64,000 bases of DNA, from NCBI GenBank assembly GCA_963702005.1, contig OY969696.1, positions 64,001-128,000 on the forward strand, given 5' to 3'. The notes beneath the pieces were generated by a model, which worked only from the letters and a program-made list of their open reading frames with translations, was not told the origin of the DNA and ran no database searches. Origin of the DNA: Candidatus Aminicenantes bacterium. Its GTDB lineage: Bacteria > Acidobacteriota > Aminicenantia > Aminicenantales > JAFGBC01. Positions 1 to 64,000 of the stretch are shown piece after piece (within the stretch, counting starts at the first letter, position 1; each line of letters starts with the position of its first letter). Position numbers and translations under genes: made by a program.

Positions 1-423
1 CAACTGCAGGACTTCCTGGGTGACGTTGGCGCCGACGGCCGTCTTTTTGATGTCGACCATCGGGCTGACGGCCGTAACCGTGATCTGCTCCTCGAGAGCG
101 CCCATCTCTAGGGCCAGGGTCAGGTTGGTGTTGCCGCCGACGACGATGATGATCTCTTCCTCGGTCCGGGTCTTGAATCCCGTCAGCTCGGCCTTCAGGG
201 CGTAATCCTTGGCCGGGGGCAGGGACAGGAACCGGAAAATGCCTTCTGCTGAAGAAACCGTCGTCATCGGAGCCGTCAGGCTCCCGGTCAAGGTCACCGT
301 GACGCCGGGAAGGGCGTTGCCTTCCGGGTCAACGACCTTGCCGTAGATGTTGCCGGTTCTCTGCTGGGCAAAAGCGGAGACGGCCAGTAACAGCACGCAC
401 AGGGTGATTAATGTCTTTCTCAC
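1..423 (-). CDS. TonB-dependent receptor (Oar-like), N-terminal part; runs off the window start
   Basis: Manual translation from GTG at 423 with a GGAGG RBS gives MRKTLITLCVLLLAVSAFAQQRTGNIYGKVVDPEGNALPGVTVTL..., a signal peptide plus carboxypeptidase-regulatory-like domain; paralogous to 3775..6510. Confidence 0.85.
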   Translation of the reverse strand, partial: MRKTLITLCVLLLAVSAFAQQRTGNIYGKVVDPEGNALPGVTVTLTGSLTAPMTTVSSAEGIFRFLSLPPAKDYALKAELTGFKTRTEEEIIIVVGGNTNLTLALEMGALEEQITVTAVSPMVDIKKTAVGANVTQEVLQL

Positions 424-457
424 TCAATACCTCCTTTTTTAAACCCCTCCTCAAACG

Positions 458-1387
458 CTATTTCTTGAGATACTCCAGGAGCTGCTTGGCCAAGGGCGCT
501 TTTTCGTGGTTGGGCGCCAGGGTCAGGAATTTCTCCAGGCTGGCCACGGCCTCGGGGACCTTATTTTGTCCGATATAGATCGTGCCGATTTGGTAATAGG
601 CGTCCGCGTAATCGGGCTTGAGCTCGGTCGTCTTTAAAAAATGGGAGAGCGCTTCATCAGTCTGGCCGGTGTTGATCAGGCAAGCGCCCAAATTGAAATG
701 GGCGTCGGGATCCTCGGGGCTGAGGGCGACCGCCTTCTCGTAGTAAGCCTTGGCCTCCTCGAACGAGCCGGCCTTCCCCAGGGCTTCCCCCAACTCCTTG
801 TTGGAGCTGTAGCTTTCGGGGTTGAGCTCGACGGCCTTGCGGAACGACGCCAGCGCGTCGTCCATCTTCCCGAGCTTCTTATGGGCCAGGCCGAGGTTTA
901 AGAAGTAGCCCCAATTGACGGCGCTGAGCTTGATGGCCTCCTGGAAGGTCGCGACCGCCTCATCGTATTTATTCTCTTCATAGAGCTTGTTCCCTTTGAG
1001 AAAGAGCCGGTCGGCGTCTGAAACGGCCTTCTCGAGAATCTCCGCCCCTTTTTCGAGCCTGACATCGAGTTTCGCGACGTCGGCGATCTGAACGTGAACC
1101 TCCGCGGACTTGGGCAGGAAGCCTTCTTTCTTGAAGCTGATCTGGTAGTATCCCGGCATCATCCCGATCTGGATGAACTTGCCCGCGGCGTCCGTCGTCA
1201 GCTCATAGTGCATGGACGTCGTCCTCTGGGACACGACCGTGACGGCGACCTTGGCCAGCGGCGTCCCGGCGCTGTCCGTGACAATGCCTTCGAGACGGCC
1301 CTGAAACTGCGGCCAGGCCGACCCGGGCCAAGCCAAAACGACGGCGACGACAAGGGCGAGGACGTATCCGGAGCATTTTATCTTCAT
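458..1387 (-). CDS. Secreted protein with carboxypeptidase-regulatory-like domain and TPR repeats
   Basis: Signal peptide (MKIKC...SAWPQ), GRLEGIVTD domain, multiple TPR repeats; GAAGGAG RBS favours the 1387 start. Confidence 0.85.
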   Translation of the reverse strand: MKIKCSGYVLALVVAVVLAWPGSAWPQFQGRLEGIVTDSAGTPLAKVAVTVVSQRTTSMHYELTTDAAGKFIQIGMMPGYYQISFKKEGFLPKSAEVHVQIADVAKLDVRLEKGAEILEKAVSDADRLFLKGNKLYEENKYDEAVATFQEAIKLSAVNWGYFLNLGLAHKKLGKMDDALASFRKAVELNPESYSSNKELGEALGKAGSFEEAKAYYEKAVALSPEDPDAHFNLGACLINTGQTDEALSHFLKTTELKPDYADAYYQIGTIYIGQNKVPEAVASLEKFLTLAPNHEKAPLAKQLLEYLKK

Positions 1388-1407
1388 AGGAGTCTCCTTC
1401 CGTGTAT

Positions 1408-3447
1408 TCATGGTTCCTTCCGGGCCCGCGCCAGGAGCGCCCGAGCGGCCGGCTGGCCGGGGACAAGGCTCAGGGACTTCTCGAGGAGGGGGATCGCCTT
1501 TTCGGGCCGGCCCAGCTCGATCTGGCATTCGGCGGCCAGGTTCAGGACGCCGACCTCGGTCGCCCCTTCCATGAGCTTCTCCAGGTAGCCGAGCGCCGAG
1601 GCCCAGTCCTTGAGGCCGGCCAGGTCGAGGGCCATGACCTTGGCGGCTTCGCGGTCGCCGCGCGCCTCATAAAGGGGGTTCGCCGCCGCGAGCGAATCGC
1701 GGAAGCGGTTCAGGGCGAAAAGCGTCTTGGCGAACAGAAGCCTCGTCTCGGGACTGTCCTTGAGAGCGAGCGCCCGCTCGAGGAGAGGAGTCGCTTGGTC
1801 GTAGCGGCGCATCATGAAATGCTGGGTGGCTAAAACGGTCAGCCCGTCCGGGTCGGGGAAAGCGTCGCGGACCTTGGCCAAGGTCCAAGGGATGACGGCA
1901 ACCGGCTGGGCCAGAAGGATGAAAGGCGCCTTGGCGCCGAGGACGGTCCGGCCGCCCCCGTCCGAGACGGAGGCCCGGACTTCGTAGTAGCCGGGCTTGA
2001 GTCCGGCAAGATTGAAACGCGCCGTGCCCAGCCCGCCGTCGGGACCCAGCACGTCCTTAAGGACCTTCGGGTCGGCCGCCGCGGCGACTTGTCCATCGAG
2101 CGTATAGATCCCGAACCCGATCGTGTGTCCGGCCAGCCCCTCCAGGCCGACGCCTTGGAGGAAGCAGACCATGGTTTCCTGGGGGGTGAACTCGTCCCGG
2201 GCGCTGACGGCGAACTGAAGGCCGTTGAAGGCGAAAGGCTTGAGCCTGGTCCGTTCGGCGTCCGGGACCGGCTCCTGGCCGTGGCTGAGGAGGAGGTCGC
2301 CGAGCCGCGGACCGGGCCCGCCTGGAACGACGACCCTTGCCTCGACCGAGGTGAAGTCGCGGCCCGTTTTGTTCTTGAGGAGGAGGCTGATCTTGAAGGT
2401 CCCCTCGACGACCGGGAGGACGTCCTGGAAAGCGAAGCGGCGGCGCTCATGGCTCCGGTACTGCTCCTCGTTGAGGCGGAGCGGGATCTCTTCCTGGGCT
2501 TGGTAAACGAGGTTCCCGTCCGGGTCCTCGAGCCTCAGGAAAAGCTCGAACTGGGCCAGGTAAACGCCGCCGCGGAGTTCGAAGTTGATCCGCTCCGGCT
2601 CGAGCGTCCAGTGGAGATAAGCCTGGCCGTTCGTCCGGAACAGCCGGACCTTGAAGTCGCTCCCCAGGAAGCGGTCGGAATATTCGGTCTCGACGAAATC
2701 CTTGAAATCGAGGTAGGAGCGGGCGTAGGTGTCGGAAAATTTCTTGTCCTTGAGCTCCTTGATGCCGGCGATGACCGCTTCCGAGGACAGCGAGGACAAG
2801 CCGTAATTCTTCTCGCCCGCGATATAGCTCGTCGCGGCGCTCGAAAGTTCCGCCGAGACTTTCTTGATGATCGCGATGGCATTCGTTCGCTGAAGGGACT
2901 GGCCGTAGAGCGAGGGGACGACGAGCTTCTCGGGCCCCTCGACGCCGGGATAATAGAGCCGGTAATCCCCGATGCCCTCGGGCTGGTAGAAAATGAGGTA
3001 GAAGTAGTCCGGGAGCCCGTAGCGCTCCTCGCCTTTGTAAAACCAGAGCTCCAGGGGCCAGACCTCGGACTGGGTCGCGAAGCGCTGCCGCTCGAGGGGC
3101 GGGCCGAGCAGCAGGTAAAAATAGCCGCGCTCGGTCTGGTGGCCCTTCTTGTGGGAGCCGATCCCGAAGTTCCGGTCGGCGAAGTCGACCCGGACCATGT
3201 ATTCCTTGGTGAACTCGTTTTCGGGCGTGTCGGGAAAGGGATCGCGCTGTTTCCAGAAGAAACGTATGAACTTATCGCGGTCCGCGTCCGTCTTGAGCTG
3301 GAGGAAGATCTCCCGCTCGGTCGAAGTCAGGATGGGATCGACCATCGCGAGCCAATCCCTGTAAACCGTCGGCAGCTCGTCCTTGGCCGCCAGGCCGGAG
3401 AGAGCGGCCGCGAGGATAAGGACGATGACGGGAAGACGTCTTCTCAC
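1408..3447 (-). CDS. GWxTD domain-containing protein with C-terminal TPRs
   Basis: FW..RDP.P.TPENEF..EY..RV.FA..F....KGHQTERG..Y..LGPP signature of Acidobacterial GWxTD proteins; signal peptide; TPRs. Confidence 0.85.
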   Translation of the reverse strand: MRRRLPVIVLILAAALSGLAAKDELPTVYRDWLAMVDPILTSTEREIFLQLKTDADRDKFIRFFWKQRDPFPDTPENEFTKEYMVRVDFADRNFGIGSHKKGHQTERGYFYLLLGPPLERQRFATQSEVWPLELWFYKGEERYGLPDYFYLIFYQPEGIGDYRLYYPGVEGPEKLVVPSLYGQSLQRTNAIAIIKKVSAELSSAATSYIAGEKNYGLSSLSSEAVIAGIKELKDKKFSDTYARSYLDFKDFVETEYSDRFLGSDFKVRLFRTNGQAYLHWTLEPERINFELRGGVYLAQFELFLRLEDPDGNLVYQAQEEIPLRLNEEQYRSHERRRFAFQDVLPVVEGTFKISLLLKNKTGRDFTSVEARVVVPGGPGPRLGDLLLSHGQEPVPDAERTRLKPFAFNGLQFAVSARDEFTPQETMVCFLQGVGLEGLAGHTIGFGIYTLDGQVAAAADPKVLKDVLGPDGGLGTARFNLAGLKPGYYEVRASVSDGGGRTVLGAKAPFILLAQPVAVIPWTLAKVRDAFPDPDGLTVLATQHFMMRRYDQATPLLERALALKDSPETRLLFAKTLFALNRFRDSLAAANPLYEARGDREAAKVMALDLAGLKDWASALGYLEKLMEGATEVGVLNLAAECQIELGRPEKAIPLLEKSLSLVPGQPAARALLARARKEP

Positions 3448-3641
3448 TGCGAACTCCTCAATATCTACTAATTATCACAAGCGGCCTTTCGTTTCAACGA
3501 AAGGCGGAGTGGATTTGGCGTGGACGCCTTGAATTCAATTAAATGAATGGCTTTATACGATATTTTGAATTTTCGTCAATTTTATTTACAGCTTGACCAT
3601 ATAATTAATTTATTATTAATAATTTACAAATAGAGGCGGCT

Positions 3642-3657
3642 TGGCATAAAGATTGCT
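3642..3657 (+). promoter_or_regulatory. sigma54 (-24/-12) promoter of the TonB-dependent receptor
   Basis: TGGCAT-AAAGA-TTGCT matches TGGCAC-N5-TTGCW with correct GG-N10-GC spacing; AT-rich tract upstream. Confidence 0.7.
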
Positions 3658-3774
3658 ATAGTAAATCTTTGGAGAAATATCTTTAATGAGCAAGGAGGTG
3701 AGAATCCAGAGTAGCCAGGCTAAAGGTTGGAGAGACAGAAAGACAACCAATAAGAAGAAGAAAAGGAGGAAGAT

Positions 3775-6510
3775 TTGAAAGCGAAAGCATTGATCGGTAT
3801 CATCGCCCTGCTTCTCGTCCTTTCGCCCGTCGCCTTCGCCCAGTCCCGCGACACCGGCGCCATCACCGGCAAAGTCGCGGATGAGGAAGGCAACGCGCTG
3901 CCGGGCGTCAACGTAACGCTGACCAGCCCCAACCTGATGGGCGCGCGGGCGACCGTCAGCGACGCGACCGGGGTTTTCCGCTTCCCGGCCCTGCCCCCCG
4001 GCGAGTACGGCCTGAAGGCCGAGCTTCAGGGCTTCGGCACAACGGTCCGCGAGAACATCCGGGTGACGACGACGACGACCCTCAACGTCGACCTGACCAT
4101 GAAGCCCGCGGCCGTGGCCGAGGAAATCACGGTCGTGGCCCAGTCGCCCACGGTCGACGTCAAGTCGACCGAGACCGCTTCCGTGACCCTCAGCAACGAA
4201 ATCCTGAGGAACATCCCCTATAACCAGTTCACCTCCAATATCGTCAACCTCGCCCCCGGCGTCACGGAAAACGTCGCCTATGGCGCCTCCGAGAGCACGG
4301 GGATCGCCTACACGATGGACGGCGTCAACGTCGCCGACCCCGAAGCCGGATCGGCCTGGGTCTTCATGGACCACAACTCCATCGAAGAGGCCAAGGTCAT
4401 GGGAATCGGCCTCCCGGCCGAATACGGGAACTTCACGGGCGTCATCTTCAACCTGGTCACGAAGTCCGGCGGAAACGAGTTCTCCGGGCACTTCGAGTTC
4501 GACTTCCAGGGAAAAAAGACGGACAACCCCAAGGGCCTCTGGCAGACCGACAACAACCAAGCTTATCTCCATGACTTCCCCGATTTGACCTCCCCCCTGA
4601 GCAAGCTCCTTGATGTCGGCGCCCACCTGGGCGGCCCGATCATGAAGGACAAGCTCTGGTTCTACGTCGGCACCCAGTACTACAGGAGCCAGAACTATCC
4701 GGCCGGCTTCCCCGAGGCTGTCGACTACAAGCAGCCGCGCTTGTTCACCAAGATCACCTCCCAGCTCACGCCCTCGTTGAACCTCACCGTATCGCTCGAG
4801 ATCGACACCTACGTCGGGAAGAACCGCGGCGCGGATGCGACCGTATCGCCCGAGGCGACCGTAACCCAGGATTCGCCCGAGATCGTCGGCAACTTCAGCC
4901 TGACCAAGATCCTCAGCCCGAAGACTTTCTTCGACCTCAAGGGCGCCTTCTTCACCGGTTACTACTACCTCGACCCCGAAGTCGGCAGGAACATCTACTC
5001 CCACTTCAGCATTGACGAGAACAGGCTCCGCGACAGCTCCGGCTACTTCGGCTACTACGACCGGAGCCGCTTCCAGGTCAATGGGTCCATCTCCCATTAC
5101 ACCGAGAATTTCATCACGGGCGCCCACGACTTCAAGTTCGGCGTCGAGGCCGAGTACTCCAAGGTCCGGGACCGCTACGGCTACACGGGGAAGGGCGGAC
5201 CGCTGGGCAACGCCGTCAAGTACCAGGACTACTACGGCCAGCCCTACCTGGCCTACCAGTACGAAGGGTACGACACGAACACCCGCTACGCCCGCGTCGA
5301 GGCCTTCGCCCAGGACTCCTGGCAGGTCACGAGCCGGCTCAACATCAACGTCGGCTTCCGCTTCGGCCAGAACTGGGGCTTCATCAAGAATGTAGACGGG
5401 GCCAAGTATAAGACCTTCCGCATCGCGCCGCGGATCGGGCTCACCTTCGACCTCTTCGGCGACAAATCGACCATCCTCAAGGCCCATTACGGCCAGTTCA
5501 CCGAGGCCATGCTCTCTTCCTACCTCGACCGCCTCAACCCCGACTCGGCCTACAAGGACTACGTCGGCTACTACTGGACCGGAACCGGCTGGGAGGAGAT
5601 GTTCCGCACCGTCCATCAGTCCCTCTACAAGATGGACCCGGACATCAAGCACCCCTACATGGATCAGGTCACGGCCGGCTTCGAGCGTGAGCTCTTCCGA
5701 GACGCGTCCCTCGGCGTGACCTTCATCTACCGCAAGTGGAACAACATCATCGGCCCCGTCGACCGCGCCGCCCAGTACAACCTGGTCGACGTCTATTCGG
5801 CCGCCCTGAATAAAACCTTCCAGATCTACGAGCGGACCGAGGACACCGTCGACACCCACGACTACCTCCTGACCAACATCAAGAAGGGAGGCTATATCCT
5901 GGAAAACCCCTACCGGAAGTACACGGGGATCGAGGTCCTCTTCAACAAGCGGTTCTCGAACCGGTGGCAGCTGCTGGCCTCTTACGTCTACGGCCGGGCG
6001 ACCGGAACCACGGACAACGGGTTCGCCGACGACATCGGTTGGGGCGGCAACGTGTTCGACCCCAACTTCTGGATCAACTCCGACGGGAATTCGACCTTCG
6101 ACCCGACCCACATGCTCAAGCTCCAGGGGACCTACATCCTGCCCTTCGACATCAGCTTCAACGCCTACTTCCGGCTCATCACCGGCGAGGCCTGGACGAC
6201 CCGCGTCCGGACCCGCACCCTCAACCAGGGCCGTGTGACCTTCTTCGCCGAGAAACGGGGATCCAACCACTACCCGGCCGAGAAGATCCTCGATGTCCGC
6301 CTCGAGAAAATCTTCACCCTCGCCTCCAGGTATAAGCTGGGCCTGATGGTCGACGTCTTTAACGTCTTCAACACTGACACGATCAACTCCTGGGGTACGC
6401 GGATCGGCTACGACTGGAACCAGGGCGACTATCCCTCCACTAACGGGCACGAGCTCTACGGAATCGTCCAGCCGCGCCAGGCGAGAGTCGGCATCCGGGT
6501 CATCTTCTAA
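3775..6510 (+). CDS. TonB-dependent receptor (Oar-like)
   Basis: 911 aa; signal peptide, carboxypeptidase-like N domain, plug motif (AEYGNFTGVIFNLVTKSG), beta-barrel, C-terminal Phe. Confidence 0.92.
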   Translation: MKAKALIGIIALLLVLSPVAFAQSRDTGAITGKVADEEGNALPGVNVTLTSPNLMGARATVSDATGVFRFPALPPGEYGLKAELQGFGTTVRENIRVTTTTTLNVDLTMKPAAVAEEITVVAQSPTVDVKSTETASVTLSNEILRNIPYNQFTSNIVNLAPGVTENVAYGASESTGIAYTMDGVNVADPEAGSAWVFMDHNSIEEAKVMGIGLPAEYGNFTGVIFNLVTKSGGNEFSGHFEFDFQGKKTDNPKGLWQTDNNQAYLHDFPDLTSPLSKLLDVGAHLGGPIMKDKLWFYVGTQYYRSQNYPAGFPEAVDYKQPRLFTKITSQLTPSLNLTVSLEIDTYVGKNRGADATVSPEATVTQDSPEIVGNFSLTKILSPKTFFDLKGAFFTGYYYLDPEVGRNIYSHFSIDENRLRDSSGYFGYYDRSRFQVNGSISHYTENFITGAHDFKFGVEAEYSKVRDRYGYTGKGGPLGNAVKYQDYYGQPYLAYQYEGYDTNTRYARVEAFAQDSWQVTSRLNINVGFRFGQNWGFIKNVDGAKYKTFRIAPRIGLTFDLFGDKSTILKAHYGQFTEAMLSSYLDRLNPDSAYKDYVGYYWTGTGWEEMFRTVHQSLYKMDPDIKHPYMDQVTAGFERELFRDASLGVTFIYRKWNNIIGPVDRAAQYNLVDVYSAALNKTFQIYERTEDTVDTHDYLLTNIKKGGYILENPYRKYTGIEVLFNKRFSNRWQLLASYVYGRATGTTDNGFADDIGWGGNVFDPNFWINSDGNSTFDPTHMLKLQGTYILPFDISFNAYFRLITGEAWTTRVRTRTLNQGRVTFFAEKRGSNHYPAEKILDVRLEKIFTLASRYKLGLMVDVFNVFNTDTINSWGTRIGYDWNQGDYPSTNGHELYGIVQPRQARVGIRVIF

Positions 6511-6534
6511 AGTTCCAACTCGAGCTGAAGCTCA

Positions 6535-6584
6535 CCCCGTCCTCCGCCATCCCGTAAGGGATGGGAGAGGACGGGGCTTTTTTT
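6535..6584 (+). terminator. Rho-independent terminator
   Basis: CCCCGTCCTC..CCATCCC-GTAA-GGGATGG..GAGGACGGGG hairpin followed by a T7 run. Confidence 0.8.
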
Positions 6585-6615
6585 CCCCCGACTTTTTGTT
6601 AAAATTAAGCACGTT

Positions 6616-8928
6616 ATGAAGAAAAAAGGGGTCGTGCTCGGAGCAGCGGTCGCCGTCCTCGCCGCGGGAGCGTTCCTCCTCATTCGCCTTCGGCCGGCGT
6701 CCTTCCGGCGGCTGGCCGGGGACGCGACCTACAACGTCGTCCTAATCACCGTCGACACGCTCCGGGCCGACCGGGTCGGCTGCTACGGCTTCAGCCAGGG
6801 CGAAACGCCGACCATGGACCTGTTCGCGGCCCGCGGCGTCAGGTTCGAGCGCTGCACGTCGCAGACGCCGCTGACCCTGCCCTCCCACACCACCATCATG
6901 ACCGGCACCTTCCCCCCTTTCCACGGCGTCCGCGACAACGGGGGCTTCATCGTCCCGCCCGAGCTCACGACCATGGCCGAGCTCTTCAAGGGGCGGGGCT
7001 ATACGACGGCCGCCTTCGTCGGCGCCTACGTCCTCGACTCCAAGTGGGGCCTGAACCAGGGCTTCGATTACTATTTCGACCAGTTCGACCTGAGCCGGTT
7101 CGAAAAGATCTCCCTGGCCAACGTCCAGCGGCCGGGGGGAGAGGTCATGGACGAAGCCCTCCGCTGGCTCGAGACCAAGAAGGACGCTCCCTTCTTCGCC
7201 TGGATTCATCTCTACGATCCTCACACGCCCTACGAACCGCCCTCTCCCTATAAAGAAAAGTACGCCAAGCATCCCTACCTGGGGGAGATCGCCTACGCCG
7301 ATTCCCAGCTCGGCCGTCTCTGGTCGTTCCTGGGCGACAAGGGTCTCCGGGACCGGACCTATCTCGTCTTCGCCTCCGACCACGGCGAAAGCCTGGGCGA
7401 GCACCAGGAAGCGACCCACGGTTTTTTCGTCTATCAAGCGGCGATCCACGTCCCGCTCATTTTCGTGACGCCTTTCCCCCGGCTCCAGGGCGTCGTCTCG
7501 CCGGCCGTAGTCTCCCTCGCCGACGTCCTTCCGACCGTCTGCGAGATGGCCGGCTTCGTACCACCGCCCCAGGTCCAAGGCCAAAGCCTCGTCCCCTTTT
7601 TCATCAGGCCGGCCCGCAGGTCGGAGCGTCTCGCCTACTCCGAAACGTTTTATCCCCGCTTCCACTACGGCTGGTCCGAGCTCCAGAGCGTCCAGGACGG
7701 CCGCTACAAGCTCATTCTCTCCCCCGAGCCCGAGCTCTATGACCTGGCCCAGGATCCGGCCGAGGCCACGAACATTATCGAGAAGGAACGACCCGTCTTC
7801 CTGGCCCTCAACGACCGGGCTTCCGCCTTCACGGCCGCGGCCGCCCGGAACGGCTTCGAGCTCGACATCCGCAAGATCGACGAGGAGACCCGGACCAGGC
7901 TCGCCGCGCTCGGCTACCTCGGATCCTTCTCCGATCCGGCCAAGCTCAAGGGGAAACGGCTGGCCAGCCCGCGCGACAAGATCGGGATCTTCAACGAGCT
8001 GTCCCGGGCCCGCGAGACGGGCCTTCAGGGCGACGCCCGGGCGGCGATCGGGATCATCCAGCGGATCATCGCCGAAGACCCCGAAATCACCGACGCCTAT
8101 TTCTCGCTGGGGAACATCCACTTTCGGCTCGGCGAGTACGACGAGGCCATCCGGGCCTTCCGCCAGGCCTTGGAGAAGAAGCCGGACGACGCCTTCACCG
8201 TCATCAATATCGCCAATTCCTACCTGGCCATGGGCCGCTTCGCCGAGGCCGAGCGCTTCGTCCTGGATTATTTCAAGACGGGATTCGGGGACTCCCAGCT
8301 CTACTTCCTGCTCGGGAACATGAATTTTCTCCGGAAAAATTACGACGCCGCCATCCCCTACCTCGAGAAGTGCCTGTCCCTCAATTCCGAGTCCGCCTCC
8401 TCCCACAGCACGCTGGCCGCTATTTATATCATCAAAGACGACCTGGGCCGGGCCCAGGAGCACCTCGACGCCGCCCGCCGACTCAACCCGCGCTTGAGCG
8501 GCCTCTACTACAACCAGGCTCAACTCCTCGAGAAGCGGGGAGAAGTCGGCGCGGCCATCGCCGCCTATCAAGAGGAGCTTCTTTACTCCCCCAAGCACTT
8601 CAAATCCCTCTATAACTTGACCCGTCTCTTCCGCCAGACGGGGGAGGAGGGCCGGGAATTCGACGCCCTGCGCCGCTGCATCGAGATCGACCCCGGTTTT
8701 CCGCTCTCCTACTTCTACCTGGCCCGGATCTACCTCAATCGGCGCGAGAACTATGAAGAGGCCGTCTCGCTGGTTCAAAAGGGAATCAGCCTCAAGCCCG
8801 ATTCCCTGGATCTGCCTCTGGCCTATTTTCTATTGGCCGACCTCTATAACAGGCTCGGGAAGGATTCGCTGTCCCGCGAATACGCGCGAAAGGGCCAGGA
8901 GCTGTCTTCAAGGAAAGCCCAGGAATAG
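6616..8928 (+). CDS. Sulfatase-like hydrolase/transferase with C-terminal TPRs
   Basis: NVVLITVDTLRAD, PLTLPSHTTIMTG, HLYDPH, SDHGESLGEH motifs; TPR array. Confidence 0.9.
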   Translation: MKKKGVVLGAAVAVLAAGAFLLIRLRPASFRRLAGDATYNVVLITVDTLRADRVGCYGFSQGETPTMDLFAARGVRFERCTSQTPLTLPSHTTIMTGTFPPFHGVRDNGGFIVPPELTTMAELFKGRGYTTAAFVGAYVLDSKWGLNQGFDYYFDQFDLSRFEKISLANVQRPGGEVMDEALRWLETKKDAPFFAWIHLYDPHTPYEPPSPYKEKYAKHPYLGEIAYADSQLGRLWSFLGDKGLRDRTYLVFASDHGESLGEHQEATHGFFVYQAAIHVPLIFVTPFPRLQGVVSPAVVSLADVLPTVCEMAGFVPPPQVQGQSLVPFFIRPARRSERLAYSETFYPRFHYGWSELQSVQDGRYKLILSPEPELYDLAQDPAEATNIIEKERPVFLALNDRASAFTAAAARNGFELDIRKIDEETRTRLAALGYLGSFSDPAKLKGKRLASPRDKIGIFNELSRARETGLQGDARAAIGIIQRIIAEDPEITDAYFSLGNIHFRLGEYDEAIRAFRQALEKKPDDAFTVINIANSYLAMGRFAEAERFVLDYFKTGFGDSQLYFLLGNMNFLRKNYDAAIPYLEKCLSLNSESASSHSTLAAIYIIKDDLGRAQEHLDAARRLNPRLSGLYYNQAQLLEKRGEVGAAIAAYQEELLYSPKHFKSLYNLTRLFRQTGEEGREFDALRRCIEIDPGFPLSYFYLARIYLNRRENYEEAVSLVQKGISLKPDSLDLPLAYFLLADLYNRLGKDSLSREYARKGQELSSRKAQE

Positions 8929-9054
8929 CCGGCCCAAAATCCAAATATTTGCAGTTATCCAAAATAATGGCATCGCCGGGCCGCTATCTCCCTGCCGGAT
9001 TCTTCTTATTTATTTATTATCAAAGATTTACTAAATTCTTCGGGGTCCTGCTTT

Positions 9055-9070
9055 TGGCACGGATATTGCC
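9055..9070 (+). promoter_or_regulatory. sigma54 promoter with no obvious downstream gene
   Basis: TGGCAC-GGATA-TTGCC, near-consensus -24/-12; AT-rich upstream. Confidence 0.6.
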
Positions 9071-9180
9071 ATTAAATAAGCGCCGTGTTTACGGTTAGGG
9101 AAAAAGAGGAAACTAAGTGAAGGGCAAACTCGAAGAAACTGGAGGTGAGAATCACTCGGCCGGCAGCTGAACTTTCCGGA

Positions 9181-10161
9181 TCAAGACAGACCGAGCGACT
9201 CGAGGAGCTTGCGGATCTCGGCCGCGTTGGACGCGTCGGGCGCGAGTTCGAGATAGGTCTTTAAAGAGAGTTTAGCATTTTCGATATCCCCCGTGCGGAG
9301 ACGCGAGAACCCGAGCTTGAGCCAGGGATCGGGCCAGTTCGGCTTTATCCGGGTCGTCAACGTGTAATAAGAGACGGCTTCGTCGAACATTCCGTTGGAA
9401 AAATAAATCTCTCCGATGCCGAAGGGCAGGCTCGCGTATTTCGGATAGAGGGCGAGCGCCTTCTCGAATTCGGCACGGGCCGTCGCCGGGTCGCCCCTTC
9501 TTAGGGCGATCTCGCCCGTAGCGGCAAGCGTCTTGGTCGCCAGCGCATCCCCGTTCATGTCGGGGTTCGTCTCCCGGACCTTGTCGAGGACCAAGCCGTA
9601 CTCTTCGAGGGCTTTATCGTATTCGCCCATCTCCTTGTAGCAGTTGCCGATGTTGAAATGGACCTGGAAATGGTTGGGGTGCTTGTCCAGGAATTGTCGG
9701 TAGAGACTAAGGGCTTCGTTGCAGTTCTTATCCTCGAACAGCCGATTTCCCCTCTCGATGAGCCCAAGATCCTCCTCGGCGTCCGGCCCTTTGGGCTGAG
9801 CCTTTCTCAGGACCGATTTCACAGCCGCGTTCCTGCCGATCTGGCTGACGTAGGTTTCCTCGATTCTCGGCCTGTAGCCCTCGAGGGTCAGGATGATCTT
9901 CCAGACGCCGCTCCCCAAGCCCAGGATGCCCCACTTCCCTTTCCGGTCCGTAACGACTTCCCGGAGCGTTTCGGATTCGATGTGCAGCAGGGCGACCCTT
10001 ACGCCGGGGAGCGGGTTTCCGGCCTCGTCCCTGACCTCGCCCGTCAGCCGGACGTTCCCCATCCCTTCCTGAACCAGCGCGCTCGACCCGGCCAGGGACC
10101 CGGCCAGACAAACCGCGGCTAAAATTTTAAGGGCGCCCTGGATCATTCCGCGTCCGTCCAT
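9181..10161 (-). CDS. Secreted carboxypeptidase-regulatory-like domain plus TPR protein (paralogue of 458..1387)
   Basis: Same architecture: signal peptide, RLTGEVRDEAGNPLPGV, TPRs. Confidence 0.85.
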   Translation of the reverse strand: MDGRGMIQGALKILAAVCLAGSLAGSSALVQEGMGNVRLTGEVRDEAGNPLPGVRVALLHIESETLREVVTDRKGKWGILGLGSGVWKIILTLEGYRPRIEETYVSQIGRNAAVKSVLRKAQPKGPDAEEDLGLIERGNRLFEDKNCNEALSLYRQFLDKHPNHFQVHFNIGNCYKEMGEYDKALEEYGLVLDKVRETNPDMNGDALATKTLAATGEIALRRGDPATARAEFEKALALYPKYASLPFGIGEIYFSNGMFDEAVSYYTLTTRIKPNWPDPWLKLGFSRLRTGDIENAKLSLKTYLELAPDASNAAEIRKLLESLGLS

Positions 10162-10278
10162 CCTTCCTTATAATCCGAGCGACAAATCGCTTATTAAGTC
10201 TACTCGGTTCGAACTCCGCTTTCAACTCGCGGTCCTTGCAATATCGACCGTCTTTAGATAAACTTGAAATCTCTACAT

Positions 10279-11574
10279 ATGAAATTCGTAGCCGACCTTC
10301 ACATTCATTCGAAATTTTCGCGGGCGACCTCCCGCGACATGACCCTCGACCAACTCGCCTGCTGGGCCGCCGCCAAGGGGATCTCGCTCCTGGCCACCGG
10401 CGACTTCACCCATCCCGAATGGCTGTTCCTGATGAAGGCCAAGCTCGAGTCGACCGGTAACGGATTCTTCCGTCTCAAGAACCTGACCCCGCCCGAGGAC
10501 CCCCAGCTCCAACCGTTCGCGGCCGCGGCCCGCGACATCCGCTTCCTCCTTTCGACCGAGATAAGCTTCATCTATTCCAAAAAGGGCAAGGTCCGCAAGA
10601 TCCATCTCCTGTTGTTCGCGCCCGACTTCGAGTCGGTCGACAAGATCAACGCCCGGCTGGGCGCCGTCGGCAACCTGCGCTCGGACGGCCGGCCCATCCT
10701 GGGCATGGACGTCAAGCCTTTCGTCAAGATCGTCAGCGACCTCTGCCCGGCGGCCGTCGTCGTCCCCTGCCACATCTGGACGCCCTGGTTCTCCCTGTTC
10801 GGCGCCAACTCGGGTTTCGACACCATCGAGGACTGTTTCGAGGAGATGACGCCGCAGTTGTTCGCCATGGAAACCGGCCTCTCCTCGGACCCGGCCATGA
10901 ACTGGCGGCTGTCGGCCCTCGACCGCTACGTCCTCATCTCGAATTCGGACGCCCACTCGCCGTCCCGGATCGGCCGCGAGTCCAACGTCTTCGACACGGA
11001 TTTCAGCTACAAGGGTCTCGTCGACGCTCTCCGCTCCAAAGACCCCGCCAAGTTCCTGTATACGGTCGAGTTTTTTCCGGAGGAGGGCAAGTACCACTAC
11101 GACGGGCACCGCAAGTGCGGCGTCGTCCTGGCCCCCCGGGAGTCCCTCCAGCAGCGGGACCTCTGTCCCCGCTGCGGAAAGAAGCTGACGATCGGAGTCG
11201 CCCACCGCGTCGAGGAGCTGGCCGATCGGGAGGCGGGCGTCCGGCCGCCCGGCCGGATACCCTTCAAGAACATCGTCCCCCTCAACGAGATCATCGCCGA
11301 AGCCCTGGGCAAGTCGGCCGATTGCCGGAGCGTCTGGGACGTCTATTTCCGGTTCCTGCGCGAGTTCGGGGACGAGCATCGGATCCTGGCCGAAGTCCCG
11401 GCCGACGAGCTCCGGCGTCTCCAGCCGGACGCGGTCGGCCTGGGCGTCGAACGGATGCGGCAGGGGCGCGTCCGAATCCGCCCCGGCCACGACGGCGAGT
11501 ACGGGCGGATCGATGTTCTGAGCGAGGACTCCGGCGGCGACGAGGCCTCCGACGGCCAGCTCAGCCTGTTCTGA
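10279..11574 (+). CDS. Endonuclease Q family PHP-domain protein
   Basis: DLHIHSKFS, TGDFTHP, HIWTPWFS, ETGLSSD, SNSDAHS, GKYHYDGHRKC, CPRCG, PGHDGEYG motifs. Confidence 0.9.
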   Translation: MKFVADLHIHSKFSRATSRDMTLDQLACWAAAKGISLLATGDFTHPEWLFLMKAKLESTGNGFFRLKNLTPPEDPQLQPFAAAARDIRFLLSTEISFIYSKKGKVRKIHLLLFAPDFESVDKINARLGAVGNLRSDGRPILGMDVKPFVKIVSDLCPAAVVVPCHIWTPWFSLFGANSGFDTIEDCFEEMTPQLFAMETGLSSDPAMNWRLSALDRYVLISNSDAHSPSRIGRESNVFDTDFSYKGLVDALRSKDPAKFLYTVEFFPEEGKYHYDGHRKCGVVLAPRESLQQRDLCPRCGKKLTIGVAHRVEELADREAGVRPPGRIPFKNIVPLNEIIAEALGKSADCRSVWDVYFRFLREFGDEHRILAEVPADELRRLQPDAVGLGVERMRQGRVRIRPGHDGEYGRIDVLSEDSGGDEASDGQLSLF

Positions 11575-11696
11575 GCCCCAGGCGTTTCGCTTGTACTCAT
11601 GGAGCCGTACTAACGGCCCATGAGTGCGCCCCCCTAAGTTGACAACCCGGGGAGGGGATCGTATATTAGGACTGACCCCGATAAGGAGAACGGACG

Positions 11697-12182
11697 ATGG
11701 AAATCGAGATGAAGATCAAGGGCCTCGTCGTGGACCCCATCTCCAAGATGCCCATCGTCGTCCTCGAAGACCCCGCCGGCGACCGGATCCTCCCGATCTG
11801 GATCGGCGTCTTCGAGGCCAACGCGATCGCCCTGACCATCGAGAACATCCCCACCCCCCGTCCGATGACCCACGACCTCATGAAAAATTTCCTGAACAAG
11901 CTCGAAATCGACCTGGAGAAGATCGTCGTCAGCGACGTCCGCAACAACACCTTCTATGCCCTCCTCCACTGCCGCCACAAGGACGCCCGCCTCGTCATCG
12001 ACTCGCGGCCTTCCGACGCGATCGCCCTCGCCCTCCGCATGAAATCCCCGATCTTCGTCGAGGAAGACGTCGTCGAGAAGGCCCAGAGCCTCAAGCTCGA
12101 CGAAAACCTGGAAAGCTCGGAGCGGCTCAAGAAATGGCTCGAAGGCCTCAAAGCCGAGGACTTCGGCAAATATAAAATGTAG
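11697..12182 (+). CDS. Bifunctional nuclease family protein (DUF151)
   Basis: LPIWIG..EANAI, RPMTHDL, DSRPSDAIALA motifs. Confidence 0.92.
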   Translation: MEIEMKIKGLVVDPISKMPIVVLEDPAGDRILPIWIGVFEANAIALTIENIPTPRPMTHDLMKNFLNKLEIDLEKIVVSDVRNNTFYALLHCRHKDARLVIDSRPSDAIALALRMKSPIFVEEDVVEKAQSLKLDENLESSERLKKWLEGLKAEDFGKYKM

Positions 12183-12189
12183 GACCGCC

Positions 12190-12507
12190 GCTAGTTGCGC
12201 GTCCCCCCAATATCGTGCACTCATGAAGGGACTCCCCTGAACGCGCAACCGCCGGGGAGTTTGAGGGGGGCGGAGTGGCCCCCCTCAGGGGTTCAGCGGA
12301 GCGCCGAAGGGGGAGCTTGACTCCCCCTTGGAAGTGCCCCGGCCCTGCGAAATCACTGAAGCTCCACGGACTCACGTCCGTGGGACCTACTCTTTGCAGG
12401 CGTTGGAGCGCCTGTCCCCGAAGCGGGGAATTCGCTATTCCTCCACGGACTAACGTCTGTGGAATCCCGCGAAGGGGATTGAATAAGAAACGTATGGGAC
12501 GGGGCAC
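12190..12507. repeat. Palindrome-rich intergenic element (REP/MITE-like)
   Basis: Outer IR GTGCCCCGGCCC (12334)/GGGACGGGGCAC (12496-12507) enclosing two copies of CCACGGACT(C/A)ACGTC(C/T)GTGG (12364, 12443); extra hairpin AAGGGGGAG/CTCCCCCTT at 12307-12329. Confidence 0.55.
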
Positions 12508-14897
12508 TAGGTCCGGAGGCGGAAGAGCAGGTAGAGTCCGGCCAGGCTGAAGATGAGGTTGGGACCCCAGGCCGCCAGGAAGGGCGGCAGGATGGCGACA
12601 TAGCCCAGGCTCCTGAAGACGCCGATCGCCCCCCAGAAGACCATGGCGATGACGATGCTCGTCCCGATGCCGACCAGCGTCCCCCGCTTCCCCATCGTGA
12701 AGGCGAAGGGCAGGCCGAGCAAGGTCATGACCAGACAGACGAACGGGAAAGCGACCTTGGCGGCCAGGTCGACCTTGAAGCGGCCGACTTCGAAATCGAG
12801 GTCGGCGATCTCCCGGATGTAAGCGCGCAGCTCCCGGGCGTTCATCTGGGACGGCTCCTTCCACTCCTTGAGGAAGAAAGCCTCGTCCTCGACGCCGCTC
12901 AGGGTCGCCTCGCGCTTCTCGACGTAGCCGACCGACCGCTCGTCGGAGAAATCCCGCTCCCAGCTCTTGGAGAGGTAGAGCGTTCCCTGCTTGAGGACGG
13001 CCTTATCGGCGCTCGTCCGTTTGGCCAGTGTCCAGCGGGCCAGGTCGAGGTCGTAGACGGACAGGCCGCTGAAGACCGCGGAGCGGGGGTCAAAATAAGC
13101 GAAGTGGTAGATGCGGCTCTTGGACCGCCCCAGGACCCAGCGCCGGCTGACCGAGCCGACATTCTGGACCGGCGCGTCCGTGATCCGGTTCCAGATCTCC
13201 TCGGCCTTCCTGTTGGCGGGGGGAAGGAGCCGCTCCTGGACGAAGAGCGAGGCGACGCCCAGCAAGACGGCCAGGACGACGACCGGGACGACCAGCCGAT
13301 AGACGCTGATCCCGCAGGCCTTCATGGCGGTGACCTCGTTGAACTTGGTCAGGAATCCGATCGTCAGCAGCGCGGTCGTCAAGGCCGCGATCGGCAGGAC
13401 GTAGGTCGTGAATTCGGGCGTCTTCATGATCATGAATTGAAACAGGAGGCTGAGCGGCTTCCGGTTCTCGTAGATTTTGTCGATCCGCTCGAAGAAGGTC
13501 ACGATGAACGAGATGAGGAGCAGGCTCAGAAAGACGAGGGCCAGGATACCCGTATACTTGCGCATGACGTAGCGGTCGAGGATATTGGGGAAGGCCAGGG
13601 ACCGCCGCCGCCGGAGCCTCGGTTCGCGCTCGGCCTCCCGGCCGGCCTTCCGCGCCGAAAGCCTGAGAAGCGCGCCGCGCCCGCGCGGAAGCAGGCTGCG
13701 TTCCCGAAGGGCCAGGACGAACAGGACGGCGGCGGCCAAGGCCAGCAGGATATCCGGACCCCACATCCCCAGCCAGGGCGCCACCCGTCCGTCCATGGCC
13801 ATTTTCTCGCCGGCCGTGATCAGGACGTAGTAAATCAGGATGACGGCCAGGCTGATCGTGAAGCCCGAGCTCCGGCCTCCCTTCCGGGACGAGACGCCCA
13901 GGGGCAGGCTCAGAAAACAGAAGATGACGCAGACGAAGGGCAGGGCGAACTTCTTGTGGACCTCGACCAGGTGCGACCTGCGTTCCCGGCTCCGGCTCTC
14001 GAGACGGAAGGCGATCTCCTTGAGCTTGTCCGCGGACTTCGCTTGAGGGCTCCGCTCCAGGGCCAGCCGTTCGGCCCTGAGCGCCGCGCTGTCCTTGTCG
14101 ATGACACGGAGGTCCTTGAAGAGCTCGCCGATGTCCTTCTCCCGGACCCGCTTCGTGCTCGAGATCGCCCCGAAAAAGCTTTCGACGTCGATCTCCTCCT
14201 CCCAGCGTTCGAAGGAGGTCAGGCTGTACTTCTCGGGCGTCCCGGGCGAGTAGGAATGGACGGTACCGTCGAAGAGCTCGAGGGTCGCCCGTTTCCGTTC
14301 GGGGTAGAAATTGAGCCGTCCCCGGTGCGCCAGGATGATCTTGGGCTCCTCGGGAACGGCCAGGGACTGGACGAAGACGTGTTCCCAGTCCTTGCCGGGA
14401 GCGATGTTCTGGACGAACAGGACCAAGCGCGGGAACCGCTCGTTGAACTCTCGGGGGTTGATGGCGACCTGGACCTTGGACAAGACTTGACCGGTCAGCG
14501 TCTGAACCCATTTGTAGTTGGCCCAGGGCGCCACGTAAAGGGCAAGGACCGAGGTCAGCAGCCAGCCGGCCGCCGCGAACAAGAGGAGGGGGCGCAGGAG
14601 GCGGACATAGCTGATCCCCAGCGTTTTAAAAGCCGTGACCTCGAGGTCGCTGGAGAGCCGGCTCAGCCCGGCCAGGGCGCCCATCAGGACGGCCATCGGC
14701 AGCGTGAAGGCCAGGATCGAGGGGATGATATAGGCGAGGATCTCGGCGACCGTCCGGAAGCCGACGCCGTGGGTGATGAACAGCTCCGCCAGGAGAAGGA
14801 TCTGGTTCATGAGGAGGACGAAGGTGTAGACGAGCAGCCCGAGACCGAAGGGGGGCGCGACTTCTTTGAGGATGTAGCGGTCGAAGAGCTTGAACAT
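12507..14897 (-). CDS. Fused LPS export permease LptF-LptG
   Basis: Two tandem YjgP/YjgQ repeats (FDRYILKE... and ILDRYVMRK...), each with E.TA.K..GIS and a C-terminal MWGPD/AWGPN motif. Confidence 0.88.
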   Translation of the reverse strand: MFKLFDRYILKEVAPPFGLGLLVYTFVLLMNQILLLAELFITHGVGFRTVAEILAYIIPSILAFTLPMAVLMGALAGLSRLSSDLEVTAFKTLGISYVRLLRPLLLFAAAGWLLTSVLALYVAPWANYKWVQTLTGQVLSKVQVAINPREFNERFPRLVLFVQNIAPGKDWEHVFVQSLAVPEEPKIILAHRGRLNFYPERKRATLELFDGTVHSYSPGTPEKYSLTSFERWEEEIDVESFFGAISSTKRVREKDIGELFKDLRVIDKDSAALRAERLALERSPQAKSADKLKEIAFRLESRSRERRSHLVEVHKKFALPFVCVIFCFLSLPLGVSSRKGGRSSGFTISLAVILIYYVLITAGEKMAMDGRVAPWLGMWGPDILLALAAAVLFVLALRERSLLPRGRGALLRLSARKAGREAEREPRLRRRRSLAFPNILDRYVMRKYTGILALVFLSLLLISFIVTFFERIDKIYENRKPLSLLFQFMIMKTPEFTTYVLPIAALTTALLTIGFLTKFNEVTAMKACGISVYRLVVPVVVLAVLLGVASLFVQERLLPPANRKAEEIWNRITDAPVQNVGSVSRRWVLGRSKSRIYHFAYFDPRSAVFSGLSVYDLDLARWTLAKRTSADKAVLKQGTLYLSKSWERDFSDERSVGYVEKREATLSGVEDEAFFLKEWKEPSQMNARELRAYIREIADLDFEVGRFKVDLAAKVAFPFVCLVMTLLGLPFAFTMGKRGTLVGIGTSIVIAMVFWGAIGVFRSLGYVAILPPFLAAWGPNLIFSLAGLYLLFRLRT

Positions 14898-14928
14898 TCG
14901 TCCCACTATAGCACAGAAGCAGCCGCCG

Positions 14929-14962
14929 AAAAAAGAAAGGCCCCGGCGCGGGCCCGGGGCCT
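14929..14962 (-). terminator. Terminator of groESL
   Basis: AGGCCCCGG/CCGGGGCCT stem with a T-rich tail on the minus strand. Confidence 0.7.
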
Positions 14963-14997
14963 GGAAAGACGCTAAAAACGAGCTGAGCCGGGAGGCC

Positions 14998-16641
<1,644 letters not shown>

Positions 16642-16929
16642 TCAGGAAAGCTTGGCCAGGATTTCGTCTTCGCGGAGGATGATGTGCTCGACGCCGTCGA
16701 TGGTCACTTCGGTGCCGCTGTACTTCCCGATCAGGACCCGGTCTCCCTTCTTGACTTCAAGGGGAACGACCTTGCCCTCATCGTTGACGCGGCCCTTGCC
16801 CGCCTCGATGACTTCGGCCTCCTGGGGCTTTTCCTTAGCGGTATCGGGGATGATGATACCGCCCCGTTTGACCTCTTTTTCTTCCAAACGCTTCAGAAGA
16901 ACTCTGTCATACAGTGGAAGAACCTTCAT
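16642..16929 (-). CDS. groES: Co-chaperonin GroES
   Basis: [29 protein letters not shown]; directly upstream of groEL. Confidence 0.98.
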
Positions 16930-16948
16930 GAATATCTCCTTTTTCATT

Positions 16949-16975
16949 TTAGCAGTCTATTAGAAAGAGTGCTAA
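16949..16975. promoter_or_regulatory. CIRCE (HrcA operator) 1
   Basis: TTAGCAGTC-N9-GAGTGCTAA, one mismatch to TTAGCACTC-N9-GAGTGCTAA. Confidence 0.9.
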
Positions 16976-17003
16976 ATATAGGCTATGAAGCCCGATTTGT
17001 CAA
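16975..17003 (-). promoter_or_regulatory. sigma70 promoter of groESL
   Basis: TTGACA-N17-TATATT on the minus strand, between the two CIRCE sites. Confidence 0.8.
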
Positions 17004-17021
17004 GTGGTTTTGTTGATTGTT

Positions 17022-17048
17022 TTAGCAGACTTGAGCGCGGACTGCTAA
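17022..17048. promoter_or_regulatory. CIRCE-like operator 2
   Basis: TTAGCAGAC-N9-GACTGCTAA, correct spacing, three mismatches. Confidence 0.7.
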
Positions 17049-17278
17049 ATTTTCTTGATCCGGAGGACTTTGATCCGGTTGTGCAGGGTGTTTCGATGGA
17101 CGCCCAGGGCCTTGGCGACCTTAGTGATGTTCCCCTTGTGCTTCTTGAGGGCGGCTTCCAGGCAGACCTTTTCGAACTCCTTGAGGGCGTCCTCCAGCGC
17201 GATCTCTTTATCGACGAGGTCCTTGCTGAGGTTCTCCATCTTCTGATGGAGGGTCAGGTCGCTAATCTTTTTGTCCAT
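17045..17278 (-). CDS. Fis-type HTH protein
   Basis: EFEKVCLEAALKKHKGNITKVAKALGVHRNTLHNRIK, HTH_8 pattern. Confidence 0.85.
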   Translation of the reverse strand: MDKKISDLTLHQKMENLSKDLVDKEIALEDALKEFEKVCLEAALKKHKGNITKVAKALGVHRNTLHNRIKVLRIKKI

Positions 17279-17798
17279 GGTCTTCCGCGCTTTCTTTGAT
17301 GGCGAGATAGGTCTCCTTGAACTTCGCCTTGAGTTCCGCCGGGATGAGGAGGATAGCGGTCCGGGCGACTTGGTAGGATATCGGCGCCAGCTGCGACTCC
17401 TTGACCCCCCCACGGTCGATGGGAAAGACGACGAGAGCCAGGACGCAAACCACGCAGATGAGGACGCCCTTGACGAATCCCAGAAATCCGCCCAGGACGT
17501 GATCCATGAAATGGAGGGGCCCCTTCATGAGCTTCGAGATCAGGGCCCCGAGTGCCCATCCTAAGAACAGCACGACAAGGAACACGAACAGAAATCCGAT
17601 AAGGTTGGCCCAAAGCGGACTCGAGATGACGATCTGGACGACCCGGGCGAACGTCCGGTAGTATTGACTGGCCAGGATGAGGCCGCCGATCGCGGCCGCG
17701 ATCCCGACGAGCGACCGGACAAAGCCCTTGATCAGGCCCGCTATGACGGTCGCCAGAAGGATGACGATAAGGACGATGTCGAGCCAATTAACTCCCAT
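17262..17798 (-). CDS. cvpA: CvpA family membrane protein
   Basis: NWLDIV..., GLIKGFVRSL, DHVLGGFLGFVKG. Confidence 0.88.
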   Translation of the reverse strand: MGVNWLDIVLIVILLATVIAGLIKGFVRSLVGIAAAIGGLILASQYYRTFARVVQIVISSPLWANLIGFLFVFLVVLFLGWALGALISKLMKGPLHFMDHVLGGFLGFVKGVLICVVCVLALVVFPIDRGGVKESQLAPISYQVARTAILLIPAELKAKFKETYLAIKESAEDHGQKD

Positions 17799-18695
17799 CT
17801 ACCCCCTCCTCCTTTTTTGCAGCTCTTCGATCATCCAATACTGTCCATCGGAGAGCGAGCCGAACGTGACGTTCGGCTTGATCCTTCCGTGAAAATCCGA
17901 CCCGGCCGTGGGGACGAGGTCGAGCGTCCGGGCCAGCTCCTTGTAGAACAGGACCTGCTCCCGGTTGTGGTAGGACGTGTAGACTTCGATCCCGGCCAAG
18001 CCGCGCTCTTTGAGGGCGACCAGGTCCTCCCGGGTCGTGTTCTGGAAATAGGCGCCGGGGTGGCTGAGGACGCCCACCCCGCCCAGCGCGGGCACCGCGT
18101 CGAGGACTTCGACGAGAGGAACGTGCCTTTTAGGGACATAGGCCGGCATCCCCTCGGCGAAATAATCCCGGTAGAAGAGATAGGGACCGAACTCCCGGTT
18201 CTCCTCGTTTAAATAATATTTAAGGGCGGGCGGCGCCGCGCCGTTCCCGGCCGCCTTGTCGAGCAGGATCTGGGCGATCTTGACGCCCAAGGGCGGAGTG
18301 CCGTCCGTGGCGCGGATGACCTCGGTCCAGTCGATCTCGAACCCGAGCTCCCGGAGCTTCCCGACTCGTTCCCGGGCTTCCTCGAGCCGGGCCGTCGTGA
18401 CGCGGGCCGACAGCTCGGCCACGGTCCGGCCCTGCCAGCCCACGAATGGGACCAAGAGGTGGAATTCCCGCTGATCCTCGCCGAAGAGGGTCGTTAACTC
18501 GATGCTGGGGACGACCTCGACGCCCTCGACCCGGCCCGCCTCCAAGGCCTCCGGATAGGCGGCGACCGTGTCGTGATCGGCGATCGCGATGGCCCGCATC
18601 CCGCTCGCCCGGGCCATCCGGACCAGCTCGGCCGGCGCGAAATCGCCGTCGCAGCTCCGGTTGGAGTGGATGTGGAGGTCGACCGTTCCCGGCAT
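17799..18695 (-). CDS. PHP domain phosphoesterase (TrpH/YciV-like)
   Basis: DLHIHSNRSCDG, IADHDT, LSHPG, TAGSDFHG. Confidence 0.88.
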   Translation of the reverse strand: MPGTVDLHIHSNRSCDGDFAPAELVRMARASGMRAIAIADHDTVAAYPEALEAGRVEGVEVVPSIELTTLFGEDQREFHLLVPFVGWQGRTVAELSARVTTARLEEARERVGKLRELGFEIDWTEVIRATDGTPPLGVKIAQILLDKAAGNGAAPPALKYYLNEENREFGPYLFYRDYFAEGMPAYVPKRHVPLVEVLDAVPALGGVGVLSHPGAYFQNTTREDLVALKERGLAGIEVYTSYHNREQVLFYKELARTLDLVPTAGSDFHGRIKPNVTFGSLSDGQYWMIEELQKRRRG

Positions 18696-19585
18696 TAGAG
18701 CTCGTTTCGGTCCGTCAGCCGCTTGTAGATATCGAGATAACGCTTGGCCGTCTGCCGGATAATCGCGGCCGGCAGGGGCGGCGGCGGAGTCGTCTTGTCC
18801 CAGGGCGTGCTTTCCAGATAGTCGCGGACGAATTGTTTGTCCAGGCTGGGCTGGCCCCGGCCGGGGGCATAGGTCTCGAGCGGCCAGAATCGGGAGGAGT
18901 CCGGGGTGAAGATCTCGTCGATAAGGATGAGCTCCTCGCCGTCGAGGCCGAACTCGAACTTGGTGTCGGCGATGATGATGCCTTTGTTGAGGGCATGGAG
19001 GAGAGCTTTATGGTAAAGCTCGAGGCTGACCTTCCGGATCTTTTGGGCCAGGGCGCTCCCGACCCGCTTCTCCATCTCCCGGAAAGAGATGTTCTCGTCG
19101 TGGCCGGCCTCGGCTTTGGTCGAAGGCGTGAAGATGGGCTCCGGAAGCTGGTCCGACTCGACGAGGCCTTTGGCCAGCTTGATGCCGCAGACCTTTCCGC
19201 CGGTCTTGTATTCTTTCCAGCCCGACCCGGCCAGGTAGCCGCGGACGACGCACTCGATCGGGACGACCGAGGTCTTGCGGACGAGCATGGACCTCTTGTC
19301 GAGGAGGCGGCGGAATTTTTTGATGGCGATCGGGAACGCCTCGACATCGGCCGTCACCAAATGGTTGGCGCAGACGAGAGCCGTCGTCTCGAACCAGAAC
19401 TTGGAAAGCTGGGTCAGGACCTTCCCCTTGCCCGGGATGAGCGAAGGCAGGATGAAGTCGAAGGCGGAGATGCGGTCCGTCGCCACAATCAGGAGCTCGT
19501 CCCCGAGATCGTAGACGTCGCGGACCTTGCCCTTCTTGTGGAGCGGAACGCCCGGAAGAGAAATGTCGGCCAGCGGCTTTTCCAT
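18695..19585 (-). CDS. purC: SAICAR synthase
   Basis: GKVRDVY, TDRISAFD, ECVVRGYLAGSGW, IADTKFEFG, DEIFTPDSSRFW, DKQFVRDYL. Confidence 0.97.
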   Translation of the reverse strand: MEKPLADISLPGVPLHKKGKVRDVYDLGDELLIVATDRISAFDFILPSLIPGKGKVLTQLSKFWFETTALVCANHLVTADVEAFPIAIKKFRRLLDKRSMLVRKTSVVPIECVVRGYLAGSGWKEYKTGGKVCGIKLAKGLVESDQLPEPIFTPSTKAEAGHDENISFREMEKRVGSALAQKIRKVSLELYHKALLHALNKGIIIADTKFEFGLDGEELILIDEIFTPDSSRFWPLETYAPGRGQPSLDKQFVRDYLESTPWDKTTPPPPLPAAIIRQTAKRYLDIYKRLTDRNEL

Positions 19586-19653
19586 AATGAGTAAGAATAA
19601 AGAAAATAAAGGGAAAAAGCAACTCAACCACTCATGCAAGCGCATTGCGATCT

Positions 19654-20376
19654 TTAAGATCGAGCGATGCCGATGAAGCTCGCCATCCGGGAATTTTTAT
19701 CCCGATCGCGGCGGAAGGAGAGGAGGCCCGGCTCGCAGTGCGTGCAGGACGCGACCGAGACGATATTCGCTTCCGGGACGCCGGCCGCCCGCAGCGAAGC
19801 GACGTTGGCCGCGCGCAGGGCGAAGAGATAACGGCCTCGGCCCGGACCGAGCTCCCGGAACAAGGAACCGGGAAATCGTTCCCGGGCGAATGCGGAGCGG
19901 ACGTCGTCTCCGACTTCGTAGCAGTCTCCGCCGATGCAGGGCCCGAGGGCGGCCAGGAGGCCGTCCGGCGTCGCCCCGTACCGCCCGGCGAGAATCTCGA
20001 GCGTCCTCGCCAGGATCCGGCGCAGCGTTCCGCGCCAGCCGCAGTGGACGGCCGCGACGACGCGCCTCGCCTCGTCGACGAGAAGGACGGGAAGGCAATC
20101 GGCCGTCTTCACGACCAGGAGGACGAGGGGCAGGGCGGTGACCAGGGCGTCGCCGGACAGCTTGGTCGCGGCCGCCTTCTCGACGTTGCCGGCGTCGATG
20201 ACATGAACGATATCGGAGTGAATCTGCTTGAGGACGACCGCGCGGAATCCGTCCCGGTCGGACAGGGTTTTAACGTCTTTGGGGGTCCAAGCGGCCGTCC
20301 CGAACCCGTGGACGAGCCCGGGAACGCGGTCGAGCCGCGGAACCGTCAAGTAGGGGGTGCCGTTGTTCGAGAGCAT
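19654..20376 (-). CDS. pgeF: Peptidoglycan editing factor / purine nucleoside phosphorylase PgeF (YfiH)
   Basis: QIHS, TADCLPV, HCGWRG, GPCIGGDCYEVG, SFRR. Confidence 0.9.
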   Translation of the reverse strand: MLSNNGTPYLTVPRLDRVPGLVHGFGTAAWTPKDVKTLSDRDGFRAVVLKQIHSDIVHVIDAGNVEKAAATKLSGDALVTALPLVLLVVKTADCLPVLLVDEARRVVAAVHCGWRGTLRRILARTLEILAGRYGATPDGLLAALGPCIGGDCYEVGDDVRSAFARERFPGSLFRELGPGRGRYLFALRAANVASLRAAGVPEANIVSVASCTHCEPGLLSFRRDRDKNSRMASFIGIARS

Positions 20377-20427
20377 CTTCTTTCTTATACAGGGAGAGTC
20401 CTACCGTTTGCAACACCCGGGGCCGCC

Positions 20428-20456
20428 TTGACAAAGGGGGCGGCTTCGGGTATAAA
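20428..20456 (+). promoter_or_regulatory. sigma70 promoter of rpsU
   Basis: TTGACA-N17-TATAAA. Confidence 0.75.
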
Positions 20457-20489
20457 ATACGACTCTTGCCGACAAGGAGGTGAGTCCGT

Positions 20490-20696
20490 TTGGCATTTAT
20501 CGTCATTGACGAAGGCGAATCCTTAGAAAGCGCCCTCAAGCGGTTCAAGAGGAAGGTCCAGCAGGAAGCCATCATCAAGGAGATCAAGAGACATTCCGTC
20601 TACTTCAAACCCGGCGAACGACGCCGGATGAAAGCCGCCCAGGCGCGCAAGAGGATGCGCCGTCGCATCAAGCGCGAACGCGATTTCGAGTACTGA
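20490..20696 (+). CDS. rpsU: 30S ribosomal protein S21
   Basis: GESLESALKRFKRKVQ..., YFKPGERRR; AGGAGGTG RBS, TTG start. Confidence 0.95.
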   Translation: MAFIVIDEGESLESALKRFKRKVQQEAIIKEIKRHSVYFKPGERRRMKAAQARKRMRRRIKRERDFEY

Positions 20697-20745
20697 GCCC
20701 GGACATCAGCCTTTTGAGTCGGAATCCTCGGTCGATCGGGATTCA

Positions 20746-21666
20746 TTGGCCGCCGTCATGACAACCGCTCAGCGAGAGGACTGCTCCGGTCCGCGGGCGG
20801 CCGCCCTGCCTCGCAAGCCTTCCTGGCTCAAAATCGAAAGGCCCACGCGGCGGACCTTTTTTGTCGTCGCCGACCTCCTGGGCCGCCACGGCCTGGAGAC
20901 GATCTGCAGCAACGCCCGCTGTCCCAACGCCGCGGAATGCTGGTCGGAGGGGACGGCGACCTTCCTGATCCTGGGACGAACCTGCACCCGGAGCTGCGCC
21001 TTCTGCGCGGTCGCCAAGGGCGTCCCGGCCCCGCCGCGGCCCGAGGAGCCGGCGGCGCTGGCCTCGGCCGTCCGGGCCCTCGGCTTGCGCTACGTCGTCA
21101 TCACTTCGGTGACCCGGGACGACCTCGCCGACGGAGGGGCCGGCCATTTCAGCGCTTCCGTCCGAGCCGTCAAGGCCGCGGAGGAGGGGCTAAAGGTCGA
21201 GGTCCTCATTCCCGATTTCGGCGGCGACGCCCGTGCCCTGCGAACGGTCATCGAATCCGGGCCCGATGTCGTCAATCATAACCTCGAAACGACCGAGGCC
21301 GTCTATCCCAAGATCGGCCGGCCCACCGCGAACTACACCCGCTCGCTCGAAGTCCTAACCCGGGCCAAGGCCTTTGGCGCAACGACGAAGTCCGGCCTCA
21401 TGGTCGGGCTGGGCGAGACACGGGACGATCTCGTCCGCGCCTTCCGCGATCTCAGGACGGCCGGATGCGACCTCCTCACGGTCGGCCAGTACCTTCAGCC
21501 CGCCCGGGGGGCTTTGCCCGTCGTCCGTTACTATGACCCGGCCGAGTTCGCTGAGCTTAAAAGCCTCGCCCTGGGCTTGGGCTTCAAGGGCGCCGTCGCC
21601 GGCCCGCTCGTCCGGAGCTCCTATCACGCCCAACGGCTGTCCGACGCTTCGGGCCAAAGGAATTGA
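20746..21666 (+). CDS. lipA: Lipoyl synthase
   Basis: Cx4Cx5C (CSNARCPNAAEC), CxxxCxxC (CTRSCAFC), VTRDDLADGGA, VRSSYHA. Confidence 0.95.
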   Translation: MAAVMTTAQREDCSGPRAAALPRKPSWLKIERPTRRTFFVVADLLGRHGLETICSNARCPNAAECWSEGTATFLILGRTCTRSCAFCAVAKGVPAPPRPEEPAALASAVRALGLRYVVITSVTRDDLADGGAGHFSASVRAVKAAEEGLKVEVLIPDFGGDARALRTVIESGPDVVNHNLETTEAVYPKIGRPTANYTRSLEVLTRAKAFGATTKSGLMVGLGETRDDLVRAFRDLRTAGCDLLTVGQYLQPARGALPVVRYYDPAEFAELKSLALGLGFKGAVAGPLVRSSYHAQRLSDASGQRN

Positions 21667-21670
21667 TTCC

Positions 21671-22411
21671 ATGCGCTATCTCATCTTCACCGACACCCAC
21701 GGCAACCTCGAGGCCCTGATGGCCCTCCTCAAGTTCGTCCCCAAGAAGCGGATCGACCATTACCTATTCCTGGGCGATCTGGTCGGCTACGAAGCTTCTC
21801 CCAACGACGTCATCCAGCGAATCCACGACCTGAAGCCGATCACCCTGATCCGCGGCAATCACGACAAGGCCGTCTGCAACCTGGAATCGATCCAGACCTT
21901 CAACCCGATCGCGGCCTCGGCCATCCTCTGGACCAAGAAACACCTGTCCAAGCGCAGCCAGCTGATCCTGGGGCATCTCAAGAAAGGCCCCCTCATCGTC
22001 CACGACTCGATCACGATCTGCCACGGCGCGCCCTTCGACGAGGATTATTATATCTTCGGCGAGTTCGACGCGGCCGAGGCCTTCGATCACATCAAGACCC
22101 AAGTCTGCTTCTTCGGCCACACCCACTTCCCCTTCGTCTACACGGAACGGGACCATCAGGTCGAGGGCACCTTCCTCGAAGGCGACCACAACGAGGTCAA
22201 GCTCGAGAAGGGCGTCCGCTATCTCATCAACCCGGGCTCGGTCGGCCAGCCCCGCGACCGAAATCCAAGGGCGGCCTGCGCCATTTATGACACCGAAACG
22301 CGGACGATCAAATTCTACCGGCTCGAGTACGAGATCGCCGAAGCCCAGAAAAAGATCCTCGACAACAACCTTCCCGCGGCGCTGGCCGAGCGCCTCTCTC
22401 AGGGAATCTGA
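21671..22411 (+). CDS. Metallophosphoesterase (calcineurin-like)
   Basis: DTHGN, GDLVGY, GNHD, GHTH, NPGSVGQPRD. Confidence 0.92.
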   Translation: MRYLIFTDTHGNLEALMALLKFVPKKRIDHYLFLGDLVGYEASPNDVIQRIHDLKPITLIRGNHDKAVCNLESIQTFNPIAASAILWTKKHLSKRSQLILGHLKKGPLIVHDSITICHGAPFDEDYYIFGEFDAAEAFDHIKTQVCFFGHTHFPFVYTERDHQVEGTFLEGDHNEVKLEKGVRYLINPGSVGQPRDRNPRAACAIYDTETRTIKFYRLEYEIAEAQKKILDNNLPAALAERLSQGI

Positions 22412-22426
22412 GGAACGATCCCGCCC

Positions 22427-23284
22427 TCACGGCCGGGGGTTGGCGTAACAGTATAGGCAGCTGTGGGGACAGGACTGCGTGTAGCTCCCGATATCGACCG
22501 ACTCCGTGCACCCGCAGTCGGCCCGCTGAGTTCGGTCCTTCTTGACCGAGGCGGGGTCGCCAGCGGGATGGAGCTCGCGGAGAAGACGGCCGTCGATGCA
22601 GGCGGAGGCTTCGAGGCCGGGAACGTCGGCCAGGAACCGCTGGCTGCAGATGTAAAGACGCAACCCCAGCGACGCGGCCAGCGAGGCCATCCGGGCGGCC
22701 GCCTCCCGCTTCTCCTCGCGGGAAGGGTCCTGGAAGGCGAGTCCGGCCCGCTCGAACCTCCTGACGGCTTTACTATAGCGCTGGGCGAAGCTTATCCTGA
22801 TATCCCTGACGCCGAGCGCCGCCGCGCGGCGGACCGCCCTCTCGAAAAAGGGAAGGTTCGTCCGGACGGCCCCCGCTTCCTTCCAATGGACGATGGGGTC
22901 GAAGCGAAGGGAGATCCGCTCGGGCCGGCCCGCGATCCGGATGAGGGCGTCGAGCTGTCCGAGCGCTTCCTCCGGGGCGGGGACGCCGGGCTCGAGGGCC
23001 GTCCCGCCCAATCCCGTGACGGTGAAATGGAGATAGACCTGATCGTACTTGGCGAAAGCGCTCCTCAGCCCGTGCCTGTCGCCGATCAGGTTCGTAAAGT
23101 CCTTGGACCAGAGGACGACGCTGTGGACGGCTGACGGCGACAGGTCGGCCTCGAGCACTCTGCGCGAGGGACCGACGACCTCGGCTCGTTCGGTCCGCAG
23201 GGCCCCGGACAGCCATTCCGGGAAGAAGGCGACCAGGTCGGTCCGGCGCGACGCGCTGATGACGGTTTTCATGCCCGTCTCCAT
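22427..23284 (-). CDS. DUF1848 family protein
   Basis: ISASRRTD...F, RFDPI, QR.DCGC..S.DIGSY...CPHSCLYCYA. Confidence 0.88.
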   Translation of the reverse strand: METGMKTVISASRRTDLVAFFPEWLSGALRTERAEVVGPSRRVLEADLSPSAVHSVVLWSKDFTNLIGDRHGLRSAFAKYDQVYLHFTVTGLGGTALEPGVPAPEEALGQLDALIRIAGRPERISLRFDPIVHWKEAGAVRTNLPFFERAVRRAAALGVRDIRISFAQRYSKAVRRFERAGLAFQDPSREEKREAAARMASLAASLGLRLYICSQRFLADVPGLEASACIDGRLLRELHPAGDPASVKKDRTQRADCGCTESVDIGSYTQSCPHSCLYCYANPRP

Positions 23285-23417
23285 TGTACGAGATTCGTAT
23301 GGACCGCCTCAACAACGCCATTTCTCCCAGCAAAAGCCGGCGCTGCGCCGGGACGGGTCCTGTCGCGCTCTCCCGGTCGTTTCACGCCCGGGCGAATCAT
23401 GATAAGATAAGCGGGTC

Positions 23418-24218
23418 ATGAGCGCGGTCCTGCGGGCGGAAAGTCTCCTCAAGGTCTACAACCGGCGCCGGGTCGTCGACGGCGTCACGATCGAGCTTCG
23501 GGCCGGCGAAATCATCGGGCTGCTGGGACGGAACGGAGCCGGAAAGACCACGACCTTCCAGATCATGGTCGGCCTCGTTAAGCCCGAGGCCGGTTCCATC
23601 CGGCTCGACGGCCGCGACATCTCCCGCGTCCCGACCTACCTCCGGGCCCGGCTCGGCGTGACCTACCTCCCCCAGGAGGGATCGGTTTTCCTCAAGGCCT
23701 CGGTCCGGGACAACCTCCGGCTCGGCCTCGAGCTCTCCCCTTATTCCAAACACGATCAGGAGGCGATCGCCTCCCGGCTCCTCGAAGAGATGGGCCTGGA
23801 CGCGCTGGCCGGCCAATCCGCCCACAGCCTCTCGGGCGGCGAGCGGAGGAGGCTCGAGATCTGCCGGGCCCTGATCCTCAACCCCAAATTCCTTCTCCTC
23901 GACGAGCCGTTCACCGGCATCGACCCCCTGACCATCCTCGAGCTCCAGAAGATCCTGCGCGGCCTCAAGGCCAAGGGGATCGGCATGGTCCTCTCCGACC
24001 ACAATGTCCGCGACACCTTCCGGATCGTGGACAGGGCTTATATCATCGACGAGGGCCGGATCCTGGTTGAAGGACCTCCCGACGCGGTCGCCTCCGACGA
24101 AACGGCGCGCGCCAGCTTTCTGGGGAAGGGATTCAAGTGGGAGCCGGGTCGAGAGGCGGCCTATTCCTCGGAGAACGCGAACAGGCGGTCCCCGAACGTC
24201 TCGCCCAGGAAGAAGTAA
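23418..24218 (+). CDS. lptB: LPS export ABC transporter ATP-binding protein
   Basis: GRNGAGKTT, YLPQEGSVF, LSGGERRRLEI, LDEPFTGIDP, DHNVRDT. Confidence 0.93.
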   Translation: MSAVLRAESLLKVYNRRRVVDGVTIELRAGEIIGLLGRNGAGKTTTFQIMVGLVKPEAGSIRLDGRDISRVPTYLRARLGVTYLPQEGSVFLKASVRDNLRLGLELSPYSKHDQEAIASRLLEEMGLDALAGQSAHSLSGGERRRLEICRALILNPKFLLLDEPFTGIDPLTILELQKILRGLKAKGIGMVLSDHNVRDTFRIVDRAYIIDEGRILVEGPPDAVASDETARASFLGKGFKWEPGREAAYSSENANRRSPNVSPRKK

Positions 24219-25336
24219 AACAGGGCCCAGTACGAGACGAGCAGGACAAGGTAGAAAAGGCCGACCGAAAGGGCGGCCGCCCCGACCAACCTAAAAAGAG
24301 AAACTTCCATCGACCGCGCGGCCAGCCAGACGGCGAGCCCCCAGAAGACGGCGATAAAGACGAGGTCGAAGACCTTGGCTTTGAGCCGGATCTTGAACCG
24401 GGAGGACGGCCGTAGAACCCGGTCGCGGGCAGGCTCCGGCGGCACTGAAAACGGGCGTTCCTCCGCCTCTTCGCCGAACGGTTCGGCCCGCTCCTCGTCC
24501 CGCTCTTCTCGGCGCCCTTCCTCGCGCTCATCGAACTCGGTCATGGCCCTTCCCTCCTCGCCGAACGGAAGCGGTTTCTGCGTCAAAGTTTCCGGGATCC
24601 CGATTCCCGACGGCGAGGTCGGCGGGGCCTCCGCGGACTCCGCTGCCGGCCGCCCCGACTCCGAGGCGAACGGAGGCCTCGCATCCTCGTCCCCGGCGGG
24701 CTTTTTGATGCGCTCGGCCCAGGGCGGGAAAGCCTTGGAGTCCGAGGTCTCCGGCTTGGCTTTTTGGGCTTCGGCCTCCCGCTCGTCTTTGAACGAGGCA
24801 AGGAAACTTTCGAACTTCTCCTTGCCGAGCTCGGCCGTGGGCATGAAGCGGTCGAGCTCCTTGGTCCTGAAGGTCAGGTCGTCGCTTTTGGCGGTCTTGG
24901 GCTCTTCGCTTGTTTCTTGTTTAACCATGGTATCCGAGGTCTGCTCGGTCCGCAGAGGGGCGGGGATCTCCTTGGATTCACCGGAGCGGCCGGAATCTTC
25001 CTCCCCGCCGCCCGGCCCGGCGTCCGGCGCTTGCTCCGCGCCGCCCAGCGATCCGAGAATGATCTCGGCTTCCTTTTCTTCGTCCCCGCCTTCTTCCTCG
25101 ACGAAAGCCGCCTCCTCGATCCCCTTCTCGTCCGGCGCGCTCTCTTTAACGTCCTCGTCCTCGGCCGCCGTCTTGGCCTCGGGCTCTTCTTCACCGCCGT
25201 CGACGATCCGGTCGCCCGGGATGTCCTCCTCGACGGCGTCGTCATCGGGGAAAAGAAGCTGGGTTCCGCAGTTCTGACAGTATAGATCCTTCTCGTCGAT
25301 GATGGCCCGGCAGTAAGGACACCTCTTAATGGCCAT
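24161..25336 (-). CDS. Zinc-ribbon protein with acidic disordered linker and C-terminal RDD-like membrane domain
   Basis: CPYC..CQNCG N-terminus; RLKAKVFD...GETFG hydrophobic C-terminus; 3' end overlaps lptB convergently. Confidence 0.7.
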   Translation of the reverse strand: MAIKRCPYCRAIIDEKDLYCQNCGTQLLFPDDDAVEEDIPGDRIVDGGEEEPEAKTAAEDEDVKESAPDEKGIEEAAFVEEEGGDEEKEAEIILGSLGGAEQAPDAGPGGGEEDSGRSGESKEIPAPLRTEQTSDTMVKQETSEEPKTAKSDDLTFRTKELDRFMPTAELGKEKFESFLASFKDEREAEAQKAKPETSDSKAFPPWAERIKKPAGDEDARPPFASESGRPAAESAEAPPTSPSGIGIPETLTQKPLPFGEEGRAMTEFDEREEGRREERDEERAEPFGEEAEERPFSVPPEPARDRVLRPSSRFKIRLKAKVFDLVFIAVFWGLAVWLAARSMEVSLFRLVGAAALSVGLFYLVLLVSYWALFYFFLGETFGDRLFAFSEE

Positions 25337-25416
25337 TAATGTATTTATATGAGGAAATCGCCCCGATGTCAATTCGCCGCCGGGACCCGAGCCTGCCCCG
25401 CCGTTTCCCGGGGAAA

Positions 25417-25445
25417 TTGACAGAGGCCCTAAAAATGTCCACAAT
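25417..25445 (+). promoter_or_regulatory. sigma70 promoter of tRNA-Val
   Basis: TTGACA-N17-CACAAT followed by a GC-rich discriminator. Confidence 0.7.
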
Positions 25446-25456
25446 AAGGGCCGGCT

Positions 25457-25531
25457 GGGCGATTAACTCAGGGGTAGAGTACTACCTTCACACGGTAGGA
25501 GTCACAGGTTCAAATCCTGTATCGCCCACCA
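25457..25531 (+). tRNA. tRNA-Val(CAC); probable integration site
   Basis: Cloverleaf: acceptor GGGCGAT/ATCGCCC, anticodon stem CTACC-TTCACAC-GGTAG, T-loop TTCAAAT, encoded CCA. Confidence 0.97.
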
Positions 25532-26645
25532 CTTTATTATCAACGACTTGCGCGATCGCGCGTCCCGGCAAAATGGCAGGTGTGCCCAAAACTGTGCCCA
25601 AACTCGGGCCGGGTAGCTGGCCGACGACGCCGTGAAGATGCTTGTCGCTCAGGTGGGAATAGATCTCCGTCGTCTTGATGGACTTATGGCCCAGGAGCTG
25701 CTGGACCGCCCGGATATTTCCTGTCCGCATGACCAGGAAACTGGCAAACGTGTGCCGCCAAGTGTGGAGATTGGCGTCCCGGATGCCCAGCCTGTTCAGA
25801 TGATGGCGAAAACGGGCCTCAAGCGAGTGAATTTTGATTTTTTTGCCATCAGCCTTGGTAAAAACCCAGTTCGATCTTCTCTTCTTGTTCAGGAGCATGA
25901 AAGAGACTGCATCATGGAGTGGGATAATCCGTTCCTCGTTCCCTTTGGGCTTCCAGAAGTCCTTTGGCCGGACAGTAAGTCTATGCGCTATAAGATCAAC
26001 GTCGCTCCATTCGAGATTGACCAGCTCTCCGATACGCATGCCCGTATAGAGGAGCGTAAGATAGATTTCCCCTACCCAATTATCGCCGCAGGTATCGAGG
26101 ATTAGGCCCACTTCGGCTTCGCTGAAGAAACGCGGATTCTTTTTCGCCGTGCTCAAGAGCTTGACCCTCCGGGCCGGGCTTTCCTTAAGGAAACCAAGCT
26201 CCACCGCCCGGTTGAAAAACCGCTTTATTCCCTTGAGCTCCGTGTTCACGGTCGAACGGGCAACCTGGCTTCCCTTGCGCGACGGGGACGGCGCCTTGAG
26301 CCGGGAGGCTACATAGCCGTCGACCATGGCCATGTCCACGTCCCGGAGGCATTTTACGTTATGCTTCTCGGAAAGGTATTTTACGAAATGGTTGAGCGCG
26401 ATCGTATAATTGTGGGCGGTCTTCGCAGCCTGCCGGGCCCGGACGTATTCGAGGAACTCTTTCTGGAATAGGCCCAGCGGGATTTTCTGTCCGGAGACTA
26501 GCTCGTTGCGGGAGATCTTGTAAAGAATTTCTCCGTAGGCGTCCTCCGCCTGCTTCTTTTCCCTGCCGAGGCTGCGCCGGACCCGCTGGCCGGACTGGTA
26601 GAAGGTGATATACCAAAGCTTGCCTCGTCTGTATAACTTGGCCAT
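25488..26645 (-). CDS. Tyrosine recombinase/integrase
   Basis: YTGMRIGE (R), KPKG (K), HTWRH (HxxR), LLGH (H), TEIY (Y); N-terminal arm-binding-like region; last residues read antisense through the tRNA. Confidence 0.95.
   Translation of the reverse strand: MAKLYRRGKLWYITFYQSGQRVRRSLGREKKQAEDAYGEILYKISRNELVSGQKIPLGLFQKEFLEYVRARQAAKTAHNYTIALNHFVKYLSEKHNVKCLRDVDMAMVDGYVASRLKAPSPSRKGSQVARSTVNTELKGIKRFFNRAVELGFLKESPARRVKLLSTAKKNPRFFSEAEVGLILDTCGDNWVGEIYLTLLYTGMRIGELVNLEWSDVDLIAHRLTVRPKDFWKPKGNEERIIPLHDAVSFMLLNKKRRSNWVFTKADGKKIKIHSLEARFRHHLNRLGIRDANLHTWRHTFASFLVMRTGNIRAVQQLLGHKSIKTTEIYSHLSDKHLHGVVGQLPGPSLGTVLGTPAILPGRAIAQVVDNKVVGDTGFEPVTPTV
25581..25603 (+). repeat. Tandem direct repeat TGTGCCCAAA x2, candidate integrase arm-type sites
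   Basis: TGTGCCCAAAAC-TGTGCCCAAAC about 50 bp from the tRNA 3' end, inside the int coding sequence. Confidence 0.6.
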
Positions 26646-26646
26646 T

Positions 26647-26868
26647 TTAGCTTTTCTCCCGGATCTCCCGGAGGATGCCTTCCACTCTTGATATGATAAG
26701 GCCGCGCTCTTTTAGTTTCAACCAACGCTCGACTTCGCTCTCCCTGAAGCGCAGGAGGCCGTTGACCTTGACGAAGGGGATGAGGCCCTTCGAGGTCCAT
26801 GAGTAGAGCGTGGATTTCTCGATGCCGAGCGCCTGGCAAATCTCCCCGGGAGAAAGCAGTTTGTTCAT
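26647..26868 (-). CDS. Excisionase-like HTH protein (HTH_17)
   Basis: LLSPGEICQALGIEKSTLYSW...IPFVKVNGLLRFRESEVERWL; adjacent to int. Confidence 0.88.
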   Translation of the reverse strand: MNKLLSPGEICQALGIEKSTLYSWTSKGLIPFVKVNGLLRFRESEVERWLKLKERGLIISRVEGILREIREKS

Positions 26869-26882
26869 TTCACGTCTTTAGC

Positions 26883-26910
26883 GGTCATCATAAGCTCCGT
26901 TATGATGACC
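26883..26910. promoter_or_regulatory. Perfect 11-bp inverted repeat upstream of xis-int (operator or attenuator)
   Basis: GGTCATCATAA-GCTCCG-TTATGATGACC. Confidence 0.5.
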
Positions 26911-26925
26911 TTTTCCTGTTTTCCC

Positions 26926-27222
26926 TTAATCCTCTCCCCCTGATTTCCTTCCCTTCCCGTTCCCGTTTCCGCCTGCGTTCGACCTGCCGTTTCCTTCCAT
27001 CCTGAGCCCTATTTTCTTCGGGCAGAGCGATGAAAGCACGATATGCCCGCTGTCCGTCACGATGATGCTTCTCGTCGGCTTCCCGCAGGTTGCGTCTATG
27101 GCCTGGTTCTTTTCCTTCGCTTCCTTTACCATCCGCTTGACTGGAGCTGAGTTCGGGTTCACGACCGCGACGACCCTGCGAGTAGCGACGATGTTCTCGT
27201 ATCCCACGCTTAGGGCGTTCAT
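26926..27222 (-). CDS. remA: RemA/DUF370 family DNA-binding protein
   Basis: VGYENIVATRRVVAVVNPNSAPVKRMV.EAKE....IDATCGKPTRSIIVTDSGHIVLS closely follows the RemA (YlzA) pattern. Confidence 0.85.
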   Translation of the reverse strand: MNALSVGYENIVATRRVVAVVNPNSAPVKRMVKEAKEKNQAIDATCGKPTRSIIVTDSGHIVLSSLCPKKIGLRMEGNGRSNAGGNGNGKGRKSGGED

Positions 27223-27475
27223 GCGTTCATCCTCCTTTCAATCGCTTTTTCGAATCGGGATTCATTTTGGCCTCCTTATTCTTTCCTGTGTTCTCATTTA
27301 TTCGAATTCATTCAATACAAATCGCTTTCGCGCGATTTCGCCGATTAACAAATCGGCTCCAAATATTTCTCGCGCCTGCTCGCGAGATCTCCCGGATGCG
27401 AGTCGCAGGTCGCGAGCTCGGGCCGTCTGGCTGTCGGCCCCACTGGGATAAAAAAACAGGCTTCCAAAGCGGTTT

Positions 27476-27793
27476 TTAATCACTGATTTCCCCTGGCTCT
27501 TTGTCTTTTTGCTGGTCGCTGAAGCGTTGCTGATAGCGTCTGATTCTGTGCTCCTGGCTTTCGAGCACGTGTTCCTGAACCCTGAGCTCTCTGGCGAGGG
27601 ATTCTCTGGCTTCCCTGAGCCTGGCGATGTAGTCGTCGCGGACGGCGAGCGAGCTCCGCAGGATGGCGACGTCCTTTTTGAGCTCGTCCTCGATGGACGG
27701 GTAGGCTGGCGCCAGGGCGAGGGAGAAGCCTCCTCCCAGGCCTGCGCCAGGGCCATCGGCCCTCCCCAGGTTCCCATGATAGGAGGCGCTCAT
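27476..27793 (-). CDS. Hypothetical coiled-coil protein
   Basis: AAGGAGGTG RBS; heptad-like C-terminal half; co-oriented in the operon. Confidence 0.55.
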   Translation of the reverse strand: MSASYHGNLGRADGPGAGLGGGFSLALAPAYPSIEDELKKDVAILRSSLAVRDDYIARLREARESLARELRVQEHVLESQEHRIRRYQQRFSDQQKDKEPGEISD

Positions 27794-27969
27794 GTTTTCA
27801 CCTCCTTATCGCTTTTTGCGGCATCCGCCGCATGGAGCGACCTGCCGTTCGCCAGAATCCATGTGGCAGTCGCCCCGAGAATCTGCTGGCGGATGCTCAC
27901 GCCAGTCGCAGCCCGTATCGCCACGAGCTCGGCGAGAAACTCGGGAGGGATGACGAGAGCGTAGGTCAT
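27790..27969 (-). CDS. Small ribbon-helix-helix-like protein (59 aa, not in the ORF track)
   Basis: Manual translation MTYALVIPPEFLAELVAIRAATGVSIRQQILGATATWILANG...; GAGGAGG RBS; ATGA overlap with the next gene. Confidence 0.6.
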   Translation of the reverse strand: MTYALVIPPEFLAELVAIRAATGVSIRQQILGATATWILANGRSLHAADAAKSDKEVKT

Positions 27970-27981
27970 GTTCTCGCCTCC

Positions 27982-28257
27982 TCAATACTCCCAGGTCCTA
28001 CGCTGAAAACAGGCGACGCACGAGACTATGGGCTTTCTGGTTTTCTTGCCGCACGAACTGCACTCAAGCGGCCTGGCGATTCGCTTCCAGTTGCGCTGTT
28101 CCGCGTCCGTGTCTATGCCCATGTGACCCAAGTCGTATTTCCCGACGAAAGGCCCAAACGCCCACGGGTCCTTCTTCACCTCCTTACGGTTTTGGACGGT
28201 TCCCTTGCCCGAAGGCTTCGAGGACCTCCCGCGCTTTTCGCTTTTTATCGCTGTCAT
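27982..28257 (-). CDS. Small basic protein with C-terminal CxxC...CxxC zinc finger
   Basis: AGGAGGT RBS; CSSC and CVAC. Confidence 0.55.
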   Translation of the reverse strand: MTAIKSEKRGRSSKPSGKGTVQNRKEVKKDPWAFGPFVGKYDLGHMGIDTDAEQRNWKRIARPLECSSCGKKTRKPIVSCVACFQRRTWEY

Positions 28258-28462
28258 GTCTACCGACCTCCTTTTGTTTCGCCAGGGGTGCGGGCGGCTT
28301 ATCTCTGTTGGAGCCTTTCGGTTGCTCGGTCGGAGACCGAAACAGAGAATATGCCGCCACGGTGGCGAATCTGGAAAGAGGAGGTCGGACTGCGAGTCGC
28401 AGAGCGCAAGCGGGCGGGAGCCTGAGGGCCTGCCGCGCCAGACGGACGCGCAGAAAGCGCCC

Positions 28463-28972
28463 TCAATATCCATCCTCATCCTCCTCATCTTCTGGCGGCC
28501 GTTCGTCGTCGTCCTCTTCTTCTTCGAGGTCGTAATCTACATTAAGGGAAGAGCGCGCTTTCCTCTTTTCAAACTCCTCGGCGAGCCGAGCCATCTCCGC
28601 TTTATCGCGCTCGAAGTCTGCGGCGAATTCCGCGTTAAGCCGCTTGGTTTCCTGGATGCGCTCGAACGTCTCGGGGTCGTAGTTCTCAGGGTGGTCTTCC
28701 CACATACCATCGTAATAGCCCCGCGATTCTAGGTCTTTGAATTCGTGCCAACAACGGCGGATCTGATCGAGCGGGCTCCAAACCGCATATTTCGGGCAGC
28801 GCAAGCAATTCTCAAAACTTATTGTCGCTCCCGCCTCGGGGCAGTCGGCGCTGCCCGGGTAAAAAAGCCGCCGCGCTCCCAGGCCCGTATTGAGCGCACT
28901 CCCAACGTTCGCAGCAGGGCGTTTCCTCACAAGGCCTAGGCGGTTGTAGAAAGGATTCCTGGAGAACCTCAT
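28463..28972 (-). CDS. Hypothetical protein with Cys cluster and acidic tail
   Basis: CP..ENCLRC..RCWH; EEEEDDDE tail; ATGA overlap with the upstream gene. Confidence 0.55.
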   Translation of the reverse strand: MRFSRNPFYNRLGLVRKRPAANVGSALNTGLGARRLFYPGSADCPEAGATISFENCLRCPKYAVWSPLDQIRRCWHEFKDLESRGYYDGMWEDHPENYDPETFERIQETKRLNAEFAADFERDKAEMARLAEEFEKRKARSSLNVDYDLEEEEDDDERPPEDEEDEDGY

Positions 28973-30072
28973 ACGAACTCCCTCATGAGCCTGAATTCGA
29001 CGCGGTGCTGGAGCGTCCAGTCGAGCGCGCGGTAGACCAGGTCCATGTTCTCGTTCTGGTGCTTCGCATTCGCCGAAACCACGACGACGCGCACGAAGCC
29101 AGCCTGAAGGTCGCGCAGGACGTTCTCGACGACGTGAGGATTGGGCTCGGTCTCGATTTCGTAGGCCGTCGCTCCGTCCGCTCCGACGACCGCGACGTCC
29201 GCAGACTTGCCGCCCATGAAATGCTCGACGAGAGCGCTCTCCCCGCGCTCCGCCAGCTTCCGCGCAAGCAGGTTCTGCGCGATGACGTGGGCGGCCGCTC
29301 CCTTCCCCGGAAGCCGGACGTCCTCCGGCTTGACACCGAGATATTCGGCCGCCTTCTCCTTGAGAAGAACGAAGGTCGAGGGGCTTCCCTTCTTCCCGAA
29401 GTTAAACGGGACAAGCTCGACCAGGCCGAGCAATGCCATCTCACCGATGAGCTTCCTGCCGTATTTGGCGTCGATGCCGGCTTCTTCGTAGCATTGCGTC
29501 AGCGTTTTGAACCGCTCGGGCAGGATGGCCCTGAGCAGGTCATTCCACGCTCGTCTGGGCTTGAGCTCCACGTGCTCTCGCGTCACGCTTTGCACGTCAA
29601 GCCCGTTGACCAGGTCGACGGAGCCTGCGTCCGATTCCGCCTGGAGCGGAACGAAAGGCAGCGCGTCGAGCGCGGGTTTCATCTTCTGCCGAATGAAGTC
29701 TTCGCTCACGCGCTCCAGCGGGAAGTCGAGCGTCCGGATGAGATAGGGCCTGTCGAGCTCGCTTGAGTAGACGACCGCCGTCCGTTTCGGCAGCTCCGCG
29801 AGCATTGCTTTCTGCTCAGGGAAGAGATTGCACGTCTCCGCTATCGTTTTCATGCATGACGGATTGGGCAGCTTGAAGATGATTATAGTTTCCGTGTTTC
29901 CCGGGAGCGGTTTCGGCTGGAGCGAGATGAGCTGGTCTATGTGCGTTATGGAGCCTCCGTATTTTCTGATTTCCCTGATCAGGCGGAGTATCATCGGCTC
30001 CCTGAGGTCAGAGCGGTTCTTGAGACCCTCGTAGCAGTAGCGATGGACCTCTTCGATGACCAGGATTCTCAT
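28969..30072 (-). CDS. C-terminal half of HerA/FtsK-superfamily ATPase fused to a wHTH-like region and PD-(D/E)XK nuclease-like domain
   Basis: Walker B ILVIEEVH, REIRKYG, IDQ motif; SADVAV...AYEIET nuclease motif. Confidence 0.75.
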   Translation of the reverse strand: MRILVIEEVHRYCYEGLKNRSDLREPMILRLIREIRKYGGSITHIDQLISLQPKPLPGNTETIIIFKLPNPSCMKTIAETCNLFPEQKAMLAELPKRTAVVYSSELDRPYLIRTLDFPLERVSEDFIRQKMKPALDALPFVPLQAESDAGSVDLVNGLDVQSVTREHVELKPRRAWNDLLRAILPERFKTLTQCYEEAGIDAKYGRKLIGEMALLGLVELVPFNFGKKGSPSTFVLLKEKAAEYLGVKPEDVRLPGKGAAAHVIAQNLLARKLAERGESALVEHFMGGKSADVAVVGADGATAYEIETEPNPHVVENVLRDLQAGFVRVVVVSANAKHQNENMDLVYRALDWTLQHRVEFRLMREFV

Positions 30073-30989
30073 TCCGCATCCCTCGCGCCCGGATTGAACA
30101 TAAGATAGGCTTCAAGCCACTGAAGCAGAAAGCCAACGTAGAAATTGTTGACCATGTCGTCGGGAATGCGGCCTATACGGAGCGCTGAGGATCGCTTGAC
30201 CAGGACCTCTTCGAGCGGGTGCCCTTCCATGCACTTGAGCGCGTCAGCTATGTAGCTCTTCATAAGGGCTTCGGACCTGTTCAGCAGCGATTCTATGAAT
30301 TGCGCTCGCCTGCTGTTCGCCCTGTAGGATTTCTTCAGTATCGCGTTGTATAAGTCGCTGAACGAAGGACAGGGCCTGTTCCTGTCCAGGTTTTCGAGGA
30401 TGGAGCTCAGCTCGTTGCAGGCGCCGTCTCTGAGAAACATGGTCTCCCTGACCAGGCTTACGAGCGCGCCCCGCCAGAAGGCGCGCTCTACCCCCCGCGG
30501 CGGCTGAAGGAAGTTTATTTTCAGGTCCTTCGGGTCGATGACCAGAAAAACGTCCGTCGGGAAGAACTGGGCAAGGTCCAGATACTCATCGGCGCGGTCG
30601 AATATCAGAACCTTGTGTCCGTTCTCTATGAGCGCCCTGACGGCCATTTTTGCGGCGCAGGTCTTGCCCGACCCCGTCGCCCCATAAATGCCGACGTGCT
30701 TTTCCCTGAAAACGCCGAACGGCAGGCAGAAGAGCTCGTCCCCTTTTGCGCCGACTATGCGGCCCAGCGGAATGCCAGCGAGCTGCTTGTCCTTCTCCGA
30801 GAGCCTGCCGAACGCCGGCGGGTCGGCGAGCGAATGGCCCTCCATCTTCAGGAGCCGCTGGAAGTGGCGGAGATACGTCTCGGTCAGCGCCGGGTTCCTG
30901 GCCACCTTCTCAAGGCAGGACAGAATTTCGGGTCGCTCCGGGCCGAGGATCTCGGCGAGGTATGCGAGCTCCTGGAAGGCATAGTTCAT
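30069..30989 (-). CDS. N-terminal half of HerA/DUF87-like ATPase
   Basis: HVGIYGATGSGKT Walker A, VLIFDRADEY, INFLQPP. Confidence 0.78.
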   Translation of the reverse strand: MNYAFQELAYLAEILGPERPEILSCLEKVARNPALTETYLRHFQRLLKMEGHSLADPPAFGRLSEKDKQLAGIPLGRIVGAKGDELFCLPFGVFREKHVGIYGATGSGKTCAAKMAVRALIENGHKVLIFDRADEYLDLAQFFPTDVFLVIDPKDLKINFLQPPRGVERAFWRGALVSLVRETMFLRDGACNELSSILENLDRNRPCPSFSDLYNAILKKSYRANSRRAQFIESLLNRSEALMKSYIADALKCMEGHPLEEVLVKRSSALRIGRIPDDMVNNFYVGFLLQWLEAYLMFNPGARDAE

Positions 30990-30998
30990 GCCGACGCC

Positions 30999-31244
30999 TC
31001 ATCGTTTCGGCGCTATCCTGTCCAGGAAGCCGACGAGCGCGGGCGCGATGACCGCCGCGCCAATGAGCGCGAACATGAGAAACATCGTCCTGTCTACGCC
31101 GCCATAGCGCGCTAGCGAGATGCCGAAGGCGAGCCCTACGCCCGCTCCTGCAGCGAGCGCGAAGAGCGTACGAAAGTTGCGAGTCGCCCACCTCGCCAGC
31201 CTGACCAGCAGTGCGAGCGCAATCTCGACCATGGCATAAATCAT
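30999..31244 (-). CDS. Small membrane protein
   Basis: Two to three hydrophobic segments; ATGA coupling. Confidence 0.55.
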   Translation of the reverse strand: MIYAMVEIALALLVRLARWATRNFRTLFALAAGAGVGLAFGISLARYGGVDRTMFLMFALIGAAVIAPALVGFLDRIAPKR

Positions 31245-31618
31245 TTCTGCCTCCCGAGCGCGGTCCGTATCACGCCTCCGAGCCCGCAGGCCCGGCAAAT
31301 CCTAACGCCCTGCTTCAGCAGGCTTTCCCTGGAGCAGGCGGGGCAGCACACCCGCCTGCAGGCATTGCAGAGAAATTTCCCTTCCTTTGCACAGGCGTCG
31401 CAAATGGTGAAGGAGCCGCACACGCTGCAGAGCGCGCCCGTCTCGCCCGCGTGGCCGCAGGAGTTCACTCCCTTCTCGACCTTCGTCGTCCTGTGTATCG
31501 TCCCTTCCGCGTCCACGGCCTCAACGTATAGAATCTTCTTCGACGCGCCCGTGCGCGAGACGCGCCTGCCAAGCCGTTCTATCGTCGTTTTGATTTCTGT
31601 TGGACTTATGCCCCGCAT
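31241..31618 (-). CDS. Cys-rich zinc-finger protein
   Basis: CSVC, CDAC, CNAC, CCPAC, CRAC; AAGGAG RBS. Confidence 0.6.
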   Translation of the reverse strand: MRGISPTEIKTTIERLGRRVSRTGASKKILYVEAVDAEGTIHRTTKVEKGVNSCGHAGETGALCSVCGSFTICDACAKEGKFLCNACRRVCCPACSRESLLKQGVRICRACGLGGVIRTALGRQK

Positions 31619-31793
31619 TCCCTTCTCCTTTATCCTTCTTTATCTTTTCGGAAGCACATCGCATATGTAGTGCAGGACCAGGACCATGACGAAGATCCCT
31701 CCGGCAAGGATTAAGTAAAACCAGAGCACTGCGAGCGCCTCAAACCAGTCCCTTCCTCGCCTCCGCCACCACCTTCCTATGCCGGCCGCCGCA

Positions 31794-32057
31794 CTAGCGG
31801 CCGGCGCTGCGAAAAAAGTAAGCCCCGACAGCGAGCCACATCAAGCAATCCACGATGCCGCCGTGGGGCTTGAGCGAGCGAGCGGCGACGATGCAAATTC
31901 CGAGCGCGAAAGCGAGCCTCAGCGCCACCCTGAGCATGCGCATCATGGCTTCTGCAAGCCTATCAAGCGAGAAGGCCCGGAAGTCCGGTCTTCTCTTCGG
32001 CTTCCAGCGTGCGTCCAGCTCGACGTCTTCCCTTATGAAATCCGAGCGCATCACCAT
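31794..32057 (-). CDS. Small membrane protein
   Basis: Two hydrophobic segments; co-oriented in the operon. Confidence 0.45.
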   Translation of the reverse strand: MVMRSDFIREDVELDARWKPKRRPDFRAFSLDRLAEAMMRMLRVALRLAFALGICIVAARSLKPHGGIVDCLMWLAVGAYFFRSAGR

Positions 32058-32665
32058 CTGCCGACCTCCAGCAGCCAGCGGCCCACGGAAACCGCAAGGA
32101 TGGGGTCTGGATTTATCGTCCGCGGAGCCTGGATGACCTGGGGCTCTCCGACGAAGCTGCCGTGCCAGGTAAAGCCGGCGTCGAGGAGCGCGCGCGCCAT
32201 TTTCAGAATCCTTGCCGGAATCGGCCTGTCATACTCCTCGACGCTCTGGAACCTCCATCTGACGTTGAGGCCGCGGAGCGGCACTCCGCGGATCTCGAAC
32301 CTGCTGCCCGGCTCCTTGCTGAGCTTTGCAAGAGGCCGGAGACTAAGGCCCGCCCTGTTAGCAACGACGATGGCCTTGTTCGTGAGGTCGAAGAAAAACC
32401 TGTCCTCCACTTCCAGGATGTGGTGCTTCACCTGGTTGCGGAATCCGAGCTCGTGCGCCGCCCTTGCGCCTTCGAGCGCCTCCCTGACGCCCTCCCTTTC
32501 TTTCTTGATGAGCCAGCGGTATTCGGTCATTTCCTTGAGGCTCCGGGCCAGCCTCTCCCTTCTAGCCGGCTCCAGGACGCAGGACGAGAAGGCCTGAATG
32601 GCCTCCTCGTTCCCGTTCGCCCTGTCCGCCAATACGTCGCTTTGCCGAAATTCACGTTCGTCCAA
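32051..32665 (-). CDS. Hypothetical protein
   Basis: 204 aa, AGGAGG RBS, TTG start. Confidence 0.55.
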   Translation of the reverse strand: MDEREFRQSDVLADRANGNEEAIQAFSSCVLEPARRERLARSLKEMTEYRWLIKKEREGVREALEGARAAHELGFRNQVKHHILEVEDRFFFDLTNKAIVVANRAGLSLRPLAKLSKEPGSRFEIRGVPLRGLNVRWRFQSVEEYDRPIPARILKMARALLDAGFTWHGSFVGEPQVIQAPRTINPDPILAVSVGRWLLEVGRW

Positions 32666-32716
32666 GAGGTCCTCCTTTTTTTCTTATTAATTCCGGGAGC
32701 TTCGCTCCCGGCATCG

Positions 32717-32935
32717 TCACGCCGCTTTTAGTGCCTTATCTCCATGTTCCCGCGCTTCTGAGTCGTTCTCTGCCTTCTCCTCCTTGACCTGACGTGCGTC
32801 CCCCGACTTCTGCCCGTTCCCTTTGCCGGGATCGCGGCGAGAGTCGCTTGGACTCTCCCCTGTCTTCTTCGGCCATGAAGGCTCGAAGATGGCTAACATC
32901 CTGAAATAGCTTTCGAGAAAGACGTGGTTACTCAT
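32717..32935 (-). CDS. Hypothetical protein
   Basis: AAGGAGGT RBS; followed by hairpin CCGGGAGC-TTC-GCTCCCGG. Confidence 0.5.
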   Translation of the reverse strand: MSNHVFLESYFRMLAIFEPSWPKKTGESPSDSRRDPGKGNGQKSGDARQVKEEKAENDSEAREHGDKALKAA

Positions 32936-32981
32936 CGTAACCTCCTTCTGCGAAGGGCTATAGCCCTCGCATTATTAAGTC

Positions 32982-33179
32982 CTATTCTGCGGTCCGTTCC
33001 CCAGTTCGGACGCCTGAAGCACTTAAGGGCTCTTTTGGCTTTACCTGAGGGAATTCCCAAATATCCTCGTGCCAGTGGAGATTGTTCTTGAGTAAAACAG
33101 GGTGTGAGGGTTCGCCTTTCAGGAGACCTCTTACAATCGGGCCGAGGACATGCTTTTTATTCCTGTTTGAGACGAACAT
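32982..33179 (-). CDS. Hypothetical protein, first gene of the leftward operon
   Basis: AAAGGAGGT RBS directly downstream of the leftward promoter. Confidence 0.5.
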   Translation of the reverse strand: MFVSNRNKKHVLGPIVRGLLKGEPSHPVLLKNNLHWHEDIWEFPQVKPKEPLSASGVRTGERTAE

Positions 33180-33195
33180 GCCGACCTCCTTTCAA

Positions 33196-33298
33196 TGATG
33201 CCAATGTCTATACCTTTTGTATAATAGACATCATTGCTGCCAATGTCAAGACCTAATAGCTGCTTGACAACATCGCACTATTTTGATAGATTTAATTC
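33196..33298. promoter_or_regulatory. Back-to-back sigma70 promoters with repeated operator-like motif
   Basis: Leftward TTGACA(33249-33244)-N17-TATTAT; rightward TTGACA(33264)-N17-TAGATT; direct repeat TG(A/C)TGCCAATGTC at 33196 and 33235. Confidence 0.72.
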
Positions 33299-33760
33299 AT
33301 GAAAAAATTCGGAGAGCTTCTAAAAGGATTTCGAGAAAGAGCCGGTCTATCTCAGTACGAGTTATCCGACCTGGTTAAAATCCACCCTTCCCATATAAGC
33401 AGGCTTGAAAGAGGGGAAAGGAAGCCGAGACTGAAGAACGTGATACGCTTCATCAATGCGCTTTGCCTTAACGAAGAAGACGGAAACAAGCTTCTTCAAG
33501 CGGCAGGCTATTCTTCGAAAATTAACAAACCCCTCGTTTTTCATTCGCCTTTAGCCTTATACAATTTTGATCCGGACATCGCGGATTTCGATGCGACGAA
33601 AATTAACAATCCGGCAATCAAAGCCGTTTATGAGGCGCTGTCCGATCCGGAGTTATCCACAGAAGCAAAAAAAGAAATTGCGGTATCAGTGAAATCTTTA
33701 GCAGATTGGCTTAGAGATAAGATGAAGAAAGAATATCTTTCCCAAGCGAAAAAGCATTGA
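33299..33760 (+). CDS. XRE-family HTH transcriptional repressor
   Basis: FGELLKGFRERAGLSQYELS...SHISRLERGERKP. Confidence 0.9.
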   Translation: MKKFGELLKGFRERAGLSQYELSDLVKIHPSHISRLERGERKPRLKNVIRFINALCLNEEDGNKLLQAAGYSSKINKPLVFHSPLALYNFDPDIADFDATKINNPAIKAVYEALSDPELSTEAKKEIAVSVKSLADWLRDKMKKEYLSQAKKH

Positions 33761-35022
33761 ACGATTCGTTTCCTGATTTCCTATCGCTCAGTCACGCCTC
33801 ATATATAAGTAAAAGCCAAGAGTCGACAGGATATTTTAGCCCTCCTTACTTCGCCTTTATTCCTCATAAACTCAAGTCCTTCGATTCATACGAGCTAAAC
33901 TGGGCCTACAGTTTCTGGCATGAATTCTGGCACATGCGGAACAAGCAATGGTGCTATTTGGGCTCTTACGAGCTGATCCTCAACTATATTGCCGAAGATC
34001 TTTTGCTTTATGCCGCCAGCTCATCAATTTCTGATAAGACTTCGTTACAAAATAATCGTCATTTGAAGAAAGCTCTTGACATCGTAGAAAAGCTCTATCT
34101 GCTTCATCAGGTTTCTACCGTAGCAAATGAATTATCCCCTACCTATTACTTGCTAAACGAACGAACCCAATCGATTGTCTCATCTTCCCTGCAGGAATAT
34201 ATCTTGTCCACTTATTTCCCAAAGAAGAAATTTACTTCCCAACATGTCGCGGAGTATGTCCAAAAACACGGGGAGATCTTGCTTCGCAAACTTGAGAATG
34301 AGCCAGCTACCATAAGAAGGCCCGAGCATATCGAAGCATTCGTTTTAGGGACCTCGATAATTAATAAATGGCGTGATGTCTCTTACATTGACTCGATTCC
34401 TCTCCTGAGCATGCATATCAATATCTCTTATCTCGATCTATTCGAAAAAAATTTTAAATCACTGAGAAATCTAATCAAAAGCCTCCCCTTGCTGCTCAAT
34501 CCCGATTACCGTTTAAAAAAGATGGTTAAAGAAGGCGCCTTGCTCGTTTCTAGGAACAGGGAAAAGAACGATGCTCTATTTGTCTCAAACCTGCTCAGAA
34601 TGGCAACTCACAAAGACCTGCCGGCCAGCCTCAGAAAGAACAGAGCGGACATTAAAAGCCGATTGGACGAGGTCGTCAAGAGTGAAAGGACCGAGCGTCC
34701 TTCTCCGCGCAGAAAAATAAGTCAGCCAATCTTGATGTTCCCCACCGAAGCCGGAGATCTCTTCATTACTGAACCGGTCTACAAAAGAACCAACAAGATG
34801 GAAATCGTTCAAAGGATGCTTTCCATTTGCTATGCATCCGAATTGCTGTTAAGGTTATCGAGTTATTTCAGATACTCAAATGATATGCTTAGGGCCATCC
34901 GCTTCTCGCTAGCTTTTTTGAAGCAGAAGGTTAAAACCCCTTCCCTAATTTACGAACACATAGAACAAATATTGAAAAACAGCTTTGACAAGAAGATTAT
35001 CAATAGAATTATCCCTGAATAA
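33757..35022 (+). CDS. Hypothetical protein with N-terminal HExxH motif
   Basis: FWHEFWH; TTGA overlap with the XRE gene. Confidence 0.6.
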   Translation: MNDSFPDFLSLSHASYISKSQESTGYFSPPYFAFIPHKLKSFDSYELNWAYSFWHEFWHMRNKQWCYLGSYELILNYIAEDLLLYAASSSISDKTSLQNNRHLKKALDIVEKLYLLHQVSTVANELSPTYYLLNERTQSIVSSSLQEYILSTYFPKKKFTSQHVAEYVQKHGEILLRKLENEPATIRRPEHIEAFVLGTSIINKWRDVSYIDSIPLLSMHINISYLDLFEKNFKSLRNLIKSLPLLLNPDYRLKKMVKEGALLVSRNREKNDALFVSNLLRMATHKDLPASLRKNRADIKSRLDEVVKSERTERPSPRRKISQPILMFPTEAGDLFITEPVYKRTNKMEIVQRMLSICYASELLLRLSSYFRYSNDMLRAIRFSLAFLKQKVKTPSLIYEHIEQILKNSFDKKIINRIIPE

Positions 35023-35383
35023 TTTTAATTGTTTCCTTTCCAAATACCATGTCCGGAAATCTTAGAAATGATTCTGCCCATACGACTGATTCTTCGTACA
35101 TTCTTGCCAGCTTCGCACGTTTTTTAAAAGACAGCATACCTGGGCTGCTTCCATAGGTTAAGATGATATAAGTTCCGCCCCTGTGATGAACCGCTTCATT
35201 TGCCAATCTTGCATATTTCTTTCCGCATTTTCCCAGTTCTTTAAGAGCGCCCAAGTGTTCCGCTGCCGAATACAAATCTTTTTTCCATCTTTTCAAATAA
35301 TGCGTGCTTCGCACAAATTTATCTAAGTACTCAGGCTCCATCTCAGAAGATGCCAGAATTTTATACCCTATTTTCGACATCAC
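35009..35383 (-). CDS. Hypothetical protein (possibly a fragment)
   Basis: 124-codon AT-rich ORF, no motif recognised. Confidence 0.4.
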   Translation of the reverse strand: MMSKIGYKILASSEMEPEYLDKFVRSTHYLKRWKKDLYSAAEHLGALKELGKCGKKYARLANEAVHHRGGTYIILTYGSSPGMLSFKKRAKLARMYEESVVWAESFLRFPDMVFGKETIKIIQG

Positions 35384-35616
35384 ACCCAGATAATACTTTT
35401 TTCTGATAGTCCCACATCATGTTTTTGTTCCTTGGTTTTATATCTACCCTATCTGCATCCCCTCCCCCTCCCATTAAATGAGAATTCCTCCCGCGTTTCA
35501 GCGTCTTTCCTCATGAGGCCTCGGATCCGCGCAAGCGTCTTTTTCAGCAAAGCCGGGACGCCGGGATCTTCCCGGCCCCGGCCGGGCCTCTTTCCATCTA
35601 TTCGGCGGACAGGATA

Positions 35617-35844
35617 TTATCTCAGGCTTCCTCCGATGCAATAAGCACAATTGTCGTAGCCTTCGGCATGGGCTTGGGCCAGGGTGTCCGGAGAGAACGT
35701 CCTGGCGTTGCCAGCGCGGATTATTTCATCAATCTGGCACCCTGAAGGGCTCTTATCCTCGCTGTCCAGGTCATGGACTTCATTCTTGCTCTTGTTGCCG
35801 CAAAACCTATTGCCATAAAGTGGATAGCCGAATCATCTCGACAT
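35617..35844 (-). pseudogene. Small metal-binding protein (H..C..CxxC) with an in-frame TGA at codon 4
   Basis: GGGAGG RBS then ATG TCG AGA TGA; frame continues FGYPLYGNRFCGNKSKNEVHDLDSE...CQIDEII...GYDNCAYCIGGSLR*. Confidence 0.65.
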
Positions 35845-36090
35845 GACTCAACCTCCCTTTTTTTATATGGTCTAGAAATGTATTGTTATTTAATGAGACA
35901 TTATCTTTTATATTAGGATTAACACCTAAAATTGGCTTATCCTTCTTTTTCTTCTTTTCATCTAAAAAGGCAATTTTTGCCAAGACAATTGATACTGATC
36001 TCTAATCTAATAACATATGAAAGGGAGGCATTAGGATCAAGGATGGGATAATATCCAACAAAATGTTAGTTTATGAAGGGGAGGTCTAAA

Positions 36091-36309
36091 ATGACGCGTG
36101 CGAAAATTGATTTAGTCAAAAGGAAACTCGAAGCTTCGGGAATTGCATCCATGGCCTCACGCGACGTCATAGATGCAAGTAATACAAATAAGGCGGCCAA
36201 TGCATGTCAGCCGGCTTGTGAGGCCTCGTGCCCACAAAATTGCTCGTCAACATGTAATACATGTAGCCCAAGCTGCACAACATGCCAGACTGGTGGATCT
36301 AAAAAGTAA
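36091..36309 (+). CDS. Cys-rich RiPP precursor candidate A (degenerate Tat-like leader)
   Basis: GGGGAGGT RBS; core CQPACEASCPQNCSSTCNTCSPSCTTCQTGGSKK with 8 Cys; upstream of radical SAM/SPASM gene. Confidence 0.82.
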   Translation: MTRAKIDLVKRKLEASGIASMASRDVIDASNTNKAANACQPACEASCPQNCSSTCNTCSPSCTTCQTGGSKK

Positions 36310-36340
36310 TCTTTAATGATTTAGTTGAAAAGAGGTCAAC

Positions 36341-36565
36341 ATGACCAATGAAAAGATCGATTTAGTACGAAGGAAATTATTAAAGTCAGGGCTTGCCGCG
36401 ATAGCCTCGGGCGGCCTTGTCGGCGCTGCTATCCTTGCCACCCCACATAAAGCTTCGGCGAATTGTCCGAGCGTTTGCTCAACTTCGTGTCCCGGAGATT
36501 GCTCGGTAACGTGTAATACATGTAGCCAAGGTTGCTCAACATGCCAGACTGGATCTAGCAAATAA
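36341..36565 (+). CDS. Cys-rich RiPP precursor candidate B with twin-arginine-like signal peptide
   Basis: VRRKLLK, hydrophobic SGLAAIASGGLVGAAILA, ASA site; core NCPSVCSTSCPGDCSVTCNTCSQGCSTCQTGSSK with 8 Cys in the same spacing as A. Confidence 0.85.
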   Translation: MTNEKIDLVRRKLLKSGLAAIASGGLVGAAILATPHKASANCPSVCSTSCPGDCSVTCNTCSQGCSTCQTGSSK

Positions 36566-36796
36566 GCCTGGTCAGCGTAATTTAATATTTCAATGGCAGC
36601 TTAATGATATTTCTGCTTTGAATTAGCCAAATTAGGAATAAGCAGTGGGTTGCTATATTTAAAGGAAGAATGAGGTTTATTTATTGATCTTTTTTTTAAA
36701 ATTAGCGATGGATATTTGGGAACAACAACTATATTTAGGCAACAGTTATTATTTAATGCTCAATTTGAAAATATATGATAAAAAAAGGAGGATGGC

Positions 36797-38230
36797 GTGC
36801 TAAATCAAGATAAAATATACCTTATAAATCCAAATTATGGAATAAGGAATGAAAAGACCAAAATATTAATATATGAGCAGGATCCAACAGATGGCGAAAT
36901 AGTAAAGTACAATTGTTTTAATCCAATTTATGGAATTTTTCTATCATTATTTGATGGGAAGAATACGTTCAAGGAAATTATCCAATTATACAGTCATTTA
37001 ATCGGCTCAAACTCATCCTTTGAAGATAATGCAAAGGGAATTGATAATTATATAAATCTACTTGAATCGAATTTTGGTCCAGAGTTGTTCCTGGATAAAA
37101 ATCAAATAGAATTAACAAATGTTCCAGAATACGATCCAATAAACTTTATCATTGACAAAAACGATATAGACCTATCCAATTCTCGTTTATCGGCGCCACT
37201 GAGTCTGAACTATGACGTGACGTTCAAATGCCCAAGAAATTGTATTTATTGTTATGCCGAGAATAATTATGCTCCGAGGATGACATTGCTCCCTCTTGAA
37301 CGAGTCAAAGAAATTATTGATGAAGCGAAAAATATTGGAGTAAAATATATTATTCTTGGGGGTGGAGATCCCTTCTCAAGGAAAGAATTTATTAAATTAT
37401 TGTCTTTAATCATAGAGAATGAAATAAAATATTTCGTATCAACAAAATCGTATTTATCTGAATACGTGTGCAAAGAATTACAAAAAATAGGGATGTTAAG
37501 AATTCAGGTAAGCATTGATTCAGCAAATGAAAAAACAGCTGATTTAATGACAGGCAGCAAAGGCTATTTTAAGCAGATAATCAGCTCTATAAAGAACCTG
37601 CAAAATAGTGGAATTGCTGTCAGATGCAAGGCAATAGTAACATCGCTAAATTTCAGAGAGATACCAAACCTCCTTTCATTCCTAGACACGCTAGGAATAA
37701 GGACGATTCAAGTGACTGGATATGGCATGTCAATGTATAGGCATTCTGAAAGCTTATTTATTACGAAGGAAGGTGAAAGATGGCTTTCAGAACGAGTAAA
37801 TGAGTTCAAGGACTTACATCCACATATAAAGATTATTTATGGAGGATTCGGATCAGAGTATCTGACCAAAGAAGATAAAGAGAGGGCCTGGAAAGGAAGA
37901 GCAAAATGTAGTGCTGGCAGAAGCGCATTGAATATTATTCCCAATGGCAAAGTTTCTTTTTGCGAACAGCTCCCCTCCACACCTGATTTTATCTTCGGTG
38001 ACCTAGCAAAACAATCGATCTTTGAAGCATGGAATTCTGACCAGCTAAAAGAATTACTGCTCCCAGATAAAAATAATTTTAAGGGAACTCCGTGTTTTGA
38101 TTGTGAAGAATTTATTGAATGCAATTCAGGCATGGGGAGATGCATAAGAGATTCTTTCAACATATTTAGATCAAAATATGCGCCGGATCCAAAATGTCCC
38201 AGAGTTATACAACCCGTTAAGATGTCATAA
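36797..38230 (+). CDS. Radical SAM/SPASM peptide maturase candidate
   Basis: CPRNCIYC, GGGDP, QVSIDS; SPASM CSAG..NG.V..C...CFDC....C...RC...C; ~130 aa N-terminal RRE/PqqD-like extension. Confidence 0.92.
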   Translation: MLNQDKIYLINPNYGIRNEKTKILIYEQDPTDGEIVKYNCFNPIYGIFLSLFDGKNTFKEIIQLYSHLIGSNSSFEDNAKGIDNYINLLESNFGPELFLDKNQIELTNVPEYDPINFIIDKNDIDLSNSRLSAPLSLNYDVTFKCPRNCIYCYAENNYAPRMTLLPLERVKEIIDEAKNIGVKYIILGGGDPFSRKEFIKLLSLIIENEIKYFVSTKSYLSEYVCKELQKIGMLRIQVSIDSANEKTADLMTGSKGYFKQIISSIKNLQNSGIAVRCKAIVTSLNFREIPNLLSFLDTLGIRTIQVTGYGMSMYRHSESLFITKEGERWLSERVNEFKDLHPHIKIIYGGFGSEYLTKEDKERAWKGRAKCSAGRSALNIIPNGKVSFCEQLPSTPDFIFGDLAKQSIFEAWNSDQLKELLLPDKNNFKGTPCFDCEEFIECNSGMGRCIRDSFNIFRSKYAPDPKCPRVIQPVKMS

Positions 38231-38290
38231 TTTGATAATTAAATCAAATTTATTTTATTGCTCTACGTTTTTTCCTGAAGGAGGATTTGG

Positions 38291-39445
38291 ATGCACAAGA
38301 AGATTCTGTTTATAGGATTAACTATAATTATCTCTACGTCATGTCTAGCTAACGATAGTAGACATTTCATTTTAGGCAAAGAACAGGGAGAGGGCAATTT
38401 AATATATCCATGGCATATTCAAGAGGGACCCGATGGAAACATATATGTTATGGACCAAGGTGATGCATATATAAAAGTATATTCTCCTGAAGGAAATTAT
38501 TTAAAGAGAATTGGAGGAAAAGGCCAAGGGCCAGGAGAATTTCAAAGAGCAGATGGCGCCAATTTTGGTTTTACACTGGGAGGCAAATTATATTTTACTG
38601 AATTCTTCGGAGGGCATAAGTGGATTACTTTGATCGATTTATCGGCGCGGCTAGATAAAGTTATTCATCCGGACATTGAACAAGCGTACGGTATTAACAA
38701 TTCTTTTTCTCTCGAAGATGGCGGATTTATTATCGAGGCCTGGTATAGTTCGATTCCAGAAATAAAAAGGGATTACTTTTTATACCATTATCCTCAATCT
38801 CTTTTAAGAATCGATTCAACCGGGAAGATCATTTCTGAAATAGTAAAGGCAAACTATTTTAAAACAATTTCCGCTTCAAGTAGCGGAGCGGATCAATGGC
38901 TTCCATATGTTCCAGCCTTCGCATGGACACCATATGATAAAGAATTAATACTCTTCTCGGATGGGCTTAATAATAAACTTAAGGTCTTTACTTACTCAGG
39001 ATCGTTTATTAATGAAATTAGGACTGAGCTTCCTGAACCAGAACCAGTTAAAGATAGTGATCTAAATGAGTGGAGAAGAACTAGGAGGGAAGCTATAAGA
39101 GATAGTTCGTGGTTTAATACGTTTGGAAAAGTGATTAATCAATATAAAAATTCCCTTTATGATAAGAAGCCAATTTTAGACAATATTTTTTCAACCCCTG
39201 ATGAGAATATCCTTATTGAAAGGTCGGTAAAAGAGGAGGGAACAAAAGAATTCTGGTTAATCGATAGAAATGGCAAAACAATCATTAAGACAGATATAGC
39301 TACTGAAAGATTAAGGATAGCTAAGCATTTCATATTCTTCATAGTAAAGGATGAAGAAGAAAATATTTTTGTTATTTGTTTGAAAAGAGTCGGGAATGAA
39401 AGCGAAGATCTTTTTACGGCACATAATATAAAAATATCGGAATAG
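38291..39445 (+). CDS. Secreted 6-bladed (NHL/TolB-like) beta-propeller protein
   Basis: Signal peptide; GNIYVMDQG..IKVYSPEG.Y..RIGGKGQGPGEF. Confidence 0.85.
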   Translation: MHKKILFIGLTIIISTSCLANDSRHFILGKEQGEGNLIYPWHIQEGPDGNIYVMDQGDAYIKVYSPEGNYLKRIGGKGQGPGEFQRADGANFGFTLGGKLYFTEFFGGHKWITLIDLSARLDKVIHPDIEQAYGINNSFSLEDGGFIIEAWYSSIPEIKRDYFLYHYPQSLLRIDSTGKIISEIVKANYFKTISASSSGADQWLPYVPAFAWTPYDKELILFSDGLNNKLKVFTYSGSFINEIRTELPEPEPVKDSDLNEWRRTRREAIRDSSWFNTFGKVINQYKNSLYDKKPILDNIFSTPDENILIERSVKEEGTKEFWLIDRNGKTIIKTDIATERLRIAKHFIFFIVKDEEENIFVICLKRVGNESEDLFTAHNIKISE

Positions 39446-39655
39446 TTGCCAATTTTCCCATTTATTCCCTGACTATTTGCGATTAATGGCCAGGCGAAAG
39501 ATTTCAATTTATCACTTCCAAAGATTAATAGTATCGATAAACATAATAGGCTAAATTGCAATTCATATTTCCAGATCATTGATTCATTTCCATGGAAATT
39601 CGAAGCCGATATGTTCAGGCTATTTTCTAAAAAGGGGACTTTTGAATATATTGCA

Positions 39656-40114
39656 TCATTCCATTTTCAACTTACAAAGAATTGTTATATGCGTTCCTAG
39701 CGCTTTATTTATTTTCCTCAATTTGCTCTCGATAAGATAAATATAATCATTTTTCTTAATCTTACACTTACGAAGATTAAATTGACAGTTTTTTAAATCC
39801 ACCGGGGAACAGACAAAATATTTCTTAAATTGCTTAATAAAATTCGAATAGTCGCCAAATCCCGATTCAAAGCATATTTCTGTCGTCGTTGTTTTAATAT
39901 TTGATCTCATTAAGCGTTTTGCTTCATATAATCGTCTTAAAATTACATATTTCTTAATTGTCAAACCAGTCTCTCTATGAAATACTCTCATTAAGTAATA
40001 TTTACTCAGATTGCATGCCTCAGATATTTCATTAAGAGAAATATCTGAATTAAATTCCTCGTTAATAAAAGATAGAGCATCGCGCACTCTTTGTGAAAAG
40101 ATACAATCTTTCAT
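39656..40114 (-). CDS. Stand-alone AraC-family HTH regulator
   Basis: ISLNEISEACNLSKYYLMRVFH.ETG, EICFESGFGDYSNF.KQFKK. Confidence 0.85.
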   Translation of the reverse strand: MKDCIFSQRVRDALSFINEEFNSDISLNEISEACNLSKYYLMRVFHRETGLTIKKYVILRRLYEAKRLMRSNIKTTTTEICFESGFGDYSNFIKQFKKYFVCSPVDLKNCQFNLRKCKIKKNDYIYLIESKLRKINKALGTHITILCKLKME

Positions 40115-40159
40115 TTCTATTGAAATTAGAGCAATTTTACAAATCTACCATCTTGTCCG

Positions 40160-40885
40160 TCATGCGCCCCAGGCCATATAGCCGAGCAATATAAATCCAA
40201 ATATATACGCCCAGGTCTGGAACGGCGGATAAATCCATGGAATAGATCTTGAAAGCTGCGCTAGCCGTGCGGCTTCCTTCGCGTCTTTAGAGGCGGCTTT
40301 GCGTTCGCTGAGATTTGCGGTGATCGACGGCAGAGCCGGCCTAAATCCTTTCCAGCTTCCTTTGCCTATCAAGAGGTCTGCTATCTGGCCGGAACGAGTT
40401 TCATAAACCGGCTTCGGATCGTCGTTAGATATTGGGCGGACGAAGTCAAAATAGGTGCTTATCAAGATGAGATATGCCAATAGCGGAACGCAGAAATTCC
40501 AAAATCTCAGCACGAACGCCGCAATCGCTTGACGCGGGTCCTGATGTCCATGCGAGCCACGCGGCGGGCTAAGAAGCACTTCGATGTGTTCGGAAGGCTC
40601 CTTTATTTCATGCTGCGCTGCGGCACGCAGGTTGAGAAGTTCGCGCAGAGCCAAATAAACGTTGCAGAAGGCTCCTAAAATAAAAATCGGGCCGAAGATG
40701 GGAAGGAATCCAACGTTGATGCTGCCGGCGAGCCAGCTCACTGGTGACTCGACCTCCCACGTCGGCAGCCGGCTGACGCCCGCGATAAGAAGAACGGTTC
40801 CGCTGGTGACCATGGCCAAACGGCCGAATCTCGCCCTGGCCGCGACATATGCTTCGAGAACATCCATTTTCTCAGCCTCCCTCAT
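40160..40885 (-). CDS. Hypothetical membrane protein
   Basis: Four hydrophobic segments; ATGA overlap with the EEP gene. Confidence 0.55.
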   Translation of the reverse strand: MREAEKMDVLEAYVAARARFGRLAMVTSGTVLLIAGVSRLPTWEVESPVSWLAGSINVGFLPIFGPIFILGAFCNVYLALRELLNLRAAAQHEIKEPSEHIEVLLSPPRGSHGHQDPRQAIAAFVLRFWNFCVPLLAYLILISTYFDFVRPISNDDPKPVYETRSGQIADLLIGKGSWKGFRPALPSITANLSERKAASKDAKEAARLAQLSRSIPWIYPPFQTWAYIFGFILLGYMAWGA

Positions 40886-42273
40886 CTATGGTGCGTCGGC
40901 GGATTGCATTTCGAGCAGGGCTCGTAGCCCTTTCTCTTCGCCTCGTTCAGGGTAATCGCTATTTTGCTCTGGCTGAGATACTGGCAGCCGCTCCTGTGAT
41001 ACTTGGTGCCCGTCTCGGTTACATAGACGATTACGTCTTCGCCGGGCCTCCTTAAGGCCTCATTGGAATATCCAGAGCAGCCGGCCGAATTATAGGCGCG
41101 CACGCGAAAGGCGTATGCGAAGTCCGATGAAAGGCCAGAGTTCGTATAGGTCTCGCCATCGGCCGGGACCGTGGCTATCTGAGTCCAGTCGCCGCTTGAT
41201 TTCCGTTCTATTCTGAAGCCGGTTTCGTTTGTGGAATTATCATGCCACGCGAGTTTGACGGAAGTCGACGAAAGCGACGTGGCGGCCAGGCCCGAAGGCG
41301 CCCTGGGCAGCCCTGCCAGCGGCAGGAGCTCGATTACGACGGGCAGATGGTCCGAAGCCTCATATAAGGCGTTAGCAATCTTTATGGGGACGGCCTTGTT
41401 CGGAAGGACATTCACCGCTTTATTTAAATGCTTGCCGTCGTTGCCGTAGGCCTTGTAGCTGTTCTTGACGTAGGACAGCTTCGGGCTAGTGAGCAGGCCG
41501 TCCGATACCAGGACGAAGTCGAAGCGGTCGTCAAGGCCGCCGGAGGCGAAGCCCCCGCCGAGTTTCGCGTGAGTGGACTGGGTATGGAGGACCGCGAAAG
41601 CGGAGCCGTCGTGCCATTTCCCGGGCTTGCTGACCGGGTCGTTCACCCTGCCGTCGTTGTCGGCCTGGCTTCCCGTCAGGACCTGGTAGGCGGGCTCGTC
41701 GCTTTTGTAGAGGTTGAGGTCACCGCACACGAGAAACAGGCTGTTCGCCTTGAGGCCGTTCAGATAACTCCTAAGGGTCGTGGCCTCTCTCTCCCTCTCC
41801 TTCTCATAGCCCTGGCTAGCTTTTAAATGTGCAGAATAGACCCGGAAAACCGTTCCCGCGCCCGGTCCGGATTTCACTTTCAGGACGTACTCCGAAACGT
41901 TTCTCGGCGTATCCTGGATTTCCTTGTGCGAGACGAAGCCAATCGTCGATTTCCTATAAAAAAGGGCGTTGTCCGTATCCGTGTCCGGGTCGTCATAGAA
42001 CGGCGCCATCGCATACTTCCCCGGAGACGTGAAATTAATGACCTGGCTAAAAAACTCGTTTGCCCCTTCGAGGCTGAGCATCTCCTGGACGACGAGCACG
42101 TCCGGGCCGAGCCTGTCGACCACGAGGCGGAAGTCGTCCTCCCTGGCCGTTCCCGAGGACCCTGGGAAGTTCAGCAGGTTCCAGGTGGCGAGCTTGACGG
42201 CCTCCGAGGCGAGAGGCAGGAGGAAGAGGGCCAGAACGACGAAGAGAGAAAGAAAAAGCTTCCTTTTAGGCAT
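40882..42273 (-). CDS. Secreted endonuclease/exonuclease/phosphatase with FN3 and C-terminal zinc-binding domain
   Basis: ATWN, VQE, HLKAS, GDLN, DRFD, SDHLPV; FN3 W.DNSTNETGFRIER; VYVT.TG.KYH..GC...CSKC. Confidence 0.88.
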   Translation of the reverse strand: MPKRKLFLSLFVVLALFLLPLASEAVKLATWNLLNFPGSSGTAREDDFRLVVDRLGPDVLVVQEMLSLEGANEFFSQVINFTSPGKYAMAPFYDDPDTDTDNALFYRKSTIGFVSHKEIQDTPRNVSEYVLKVKSGPGAGTVFRVYSAHLKASQGYEKEREREATTLRSYLNGLKANSLFLVCGDLNLYKSDEPAYQVLTGSQADNDGRVNDPVSKPGKWHDGSAFAVLHTQSTHAKLGGGFASGGLDDRFDFVLVSDGLLTSPKLSYVKNSYKAYGNDGKHLNKAVNVLPNKAVPIKIANALYEASDHLPVVIELLPLAGLPRAPSGLAATSLSSTSVKLAWHDNSTNETGFRIERKSSGDWTQIATVPADGETYTNSGLSSDFAYAFRVRAYNSAGCSGYSNEALRRPGEDVIVYVTETGTKYHRSGCQYLSQSKIAITLNEAKRKGYEPCSKCNPPTHHR

Positions 42274-42550
42274 TCGTTCCCCCTAATAACTTTTAATCCT
42301 CCCAAAAGCCAAGTCCAATATACAAATTTAGTCGTTTGATTGTCAAGGATTCGGAAATGCGGGCGCCGAATCTACGAGCAAGGACAGAACTGAATCTTGA
42401 CCTCCATAGTAACCTTTTTGAGAGCTTTCTTCCTCCAAGGTCTTTCTCATTATACCTGGACCGATTTAAAGGGGGGGGCATCCCTGTATATAACCGGGTA
42501 TACCGAGCATAAAATTTTCTGAGCGGCCTGGATTATGGTGATTCTTCGTA

Positions 42551-42844
42551 CTATAACGAAAGGATTTTTGTCCTATTTTTTAGTACATTTCCTCCGGCAG
42601 GATCCAAAACCGATATGGTGACATTACATGTTTTGCCGGATGATCCGGGCGCACTGAACTCGAGAGGTTCAGTATGGGTCCCATCAGACGGCAAAGTTGT
42701 ATCAATGTAAGGTGGCGTTACGGTCGTCGCGCAAGGCACCTGGGCTTTCACCCTCACTTTTCGGCCTGCATCACTTCCCGTCCCTCTGATTCGACAAGTT
42801 ATTTCTTCAGCTTTTCCAGAAAATTTTTCGATCGATATCGCCAT
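42551..42844 (-). CDS. Hypothetical small beta-rich protein
   Basis: AAGGAG RBS; follows 42849..44294 directly. Confidence 0.5.
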   Translation of the reverse strand: MAISIEKFSGKAEEITCRIRGTGSDAGRKVRVKAQVPCATTVTPPYIDTTLPSDGTHTEPLEFSAPGSSGKTCNVTISVLDPAGGNVLKNRTKILSL

Positions 42845-42848
42845 TTTA

Positions 42849-44294
42849 TTACTCCTTTGAGCCGGCTTGTTGGCTGAGGCCGCCGAAGAGCGCTAAGACA
42901 TGCGCGAGCTCCCGGACATTGAGGCTGACGCCGAATGACCATTCATGATTCCAGCCTCGTTTTTCTGAAGTTCCAGTATTTTCCTGAGTCTTTATAAAAG
43001 TGAAGGTCTGGCCTAAATGGATCCGGAAGAAAGGATTGATGCGCAGACCGATGCCGATAAAATACCAATTGTCTTCTCGATCCGCTTTATTAAGCTTTGT
43101 GAGCCCTAAGCCAACGGATAACGATACTAATTTCCACCACTTTTCTTTGCTCCACAATGCTGATGCACCGTTCGGATCGAATCTCCAAGGATGAATGTCA
43201 ATGACAAAAGCGGGCAAGACTGTTTCCGTTTTCGTAAGTCCAAAATAACCGACATTGAAACCCGCCCAGTGTTCGATTTCAGTAACTTCTAGATCCAGGA
43301 CTTCGAGGTCTTCCTGACGTAGGTTATTGACTGTAACCATGGCCAGATTGACCATAATTTCTTCAGTACCTTCAAGCGCTTTTTTTGCCGCCTGGATTGT
43401 TTGGGATTGATCAAGAATGGCCGGCACATATGTATAACTGGACTTGGAAAAATACGTCGTTTTATCCGATCCCAAGACGTTTTTAAGGTCAGTCTCGGAC
43501 ATCTTCGTCAAATCGTCAATCGTCAATTTATTCTCTTTAATTTTTGTCCAAAAATTTATGAACGTCTCTTTATTCGTCGCTTGCTTCGATACTTCATTGA
43601 TGTTTTTATCTTTTACTATTACTCTGAGCTCGGCAAGTTCATCATTGAGAATGGATTCATCGTAAGCGAAATCCTGGAATTGACTTACGTAATCGCGCAA
43701 TTTTTCGCTGAATATCTTTTCCTGAAATAGGTCTTCTATGCCTTTTTCCAAAGGATCCCCGGTCTTCATTCGAAGACTCTTTGCGATGTCGAGGTCCTTA
43801 ATGACCTGAAGAAAGAGAGCTTTTAACATTTCATTATAGGTCTCGGTTGGCACGGTTTCTTTGAATGAGGCGACAAAACCCCCGATGCCCTTTTTAAGAG
43901 CCTGATCGAGTTTCTCTTTAAACAAACTCTTTTGATCGTCCGTGATCGGCTTGAGGATACCCATGATTACTTGAACTCGGCTCTTTTGAGGGAATGGACC
44001 GATTTCGACACTCCAGGTGCGCTTGCCTTTGTCGGAAACGGCAACGTTAACAACTTTCTTATCAGTAGTTATAGTATTTAATTTGATGGTCAGGATAATG
44101 GAATCAATTTCTTGAGGGATATCCATGGCTTCGAGGATGATAATCTCGCCTGCAGGCAGAAGGCGGGAACCGATCAGTTTGAAATCCTTATCTAAGCTTA
44201 TCTTTACGGCAGCTTCCGATCTGACAGATACCATTAAAAATAGACAAATAGACAAAAAAATTAAAAGGGCTGGATAACAAATAATCTTTTTCAT
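42849..44294 (-). CDS. Hypothetical exported protein with C-terminal beta-barrel-like segment
   Basis: Signal peptide MKKIICYP...SEA; amphipathic beta-strands in the C-terminal third. Confidence 0.6.
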   Translation of the reverse strand: MKKIICYPALLIFLSICLFLMVSVRSEAAVKISLDKDFKLIGSRLLPAGEIIILEAMDIPQEIDSIILTIKLNTITTDKKVVNVAVSDKGKRTWSVEIGPFPQKSRVQVIMGILKPITDDQKSLFKEKLDQALKKGIGGFVASFKETVPTETYNEMLKALFLQVIKDLDIAKSLRMKTGDPLEKGIEDLFQEKIFSEKLRDYVSQFQDFAYDESILNDELAELRVIVKDKNINEVSKQATNKETFINFWTKIKENKLTIDDLTKMSETDLKNVLGSDKTTYFSKSSYTYVPAILDQSQTIQAAKKALEGTEEIMVNLAMVTVNNLRQEDLEVLDLEVTEIEHWAGFNVGYFGLTKTETVLPAFVIDIHPWRFDPNGASALWSKEKWWKLVSLSVGLGLTKLNKADREDNWYFIGIGLRINPFFRIHLGQTFTFIKTQENTGTSEKRGWNHEWSFGVSLNVRELAHVLALFGGLSQQAGSKE

Positions 44295-44400
44295 GATTCT
44301 TCCTTTCTTTATGACCGGAATTAAAATCCCCTTTTTTGCCAGCAACAAAACCCAAAAAAGCCACAGTGACCTACCGCCAAGCAATGTGCCACTCCCAGAG

Positions 44401-44697
44401 TTAGCATGCAAACCTCTGGGGCCGGCTTGCGGCCACGTATTTCCCGGGGACGGTGAAGTTCATCACGTTCGTGAGGAATTGGTTGCAGCCGGAGAGGTCG
44501 ATCATCTCCTGGGTGACCAGGATGTCGGGCGCGATCTTGTCGATCACCAGCCGGAAATCGTCTTCTCTGGCCGCGCCCGAAGAGCCCGGGAAGTTCAGCA
44601 GGTTCCAGGTGGCGAGCTTGACGGCCTCCGAGGCGAGAGGCAGGAGAAAAAGGGCCAAAACGACGAAGAGAGAAAGAAGAAGCTTCCTTTTAGGCAT
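44401..44697 (-). pseudogene. Truncated duplicate of the EEP nuclease 5' end
   Basis: First ~88 aa closely match 40882..42273, then diverge to an early stop; upstream promoter region also duplicated. Confidence 0.85.
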
Positions 44698-44969
44698 TTG
44701 GTCCCCCTACAAAACTCTTAATCCTCCCAAAAGCCAATACCAATATAAATGTTTAGTCGTTGTTTTGTCAATGAGATTGAAATCGGAAATATAGACGCTT
44801 GGCTCTCCCTCTTAACAATCCAAAAAAATAATAAGTCAAGAAATCCTTGACTTTTTTCCGTCCTGTTCCTAAATTGTTATCGAGGCGGGAAGGGGCGGAA
44901 AAGGTAATTTCGCTATTCCCTCCTATGAGGTGTTGTTTTACAGAAAGAGCGGCTTATAGGGAGGATATC

Positions 44970-45158
44970 ATGGGACCTAAATTCGTTGTCTTCAAGGATG
45001 CGTCGGGGCAATACCGCTTTCGCCTGGTCGCCCCGAACGGGGAAATCATAGCTACCAGCGAGGCGTATACCACCAAACAGGCCTGCCTTGACGGGATAGC
45101 AGCCGTCAAGAAGCATGGACCACTTGCTCCCATTGAGGACAAGCCTTCTGCATACTGA
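44970..45158 (+). CDS. YegP/DUF1508 family protein
   Basis: KF.VFKDASGQYRFRLVAPNGEIIATSEAYTTKQACLDGI.AVK; GGGAGG RBS. Confidence 0.88.
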   Translation: MGPKFVVFKDASGQYRFRLVAPNGEIIATSEAYTTKQACLDGIAAVKKHGPLAPIEDKPSAY

Positions 45159-45226
45159 GGGAAAAGCAAGGCCCTCGCCCACATTCAACAGGGCGGGGAG
45201 GATTCTAATTTAAGGAGGCCAAGACG

Positions 45227-45649
45227 ATGAGTGAACCGGAATGGCCCGTAATCGTGGCATTAGGGCTCATAGGCGGATTCGTGATCCTGGCGATGGTCGC
45301 TATTATTCGCATTAAACAAGATGAGTCCCGGAAGGCGCTACTCCTTCTGTTGTGGTCTTTTTTCGGTCCTATTATCGGAGTCGCATCCACATACTTCTTC
45401 ACGCGGACCGAAGTCAAACAAGCTCAGGTCCAAATGAAGGCCTCAGAGGAGAACGCGGCCAAGTTGGGAACCCAGCTTGAAGCCACACAGTTGCGAGCTC
45501 AGCAAGCAGAACAGCTCATAAAAGCTCAGGACATAGCATTAACGGAGTTTGTAAAAGTTCTGTCTCCCTATCAGCTTAAGACCCTTCACGCTGATGCTGC
45601 AGTTGCAGCGGCTTTAGACCGTCTTAAGGAATCCAATAACTATAAGTAA
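45227..45649 (+). CDS. Two-TM membrane protein with coiled coil
   Basis: AAGGAGG RBS; two hydrophobic helices followed by heptads. Confidence 0.6.
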   Translation: MSEPEWPVIVALGLIGGFVILAMVAIIRIKQDESRKALLLLLWSFFGPIIGVASTYFFTRTEVKQAQVQMKASEENAAKLGTQLEATQLRAQQAEQLIKAQDIALTEFVKVLSPYQLKTLHADAAVAAALDRLKESNNYK

Positions 45650-45852
45650 TTGAGTTGAGGGCTTTATTGAGATCGTCGCTCGTTGGCCTTCTGGCAAAGC
45701 CATCTTTTGGCCAGTCCTCGAAAAAACCAATATAATGGTTACAAAAGGCAGGTCCCGAATGTACTTACAGATAGTCCTCCTATTATCCAGCTAAAGGGGT
45801 AGACATCAAGGAAAAAAAGAACAAAACAAATATAGATGGAAGGAGGATAAAG

Positions 45853-46020
45853 ATGGCCGAGACATGCAAAACCTGCCACGGGAAGGGCAACGTTAAGTGC
45901 CCAAAATGTGATGGGAAGGGAAGAATATATCATTTTGTATCTGATTCCAAGTGTGACAATTGTAATGGATCTGGAGTTGTGAAGTGCGGAGTTTGTGAAG
46001 GGAAAGGGAAAATATACTGA
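45853..46020 (+). CDS. Stand-alone DnaJ-type zinc-finger microprotein (55 aa, not in the ORF track)
   Basis: MAETCKTCHGKGNVKCPKCDGKG...CDNCNGSG..KCGVCEGKG: four CxxCxGxG; AGGAGG RBS. Confidence 0.8.
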   Translation: MAETCKTCHGKGNVKCPKCDGKGRIYHFVSDSKCDNCNGSGVVKCGVCEGKGKIY

Positions 46021-46087
46021 TATACATTTTAACAAGTTAAGTAAGCAGATAAAATACGGATAAAAGTTGAAAGGGAGGAACTATCTT

Positions 46088-46435
46088 ATGAAACTTATCA
46101 TTAAACGGGACCAGGAAGCAAAGACCGGATTATTAGGCGGTCATAAAGGAATGACATTCGTCCTTTCCTGTCGGGTCGAGATTACTCCAGAGGAGAAGGC
46201 TCTTATTGCCAAGTATAAGGCGGAATCACAACCATTAGTGTATTCAACTGACCGCGAAGGAAAGAGCATTCCAAAATATTTTGTATTTAGCCTCACGACA
46301 GGAATAACAGAGAGAACGCAGGACATTACTACCCTACTTAATAATGAAGAAATAATTAAAAAGGCATGCGCAGATTTTAAAACACTCTTAGAAGTAATGG
46401 CTAGCTTTGGCGGAGAAGAAGTGATCGAATTTTAA
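46088..46435 (+). CDS. Hypothetical protein
   Basis: GGGAGG RBS; 115 aa. Confidence 0.6.
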   Translation: MKLIIKRDQEAKTGLLGGHKGMTFVLSCRVEITPEEKALIAKYKAESQPLVYSTDREGKSIPKYFVFSLTTGITERTQDITTLLNNEEIIKKACADFKTLLEVMASFGGEEVIEF

Positions 46436-46770
46436 ATAATCAAAAAATATTAGATATTCTCCGCCACCAAACAGAACGTTCTATGCTCCGAATAGCTCTT
46501 GATTCGCGTAGCCTTAGCAGTATCGTCCCCCTCTTTGGGCCAGCCGCGGACATCTATTTCTTTTCCGCTAAGCTTATTGAATCCTAGTTGTGATGAAGCT
46601 ATGACGTGGTCAAGGTCGAGGGGTGGGTAGTTTGATCCGTGTGTATTCCATCAGGTGGCCAGCGTATTCTTCGTCAGGTGCCGCACGCTTGCCTTCTTGG
46701 CTCCATCCTCACATTAGCGGGCTTGGGAAATTCCCTCCTCTTCGGGCTTTGAAATTTCCCCCCCTATGTT

Positions 46771-46883
46771 AGTTCCCTTCGGTCTCGGGCTCTCGGATGA
46801 GGCCCGCCTTAAAGCAGGCTGCATCAAGAGCCCAAGACCGATGACGCCGGATTACGGCCGCTTGGGATGTAAACACGGGAACT
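46771..46883 (-). ncRNA. Candidate structured RNA or long hairpin
   Basis: Long stem 46779-46841 inside an outer AGTTCCC/GGGAACT pair; C-A mismatches read as G-U on the minus strand. Confidence 0.3.
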
Positions 46884-47086
46884 TTAGGGTGGCGGTCAAC
46901 ATACGAACTCAGGTTGATACGGCCTAGAAGTTTTATCAATGAGATTGAAATCGGAAATATATACGGCTAGCCCTCCCCCGTTGTGAGCTTGAGGACATAA
47001 ATACGCAGAGAAATCCTTAATAAAAATCCTCGCTCCGGCGTATCAGAATATGGTCTGGAAAATCAATCCAATACTGGAGGAGATTA

Positions 47087-48133
47087 ATGATCCACCCAAA
47101 AAGTATCGGGCTCTGGGGAATCCCCTTCATCGCCTTCGCCATTATCCCCGGTCCAGCCGCCAGCAGCCGGGAGCCGGAACGTCCAAAATTCTCGGTTACT
47201 ATCACCATCGGAATCGAAACGGCTGCGGACAAGGCGCAGGAGCCTTACCAGTTTTCATCGATCGGCTCAGCCGATTTCGACGCCCAAGGGAATATCTATG
47301 TCTTTGACTCCAAAGACTCCTGTATCAAGGTTTTCACAAAGACGGGCGATTTCCTGAGGAGATTCTTGAAACCGGGACAAGGCCCCGATGAAATCGAGAA
47401 CGCCTATGGTTTTAAAATTCTGAGGTCCAACAACCATATTTTCGTCCTGCATCAGCATGGTTTTCAGATCAAGGAATTCGACGAAGCCGGTCATTTCATC
47501 CGATCCCATCCCCTTCCGGAACAAGTCCTGAATGCCAGCTTCGTATTAATCGACGAAAAGCAGCTCCTCTACGTTGCTAGAATGAAATATGGAGAGACGC
47601 GTTTCAACAACTTGAAGATTCTGAGCCTTGAGACGAATAAGCTCATCCGGGAATTCGCTCCGGTGGACCTGGACTATTTTACGGGGCTTCAGAGAGTCGC
47701 GGTCAAGGATGGAATCGTCTGGACGTGCCCCGGAGACCTTTTAAGGGCCGAAGCTTTTGACCCGGAGACAGGGAGGAAACTCAAAACGATCCCTTTGGCC
47801 GAAGACTATGCGCCTCCTCAAGTTATCCGGTGGGGGAACAGCATCCAGAAATTCCGTCTATTCAACTATGCCCAGCCGTTTCTGATCGGCGACGATCTTT
47901 ATTTTATCATCGTCCGTCAATCCTTCACCAAAAAACCGGAAAGCATGCTGGACAAACCCCTAAAACGAGAGGCTAATGTCTATCGGCTGGCGGGGGATCG
48001 GCTGGTGGAGGAACAGGAGTTTCCCGAGTTCGATTTTCTACCGGAGTTTCTCGCCGCTTGGGAGAATAAGCTTCTCGTCTCAAGCTCAGGCTACGATCTT
48101 TATCCACGACTGAAGGTCATCGAACTCCATTAG
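47087..48133 (+). CDS. Secreted 6-bladed beta-propeller protein
   Basis: Signal peptide; DAQGNIYVFDS...IKVFTKTG.FLR....GQGPDE. Confidence 0.82.
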   Translation: MIHPKSIGLWGIPFIAFAIIPGPAASSREPERPKFSVTITIGIETAADKAQEPYQFSSIGSADFDAQGNIYVFDSKDSCIKVFTKTGDFLRRFLKPGQGPDEIENAYGFKILRSNNHIFVLHQHGFQIKEFDEAGHFIRSHPLPEQVLNASFVLIDEKQLLYVARMKYGETRFNNLKILSLETNKLIREFAPVDLDYFTGLQRVAVKDGIVWTCPGDLLRAEAFDPETGRKLKTIPLAEDYAPPQVIRWGNSIQKFRLFNYAQPFLIGDDLYFIIVRQSFTKKPESMLDKPLKREANVYRLAGDRLVEEQEFPEFDFLPEFLAAWENKLLVSSSGYDLYPRLKVIELH

Positions 48134-48622
48134 ATCGCCTGAGCCGTCCCGGCAGCTGCCATGCGACCGCCCTTTCCTTCATTTCCCCTATCGTCCTCTC
48201 TTTTCTCCCTCTCCGGGGTCGACGGAGTGGCGCTGCGCCCAATGCGGGCTTCTAAGCAATCCAGACCGTGATGCCCACTCCGACTTTCTCCCCTTACTGC
48301 TAAAGCTGCATCGTGAAGAACTGCAAATTTGCCTGTTTCGGCCGGATGAAGGCCGGGCTAACGTATAGGGTGCATCTGGTTTCCTGAGCGAAAGCCGCAA
48401 GAGAAGCAGGTCTAGCTCGGCGATACCACCCTTTGGGGTGAAACAGCCTCGCCTTCATAGAGGATTATTAGGGAGTTTAAAAACCACCCCCTAAATCATT
48501 TTTAGAGGTTATTGTCAATTCCCCGAAATTGTATTTATATTATCCTAAGAAGAACTGCCGAATTACGGGGGACGAAGGACCAGATTGAATTCCGAGAGAA
48601 CTCTCCAAGGAGGTTTCAAGGC

Positions 48623-50389
48623 TTGAGTAAAGAAGTAATTGAACTTAAGACCATTGAAGCTCAGCGCAAGGATGCGGAGGAGGCGCTTAGGGAGAGCGAG
48701 AAGCGCTACGGCGATTTGTTCGACAATGTGCCCATCGGACTTTACCGCACGACTCCATCAGGGGAGTGGCTGGATGGCAACCTGCGCTTGGCCAAAATGC
48801 TGGGCTACCCGACTCGTGAAGCGATGCTTGAAACGAATGCGGCTGCGAACTATTTGAATCCCGAGGACCGTGAAAAGTGGAAGACAAGCCTGGAGAAGGA
48901 TGGGGTGCTGGAAGATTTCGAGTCACGGCGTCTCCGCCAGGACGGGAGGACCATCTGGGTTAAGGACAGCGCCAGGGCCATAAAGGACAAGGAGGGGCAG
49001 ATTTCATGTTATGAAGGAGCCATCATGGACGTTACGGCGCAGAAGTGCGCCGAGGAAGCCCTGCACCTTGAAAGGGAACAACTCCTTTCGATCTTTAACA
49101 GCATCGATGAAATCATCTATGTAAGCGACCCGTCCACCTATAAAATCCTCTACGTAAACGATGCCCTTGTGCGTGCTTTCCAAAAGAATCCCGTCGCCGG
49201 CACATGTTATCAGGAGTTTCAGGGCCTGGACCGTCCGTGCGAATTCTGCACGAACGAGATTGTCCTGAAGAACAAGGGCGAATCTTATAGATGGGAATTC
49301 CATAATCCGGTTCTCAACAGGGATTATCACCTCATGGACCGGATCATCAAATGGCCGGATGGCCGCGACGTCAGGTTTGAAATGGCCATCGATATGACGG
49401 AGCGCATGAAGGCCGAGGAGGCCCTCCTGAGGCTGTCCAGCGCGGCCGAGCTTTCTCCGGACAGCATCGTGGTTTCCGACCTCGAAGGACGGATTGTTGA
49501 CGTCAACGCTGTAACACTCGAAAAGTACGGCGCCACGGACAAATCGGAGCTCATCGGCAAGAGCTCCTTCGAGCTGATCGCGCCCGAGGAGCGGGAACGG
49601 GCGATCGGGGGAATGGCCGAGGTGCTGAGCCAGGGCAAGGTCGAGTATCGGGAATACAGGATCGTCAACAAACTCGGCAACGTCATCCCCGTTGAAATGA
49701 GCGTCGCATTGATGAGGGACAAAGAAGGAAAACCAACTGGATTAGTAGGCGTCAGCCGCGACGTCACGGAACGGCAGCTCACTCAGGCTAAACTTCAGCG
49801 AAGCATGGCTCAACTCCAGACGACTCTGAAAGCCGCCATCAAAGCGCTCTCGTCGGCCATTGAAATGAGGGACCCCTACACGGCCGGCCACCAGGAGCGA
49901 GTAACGAAGCTCGCGACGGCCATCGCTCAGGAGATGGGACTGCTGCCGGAACAGATTGAGGGCCTCCAGGTCGCCGGCATCATTCATGACATTGGAAAGC
50001 TCAATGTTCCTGCCGAGATTCTTAGCAAGCCGACGACGCTAACGGACGTCGAATATTCGTTGATAAAAACGCATACGGAGGCAGGATTCAAGCTCCTTTG
50101 CAACATTGAATTCCCCTGGCCGGTCGCGGAGATCGTCTACCAACATCATGAATGCATGAATGGATCGGGATATCCGAGGGGATTGACGGACAAAGACATC
50201 CTCTTGGAGGCGAGAATCCTGAGCGTTGCCGACGTGGTCGAAGCCATGTCATCTCATCGTCCCTACAGGCCGGCTCTGGGCATCGAAAAAGCACTCCAGG
50301 AGATCATTCTCCGGAGAGGGACCTTGTATGACGCTGGGGTCGTTGATGCCTGTGTAAAGCTCTTTTCAGAAAAGCGATTTCAATTCTGA
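48623..50389 (+). CDS. PAS-domain HD-GYP cyclic di-GMP phosphodiesterase
   Basis: Three PAS/PAC-like units; DPYTAGHQERV, HDIGK, HHE.MNGSGYP, VADVVEAM...RPYR; start inferred from AAGGAGG RBS. Confidence 0.9.
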   Translation: MSKEVIELKTIEAQRKDAEEALRESEKRYGDLFDNVPIGLYRTTPSGEWLDGNLRLAKMLGYPTREAMLETNAAANYLNPEDREKWKTSLEKDGVLEDFESRRLRQDGRTIWVKDSARAIKDKEGQISCYEGAIMDVTAQKCAEEALHLEREQLLSIFNSIDEIIYVSDPSTYKILYVNDALVRAFQKNPVAGTCYQEFQGLDRPCEFCTNEIVLKNKGESYRWEFHNPVLNRDYHLMDRIIKWPDGRDVRFEMAIDMTERMKAEEALLRLSSAAELSPDSIVVSDLEGRIVDVNAVTLEKYGATDKSELIGKSSFELIAPEERERAIGGMAEVLSQGKVEYREYRIVNKLGNVIPVEMSVALMRDKEGKPTGLVGVSRDVTERQLTQAKLQRSMAQLQTTLKAAIKALSSAIEMRDPYTAGHQERVTKLATAIAQEMGLLPEQIEGLQVAGIIHDIGKLNVPAEILSKPTTLTDVEYSLIKTHTEAGFKLLCNIEFPWPVAEIVYQHHECMNGSGYPRGLTDKDILLEARILSVADVVEAMSSHRPYRPALGIEKALQEIILRRGTLYDAGVVDACVKLFSEKRFQF

Positions 50390-50468
50390 CGCCTTGCCTC
50401 GCCGGACCACTGGCCGCAGTTAACAAAAGGCTGTTAAAGGCGTAAAAGCCGCTCTTGAGCAAATGGTT

Positions 50469-50570
50469 TGATACGGACCCGACCGAAATCGTCCATCCTA
50501 TGGCAACTGGCGAAGCCCTTTTTCCCCGGTTTCCATAAAAAGCGGTTCAAGGGCATCAGAATGGCCAATA
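50469..50570. repeat. Dispersed ~100 bp non-coding repeat, copy 1
   Basis: GGACCCGACCGA.ATCGTCCATCCT...GCAACTGGCGAAGCC...AAAAAGCGG...ATCAGAATGGC shared with 62063-62164 and partly with 63237-63300. Confidence 0.75.
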
Positions 50571-50661
50571 TGGTCGGGACTGGCGGGCCTTCAAAGCACC
50601 TTCAAAAAGTCCCTCTATTTCCTGTTAATTGCTAACACCCCTATCTTCTGTTCAATCAATT

Positions 50662-50847
50662 TTAATGCCTCATCACCAAGCTTCTCAGCACCTGGCCCAG
50701 CTTCGCCCAGGGATACAGGTTTGATACCTGTTCGGCGTCCGCTGAAGCGCATATGGCTTCATAGACCATCCTAGAGCCCTCCATCTCCAGCTTCCCGAGC
50801 ACCGGACTGAAATAGGCCTTGCGCTCCTGCGGGTGGCCGTAGTCCAT
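50662..50847 (-). pseudogene. Duplicated 3' fragment of the phosphoesterase gene at the window end
   Basis: MDYGHPQERKAYFSPVLGKLEMEGSRMVYEAICAS... nearly identical to 63348-63525. Confidence 0.88.
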
Positions 50848-50891
50848 GAACCAGTGCTGGATTCTGGGTGAATAATGCTAAATGAAGTGCC

Positions 50892-51208
50892 TTGCTAAAT
50901 AAAGCCATATTTATCGATGTCATGTTTCGCTCCGCCTCCGTGCTGTCGCGCTGAGAGATCAAAGATCCCATTTCGAAGCGGGAGCTATCACGCTATACAG
51001 CTATAAAAGAGACCAAGGATAGGGCTGTTGATGAATTGCGGAAGTTGGGATTTGAGACAATCGGTCTTCCTGCCGACTTTGGCGTTTCGATTTCGGGATC
51101 ATCTGACCTTGTGCGTAAGACCTTTTGCGAGGGTAGTCTAGCAGTGCCGAGTCATTAGCAAAGTGGATTGAATGGGTTCGTATTCCGCTACCAGTAGAAT
51201 TCTACTGA
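50892..51208 (+). pseudogene. Degraded small gene (resembles a subtilase propeptide-like domain)
   Basis: Protein-like frame ...AVDELRKLGFETIG...GVSISGS.DLVRKTF...LAVP / LAKWIEWVRIPLPVEFY with one in-frame TGA and one frameshift. Confidence 0.35.
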
Positions 51209-51533
51209 TCTGAAATCATCATGGGCTGGAGGTTATTTAGCCCCGAGATAGGGAGGATCAATTCTCTTTTATTAATCTCTCAGAAATTGGAATTTCTAGT
51301 CTAGAATTCGTTTTTTTGGTTGGCAGTGACGTTGGTAGGGAAGCAGTGGGCAATACCAACGCCTTTGGCGGTTTAATCGTGCTACTTTGATCAGTTGAAC
51401 TTACTACCCAAAGAACCGGCGTTATAAACAGCCGGGCAGAGGTGGGACGGCTCAACTATATCATTTTGTATTATCTATTGTCCTACGCTGGAACCCGGAA
51501 TGCTTAATTAATACTCATCAAACATATTTTGAA

Positions 51534-52013
51534 TTATCCGTAGGTATCTCCCGGGGGCGGCAGGTACACCGTTTTACCGGCTACATAAACAGACCGAATC
51601 GCCCCTCCGGCATGTTTTAATGGTACTGACCAAACGAGCTTATCTGGCGATCTATCATACGTAAGATAAGGCTCTCCGATAGTCTCATCCGGCTGAAGCA
51701 TTGTTGCAGCGCGGGATTTAATACGTTCGGCATCGAGCCAGTCCCCGGCCTCCGGGCATCCTGAAAGCTCACCAGCCCGGCGTTGAAATGTGGAAAAACG
51801 CACTATATTACCATCCGGTAGGAACTGGAAGAAGCCGGCAATATAGTTGCCTGCTGTAACCGCGACGTACCAGGAATGAAGCCGACCATCTGATTCCTTA
51901 ACCTCAATTGGCATAGCTATTTTAACGGACATGCCGACCAAGCTATTCCCCATCTTTCCGCTGCGTAGCAATTTTTGTGCCTGAATCCGGATTTGGCTGG
52001 CGTCCATTATCAA
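51534..52013 (-). CDS. Hypothetical protein, partner of the C39-like peptidase
   Basis: Starts 9 bp after the peptidase stop, co-oriented. Confidence 0.6.
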   Translation of the reverse strand: MIMDASQIRIQAQKLLRSGKMGNSLVGMSVKIAMPIEVKESDGRLHSWYVAVTAGNYIAGFFQFLPDGNIVRFSTFQRRAGELSGCPEAGDWLDAERIKSRAATMLQPDETIGEPYLTYDRSPDKLVWSVPLKHAGGAIRSVYVAGKTVYLPPPGDTYG

Positions 52014-52022
52014 CCGACAGAA

Positions 52023-53213
52023 TTAAACCTCTTTAAGAACCGCAGTAAATGCGTATCGGTAAATATGTGCATTAAAGTTCTCCCATCTTGTAATAACGCC
52101 ACCGGCTTCCGGATGAGCGCAATCGGTAGGCGGCCACGGATCGTAGACCAGCAAGCCTTTAAAGGGGAGCTGGTTGGGAAGGTGGATCATTGAGTTGGTG
52201 TATCCGGCAACCGTTCGTGAATGACCGGGAAGGAAGCTTATTAGCGGACGGTTGGCTTTGATTTCGGTCGGATAGGTGGACCATGCCGGATTAGCGACAG
52301 CAGTAGCATCGAGGGTATTGGAAGATAGCTTCTCTATCGTATCCACGACTTTATGCTCATCTCCATACGGCAGACCATTGGGATGGTCGCAGGTTCCCAA
52401 ATCCATTTCAATGGCAAGGCGGGGCTGGCTGTATTGATAGCGATAGAAATTCATGAGCATTTCCACGCTGGCGGCGACGCACCAGACAGGGGTCTGCTGA
52501 CCGCGTAGCTCATAGCATGGATGATGGTCGTCATCCCGGGGCGAATAATGTATTTCACGCGTATCCACGAGTTTGATGATAATCTTATCTACATCGAAAA
52601 TCGACTTGTTGATAACAAGCGGATTAAGGCGGCTAACAGTCGGGGTGTCCCATACAGCCCTACGCTCTTTAAAGCTGCGCATTCTGGCAGTTTTAATCTC
52701 TGCGGGCATTTCCTCGATCAGGCTCCAGCGTTCGAAGTAAGACGGTTCCATAGGTTTATGCCGCGTAGATTGCGTCGGTACTTCCGCCCAGCTCTTCCAT
52801 TCAAGCATCAGCACTTCTTGCCCTTTCAAGAGAAACTGAATGGCTATTTTTGGGAAACTGTAAGCCACAAAACGGGCGCTATCAAACTGTATTGAACGGC
52901 TCTTTTTACGCGCCTCGGCGCTGGCCTGCTCTAGAATTGTTTTTTCATTCCACACTTCCCCCATAGTAACAGCTAATAGCAGCTCACCCAAGATATCGTT
53001 GGCCGCGATATCAGTATATCCGGCGGAAGTACGACCCCGGCTTAACGGCAAGCGGTAGAACAATATCGTGCCATTAATATCATAAACAGGTGTTCCAGTG
53101 GCCGGAACGCTGACTTTATCGAATTCACTGCCGAGGACTTCAGTGATGCGGAGGGCATTTAACTCAAAGCCCGCAAGACGCTGAATCTGTTTGATAGAGA
53201 CTGGCATATTCAT
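52023..53213 (-). CDS. Papain-like cysteine protease (C39-like)
   Basis: Q...WCVAAS, GHSRTVAGY, VYDPWP give a putative Cys-His-Asp triad. Confidence 0.78.
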   Translation of the reverse strand: MNMPVSIKQIQRLAGFELNALRITEVLGSEFDKVSVPATGTPVYDINGTILFYRLPLSRGRTSAGYTDIAANDILGELLLAVTMGEVWNEKTILEQASAEARKKSRSIQFDSARFVAYSFPKIAIQFLLKGQEVLMLEWKSWAEVPTQSTRHKPMEPSYFERWSLIEEMPAEIKTARMRSFKERRAVWDTPTVSRLNPLVINKSIFDVDKIIIKLVDTREIHYSPRDDDHHPCYELRGQQTPVWCVAASVEMLMNFYRYQYSQPRLAIEMDLGTCDHPNGLPYGDEHKVVDTIEKLSSNTLDATAVANPAWSTYPTEIKANRPLISFLPGHSRTVAGYTNSMIHLPNQLPFKGLLVYDPWPPTDCAHPEAGGVITRWENFNAHIYRYAFTAVLKEV

Positions 53214-53489
53214 CTCCTTATATAAAGATTAAACTCCCCCCTGCCCTGTACTAAAGCAAGGCATCAAAAAGGAAACGGCCATTTCCCTTAAGCTACTAAA
53301 TGCATATTAAATATAGAATAATAATTGCAAATGTCAAGAGTAACACGCTCGGAAAGATTATATTTTTTTGAATAGGGAAATGGGTACATGCCGATAGGAA
53401 TTTCCTTTTTCCACCCAGCTTAATAGCGCCGGCTTCAGACTCAGAATGAAACTTCCTCGCTCACCTCGGCCGCGATCAGGGCCTCTCAC

Positions 53490-53784
53490 TTAAGTACCAA
53501 AAAATACCCCGCCAAACAAAAATGAAAAGGGCGGACTGCCCAATCCGGGCATCCATCCTTCTTTTCGAATAATCGCTGATAATAGCGGCAGACGTCTCTT
53601 GAACTTGGGCTCATCGGCACATACGATCTGATCGTGGATTCCCTCTCGGTCATCGGTCAGGAAGTGCGCCTCTTTGTCGGGCAAGAACTGCTTTAAAAAC
53701 ATACTTAAGCAGACGCTGGGACTTGTCCGTCTGGCTCATCGTTTTCCCGAAGTGCAGGTCGCTGACGTGAATGATCCGAATCAT
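53490..53784 (-). pseudogene. Metallophosphoesterase 5' remnant
   Basis: AAGGAGG RBS then MIRIIHVSDLHFG..., frame ends after 44 codons. Confidence 0.55.
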
Positions 53785-53870
53785 GGTGCCTCCTTCTTCA
53801 TGGGATACTCAATCAGGGCAATTGTTAGCGATAATCAGGCTATTAGGGAAAGCGCTCGCGTTCATGACTC

Positions 53871-54302
53871 TCAATTTCGTTGCTTATCTTTAGCGCATTC
53901 GTCATATTTTTCTAGGTGATCTAGGTCAAACCGAACAGAAGAAAAGAGGATTGGACCATCGAGCTTAATCGTGCAACTGTAATCGAACATTATTAGCCTT
54001 TGGCCATCGTAAACTTTTAATAGGTAATATGTCCGATGAGGGATAACTTCCAGGCGATATTTCTTCAAGAGTCTATAGCGGCTTTCGCTAACTTCTTTTT
54101 TGACGATACTCAACAAATTGGCCGCATCAAAATCATCGGGGATATTGCAGCCGTATTCTCCAATAACTTTGTCAGAAGCATACGTTACGGTGGAGCCAAG
54201 CGTTCCGTAATCTCTTTTTTGCTTTTCGATGCTTGATATACAGCAAGCCGCTGCGATCAGCAAGATTGCCGCAATAAAAAAGATCCGAATTTTCTTGGCC
54301 AT
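53871..54302 (-). CDS. Putative lipoprotein
   Basis: Signal peptide ending IAAAC. Confidence 0.6.
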   Translation of the reverse strand: MAKKIRIFFIAAILLIAAACCISSIEKQKRDYGTLGSTVTYASDKVIGEYGCNIPDDFDAANLLSIVKKEVSESRYRLLKKYRLEVIPHRTYYLLKVYDGQRLIMFDYSCTIKLDGPILFSSVRFDLDHLEKYDECAKDKQRN

Positions 54303-54303
54303 T

Positions 54304-55221
54304 TTAGCCCCAGTAGGTCATGACGTTGGTCAGGGCATCGATGCCCGTATCAAGGTTCCAGTTTTTAATTACATCGGCGACGACAAAAGGAGATCTCAGA
54401 CCCTCGTACAACCTGTTCCAGGCATCGACGACATTTTTTACAGACCGTTCAAAGCCGTCCTCTAAGAACGTTCCAATATTTCCGCCCGGGAGTTTGACAT
54501 TTGCATAGTAATCCTGGTAATCCTGCGGAAAGTCATGCCTAATTTCCTCCGCAGTTTTGTATAAATATCTTTTTCCAAGACCAAGGTGTCTAAAAAAGGC
54601 CGCTATCTCGGAACCATCGATGGTATCAAGAGCGGTCGTGTATGTATCAAACCAGAGTCTCGGATTCGGATTATCTTTCCGGGCATAGGCCTTCCGTGCG
54701 AGGCCCTTCCAGAACTTCAACAATTCATCAAAGCCAGCATGATTTCTACAGAACCTTGGGATGTCTATGAACTCAGCATAGGTAATGTCAATATTCTTCT
54801 GCTTGAAGAATATCAGAGAATCCTGCGCCATCTCGCACGCGCAGTGCCTTGCCTTGTTTTGCGCGTAGGGCCCAACTATGGCTTCTACGATCGGATGGAT
54901 AGTAACGTCCGCGACCAGATGAGATACGTAGCCCATCAGCCAGACGAACGAAAGCTCGTCCGAATCCTGCCAGTCGGAAACCCGATTTTTTAATTGGCCA
55001 AATCCGAGCTCCACTATGAGGTTGGTTTTCTCATAATGCATGCAGTCAGCCCAATTAGTTTTGCCTGTCTTAAAACTAAGATATGGCAAGTCCGGGCTTA
55101 CTGAACCCAAAAACAAGAATTGCGAATACTTGTTGAGGATTCGCATGAGTCCCGTGCCCAGCAGTTCGCCTTTTCTCTTTGCTGCATCGCTTATGATGAA
55201 ATGAGTAAATGCCCCGGCCAT
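54304..55221 (-). CDS. Zinc-dependent phospholipase C family protein
   Basis: AFTH N-terminus, GSVSPDLPY, MHY, GYVSHLVAD...HP, H..CE. Confidence 0.82.
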   Translation of the reverse strand: MAGAFTHFIISDAAKRKGELLGTGLMRILNKYSQFLFLGSVSPDLPYLSFKTGKTNWADCMHYEKTNLIVELGFGQLKNRVSDWQDSDELSFVWLMGYVSHLVADVTIHPIVEAIVGPYAQNKARHCACEMAQDSLIFFKQKNIDITYAEFIDIPRFCRNHAGFDELLKFWKGLARKAYARKDNPNPRLWFDTYTTALDTIDGSEIAAFFRHLGLGKRYLYKTAEEIRHDFPQDYQDYYANVKLPGGNIGTFLEDGFERSVKNVVDAWNRLYEGLRSPFVVADVIKNWNLDTGIDALTNVMTYWG

Positions 55222-55297
55222 TTCCCCCTCCTTGCGGTTCTTTCTTTTTATCCCCTTTTTGCCTTTTCTCCGGGATCCGGAATCCCGTCCAGCCAAT

Positions 55298-56344
55298 TCA
55301 CCAGATTCTTTCAGCCTTCTTGCTTTCGACCTTGTCCTGGACGTCCTTGGGCAGGGACGACAGGAAATCCAGACCGGTCATTTGCTCAATCTCGTCTATC
55401 GATACGAGGTATTCGCCGTAAGCGTGGCCTCTCAGGTCCTTGTTGGGCAGGAGGAAGGCCAGCGCTTCCACGTCGTTCTGATTCTTGGCGTCGATGACGA
55501 TCTTGAAGAAGTGGGTGGGCACTGCGACGCTGTCCTTTCCGATCACGGGATAGGAAACCTTTTTATCGGCGACGGCGAATGCCGGACCCGTAATCACCGT
55601 CAGGGTGCCCTTCTGTTCCACCCATCCCCTCACGGCCTCCTCCAGGTCTTTCCAGATGCCCTGATTAAATCCAACGCCTACTTGCGGGGCCATGTTCGAG
55701 AGCAGGAAGCTCTCGGCCATCACTTTATCGCTTCTGCTCATGTCCGCAGCCGGCGCTTGGTGTCCCCTGTCGTAGCCGCTGCCCGCGTAGTCGCTCAGTT
55801 CGGCGCGGGAGCCATAAGGTATTGACGTGTCCGGCGCGAATGCGTTCGTCCGCTCGACTCCGCCGCTCAGGTCTCCGGGGCTTATCTCATACTGGACCCA
55901 TACCGGAATCTTCAGCCTGGCATCTTGGGCAAGCGCGTAGCCTTCCCGGAAACGTTCATACAAGGCCTCAGGCTTGCCGACTTTCAAATGGCGATTTGGC
56001 TGTGCCGTTTCTGCGCTTATCTTTTCTTCCGCTGCTGCCGGCGCTTCGACGGTCGCGCCTTCCGCCGTTCCCTCGCAGCGCCTCACGTACGTCTTGTAAA
56101 TCCAGCCCGCCTGCCCGGTGACGGGATTGGACACGTGATAATAGCCGGCCTTTCTGTTCGAGGCGTCGTCCGGATAGATCTGCAGCTGGGCGCCTTCCTC
56201 GACGGCGCAGACCACCGCAGACTTCTTTGTCGGGCCTTCATAAACGTCGGCTTTCCTCGTGACCCTGAGGAAGTCGGCGAACGACAAGCTCGACAGCAAC
56301 GAGAAAAGCAGGCCGAGCCATGCGAGAGATTTAATGGTTTTCAT
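55298..56344 (-). CDS. Secreted DNA/RNA non-specific endonuclease with N-terminal SH3-like domain
   Basis: GYDRGHQAPAAD, SFLLSNMAPQ...FNQGIW..LE..VR, VPTHFFKI; SH3b-like GWIY. Confidence 0.92.
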   Translation of the reverse strand: MKTIKSLAWLGLLFSLLSSLSFADFLRVTRKADVYEGPTKKSAVVCAVEEGAQLQIYPDDASNRKAGYYHVSNPVTGQAGWIYKTYVRRCEGTAEGATVEAPAAAEEKISAETAQPNRHLKVGKPEALYERFREGYALAQDARLKIPVWVQYEISPGDLSGGVERTNAFAPDTSIPYGSRAELSDYAGSGYDRGHQAPAADMSRSDKVMAESFLLSNMAPQVGVGFNQGIWKDLEEAVRGWVEQKGTLTVITGPAFAVADKKVSYPVIGKDSVAVPTHFFKIVIDAKNQNDVEALAFLLPNKDLRGHAYGEYLVSIDEIEQMTGLDFLSSLPKDVQDKVESKKAERIW

Positions 56345-56741
56345 TGGAGGCCTTGACGGCATGCTTTGCCAATTTTGCGGACAGCTTGGCCTGCCTTTCC
56401 TTTTCCGCGCTGCTCATGAAGCCCAGAACGTCCCTGAACAGCTTCACTGAAGCCTTGCTGCCGCCCGAAATTATGGCTCCGGTGATCACGTAGCCAAGAA
56501 AGTTCGTCTTGTCGGCAAGGATGATGATGCTGAGGGCGTCGAATTTCCACAAGAAGCAAACCAGGGCGCATACGAACAGGGAGATGAATTCCTTGGTGCC
56601 CTTGTCTTCGCAGTGCTTTATGAAAAGCCTGTTTTCGAAGATGATGGAAAGGCCCCGTTCAATCAGGAAGGCAAGGACGACGATCGTAACCAAGACCTCA
56701 AACGTTCTTTCCCAGTCGAGATGAAAAAGGTTCGGATCCAT
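56331..56741 (-). CDS. Hypothetical membrane protein
   Basis: Three hydrophobic segments; G.IISGGSK motif; first gene of a 4-gene operon. Confidence 0.6.
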   Translation of the reverse strand: MDPNLFHLDWERTFEVLVTIVVLAFLIERGLSIIFENRLFIKHCEDKGTKEFISLFVCALVCFLWKFDALSIIILADKTNFLGYVITGAIISGGSKASVKLFRDVLGFMSSAEKERQAKLSAKLAKHAVKASNENH

Positions 56742-57055
56742 GGTTTTCCCCCTAAGCTTAAATTTATTTATCGCCCGGAATGGCGATTGCATCCCCCTTC
56801 GGCACTACTCTGAGACGAAAGCACGGGCACTGCTGGTTCCCCCTGCAAATAAAAGCGTTATTGCCAAGGCGTTGCGATTCCCCTCCAAAGACTCCTCTCC
56901 TCCCAATGCCCAATCCTACTCTAAAGAGTTAGTCGTAGTAATGTGGATGAGTTTGAAATTTTATTTAAATATCGGTTGACAACTAGAAGAATTGAGAAAA
57001 GAATATTATTGGGCAAAAGAAAGCTTCTAGTTGAAGAGGGGATTAATAATTCAAG

Positions 57056-58117
57056 ATGCCTAAGAAATCTCGGCAATTTTATTTAATCGGCGCAGTCATA
57101 TTAATTAACGTCGTTTTGATTGGACTAAATATTTTCATCATAAGGGAAAAGAAAAAAGAATTTAAAAGGCTCTCGGAGCTGAGAAAATCAACAGAGGCAA
57201 ACCAATTTTATGAAAATTCCTCCAAGGAATTCATGAATATGGATTGCCCCGAAATCGTAGCGAATTCCGTCGAGGGGAACGGAATCGCGCTTAGGCAATA
57301 CGCCGGAAGCGTAATAATCATTCAGTTCAGCAGATTCTATAAGGAGGATTTGCCCAATCTCGTCTATCTCCAGAACCTTGCCGACAAATATCGAAAATTG
57401 GGCGTTTTCCTGTTGTTCGTTAATACGAGAGGGAAGCAAGATGCGAGTGGGGTGGGAAAATTCGTTACTCTGTCCTACCCCGTCATTGAAGATGATGGAA
57501 CGATACGAGCTCAATTCAATGCGTATCCTGAGGATACGATCATCGTAGACCGCAATTTCAAGATCAAGTTCAAAAACGCCCGGTTTATAAAACCCATTAT
57601 CTACGACGAACTCATTAAGTGGCTTTTTGAAAATCGTGATCAACCAAAATCTTCGGCGCCAGAAGATTTATCCAAATCCATAAAAAGCCTAGTCTATTAT
57701 GACGTTTTGAAGAAAAAGATCATTAGAATGGAGCAAGTCCATAAGAAAATCGTTGCCACCTTCTCTGCTTCTTTGTGTACGGGCTGCGAGGAGAACAGCA
57801 GAATTCAACTATTAAAAGATCTTTCGAGCAAAATTGCTCCGGAAAAAGGGGAGATATTCCTGATCTTCGGGAAAGGCAACAATCCAGATGCGATTCGGCA
57901 ATATGCCATGGTTCAAGAATGGGAGAAAGTTCCCTTCAATATCGGCGTCATCGAGGGCTCCGTCGATATAGATGAAGGTCTTTATTATCAGCTTTTCAAG
58001 CTCGACATTGATCCAAGAACCCTCGTTTTCGATTCGGCCAGAAAGCCGATATTCGTCGAATCCCGTAAAAACACAAATTCGCTTAGCATTGATCCATTAT
58101 TGCGAATGATAAAATGA
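57056..58117 (+). CDS. Membrane-anchored redoxin/thioredoxin-fold protein (two domains)
   Basis: N-terminal TM; redoxin-like LQNLADKY..LGV...YPVI.D...YPEDTIIVD without CxxC; second domain with CTGC. Confidence 0.65.
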   Translation: MPKKSRQFYLIGAVILINVVLIGLNIFIIREKKKEFKRLSELRKSTEANQFYENSSKEFMNMDCPEIVANSVEGNGIALRQYAGSVIIIQFSRFYKEDLPNLVYLQNLADKYRKLGVFLLFVNTRGKQDASGVGKFVTLSYPVIEDDGTIRAQFNAYPEDTIIVDRNFKIKFKNARFIKPIIYDELIKWLFENRDQPKSSAPEDLSKSIKSLVYYDVLKKKIIRMEQVHKKIVATFSASLCTGCEENSRIQLLKDLSSKIAPEKGEIFLIFGKGNNPDAIRQYAMVQEWEKVPFNIGVIEGSVDIDEGLYYQLFKLDIDPRTLVFDSARKPIFVESRKNTNSLSIDPLLRMIK

Positions 58118-59256
58118 AGCAACCGAGGGTGCTGATAATTCTCATTTTAGGAACAAGTTGTCTATTAACGGGCTATCGGAATGCTCCAGCATCGCGGACG
58201 ATTAGCAAGTTGGAAAAAAGATCTGAGAGACATCGGTCTGTTTTGACCAAAAATGCAGCACTCCTAGGCATTTCAGACAAAGAACGAATCACTTCTCTTG
58301 AAGAAATAGGCAAAATAGAAAACGGGTTTAGCAGCGCTGATGATAACTATTTTGAAAACATCAATTCAGTTTGCTTGGACGCCAATAATAATTTATACGT
58401 TGCCGATTCTGGAGTCCATAAAATATTCAAATTTAACGATCGAGGGAAATTTCTGTTTTCTTTTGGAAAACTGGGTCAGGATAAGGCAGAATTCTTGGGA
58501 ACAATGAGGATTTCTATAGGCAACGATGGGAAGCTCTACATAACCGATGATGGAAATTGGCGTTTGTCTATTTATGATCTGGAAGGACATTTTATCCAGC
58601 AGTTCCCGATAGACAAGTATATCTATGACATCGCTCTAGCGAAATCGAATGGCGATATATACCTCATCTCGCCAAGTGGAATAAGTCTAATCGATTACTA
58701 TGATAAAGAAATGCATCTGAAAGGCTCCTTGGTTGAATATTCTAGCCACCTTGATTTCCCCTATGAAGTCCCTCCGAAAAAAATGCTTAAATTAATGTCT
58801 AGGCCGTCGATCATTGATTTAAAAAAACTCATGACCAAAAAGGATGAACTAATTCTCGTTTCTAATAATTCGCTATTTATCTTTTTGATAGATAACGATC
58901 ATAGGATTAAAAACAAATTCAGAATCGCGCATCCTCGGCTTATAGAGAATTATATAAAGCGCTTAAAGGAAATAGAGTTAAAAGGAGGCTGGCTCCAGTG
59001 CTTTGGCTCAGCATTTCTCGATAGCAAAGAGAACATTTGTCTTTGTTATTACAACACGGACATAGAGCAACCCGAGATCTATCGATATAGCACAAACGGG
59101 TTTTTTATCGATGTTATAAGAATGAATGTATCCGGCGAAAACGAAGCCCAATCGAATCGTGTCCTCGAGGCTTGCGATAGCAAAGGTAATATGTATTCAA
59201 TTGATTCGAATTTACAAAAAATCGTTATTTATCGAGAAAAAAGGGAACATGAATAA
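58114..59256 (+). CDS. Secreted NHL / 6-bladed beta-propeller protein
   Basis: NNLYVADSG.HKIFKF...G.FLFSFGK.GQ..AEF; ATGA coupling. Confidence 0.82.
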   Translation: MKQPRVLIILILGTSCLLTGYRNAPASRTISKLEKRSERHRSVLTKNAALLGISDKERITSLEEIGKIENGFSSADDNYFENINSVCLDANNNLYVADSGVHKIFKFNDRGKFLFSFGKLGQDKAEFLGTMRISIGNDGKLYITDDGNWRLSIYDLEGHFIQQFPIDKYIYDIALAKSNGDIYLISPSGISLIDYYDKEMHLKGSLVEYSSHLDFPYEVPPKKMLKLMSRPSIIDLKKLMTKKDELILVSNNSLFIFLIDNDHRIKNKFRIAHPRLIENYIKRLKEIELKGGWLQCFGSAFLDSKENICLCYYNTDIEQPEIYRYSTNGFFIDVIRMNVSGENEAQSNRVLEACDSKGNMYSIDSNLQKIVIYREKREHE

Positions 59257-59307
59257 CGTTGGTTTCAAAATTGGAGTTAATTACCCTAATTTCATAGGAG
59301 GTGCAAG

Positions 59308-59610
59308 ATGAAAAAAGGGTTGCGTGGAGGGATTCTTGCTATGTTCGTTCTCCTCTGTGTCATGACCGTTGCCAATCTCGTGTATTCTACGTGGCCTTGT
59401 GAGCTAGCAGGCCCAACTAGTCAGTGCAATCATATAGCAACCCTGTACTGTCGCGGCATCTGCGGCGGCACAGGTAAGTGCCAAAGTGTCATTTGGAATT
59501 ACAATTTCTGTAATGATGAAATGTGCTATGAGAGATATGTAATCATATGCACAGATGGAAGAGAATATTCTTATGATTGCAATAGCAATGCTGGCTTCTG
59601 TCCGAAATGA
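59308..59610 (+). CDS. Secreted Cys-rich small protein
   Basis: AGGAGGT RBS; Sec-type signal; 10 Cys in the mature region. Confidence 0.72.
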   Translation: MKKGLRGGILAMFVLLCVMTVANLVYSTWPCELAGPTSQCNHIATLYCRGICGGTGKCQSVIWNYNFCNDEMCYERYVIICTDGREYSYDCNSNAGFCPK

Positions 59611-59734
59611 AGGCCTTAAGCATATAAATATAAATCGACTGATTTAAGGACCTATTTTCGGCCTTGGATTATAAGGAGTATTTCTGTTCAAGTCAAAATT
59701 GAAGGTGGCAGGTTTTTCATTTCCATTAGGATTA

Positions 59735-61852
59735 ATGAAGATTGCCATGCGTAGAACCATTAATATAATCTTAACTGGGATTATATGCTATCAATTGATA
59801 GCGTCCACCGCAGCTTCTCATTTCAGTCAGACCCAAAATAAAAATGGTCAGATAGCTCTTCAACATGAAGTGACCGTAACGCTCAAGCTGGTCCAGGTTC
59901 AGGTCGTGGACAAGCGCGGGCAACCCGTGACCGGCCTGGAAAAATCGGATTTCGCGCTCAAGGACAACGGGAAACCGAGAGTGATCACGGATTTCGAAAA
60001 GCACATCTCGCCCGAGGCGGCCATACCGCCTGAACCGCCAAGCCCGGCTTCCTCCGGAGTTTCTTCAAGATTGAATAGAAAGTTCATGTTCTTCTTTGAT
60101 TTCGCCTTCAACACTCCGACCGGAGTTAGAAAATCCAAAGAAGCGGCCCTAGATTTCATCGATACCCGGATCAGTCCCGATGATGAGATCGGGGTCGTTT
60201 CATATTCCGCTCGGATGGGCTTGAAGCTCCACGAATTCTTGACCCGAGACCACGCCAAAGTGCGCCAACTCGTCGCTAGCCTGGGCGGAGCACAGGCCAT
60301 GGGCAGGGCGATCGACCTGGGAGATCGCTATTTGGCCGATATGGAAGCCTTAGAGGGAGCCCTGTCGGCTGGAGGACGGGGTGAGTTTATTAATTCGAGT
60401 GCAATTACAGCTAAGATTAATCGAATCAACTATGAAGGTTTTGTGACTGATTTCGCAACTCAGGTCAAGGATTTGGCCTCAACCCTCGGGTATGTTCCAG
60501 GTCAGAAGAATATTATTTTCTTCTCGTCCGGAATTACCAATTTTGTTCTATACGGAAAGCGCCTTGAAGGAACCGCGGGCTATTATGGATCCTTAAGCGA
60601 TAACTGGGGAAACTCGGCTTTACGGGAAGCCTTTTCAGATATGAGTAAAGCGCTGGCCTCCTCCAACTGCATCATTTACACGGTCAATGTCCTAGGCCAA
60701 GCATCCGGCCGCTTCGATGATAGAATGTTATTTCAAGGGTCCGGTTCCTACGATGATAAAAACCTGTCGGGTGATTTGTCGCTCAAGCAATTAGCGAGCG
60801 AAACGGGCGGCCGCTATTTCGACAATGTAAAAAATTATTCGACGATCAATGAGGAAATCCAGAAATCGACCGGCTCCTATTATGTCTTAGGCTATTACAT
60901 CGATGATAAAATAGATGGCAAGTATCATAAGGTCGAGGTCGAGGTCAAACGGAAGGGCTGCCGGGTTTTTGGCCAAAAAGGATATTTTGATCCGAAGCCG
61001 TTCTCTGAACATACGGCGAACGAAAAGCTCCTTCAGCTGATCGACCTGGCCCTGAGCGATCGTCCTTATCTCCAGGAAGCCGTCAATTTTCCGCTGATCG
61101 TCCTGCCCTATGCCCTTGGAGCCAAAGCCGGACTCGCCCTCCTGGCCAAGGTCCCGGCGGGAATGAACAAGCAAATAGCCGGGAAGAAAGCCGAGATCGT
61201 GACCCTCGTCTTCGATCAGAAGCAGGATATGGTAGCGTTTAAAAGGGAAGAGGTCGCCGGGTGGCCCGGGTCGGAGGAGGACGCGTTCGTTTCGTCCCTG
61301 ATCTCTCTTGATCCCGGCGAATACCAATGCCGGGTGGTTCTGAGAAATATGGAAACCGGACTGGGCGCCCGAGGCTCCTGCCGCGTCTCTATACCCGGGG
61401 GCCAGGGTTCGAGATTCATGCTGCTGGCGCCGCTCATCCTCAGGCCGGGGAAAGGAACCGTATTTGTGAACGGCGCGACCGCGACGGTTAAGAATCCGGC
61501 CCGAGTTCTTTTCACCGATATCTATCCTTTCGACACGGAGCGATATTGTCCGCTCACGGAGCCGCTCGCTGGAACGAATACGGAGATCTCGGTTGTTGTC
61601 CGTTGCCAGGGATCCGGCCTCCGGAATCCGGAATTGGTCTTTTCCGCCCAGCTCGTCGCCGTTTCCTCGGGAGAGATCGTCCCGGTTTCGACTTCGGCCG
61701 TCAAACAATCGGAAAACGGTCAGGCGTTCGTGTCCGAATTGCGGCTCATAACGGGAGAGCTCAAGCCGGGCGAATATACCCTGACCTTGTTCGCGGGCGA
61801 GAAGAATTCGGGGCAGAGCTCGACGGCGACATGCAGCTTCAAGGTCGACTGA
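59735..61852 (+). CDS. VWA domain protein (Acidobacterial VWFA-related)
   Basis: V.LVQVQVVDKRGQPVTGLEKSDF.LKDNGK, K.IIFFS.G, L.QLASETGG.YF, SYYVLGYY, DGKYHKVEV; start uncertain. Confidence 0.85.
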   Translation: MKIAMRRTINIILTGIICYQLIASTAASHFSQTQNKNGQIALQHEVTVTLKLVQVQVVDKRGQPVTGLEKSDFALKDNGKPRVITDFEKHISPEAAIPPEPPSPASSGVSSRLNRKFMFFFDFAFNTPTGVRKSKEAALDFIDTRISPDDEIGVVSYSARMGLKLHEFLTRDHAKVRQLVASLGGAQAMGRAIDLGDRYLADMEALEGALSAGGRGEFINSSAITAKINRINYEGFVTDFATQVKDLASTLGYVPGQKNIIFFSSGITNFVLYGKRLEGTAGYYGSLSDNWGNSALREAFSDMSKALASSNCIIYTVNVLGQASGRFDDRMLFQGSGSYDDKNLSGDLSLKQLASETGGRYFDNVKNYSTINEEIQKSTGSYYVLGYYIDDKIDGKYHKVEVEVKRKGCRVFGQKGYFDPKPFSEHTANEKLLQLIDLALSDRPYLQEAVNFPLIVLPYALGAKAGLALLAKVPAGMNKQIAGKKAEIVTLVFDQKQDMVAFKREEVAGWPGSEEDAFVSSLISLDPGEYQCRVVLRNMETGLGARGSCRVSIPGGQGSRFMLLAPLILRPGKGTVFVNGATATVKNPARVLFTDIYPFDTERYCPLTEPLAGTNTEISVVVRCQGSGLRNPELVFSAQLVAVSSGEIVPVSTSAVKQSENGQAFVSELRLITGELKPGEYTLTLFAGEKNSGQSSTATCSFKVD

Positions 61853-62062
61853 CGAATATTTTTTCGTCCCGTAAGTATCATGTTCTAATCCGAGGCTCCA
61901 GCAGAAGTTCCCCCATTTATTAGGAATCGAATAGTCCAGGCTGAAGCGTAATTGGGGTTGGGGGGCAAGGACGATGAGAGACTACGGACTCCGGTCGTGC
62001 GACTGAACAGACAGTGCTTGATCCCGTTGGCCAGTGCATAGAGCCGAAAGTCCGGGCGGGGA

Positions 62063-62164
62063 TGATATGGACCCGACCGATATCGTCCATCCTGGCGCAA
62101 CTGGCGAAGCCGTTTTTCCTCAGTTCCCGCAAAAAGCGGCTTTAAAGTATCAGAATGGCTAATA
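62063..62164. repeat. Dispersed ~100 bp non-coding repeat, copy 2
   Basis: Aligns by eye with 50469-50570. Confidence 0.75.
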
Positions 62165-62677
62165 GGGCAAAGGCAGAGGGCACAATAATCCATCTTCAGA
62201 AAGATCCTCGGCCGTCCATAGAATGGAGAAACCCTTATATATCATAGGCTCAAGAGCGTTTGTCGCACCGAAGCAGCAGCCCCCCTCGCCTATCAGGAAC
62301 TTCAGATGGCCTCCGAGACAGAGGGTGAGCGTTTTTCATGATCCCGTCGTTTCCTTAGAGGAGAGGTCGGTCGGATTTTCAGCACTTTTGAGCTTTCCTG
62401 TGGCCTTTACGTCCGCCTACAGCTCTTCTTGAGAGCAATTTGACATATAATGACGCTGCGCTTTATCATTCCTAACGATGGAGGGGGAAAAGGGTATATA
62501 TATTCTCATCGAGCCGGAGCAGCAGAAAAGGAAATTACTATTAATAATGAAGTTTTCAGCATGGAGAAATCAATAAAATCCTACTTGTGGCAAAAAAGGC
62601 AATATCGAATCAAAAATAGAACTTCCCGAAATATATCACGAATACTTGATATTCGGTAGAGGAGAGGAGAAATAGAG

Positions 62678-63106
62678 ATGAAATTAAAAAAGGCAATCCG
62701 AATTTGCGTACTCATGGCTATACTTATTGCTCTACTAGGTGTCCTCGGTCCGTACCTCTCTCATCGCCTTCAGGACAACTGGGCTTTCATGGGGATGGGA
62801 GTAGGCGTTACGGTCATATCATTCTTCGGTCTCTTGGTTCTTTGTCAGACCAACGAGGAGCGGTGGAAAATCACCGCAGACACCATGCGAACAGCTATCG
62901 CTGGGACCATTGTGATCGTATACCTGGTCCTGGTTGGAACAGTGGCCTTTATATCGAAGGGTAAGATGGCGGAAATCACTCGAACGATGATAACGAACTT
63001 CACTGCCATCGTAGGTATTGTCATTGCATTCTATTTCGGATCGTCGGCTTACATCCAAGCACAAAGGGAAAAGCAGGAGAACAAAAGAGCCAAATCTGAC
63101 GAGTGA
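62678..63106 (+). CDS. Four-TM membrane protein
   Basis: GAGGAG RBS; four hydrophobic helices; IAFYFGS. Confidence 0.65.
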   Translation: MKLKKAIRICVLMAILIALLGVLGPYLSHRLQDNWAFMGMGVGVTVISFFGLLVLCQTNEERWKITADTMRTAIAGTIVIVYLVLVGTVAFISKGKMAEITRTMITNFTAIVGIVIAFYFGSSAYIQAQREKQENKRAKSDE

Positions 63107-63236
63107 AAGAAACAGGCACGCCCCTTTGAAGGTACGCGTCAAGTAGGCGGTCATACCCGGGGGCTGCCGATAAGCTCCTCCCAAATTCATATGACGAAAG
63201 GCCTAATCCCTCTCAAGATCGAGAGGACCGAACTGG

Positions 63237-63300
63237 GGTAACCGGCAAAGCCGTTCTTCGGCTTTTCCCCAAAATGCAGCTTTTTGATATCAGAATGGCA
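63237..63300. repeat. Dispersed repeat, diverged partial copy 3
   Basis: GTAACCGGCAAAGCCGTT...AAAATGCAGCTTT...ATCAGAATGGC. Confidence 0.5.
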
Positions 63301-63338
63301 AGCGCTTATAAGGACACTTGCTCCTTTTCTCAAACGAG

Positions 63339-64000
63339 TCAAAACTCCATCACCACTCTTCTCAGCACCTGGCCCAGCTTCGCCCAGGGATACAGATTGG
63401 ATACCTGTTCGGCGTCCGTTGAAGCGCATATGGCTTCGTAGACCATCCTGGAGCCCTCCATCTCCAGCTTCCCGAGCACCGGGCTGAAATAGGCCTTGCG
63501 CTCCTGCGGATGGCCGTAATCCATGCGCCAGTGCGGGTTCTTCGCCCAGGCGGTTGGTTCTCTTGAGGCCTCGTTCGTCGTCCCGGCGCATATGCCATAG
63601 ACCGGCTTGCCCTGGCCGTCCGCGCCAATTTTCTTGAAGAACTCCACATGGTCATGCCCCTTGATGAAGGCCCTGACGCCCTTCTTCAGGGCGATGCCGG
63701 TTATCCCCGTTTGCTCGATTTTCCCGGGGTCCAGTCCATGCCTCAGACAATCGCCGTTCGTGAAAACCGGACCCATGCCGCGAGCTCCCTTTTTGGTTCC
63801 GAAAACATTGGTCGGGTATCCGCCGACGACATGATGAAGGATGATGATTTTCAGATCGGCGTTGCTCCTGTCCATCTCGTCCGCATACCAGGCTTTTTGA
63901 GCGGTCCCCAGCGTGTAATCTTCCGGGCTAGCCGGATATGCTTTCAGGTAGCCTCTGGCATCGAGGAAGACGAATTCAAATCCGCCGTCCTTCCAGAACG
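63339..64000 (-). CDS. Metallophosphoesterase (PhoD/calcineurin-like), C-terminal part; start beyond the window
   Basis: Frame open to the edge: FVFLDAR...LGTAQKAW...IIILHH...GHDH. Confidence 0.72.
   Translation of the reverse strand, partial: FWKDGGFEFVFLDARGYLKAYPASPEDYTLGTAQKAWYADEMDRSNADLKIIILHHVVGGYPTNVFGTKKGARGMGPVFTNGDCLRHGLDPGKIEQTGITGIALKKGVRAFIKGHDHVEFFKKIGADGQGKPVYGICAGTTNEASREPTAWAKNPHWRMDYGHPQERKAYFSPVLGKLEMEGSRMVYEAICASTDAEQVSNLYPWAKLGQVLRRVVMEF

Follow-up and report, generated by a model that had tools for sequence, protein, structure and literature searches.

How cross-linked ribosomal peptides get out of a cell that gives them no transporter of their own is a practical question still to be answered, and it is raised by a small locus in the 64,000-nucleotide stretch of Candidatus Aminicenantes DNA analysed here (hereafter the window), where two short Cys-rich genes, A and B, lie side by side upstream of the gene for a radical SAM enzyme. 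The question is what these two peptides are, and whether the differences between their leaders decide where each of them goes. The reading that we favour, to which we give a probability of roughly 0.55, is that A and B are tandem RiPP precursors with a docking leader, that B is exported by the Tat pathway, and that A is modified but export-defective.

Both precursor genes are on the forward strand, A at 36091..36309 (72 aa) and B at 36341..36565 (74 aa), as assigned from the list of open reading frames, BLASTP and alignment. Each is preceded by a ribosome-binding site read from the sequence, GGAGG (36080..36084) 6 nt 5′ of the ATG of A and AAGAGG (36330..36335) 5 nt 5′ of the ATG of B; an alternative longer frame of A, starting at 36073, has no ribosome site. 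In a single BLASTP comparison (E 1e-23) the proteins are identical at 39 and positive at 50 of 74 positions, with a single 3-residue gap, and the mean column identity of the DNA alignment is 77%. They have in common the N-terminal motif K-I-D-L-V-(K/R)-R-K-L-x-x-S-G, and eight of eight core Cys align. In A, the leader motif (residues 5–17, with K10-R11 at 36118-36123) is followed by a polar and charged segment (residues 18–33), by A36-N37-A38 (36196-36204) immediately ahead of Cys39, and by the 8-Cys core (36205-36306). In B, the motif contains R10-R11 (36368-36373) and is followed by an uncharged hydrophobic stretch (residues 16–36), by A38-S39-A40 (36452-36460) and then an Asn ahead of Cys42, the 8-Cys core occupying 36461-36562.

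A six-frame scan of the 4.31 Mb genome with a regular expression for this motif returned three matches, namely A, B and one unrelated 37-aa frame, and across 161 loci the expression matched only small Cys-rich ORFs adjoining maturase homologues; the similarity between A and B is therefore not due to chance. A and B are tandem paralogues. An earlier note on this DNA, made from the letters alone, had described much of this correctly: the motif, there written KIDLV(K/R)RKL..SG.A, is present in both proteins, the two exact stretches of core DNA that it pointed out (16 and 15 bases) occur in both genes, and the alignment shows A with KR for RR, a polar segment in place of the h-region, and ANA kept. 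The alignment further reveals how the two leaders diverge. Three Gly of B correspond to R24, D25 and D28 in A, each change involving one or two bases, and the hydrophobic stretch is 3 residues shorter in A through a 3-codon deletion.

The next gene, 231 bases downstream of B and on the same strand, encodes a radical SAM/SPASM peptide maturase of 477 aa (36797..38230), identified by domain searches, alignment and model. Pfam searches identify a Radical_SAM domain (E 3.9e-26) and a SPASM domain (E 6.9e-10), preceded by a predicted N-terminal peptide-binding domain of about residues 1–130; the CX3CX2C motif is formed by C145, C149 and C152, and a SPASM auxiliary-cluster Cys set is present. These three Cys, together with C371, C389, C433, C442, C449 and C467, are invariant in 22 homologues, and C436 is conserved in at least 90% of them; about 20 homologues at 37–48% identity are found in metagenome assemblies. 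The AF2 model has a pLDDT of 90.7, and its best full-length Foldseek matches, which include the N-terminal domain, are SuiB (E 5e-19), SkfB (E 1e-17), PqqE and 5wgg/5why (E 1e-15), at sequence identities of 15–19%. The titles of the last two entries refer to thioether bond formation in sactipeptides, and we take the protein to be CteB, the SCIFF maturase. The AlbA model matches maturase residues 53–420.

The maturase nevertheless falls below the cut-off of every curated NCBIfam model, the nearest approach being 103 bits with the mycofactocin maturase model (cut-off 265). TIGR04115 (cut-off 350 bits) has three matches at E ≤ 1e-5 in the genome, which exclude the window maturase and none of which reaches the cut-off, and Pfam PqqD gave no match in the window maturase, though it is recorded for two distant homologues. 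By its conserved Cys and modelled fold, the protein is intact and belongs to a branch of RiPP-type radical SAM/SPASM enzymes that has no name as yet. The locus is a real, compact RiPP-type cluster of that branch, in which the cores of A and B are most likely cross-linked by the adjacent enzyme.

The surroundings of the cluster point to an acquired element. Between 33 and 40 kb the GC content is 31–44%, compared with about 60% for the genome. A tRNA-Val gene (25457-25531, forward strand) overlaps the 3′ end region of a tyrosine integrase gene (25488-26645, reverse strand), and the two likely mark the boundary of a mosaic island that carries the cluster. From the tRNA-Val/integrase to the end of the window the GC content moves up and down from 31% to 61%, a pattern suggestive of integrated elements stacked on one another. 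Two genomes of the same genus (83% and 92% complete) yielded no copy of the maturase, which occurs in 2 of 246 genomes in the order and in 10 of 339 in the class, this genome being counted in both. Given the low GC, the mosaic region with its tRNA-Val and integrase, and the scattered distribution of the maturase, the cluster is an acquired, sporadically distributed cassette.

Several other genes share this region. At the left edge of the low-GC block (33299-35022), a 421-aa ORF, for which no family match was obtained, shares its first 4 bases with an XRE-type HTH gene. An AraC-type HTH gene at the edge of the block (39656..40114, reverse strand) is, judged from its sequence and position, a possible regulator of the cluster. 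Starting 60 bp past the maturase, on the same strand and at equally low GC, is a gene for an NHL/DUF5128 six-bladed beta-propeller (38291..39445) whose lipoprotein-like signal ends in Cys; its link to the peptides is uncertain, and its candidacy as a conserved partner was rejected as unproven, since it is absent from four related loci or genomes described below (L084, L163, G677 and G1035). Two further DUF5128/NHL six-bladed propellers are encoded in the same island region (47087-48133 and 58114-59256) and resemble the maturase-adjacent propeller only weakly (BLASTP E 1e-9 and 1e-4 over one repeat). The third propeller gene is followed directly by a 100-aa ORF (59308-59610) that has a signal-peptide-like N-terminus and 11 Cys and is unlike A or B. 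Three consecutive minus-strand genes (52026-56362) encode a Peptidase_C39-like protein, a zinc-dependent phospholipase C and a non-specific DNA/RNA endonuclease. Neither a protease nor a transporter of its own was found in the window cluster.

Relatives of the precursors were informative about which parts of the leader are general. A word-index search with B returned only B itself, and phmmer with B against 1.84 billion representatives returned B, a variant of A (P0042) and a spurious 2229-aa low-complexity protein. As B alone matches nothing beyond A by sequence, relatives were sought by gene context, using a 10-sequence maturase alignment as the query for genome- and metagenome-contig scans. 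Among the matches listed, the contig scans gave one close locus (L084) and three distant loci (L004-L006), of which L005 and L006 (Pseudoalteromonas, 30%) yielded no motif-bearing precursor. The maturase homologues of L084 and of two genomes, G677 and its congener G1035, are 44–48% identical. L084 encodes two small peptides with RR, a hydrophobic stretch and a Cys core, one upstream and one downstream of the enzyme, and ABC-2 permease pairs follow the maturase in both L084 and G677. The downstream peptide of L084 (5448-5624) has only 3 Cys, and its gene overlaps the start of the first ABC-2 permease gene.

G677 has four tandem precursor copies and G1035 has one, on a short contig. Copy 1 of G677 carries RR and is the one most like the single copy of G1035 (56% identity), while the other three have KE, KE or RK instead of RR and keep the hydrophobic stretch. 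In the G677 locus (L171, G677:C38, 3736-13537), the gene next after the maturase encodes a 296-aa signal-bearing protein, which G1035 has too, and then come two NosY-like ABC-2 permeases; an apolipoprotein N-acyltransferase, a B12-binding radical SAM enzyme, a NEW3-domain protein and an ABC ATPase are encoded further along. A profile search of 5.8 billion proteins gave 12 proteins at E ≤ 10 among 1416 candidates and added P0051, P0052 and P0053, all with RR and a hydrophobic stretch, although their precursor arrays are known from single called proteins alone; the contigs of P0052 and P0053 agree in length with those of two maturase homologues. In total, RR plus hydrophobic stretch occurs in eight relatives (P0047, P0048, P0051-53, the L084 downstream peptide, G677 copy 1 and G1035). 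Two of these, P0047 and P0051, have weak matches to CopL-family metal-binding regions (E 1.3 and 0.047).

Beside maturase homologues of 29–34% identity the precursors have short leaders with a docking-type motif and no hydrophobic stretch. They are found at L163 (3 tandem copies), L004, L173, L175, L176, L177, L179 (2 copies), L180 and L182, and their cores end in C-x-x-C-x-x-G. No clear precursor candidate was seen at L174, L178 or L181, L174 and L181 overlapping L180 and L176 on the same contigs. These two overlaps (L174/L180 on G1059:C21 and L176/L181 on G1058:C289) lie in large genomes of the same class, where two maturase homologues stand side by side with short-leader Cys-rich precursors nearby. 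Overall, a small Cys-rich ORF with the leader motif directly adjoins the maturase homologue in 12 of the 16 listed loci. Comparison of long- and short-leader loci implies that ordinary leaders are family-wide and that RR with the hydrophobic insertion belongs to one sub-branch, which includes the window.

The common N-terminal motif is supported as a leader element that would dock on the N-terminal domain of the maturase. The motif aligns across precursors that lie beside maturase homologues of 29–48% identity, with or without the hydrophobic segment, with G17 and L18 nearly invariant in the leader alignment. A complex model of maturase residues 1–135 with A residues 1–42 gave an ipSAE of 0.76 (median of 3 runs), compared with 0.00 for the best of 3 controls; the runs shared at least 76% of contacts, with partner pLDDT of at least 70. 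The ipSAE mark is reached by 116 of 157 solved complexes and by 2 of 215 mismatched pairs, a calibration that holds only roughly here as the alignments were custom-made, and the pass may partly reflect likeness, since leader/maturase complexes of other families have been solved (SuiB with SuiA). The lowest-error contacts are between A residues 6, 9, 10, 12, 13, 16 and 17, which show helical spacing, and maturase residues 47, 64–70 and 114–121. That KIDLVxRKL is the maturase recognition motif, as had been proposed earlier, is thus consistent both with its retention in precursors near related maturases and with the modelled docking of A, the leader for which the suggested structure model with the recognition domain was run. 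The enzyme does not need the hydrophobic stretch, which is absent from the leaders of L163 and L004.

What B has in addition to a docking motif resembles a Tat signal. The Tat consensus is an (S/T)-R-R-x-F-L-K-like n-region with consecutive Arg-Arg, and rules of the TATFIND type look for an uncharged, moderately hydrophobic stretch of about 13 or more residues after the RR. Residues 9–15 of B read V-R-R-K-L-L-K and so contain the Arg pair, which is missing from the equivalent V-K-R-K-L-E-A of A. B also has a 21-residue uncharged run rich in Gly and Ala, with a best 13-residue hydropathy of 2.0, whereas the longest uncharged run in the first 45 residues of A is 9 residues (35–43, from the end of the leader into the start of the core), with a hydropathy of 0.75. 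The run in B is followed by a basic c-region (His, Lys) and then A-S-A, a candidate signal peptidase I site. Residues 3–41 of B match the Tat region of TIGR02811 (E 0.001, below cut-off), and TatC (PF00902) is encoded in the same genome (229.5 bits). Pfam TAT_signal (PF10518) scored 8.4 bits for B against a cut-off of 22.7 and did not match A.

We consider it probable that B is exported by Tat. Of the earlier claim to this effect, the RR, the 21-residue run, ASA, the TatC of the genome and the eight relatives speak in its favour, and the sub-threshold Pfam score and the three non-RR copies of G677 against it. Those copies, with KE, KE and RK, indicate that RR is not essential to every family member, and the hydrophobic segment could serve Sec export or another role. 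The lack of a protease and a transporter in the cluster would fit a peptide that relies on housekeeping machinery to leave the cell and shed its leader. In a full-text literature search with few subscription journals among its sources, we found no paper on a Tat signal in a radical SAM peptide precursor. According to parts of two papers, it is very unusual for cross-linked RiPP precursors to carry signal peptides, and the Sec-dependent bufferins are the only ones for which this has been shown (PMC11626156, PMC12452194).

The polar leader of A is a derived state, because A is closest to B (55% identity, compared with 22–34% to the five other long-leader copies, four from G677 and one from G1035) and those five copies are all hydrophobic at this position. 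Despite this change, A bears the marks of a maintained gene. By the Nei-Gojobori method the dN/dS between A and B is 0.26 for the whole length, with 0.25 for the middle segment and 0.38 for the core, an estimate from 71 codons that does not separate the A and B lineages or say which of them was constrained. Changes affect 31.8 of 49.8 synonymous and 48.2 of 163.2 non-synonymous sites (Fisher p = 2e-5), and the synonymous sites of the leader are saturated or nearly so. A second strain is represented by contigs of one other study that span both genes (about 99% identity) and contain neither a frameshift nor a stop in them; there, A has a conservative S70T in one run, corresponding to protein P0042, and B has two synonymous changes. 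The spacer between B and the maturase (36566-36796) differs there by 5 substitutions and a 1-base insertion, and there is a 6-base insertion in the region of the maturase stop (38227).

Low dN/dS, the GGAGG site and a reading frame that is intact here and in the second strain thus argue that A is not decaying. A would then be an old, well-kept duplicate under purifying selection, and appears from these comparisons to be a conserved, export-defective paralogue. A polar A-type copy is absent from the relatives inspected at the DNA level (L084, G677 and G1035) and from the profile search of 5.8 billion proteins, so the state of A is lineage-specific. The earlier note had named the lack of an A-type copy in homologous clusters as a sign of a decaying duplicate; the copy is indeed lacking in relatives, but A itself is intact under purifying selection and decay is unsupported. 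To its further question, whether homologous clusters keep one Tat-positive and one Tat-negative copy, the answer is mixed: in G677 one copy of four has RR, and in L084 both do. On this evidence, extra copies tend to lose the Tat hallmarks and yet seem to stay conserved, a pattern equally in line with duplicates being less in need of export, with hitchhiking and with a cytoplasmic role.

Comparison with known systems helps to place the locus. Among curated families the nearest is TIGR04117 (Syntroph_Cxxx, 'Cys-Xaa-Xaa-Xaa repeat radical SAM target protein'; with TIGR04118 and TIGR04114), whose curators, as we understand them, describe a small protein with a Tat-like N-terminal region and Cys-x-x-x repeats, encoded beside a radical SAM enzyme and with tandem paralogues. 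Residues 3–69 of B align to profile positions 19–86 (E 1.7e-7). However, at 31.3 bits B is below the cut-off of 50 and A, at 7.3 bits, is far below it, and the core of A and B is a short one of 8 Cys that closes with its own C-x-x-C-Q-T-G motif. To our knowledge the family has never been characterised experimentally. Searches on the Desulfobacterota side for members above the cut-off found them in 0 of 5 and 0 of 401 genomes, with one sub-threshold match, L169, which has S-R-R-K-F-L-K, a hydrophobic stretch and Cxxx repeats, and a second copy upstream. The architecture of L169 and TIGR04117 means that a Tat-type leader with Cys repeats and a radical SAM enzyme already exists in the libraries as an uncharacterised kind.

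SkfB and 5wgg/5why, by fold, and AlbA, by sequence only, have the same arrangement of Radical SAM, SPASM and N-terminal domains, with a Cys-rich substrate encoded next door. We know of no ranthipeptide- or sactipeptide-type precursor that carries an export signal peptide. By function, the nearest studied systems are the thioether-forming SPASM maturases, that is the sactipeptide and ranthipeptide enzymes and CrpC, the chemistry being predicted for the enzyme described here. In methanogens, CrpC is described, in part of PMC13692751, as installing ranthionine links on its Cys-rich neighbour CrpA. The likeness to SuiB/SuiA (streptide; TM 0.62–0.69 over about 490 columns for SuiB) and to PqqE/PqqA (phmmer E 2e-13 for PqqE) lies in a leader that, as predicted for A and B, binds the N-terminal domain; SuiB and PqqE, for their part, introduce C-C cross-links, and their substrates are not rich in Cys. 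There is no sequence-level family membership. For the logic of export, the bufferins are nearest. As portions of PMC11626156 and PMC12452194 have it, the bufferins (BufA, with the MNIO BufB/BufC) are Cys-containing RiPP precursors with an N-terminal Sec signal peptide, for which housekeeping machinery performs export and leader removal. Theirs are Sec signals, MNIO enzymes and copper-binding heterocycle peptides with no radical SAM enzyme, and here, unlike in the bufferins, the putative docking motif lies inside the n-region of the candidate signal.

Other explanations account for part of these observations. A might be a functionless duplicate drifting to loss, with B alone of importance, as could be argued from the absence of a polar A-type copy from L084, G677, G1035 and the profile search, and from the extra G677 copies, which also lack RR and could reflect relaxed constraint on duplicates. 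A dN/dS of 0.26 with synonymous sites near saturation (p = 2e-5), together with the retention of eight Cys, the docking motif, the GGAGG site and a frame intact in a second strain, makes this unlikely. We also think it improbable that RR and the hydrophobic segment of B form a Sec-type signal, a membrane tether or simply part of the leader, with export through the ABC-2 transporters of related clusters. The ABC-2 permease pairs after the maturase in L084 and G677 could be real exporters, TAT_signal is sub-threshold, and the KE, KE and RK copies of G677 keep the hydrophobic segment; yet the window cluster has no transporter, and V-R-R-K-L-L-K, the Gly/Ala-rich stretch of moderate hydropathy, the basic c-region and ASA of B are more in keeping with Tat, as is the textbook S-R-R-K-F-L-K ahead of the Cxxx repeats in L169, a sub-threshold relative of TIGR04117. 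A cross-linked peptide would moreover be a poor Sec substrate, as is argued in part of PMC11626156.

The two peptides could instead act together, the single RR copy B piloting the signal-defective A through Tat or the enzyme linking one to the other, which we regard as quite unlikely. Tat does co-export signal-less partners, for example hydrogenase and DMSO reductase subunits; exactly one RR copy is found in two of the three multi-copy long-leader arrays (one of two in the window and one of four in G677), and the signal-defective copies are old and conserved. L084, with two RR copies, does not follow this pattern, G1035 has a single copy on a short contig, and the non-RR copies of G677 retain a hydrophobic stretch that a passenger would not need. 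A wider form of the idea, in which RiPP leader and Tat signal are one fused element, each array has one Tat-competent pilot, and signal-defective paralogues (A and three in G677) are modified by the same enzyme and either ride out with the pilot or stay cytoplasmic, is equally speculative and hardly to be favoured. It is very improbable that A and B are small Cys-rich metal- or cluster-binding proteins that merely lie beside a radical SAM gene and are not its substrates. Tat commonly carries cofactor-loaded proteins, and P0047 and P0051 have their weak CopL-family matches, but the adjacency of leader-motif Cys-rich ORFs to maturase homologues in 12 of 16 listed loci, the complex model and the full-length resemblance of the maturase to peptide-modifying enzymes all argue for enzyme substrates.

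Export of B by Tat, with A modified but export-defective, remains the reading we prefer. In the proposed mechanism, the leader helix K-I-D-L-V-(K/R)-R-K-L-x-x-S-G would dock on the N-terminal peptide-binding domain of the adjacent radical SAM/SPASM enzyme, which would modify the Cys-rich core in the cytoplasm, most likely by forming Cys-derived thioether cross-links. In B and its closest relatives the docking leader would be fused with a twin-arginine signal, the RR lying inside the docking motif and being followed by the Gly/Ala-rich stretch and A-x-A. The peptide, once modified and folded, would leave through Tat and lose its leader to signal peptidase I, which would explain a cluster that lacks a protease or transporter of its own. 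A may have arisen from a B-type gene by an old duplication, after which the docking motif and eight Cys would have been kept under purifying selection while the twin-Arg (K for R10) and the hydrophobic stretch were lost, the latter via Gly-to-Arg/Asp changes and the 3-codon deletion. With the docking motif and Cys kept and the export part lost, A is probably still modified, and not exportable alone.

The locus offers a compact test system, with two precursors, one enzyme and neither protease nor transporter, and as A and B differ mainly in the export module the pair is a natural control. If signal-defective paralogues do ride out with one Tat-competent pilot, or are deliberately kept in the cytoplasm, Tat hitchhiking or compartment-splitting would be seen for the first time in ribosomal natural products. 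If Tat export of B holds, it would provide a route suited to macrocyclic peptides that are already folded, and a single leader would serve enzyme docking and export at once.

Follow-up and report, generated by a model that had tools for sequence, protein, structure and literature searches.

The 64,000-nucleotide stretch of DNA analysed here (the window) appears to carry an acquired, minimal RiPP-type cassette, in which a radical SAM enzyme would modify two small Cys-rich peptides, A and B, with a signal-like leader, and the exported product would meet a co-encoded, secreted β-propeller; we place the probability of this reading as a whole at roughly 55%. The coordinates and gene content of the cassette stand as given in an earlier reading made from the letters of the window (the sequence-only reading), and several of its more specific claims, on the leader and on export above all, have had to be revised.

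The cassette lies in DNA of unusual composition. GC content is 0.58–0.655 in 2-kb windows up to 26 kb and drops to 0.34–0.43 at 34–40 kb. A tRNA-Val gene identified by ARAGORN (25457-25531, forward strand) is overlapped by a tyrosine integrase gene on the reverse strand (25491-26645; Phage_integrase, E 6.2e-29), and together these likely mark the start of the island that bears the cassette. As context, the same low-GC block contains a gene for an XRE-type HTH regulator (33299..33760, forward strand; HTH_3, E 1.7e-12) and, at its downstream edge, one for an AraC-type HTH protein (39656..40114, reverse strand; HTH_18, E 1.7e-17). These two and the other island genes, encoding ORFs of 421 and 124 aa, were not found in the related loci described below, with the exception of a single weak match to the XRE protein (34% over 41 aa, in L202); small XRE-like HTH ORFs, the N-termini of which were judged by eye, adjoin L195, L196 and L202. 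The radical SAM enzyme was not found in either of two congeners (83% and 92% complete), and horizontal acquisition of the cassette, on a foreign low-GC island, is predicted as part of our best explanation. A scan of ten ORFs in the interval 33.3–42.3 kb revealed neither an ABC transporter nor a peptidase family nor a GG motif, in agreement with the sequence-only reading, which had seen no exporter, leader peptidase or double-Gly site next to the peptides.

Peptides A (36091..36309, forward strand; 72 aa) and B (36341..36565, forward strand; 74 aa) are encoded in tandem, each by an ORF with its own RBS. The start of A, an ATG at 36091, is backed by GGGGAGG 7 nt before it, and the start of B by AAGAGG at 6 nt. 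Both carry eight cysteines with the spacing Cx3Cx3Cx3Cx3Cx2Cx3Cx2C, which in B follow a leader ending in ASA. Six-frame translation of the 4.31-Mb genome gives 8.62 million residues, in which this exact spacing occurs twice, in A and B themselves, and the shared spacing is therefore not a product of chance. The cores had been described as identical, which holds for the positions of the cysteines and not for the residues around them, the two peptides being 55% identical along their entire length. Across the family loci, peptide cores with different leader types have in common a C-x-x-C-x-x-G-type terminal ending. A phmmer search of 1.84 billion representative proteins with B matched only B, A and P0047; the last was rejected as a relative, since it consists of 2229 aa with Ser/Thr/Gly repeats and a single Cys and is a compositional false match. 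Between B and the enzyme gene lies a 230-nt spacer that folds no better than shuffled sequences (z -0.79), a promoter scan gave 15 sites where 15.8 were expected, and terminator-like sites numbered 7 against 3.8 expected. The sequencing runs that contain this DNA are wetland metagenome runs from one study, with no RNA runs listed.

The next gene (36797..38230, forward strand; 477 aa) encodes an RRE–radical SAM–SPASM peptide maturase, recognised from Pfam, its AF2 model and Foldseek. The Pfam matches are to Radical_SAM (E 3.9e-26) and SPASM (PF13186; E 6.9e-10), and in 32 relatives the CX3CX2C motif (C145/C149/C152) and six cysteines of the SPASM region (C371, C389, C433, C442, C449 and C467) are invariant, with C436 kept in at least 90%. 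In the AF2 model (pLDDT 93.8), residues 7-93 form a strand-rich and three-helix domain, with strands in 7-57 and helices in 43-93. The best Foldseek matches were SuiB, SkfB, PqqE and CteB, and those covering the full length, at 14-19% identity (E 3.6e-19 to 3e-15), include the RRE-bearing SuiB and CteB. An RRE-like N-terminal domain is thus supported by the predicted fold, as the sequence-only reading had proposed for this SPASM enzyme; a PqqD Pfam match occurs in only 2 of the 32 family members. A search of 5.8 billion proteins yielded about 35 relatives, none of which attains an NCBIfam cut-off. The enzyme itself reaches no cut-off among the best 25 of its 68 NCBIfam matches (AlbA, 61.7 bits against 850; StsB, 57.1 against 625), and membership of the TIGR04115-type maturases, with which a comparison had been suggested at the outset, did not hold, with 20.1 bits against 350. 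Judged by sequence, the family to which the enzyme belongs is rare and has no name.

Further members of this family provide the broader comparison. A profile search of genome contigs with the single enzyme as query gave no match. Alignment A1 proved too diverse for pattern scans and A2 was used instead; the contig scan with A2 returned 160 loci, among which only L007, L008, L009 and L087 are family members, the remainder, generic radical SAM/SPASM proteins of 20–30% identity, being left out. Small ORFs of the CxxxC type lie within 2.5–3.5 kb of the family enzyme in 13 of 16 loci, with none seen near it in L008, L009 and L201, so that the proposed pairing of precursor and maturase is upheld. 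We suggest that the neighbouring enzyme takes A and B as its substrates and would act on them in the cytoplasm, and that the Cys-rich core is most likely cross-linked by radical thioether formation of the sacti- or ranthipeptide kind.

The same peptides might be read as exported metal- or Fe–S-binding mini-proteins, or as lipid-anchored ones, which the radical SAM enzyme does not modify or serves only in cofactor loading. A Tat-like signal with eight Cys in 27 residues is what one would typically see in a cofactor protein, B has a weak match to TIGR02811 (formate_TAT, the small ‘formate dehydrogenase region TAT target’ family; E 0.001), and Lnt lies within the L170 cluster and Lgt beside the L203 protein. 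Against this, the recurring neighbour of such peptides, signal-less ones included, is an RRE-bearing SPASM enzyme, their Cys spacing is not ferredoxin-like, and the charged residues that separate the h-region from the first Cys, with a poor lipobox fit, argue against a lipid anchor; we regard this explanation as extremely improbable.

The leader of B consists of RRKLLK, 21 uncharged residues (mean Kyte–Doolittle 1.27), HK and the final ASA, i.e. a basic n-region, a weakly hydrophobic h-region, a basic c-region and an AxA site, a combination that A does not have. Peptide A has a B-like n-region in which KR replaces RR (V-K-R-K-L-E-A, compared with V-R-R-K-L-L-K in B) and has lost the hydrophobic core, its longest uncharged run being 9 aa and its maximum 12-residue Kyte–Doolittle value 0.66; despite this loss it retains an intact Cys core and RBS. 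The window's enzyme groups with those of L087, L170 and L183 (SH-aLRT 98, in the quick tree on which the support for this clade rests), and a signal-like leader is present in 4/4 loci of this closest clade and in 0/12 others. Uncharged runs of 12-22 aa with maximum hydrophobicity of 1.65-2.18 were found in 6 of 7 close-clade peptides; in ten peptides from the other clades, the leaders of which are of the ordinary hydrophilic type, the maximum does not exceed 1.35. Two further close-clade peptides, both with RRKM leaders, came from a profile search, and the RR pair is kept in 6/9 close-clade peptides and absent in 3/9. Three positions are invariant across the seven aligned close-clade peptides: the K that follows the basic pair, a Gly, and a Lys of the c-region. 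From these comparisons, the signal-like leader is a real, clade-specific trait and not the accident of a single gene.

We therefore propose a scheme in which the usual cytosolic leader is replaced in this clade by a signal-peptide-like one, in which a basic motif, [R/K][R/K]K-hydrophobic, precedes an uncharged stretch rich in Gly, Ala and Leu and then a basic c-region, with the ASA end in B. The conserved n-region would probably be read by the RRE, and the hydrophobic part would probably carry the peptide across the membrane after modification. Tat would be the best candidate route for B. TatC is present in this genome (205.6 bits) and in 5/5 related hosts tested, and an unrelated genome of another phylum contains a CXXX-repeat protein led by a canonical SRRKFLK, the Tat consensus being S/T-R-R-x-F-L-K. 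The Tat-like look of the B leader, noted from the first, is borne out by RRKLLK, the uncharged stretch and ASA and falls short in profile searches, which place 7 to 25 host signals above cut-off, depending on the model: B is absent from the 37 genome matches to TIGR01409 at E<=10 and scores 12.2 bits against a cut-off of 22.7 with PF10518 (rank 31 of 34).

The sequence-only reading went further and took the Tat signal to double as the RiPP leader, of which the clade-conserved, signal-like character survives; B fails the Tat HMMs, A has KR and no h-region, and RR is not universal in the clade. In its full form, this would be a natural RiPP with a working Tat leader. The RRE, bound to the twin-arginine n-region, would retain the precursor in the cytoplasm until cross-linking of its core, comparable to the way in which cofactor enzymes are held back by Tat proofreading chaperones. 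The knotted peptide would then be exported by Tat and its leader removed by signal peptidase I, so that no dedicated protease or pump would be necessary. Peptide A, with its n-region kept and its hydrophobic core lost, would either remain in the cell or leave together with B, and the NHL propeller, secreted alongside, would be the docking partner of the product in a two-part extracytoplasmic module. We think this fuller version unlikely. No description of a natural Tat-led RiPP precursor was found in the literature searched, and in the accessible portion of PMC5686179 the use of Tat for thioether peptides is discussed as speculation only, and attempts at it are reported to have failed.

The further claim, that the peptide relies on host export alone, finds no support in the two sister loci that combine this leader type with sufficient flanking sequence, L087 and L170, where the gene order continues immediately downstream of the enzyme with ABC-2 permeases (two in L087; two and an ABC ATPase in L170). 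Because of these permeases, export may proceed by a dedicated transporter lacking in this cassette. It is possible, if somewhat unlikely, that the hydrophobic leader is a recognition or membrane-targeting element only and that export belongs to an ABC-2 transporter lost here, the cassette therefore being export-inactive or reliant on a transporter elsewhere in the genome. The sub-threshold Tat scores of B and the loss of RR from some close-clade peptides would fit, as would the invariant K and G beside the basic pair, expected of an RRE-binding motif. A three-part signal peptide, with ASA in B and basic c-regions, would however be odd for a cytosolic tag, the other clades of the enzyme family manage with plain hydrophilic leaders, and ABC-2 systems adjoining RiPPs are often immunity pumps.

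The last gene of the cassette (38291..39445, forward strand) encodes a six-bladed NHL/DUF5128 β-propeller, predicted to be secreted on the basis of Pfam, its AF2 model and its N-terminal signal. The DUF5128 (PF17170) match scores 26.1 bits against a cut-off of 22.9 and covers residues 48-85 only; the model (pLDDT 90.9) has a six-bladed NHL-type fold, with the solved BF0058 (4raa) among its structural matches. The N-terminus is Sec-like, as by appearance are those of most of 32 aligned relatives, so that the description as a secreted propeller stands. It was also considered as a lipoprotein and rejected, since there is no lipobox in this protein and the pattern occurs in 1/32 relatives (P0071). 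A propeller is clearly linked to 5 of the 16 family loci and weakly to 3 more. In L196, L200 and L202 propellers 31-44% identical to that of the window (E 5e-59 to 4e-108) directly adjoin family enzymes that are only ~30% identical, in L195 one lies 3.2 kb away, and L197, L198 and L199 have weaker DUF5128-like neighbours. These other propeller-linked loci all belong to a single taxonomic family and so are not independent. In the scheme we favour, the modified peptide would meet the co-encoded, Sec-secreted propeller outside the cell membrane, possibly for binding, processing or protection; in the sequence-only reading it had been put forward as a candidate receptor or immunity protein. A complex prediction with propeller residues 22-384 and the B core (38-74) gave no answer (score 0.02) and is evidence neither way.

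In quinohemoprotein amine dehydrogenase (QHNDH), a radical SAM-cross-linked gamma subunit sits with a 7-bladed β-propeller subunit outside the cytoplasm, together with a dihaem subunit. By the same logic, the cross-linked peptide here could join the secreted propeller outside the cytoplasm as a small subunit or prosthetic partner and not be a free antibiotic, an idea that gains from the recurrence of the trio of peptide, radical SAM/SPASM enzyme and secreted propeller in divergent enzyme clades. In the portion of PMC13692751 available, the RRE of QhpD engages the QhpC leader and the enzyme installs Cys–Asp/Glu thioethers. The propeller of the window is however of the 6-bladed NHL type and not the 7-bladed QHNDH beta subunit, its neighbours include no haem subunit or cytochrome, and QhpD is not among the best 25 NCBIfam matches of the enzyme. 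Close relatives of the propeller, a family of >300, occur without any family radical SAM enzyme in 5/5 Acidobacteriota genomes examined, and such an assembly is very unlikely.

RiPP pathways are normally thought to require their own leader protease and exporter. If a general-secretion signal, possibly Tat, does serve as the leader in this clade, it would offer a cheaper route for RiPPs and a compact three-gene unit for the secretion of cross-linked peptides, and the connection of post-translational cross-linking to quality control at export could be tested directly. The recurrent pairing with a secreted NHL/DUF5128 propeller is an initial clue to what this large, functionally uncharacterised family does, and points to an extracytoplasmic target or partner.

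Considering known systems, the enzyme shares its three-domain fold with the sacti- and ranthipeptide maturases SuiB, CteB, SkfB, AlbA and PapB, the last of which, in the available part of its description, links Cys to Asp within repeated motifs. It also shares their CX3CX2C motif and SPASM cysteines (six invariant, one near-invariant), and, as in those systems, a Cys-rich precursor is encoded just upstream. In contrast to them, the leader is signal-like, a propeller partner is present and the cassette contains neither protease nor exporter; identity to these maturases is only 14-19%, and none of their NCBIfam models is reached.

The CXXX-repeat radical SAM systems (TIGR04114, 04115, 04116, 04117 and 04118), reportedly defined in silico by Haft and Basu in 2011, likewise have small Cys-Xaa-Xaa-Xaa targets beside a radical SAM/SPASM enzyme. 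Peptide B scores 31.3 bits with TIGR04117 over leader and core (34.6 in a six-frame search) against a cut-off of 50, A scores 7.3 bits, and peptides of the relatives give weak, sub-threshold matches to TIGR04117, 04118 and 04114. No match to the accessory protein TIGR04116 was found at E<=1 in the whole genome (94% complete), so that the window differs from these systems in maturase, target and accessory protein alike. In 401 genomes of the phylum of L056 (an uncultured Desulfobacteraceae MAG), none had TIGR04117 above cut-off and one scored 28 bits (L203); that one has no TIGR04115 member, and its best match to the enzyme family of the window, at 140.8 bits and with stops, is not a clear member. 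On these profile scores, the cassette weakly resembles the CXXX-repeat families yet falls below the thresholds that define them, and the view that no characterised family of this type exists is fair for experimental work and has to be qualified for families described in silico.

The HXS antiphage system is a proposed parallel, in that a signal-led ribosomal product is matured by cytoplasmic radical SAM enzymes and acts outside the cytoplasm; the accessible part of PMC13128918 describes HxsA as a signal-peptide protein matured by such partners and active in the periplasm. Compared by description, HxsA is larger, with HxS repeats and a peptidoglycan-binding domain, is not Cys-rich and has no propeller. 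QHNDH maturation also has a small Cys peptide, an RRE-bearing radical SAM/SPASM enzyme and a propeller, the last being of a different fold class. The cassette would thus be best described as a variant within the Cys-rich radical SAM RiPPs, for which we infer the chemistry, the route of export and the role of the propeller.

The cassette at 36091-39445 comprises four genes, all on the + strand, of which the first two encode small cysteine-rich peptides. Peptide A (36091-36309, MTRAKIDLVKRKLEASGIASMASRDVIDASNTNKAANACQPACEASCPQNCSSTCNTCSPSCTTCQTGGSKK) begins at an ATG at 36091, with GGGGAGG 7 nt upstream of the start, and peptide B (36341-36565, +, MTNEKIDLVRRKLLKSGLAAIASGGLVGAAILATPHKASANCPSVCSTSCPGDCSVTCNTCSQGCSTCQTGSSK) is preceded by AAGAGG at 6 nt; the two are 55% identical and have in common the cysteine spacing Cx3Cx3Cx3Cx3Cx2Cx3Cx2C. 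When the whole 4.31 Mb genome was translated in six frames (8.62 million residues), this exact spacing occurred twice, in A and B themselves, and the same scan gave only two more stop-free runs with at least six Cys at 2-4 spacing. The sequence-only reading, that these are two precursors with identical cysteine spacing, is thus correct, and the likeness is real and not due to chance. Peptide B is separated from the third gene by an AT-rich spacer of 230 nt (36566-36796), in which a long hairpin is followed by a T-run. An attenuator here is unsupported, since the folding energy is no better than that of shuffled sequences (z -0.79).

The third gene (36797-38230, +) encodes a protein of 477 aa with Radical_SAM and SPASM domains. 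Among the best 25 of its 68 NCBIfam matches none came near its cut-off, the top one being the mycofactocin protein MftC (103 versus 265 bits), and TIGR04115, the CXXX-repeat maturase model described in silico by Haft, gave 20.1 bits against a cut-off of 350. The enzyme family is rare: a search of 5.77 billion clustered proteins returned 35 members, P0001-P0035, at E 2e-56 or better, with the next match at 1e-26. C145, C149 and C152 are invariant in the 32 aligned members, as are C371, C389, C433, C442, C449 and C467, and C436 is nearly so. The AF2 model (pLDDT 93.8, pTM 0.91) has a strand-plus-helix N-terminal domain followed by a TIM-like core, and its best full-length Foldseek matches are SuiB, SkfB, PqqE and CteB, of which SuiB and CteB carry an RRE. 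Pfam detects PqqD in only 2 of the 32 family enzymes; the reading of an RRE-like N-terminus on a SPASM enzyme is borne out, resting on the two domains, the modelled N-terminal fold and the full-length SuiB and CteB matches.

We compared 16 loci encoding family enzymes: that of the window; L087, from a metagenome (enzyme 48% identical to the window's); L170 and L183, from genomes G027 and G937 of the same class (44-45%); L171, from a genome of the same order (G366); L007, from a Bacillota MAG; L008 and L009, from two Pseudoalteromonas; and L195-L202, from five genomes of one taxonomic family of the same class, f10. Small Cys-rich ORFs of CxxxC type adjoin the enzyme in 13 of these, L008, L009 and L201 having none by the filter used, and across leader types the cores end alike, with C-x-x-C, two residues and then Gly. 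The pairing of enzyme and peptide is therefore conserved, and this is the main support for an enzyme-substrate relation. Both Pseudoalteromonas loci (L008, 3474-8676; L009, 2994-8288) have a tandem run of three paralogous family enzymes, with ABC transporter genes after it. Tandem duplication is also seen in L197 (4974-8051) and L198 (5764-8844), where the enzymes share about 30% identity with that of the window and are preceded by one precursor gene and a gene that weakly resembles DUF5128.

The setting of the cassette points to a foreign origin. The block that contains it has a GC content of 0.34-0.43, versus 0.58-0.655 upstream, and the fall occurs in steps downstream of a tRNA-Val gene (25457-25531, +) that a tyrosine integrase gene (25491-26645, -) overlaps from the opposite strand; a large integrated island therefore probably starts there. 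Of 339 genomes of the class 10 have the family enzyme, as do 3 in a sample of 401 from the phylum, whereas it was not found in either of two congeners, 83% and 92% complete. All this is most simply read as horizontal acquisition. The neighbouring genes encode an XRE regulator, an AraC-type HTH protein, a secreted nuclease-FN3 protein and ORFs of 421, 124 and 241 aa that match no family; none of them is a transporter or known leader peptidase, in agreement with the earlier remark that neither lies adjacent. At 33299-35022 the 421-aa ORF begins inside the XRE HTH gene and shows, by eye, an H-E-x-x-H motif (HEFWH), an arrangement that recalls the repressor/metalloprotease pairs of mobile elements; the 421-aa protein could be a peptidase for the cassette. 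The nuclease-FN3 gene (40882-42273, -), just outside the low-GC block, encodes a secreted protein in which endonuclease/exonuclease/phosphatase and fibronectin-III domains are joined to a tail at the C-terminus that is rich in Cys.

The peptide leaders fall into two kinds that follow the enzyme clade. The window's clade takes in 10 rows of a quick tree of 49 (SH-aLRT 98), in which P0001, P0002, P0006 and P0007 stand in as their loci and P0019 and P0024, shorter than 400 aa, were left out. The sister clade takes in P0010-P0016, among them one protein named as Bacteroidota. In the four loci of the window's clade, six of the seven peptides combine a basic n-region with 12-22 uncharged residues rich in Gly, Ala and Leu (highest Kyte-Doolittle value over 12 residues 1.65-2.18), and a basic stretch can be seen by eye between that run and the first Cys. 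In the ten peptides of other clades the leader is hydrophilic, its hydrophobicity peaking at no more than 1.35. Searching with a profile built from the seven clade peptides added P0174 and P0175, which both carry RRKM; across the nine, the basic pair is RR in six, KR in peptide A, and RK and EK in one each. Three residues are invariant in the seven aligned peptides: the Lys that follows the pair, a Gly five positions further along and a Lys in the c-region. This clade-wide shape, together with the invariant residues, argues that the signal-like leader is a selected trait of the clade.

The proposal that this leader is a Tat signal in peptide B has evidence on both sides. The Tat consensus is S/T-R-R-x-F-L-K, and a basic residue in the c-region is a Sec-avoidance feature; peptide B has V-R-R-K-L-L-K in its n-region, a weakly hydrophobic h-region, a basic c-region residue and ASA ahead of the core, and it weakly matches the small Tat-target family TIGR02811 (E 0.001). 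The RR motif, h-region and ASA of the proposal are thus present, but both Tat-signal profiles place B below acceptance: it is absent from the 37 TIGR01409 matches at E<=10, of which 25 exceed the cut-off, and scores 12.2 bits on PF10518 against a cut-off of 22.7 (rank 31 of 34). TatC is encoded in the window's genome and in all five related hosts examined, so its presence does not discriminate. Two further observations weigh against Tat. In peptide A, substitutions have removed the h-region, the longest uncharged run being 9 aa, while the ribosome-binding site and all eight Cys are kept. In L087 and L170, the two sister loci whose flanks are long enough, the enzyme gene is directly followed by two ABC-2 permease genes, and L170 has an ABC ATPase as well. 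We put true Tat export of peptide B at a little under even odds, and export by some general route would be somewhat more likely; the Tat proposal is appealing, but it is not proven.

Two loci deserve mention here. L170 (1739-10159) has three signal-led precursors and the enzyme, then a 296-aa secreted ORF and the two permeases, with genes for Lnt (apolipoprotein N-acyltransferase), a B12-binding radical SAM protein, a NEW3-domain protein and the ABC ATPase also downstream. In the unrelated genome G1166, L203 (561-2099) encodes a protein of 155 aa in which a canonical Tat motif, SRRKFLK, is joined to a long C-T-x-x (CXXX) repeat (28 bits on TIGR04117), a combination that speaks for the Tat reading. 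The next gene is Lgt (Pfam E 1.4e-50); a second copy of the 155-aa protein, upstream, runs off the contig, and no maturase was found in this fragmented genome. With Lnt in L170 and Lgt in L203, one may ask if the first Cys carries a lipid; the match to a lipobox is poor.

The fourth gene (38291-39445, +) encodes the secreted propeller of the sequence-only reading, a description that holds up: the product passes DUF5128 (Pfam), is modelled as a six-bladed NHL-type fold (AF2 pLDDT 90.9) and, like most of 32 aligned relatives, has an N-terminus of Sec-type appearance, a lipobox-like pattern occurring in only one relative, P0071. Its best fold matches are the NHL domains of Brat and TRIM proteins, followed lower down by virginiamycin B lyase, Bacteroides BF0058, peptidyl-hydroxyglycine lyase and lactonases, a list that leaves function unsettled. 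In L196, L200 and L202, propellers 31-44% identical to the window's directly follow enzymes of about 30% identity, and in L195 one of 24% lies 3.2 kb from the enzyme; the enzymes of L197, L198 and L199 have flanking genes that resemble DUF5128 more weakly, with Pfam E-values of 3e-4 to 5e-3 that fall below cut-off. The link is thus clear in 5 of the 16 loci, or 8 counting the weak ones, and outside the window all such loci belong to f10, though to two enzyme clades. L087, L170, L171, L007, L008, L009 and L201 have no propeller, and L183 is too short to judge. In L195 (2857-5848) the propeller is separated from the enzyme and its precursor by genes for an APH-like kinase and a secreted S8 subtilase, the latter possibly the leader protease of that variant. 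The propeller family is far larger than that of the enzyme (304 proteins at E<=0.001), and all five Acidobacteriota genomes examined that have a propeller relative lack the family enzyme (best score 109 bits, versus at least 289 for family members). The link recurs, yet the propeller also occurs alone; the partnership is therefore recurrent and probably functional without being obligate.

By analogy with SuiB-, CteB- and PapB-type enzymes, the enzyme would form thioether cross-links in the peptide cores in the cytoplasm, its RRE recognising the conserved n-region of the leader; the modified peptide would then be exported and meet the propeller outside the cytoplasm. A literature search over the main text of papers found no natural Tat-led RiPP, and on Tat for lanthipeptides PMC5686179 offers speculation only. 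Among described systems, the nearest in kind are the sacti- and ranthipeptides and Haft's CXXX-repeat families, whose models for maturase, target and accessory protein all fail here. By logic, the cassette is near to QHNDH maturation and to the HXS system, in which a signal-peptide protein is matured by radical SAM partners (PMC13128918). Set beside these, the cassette is a real, rare and horizontally acquired variant of the Cys-rich radical SAM RiPP systems, with two unusual, conserved traits, namely its signal-like leader and its propeller partner.
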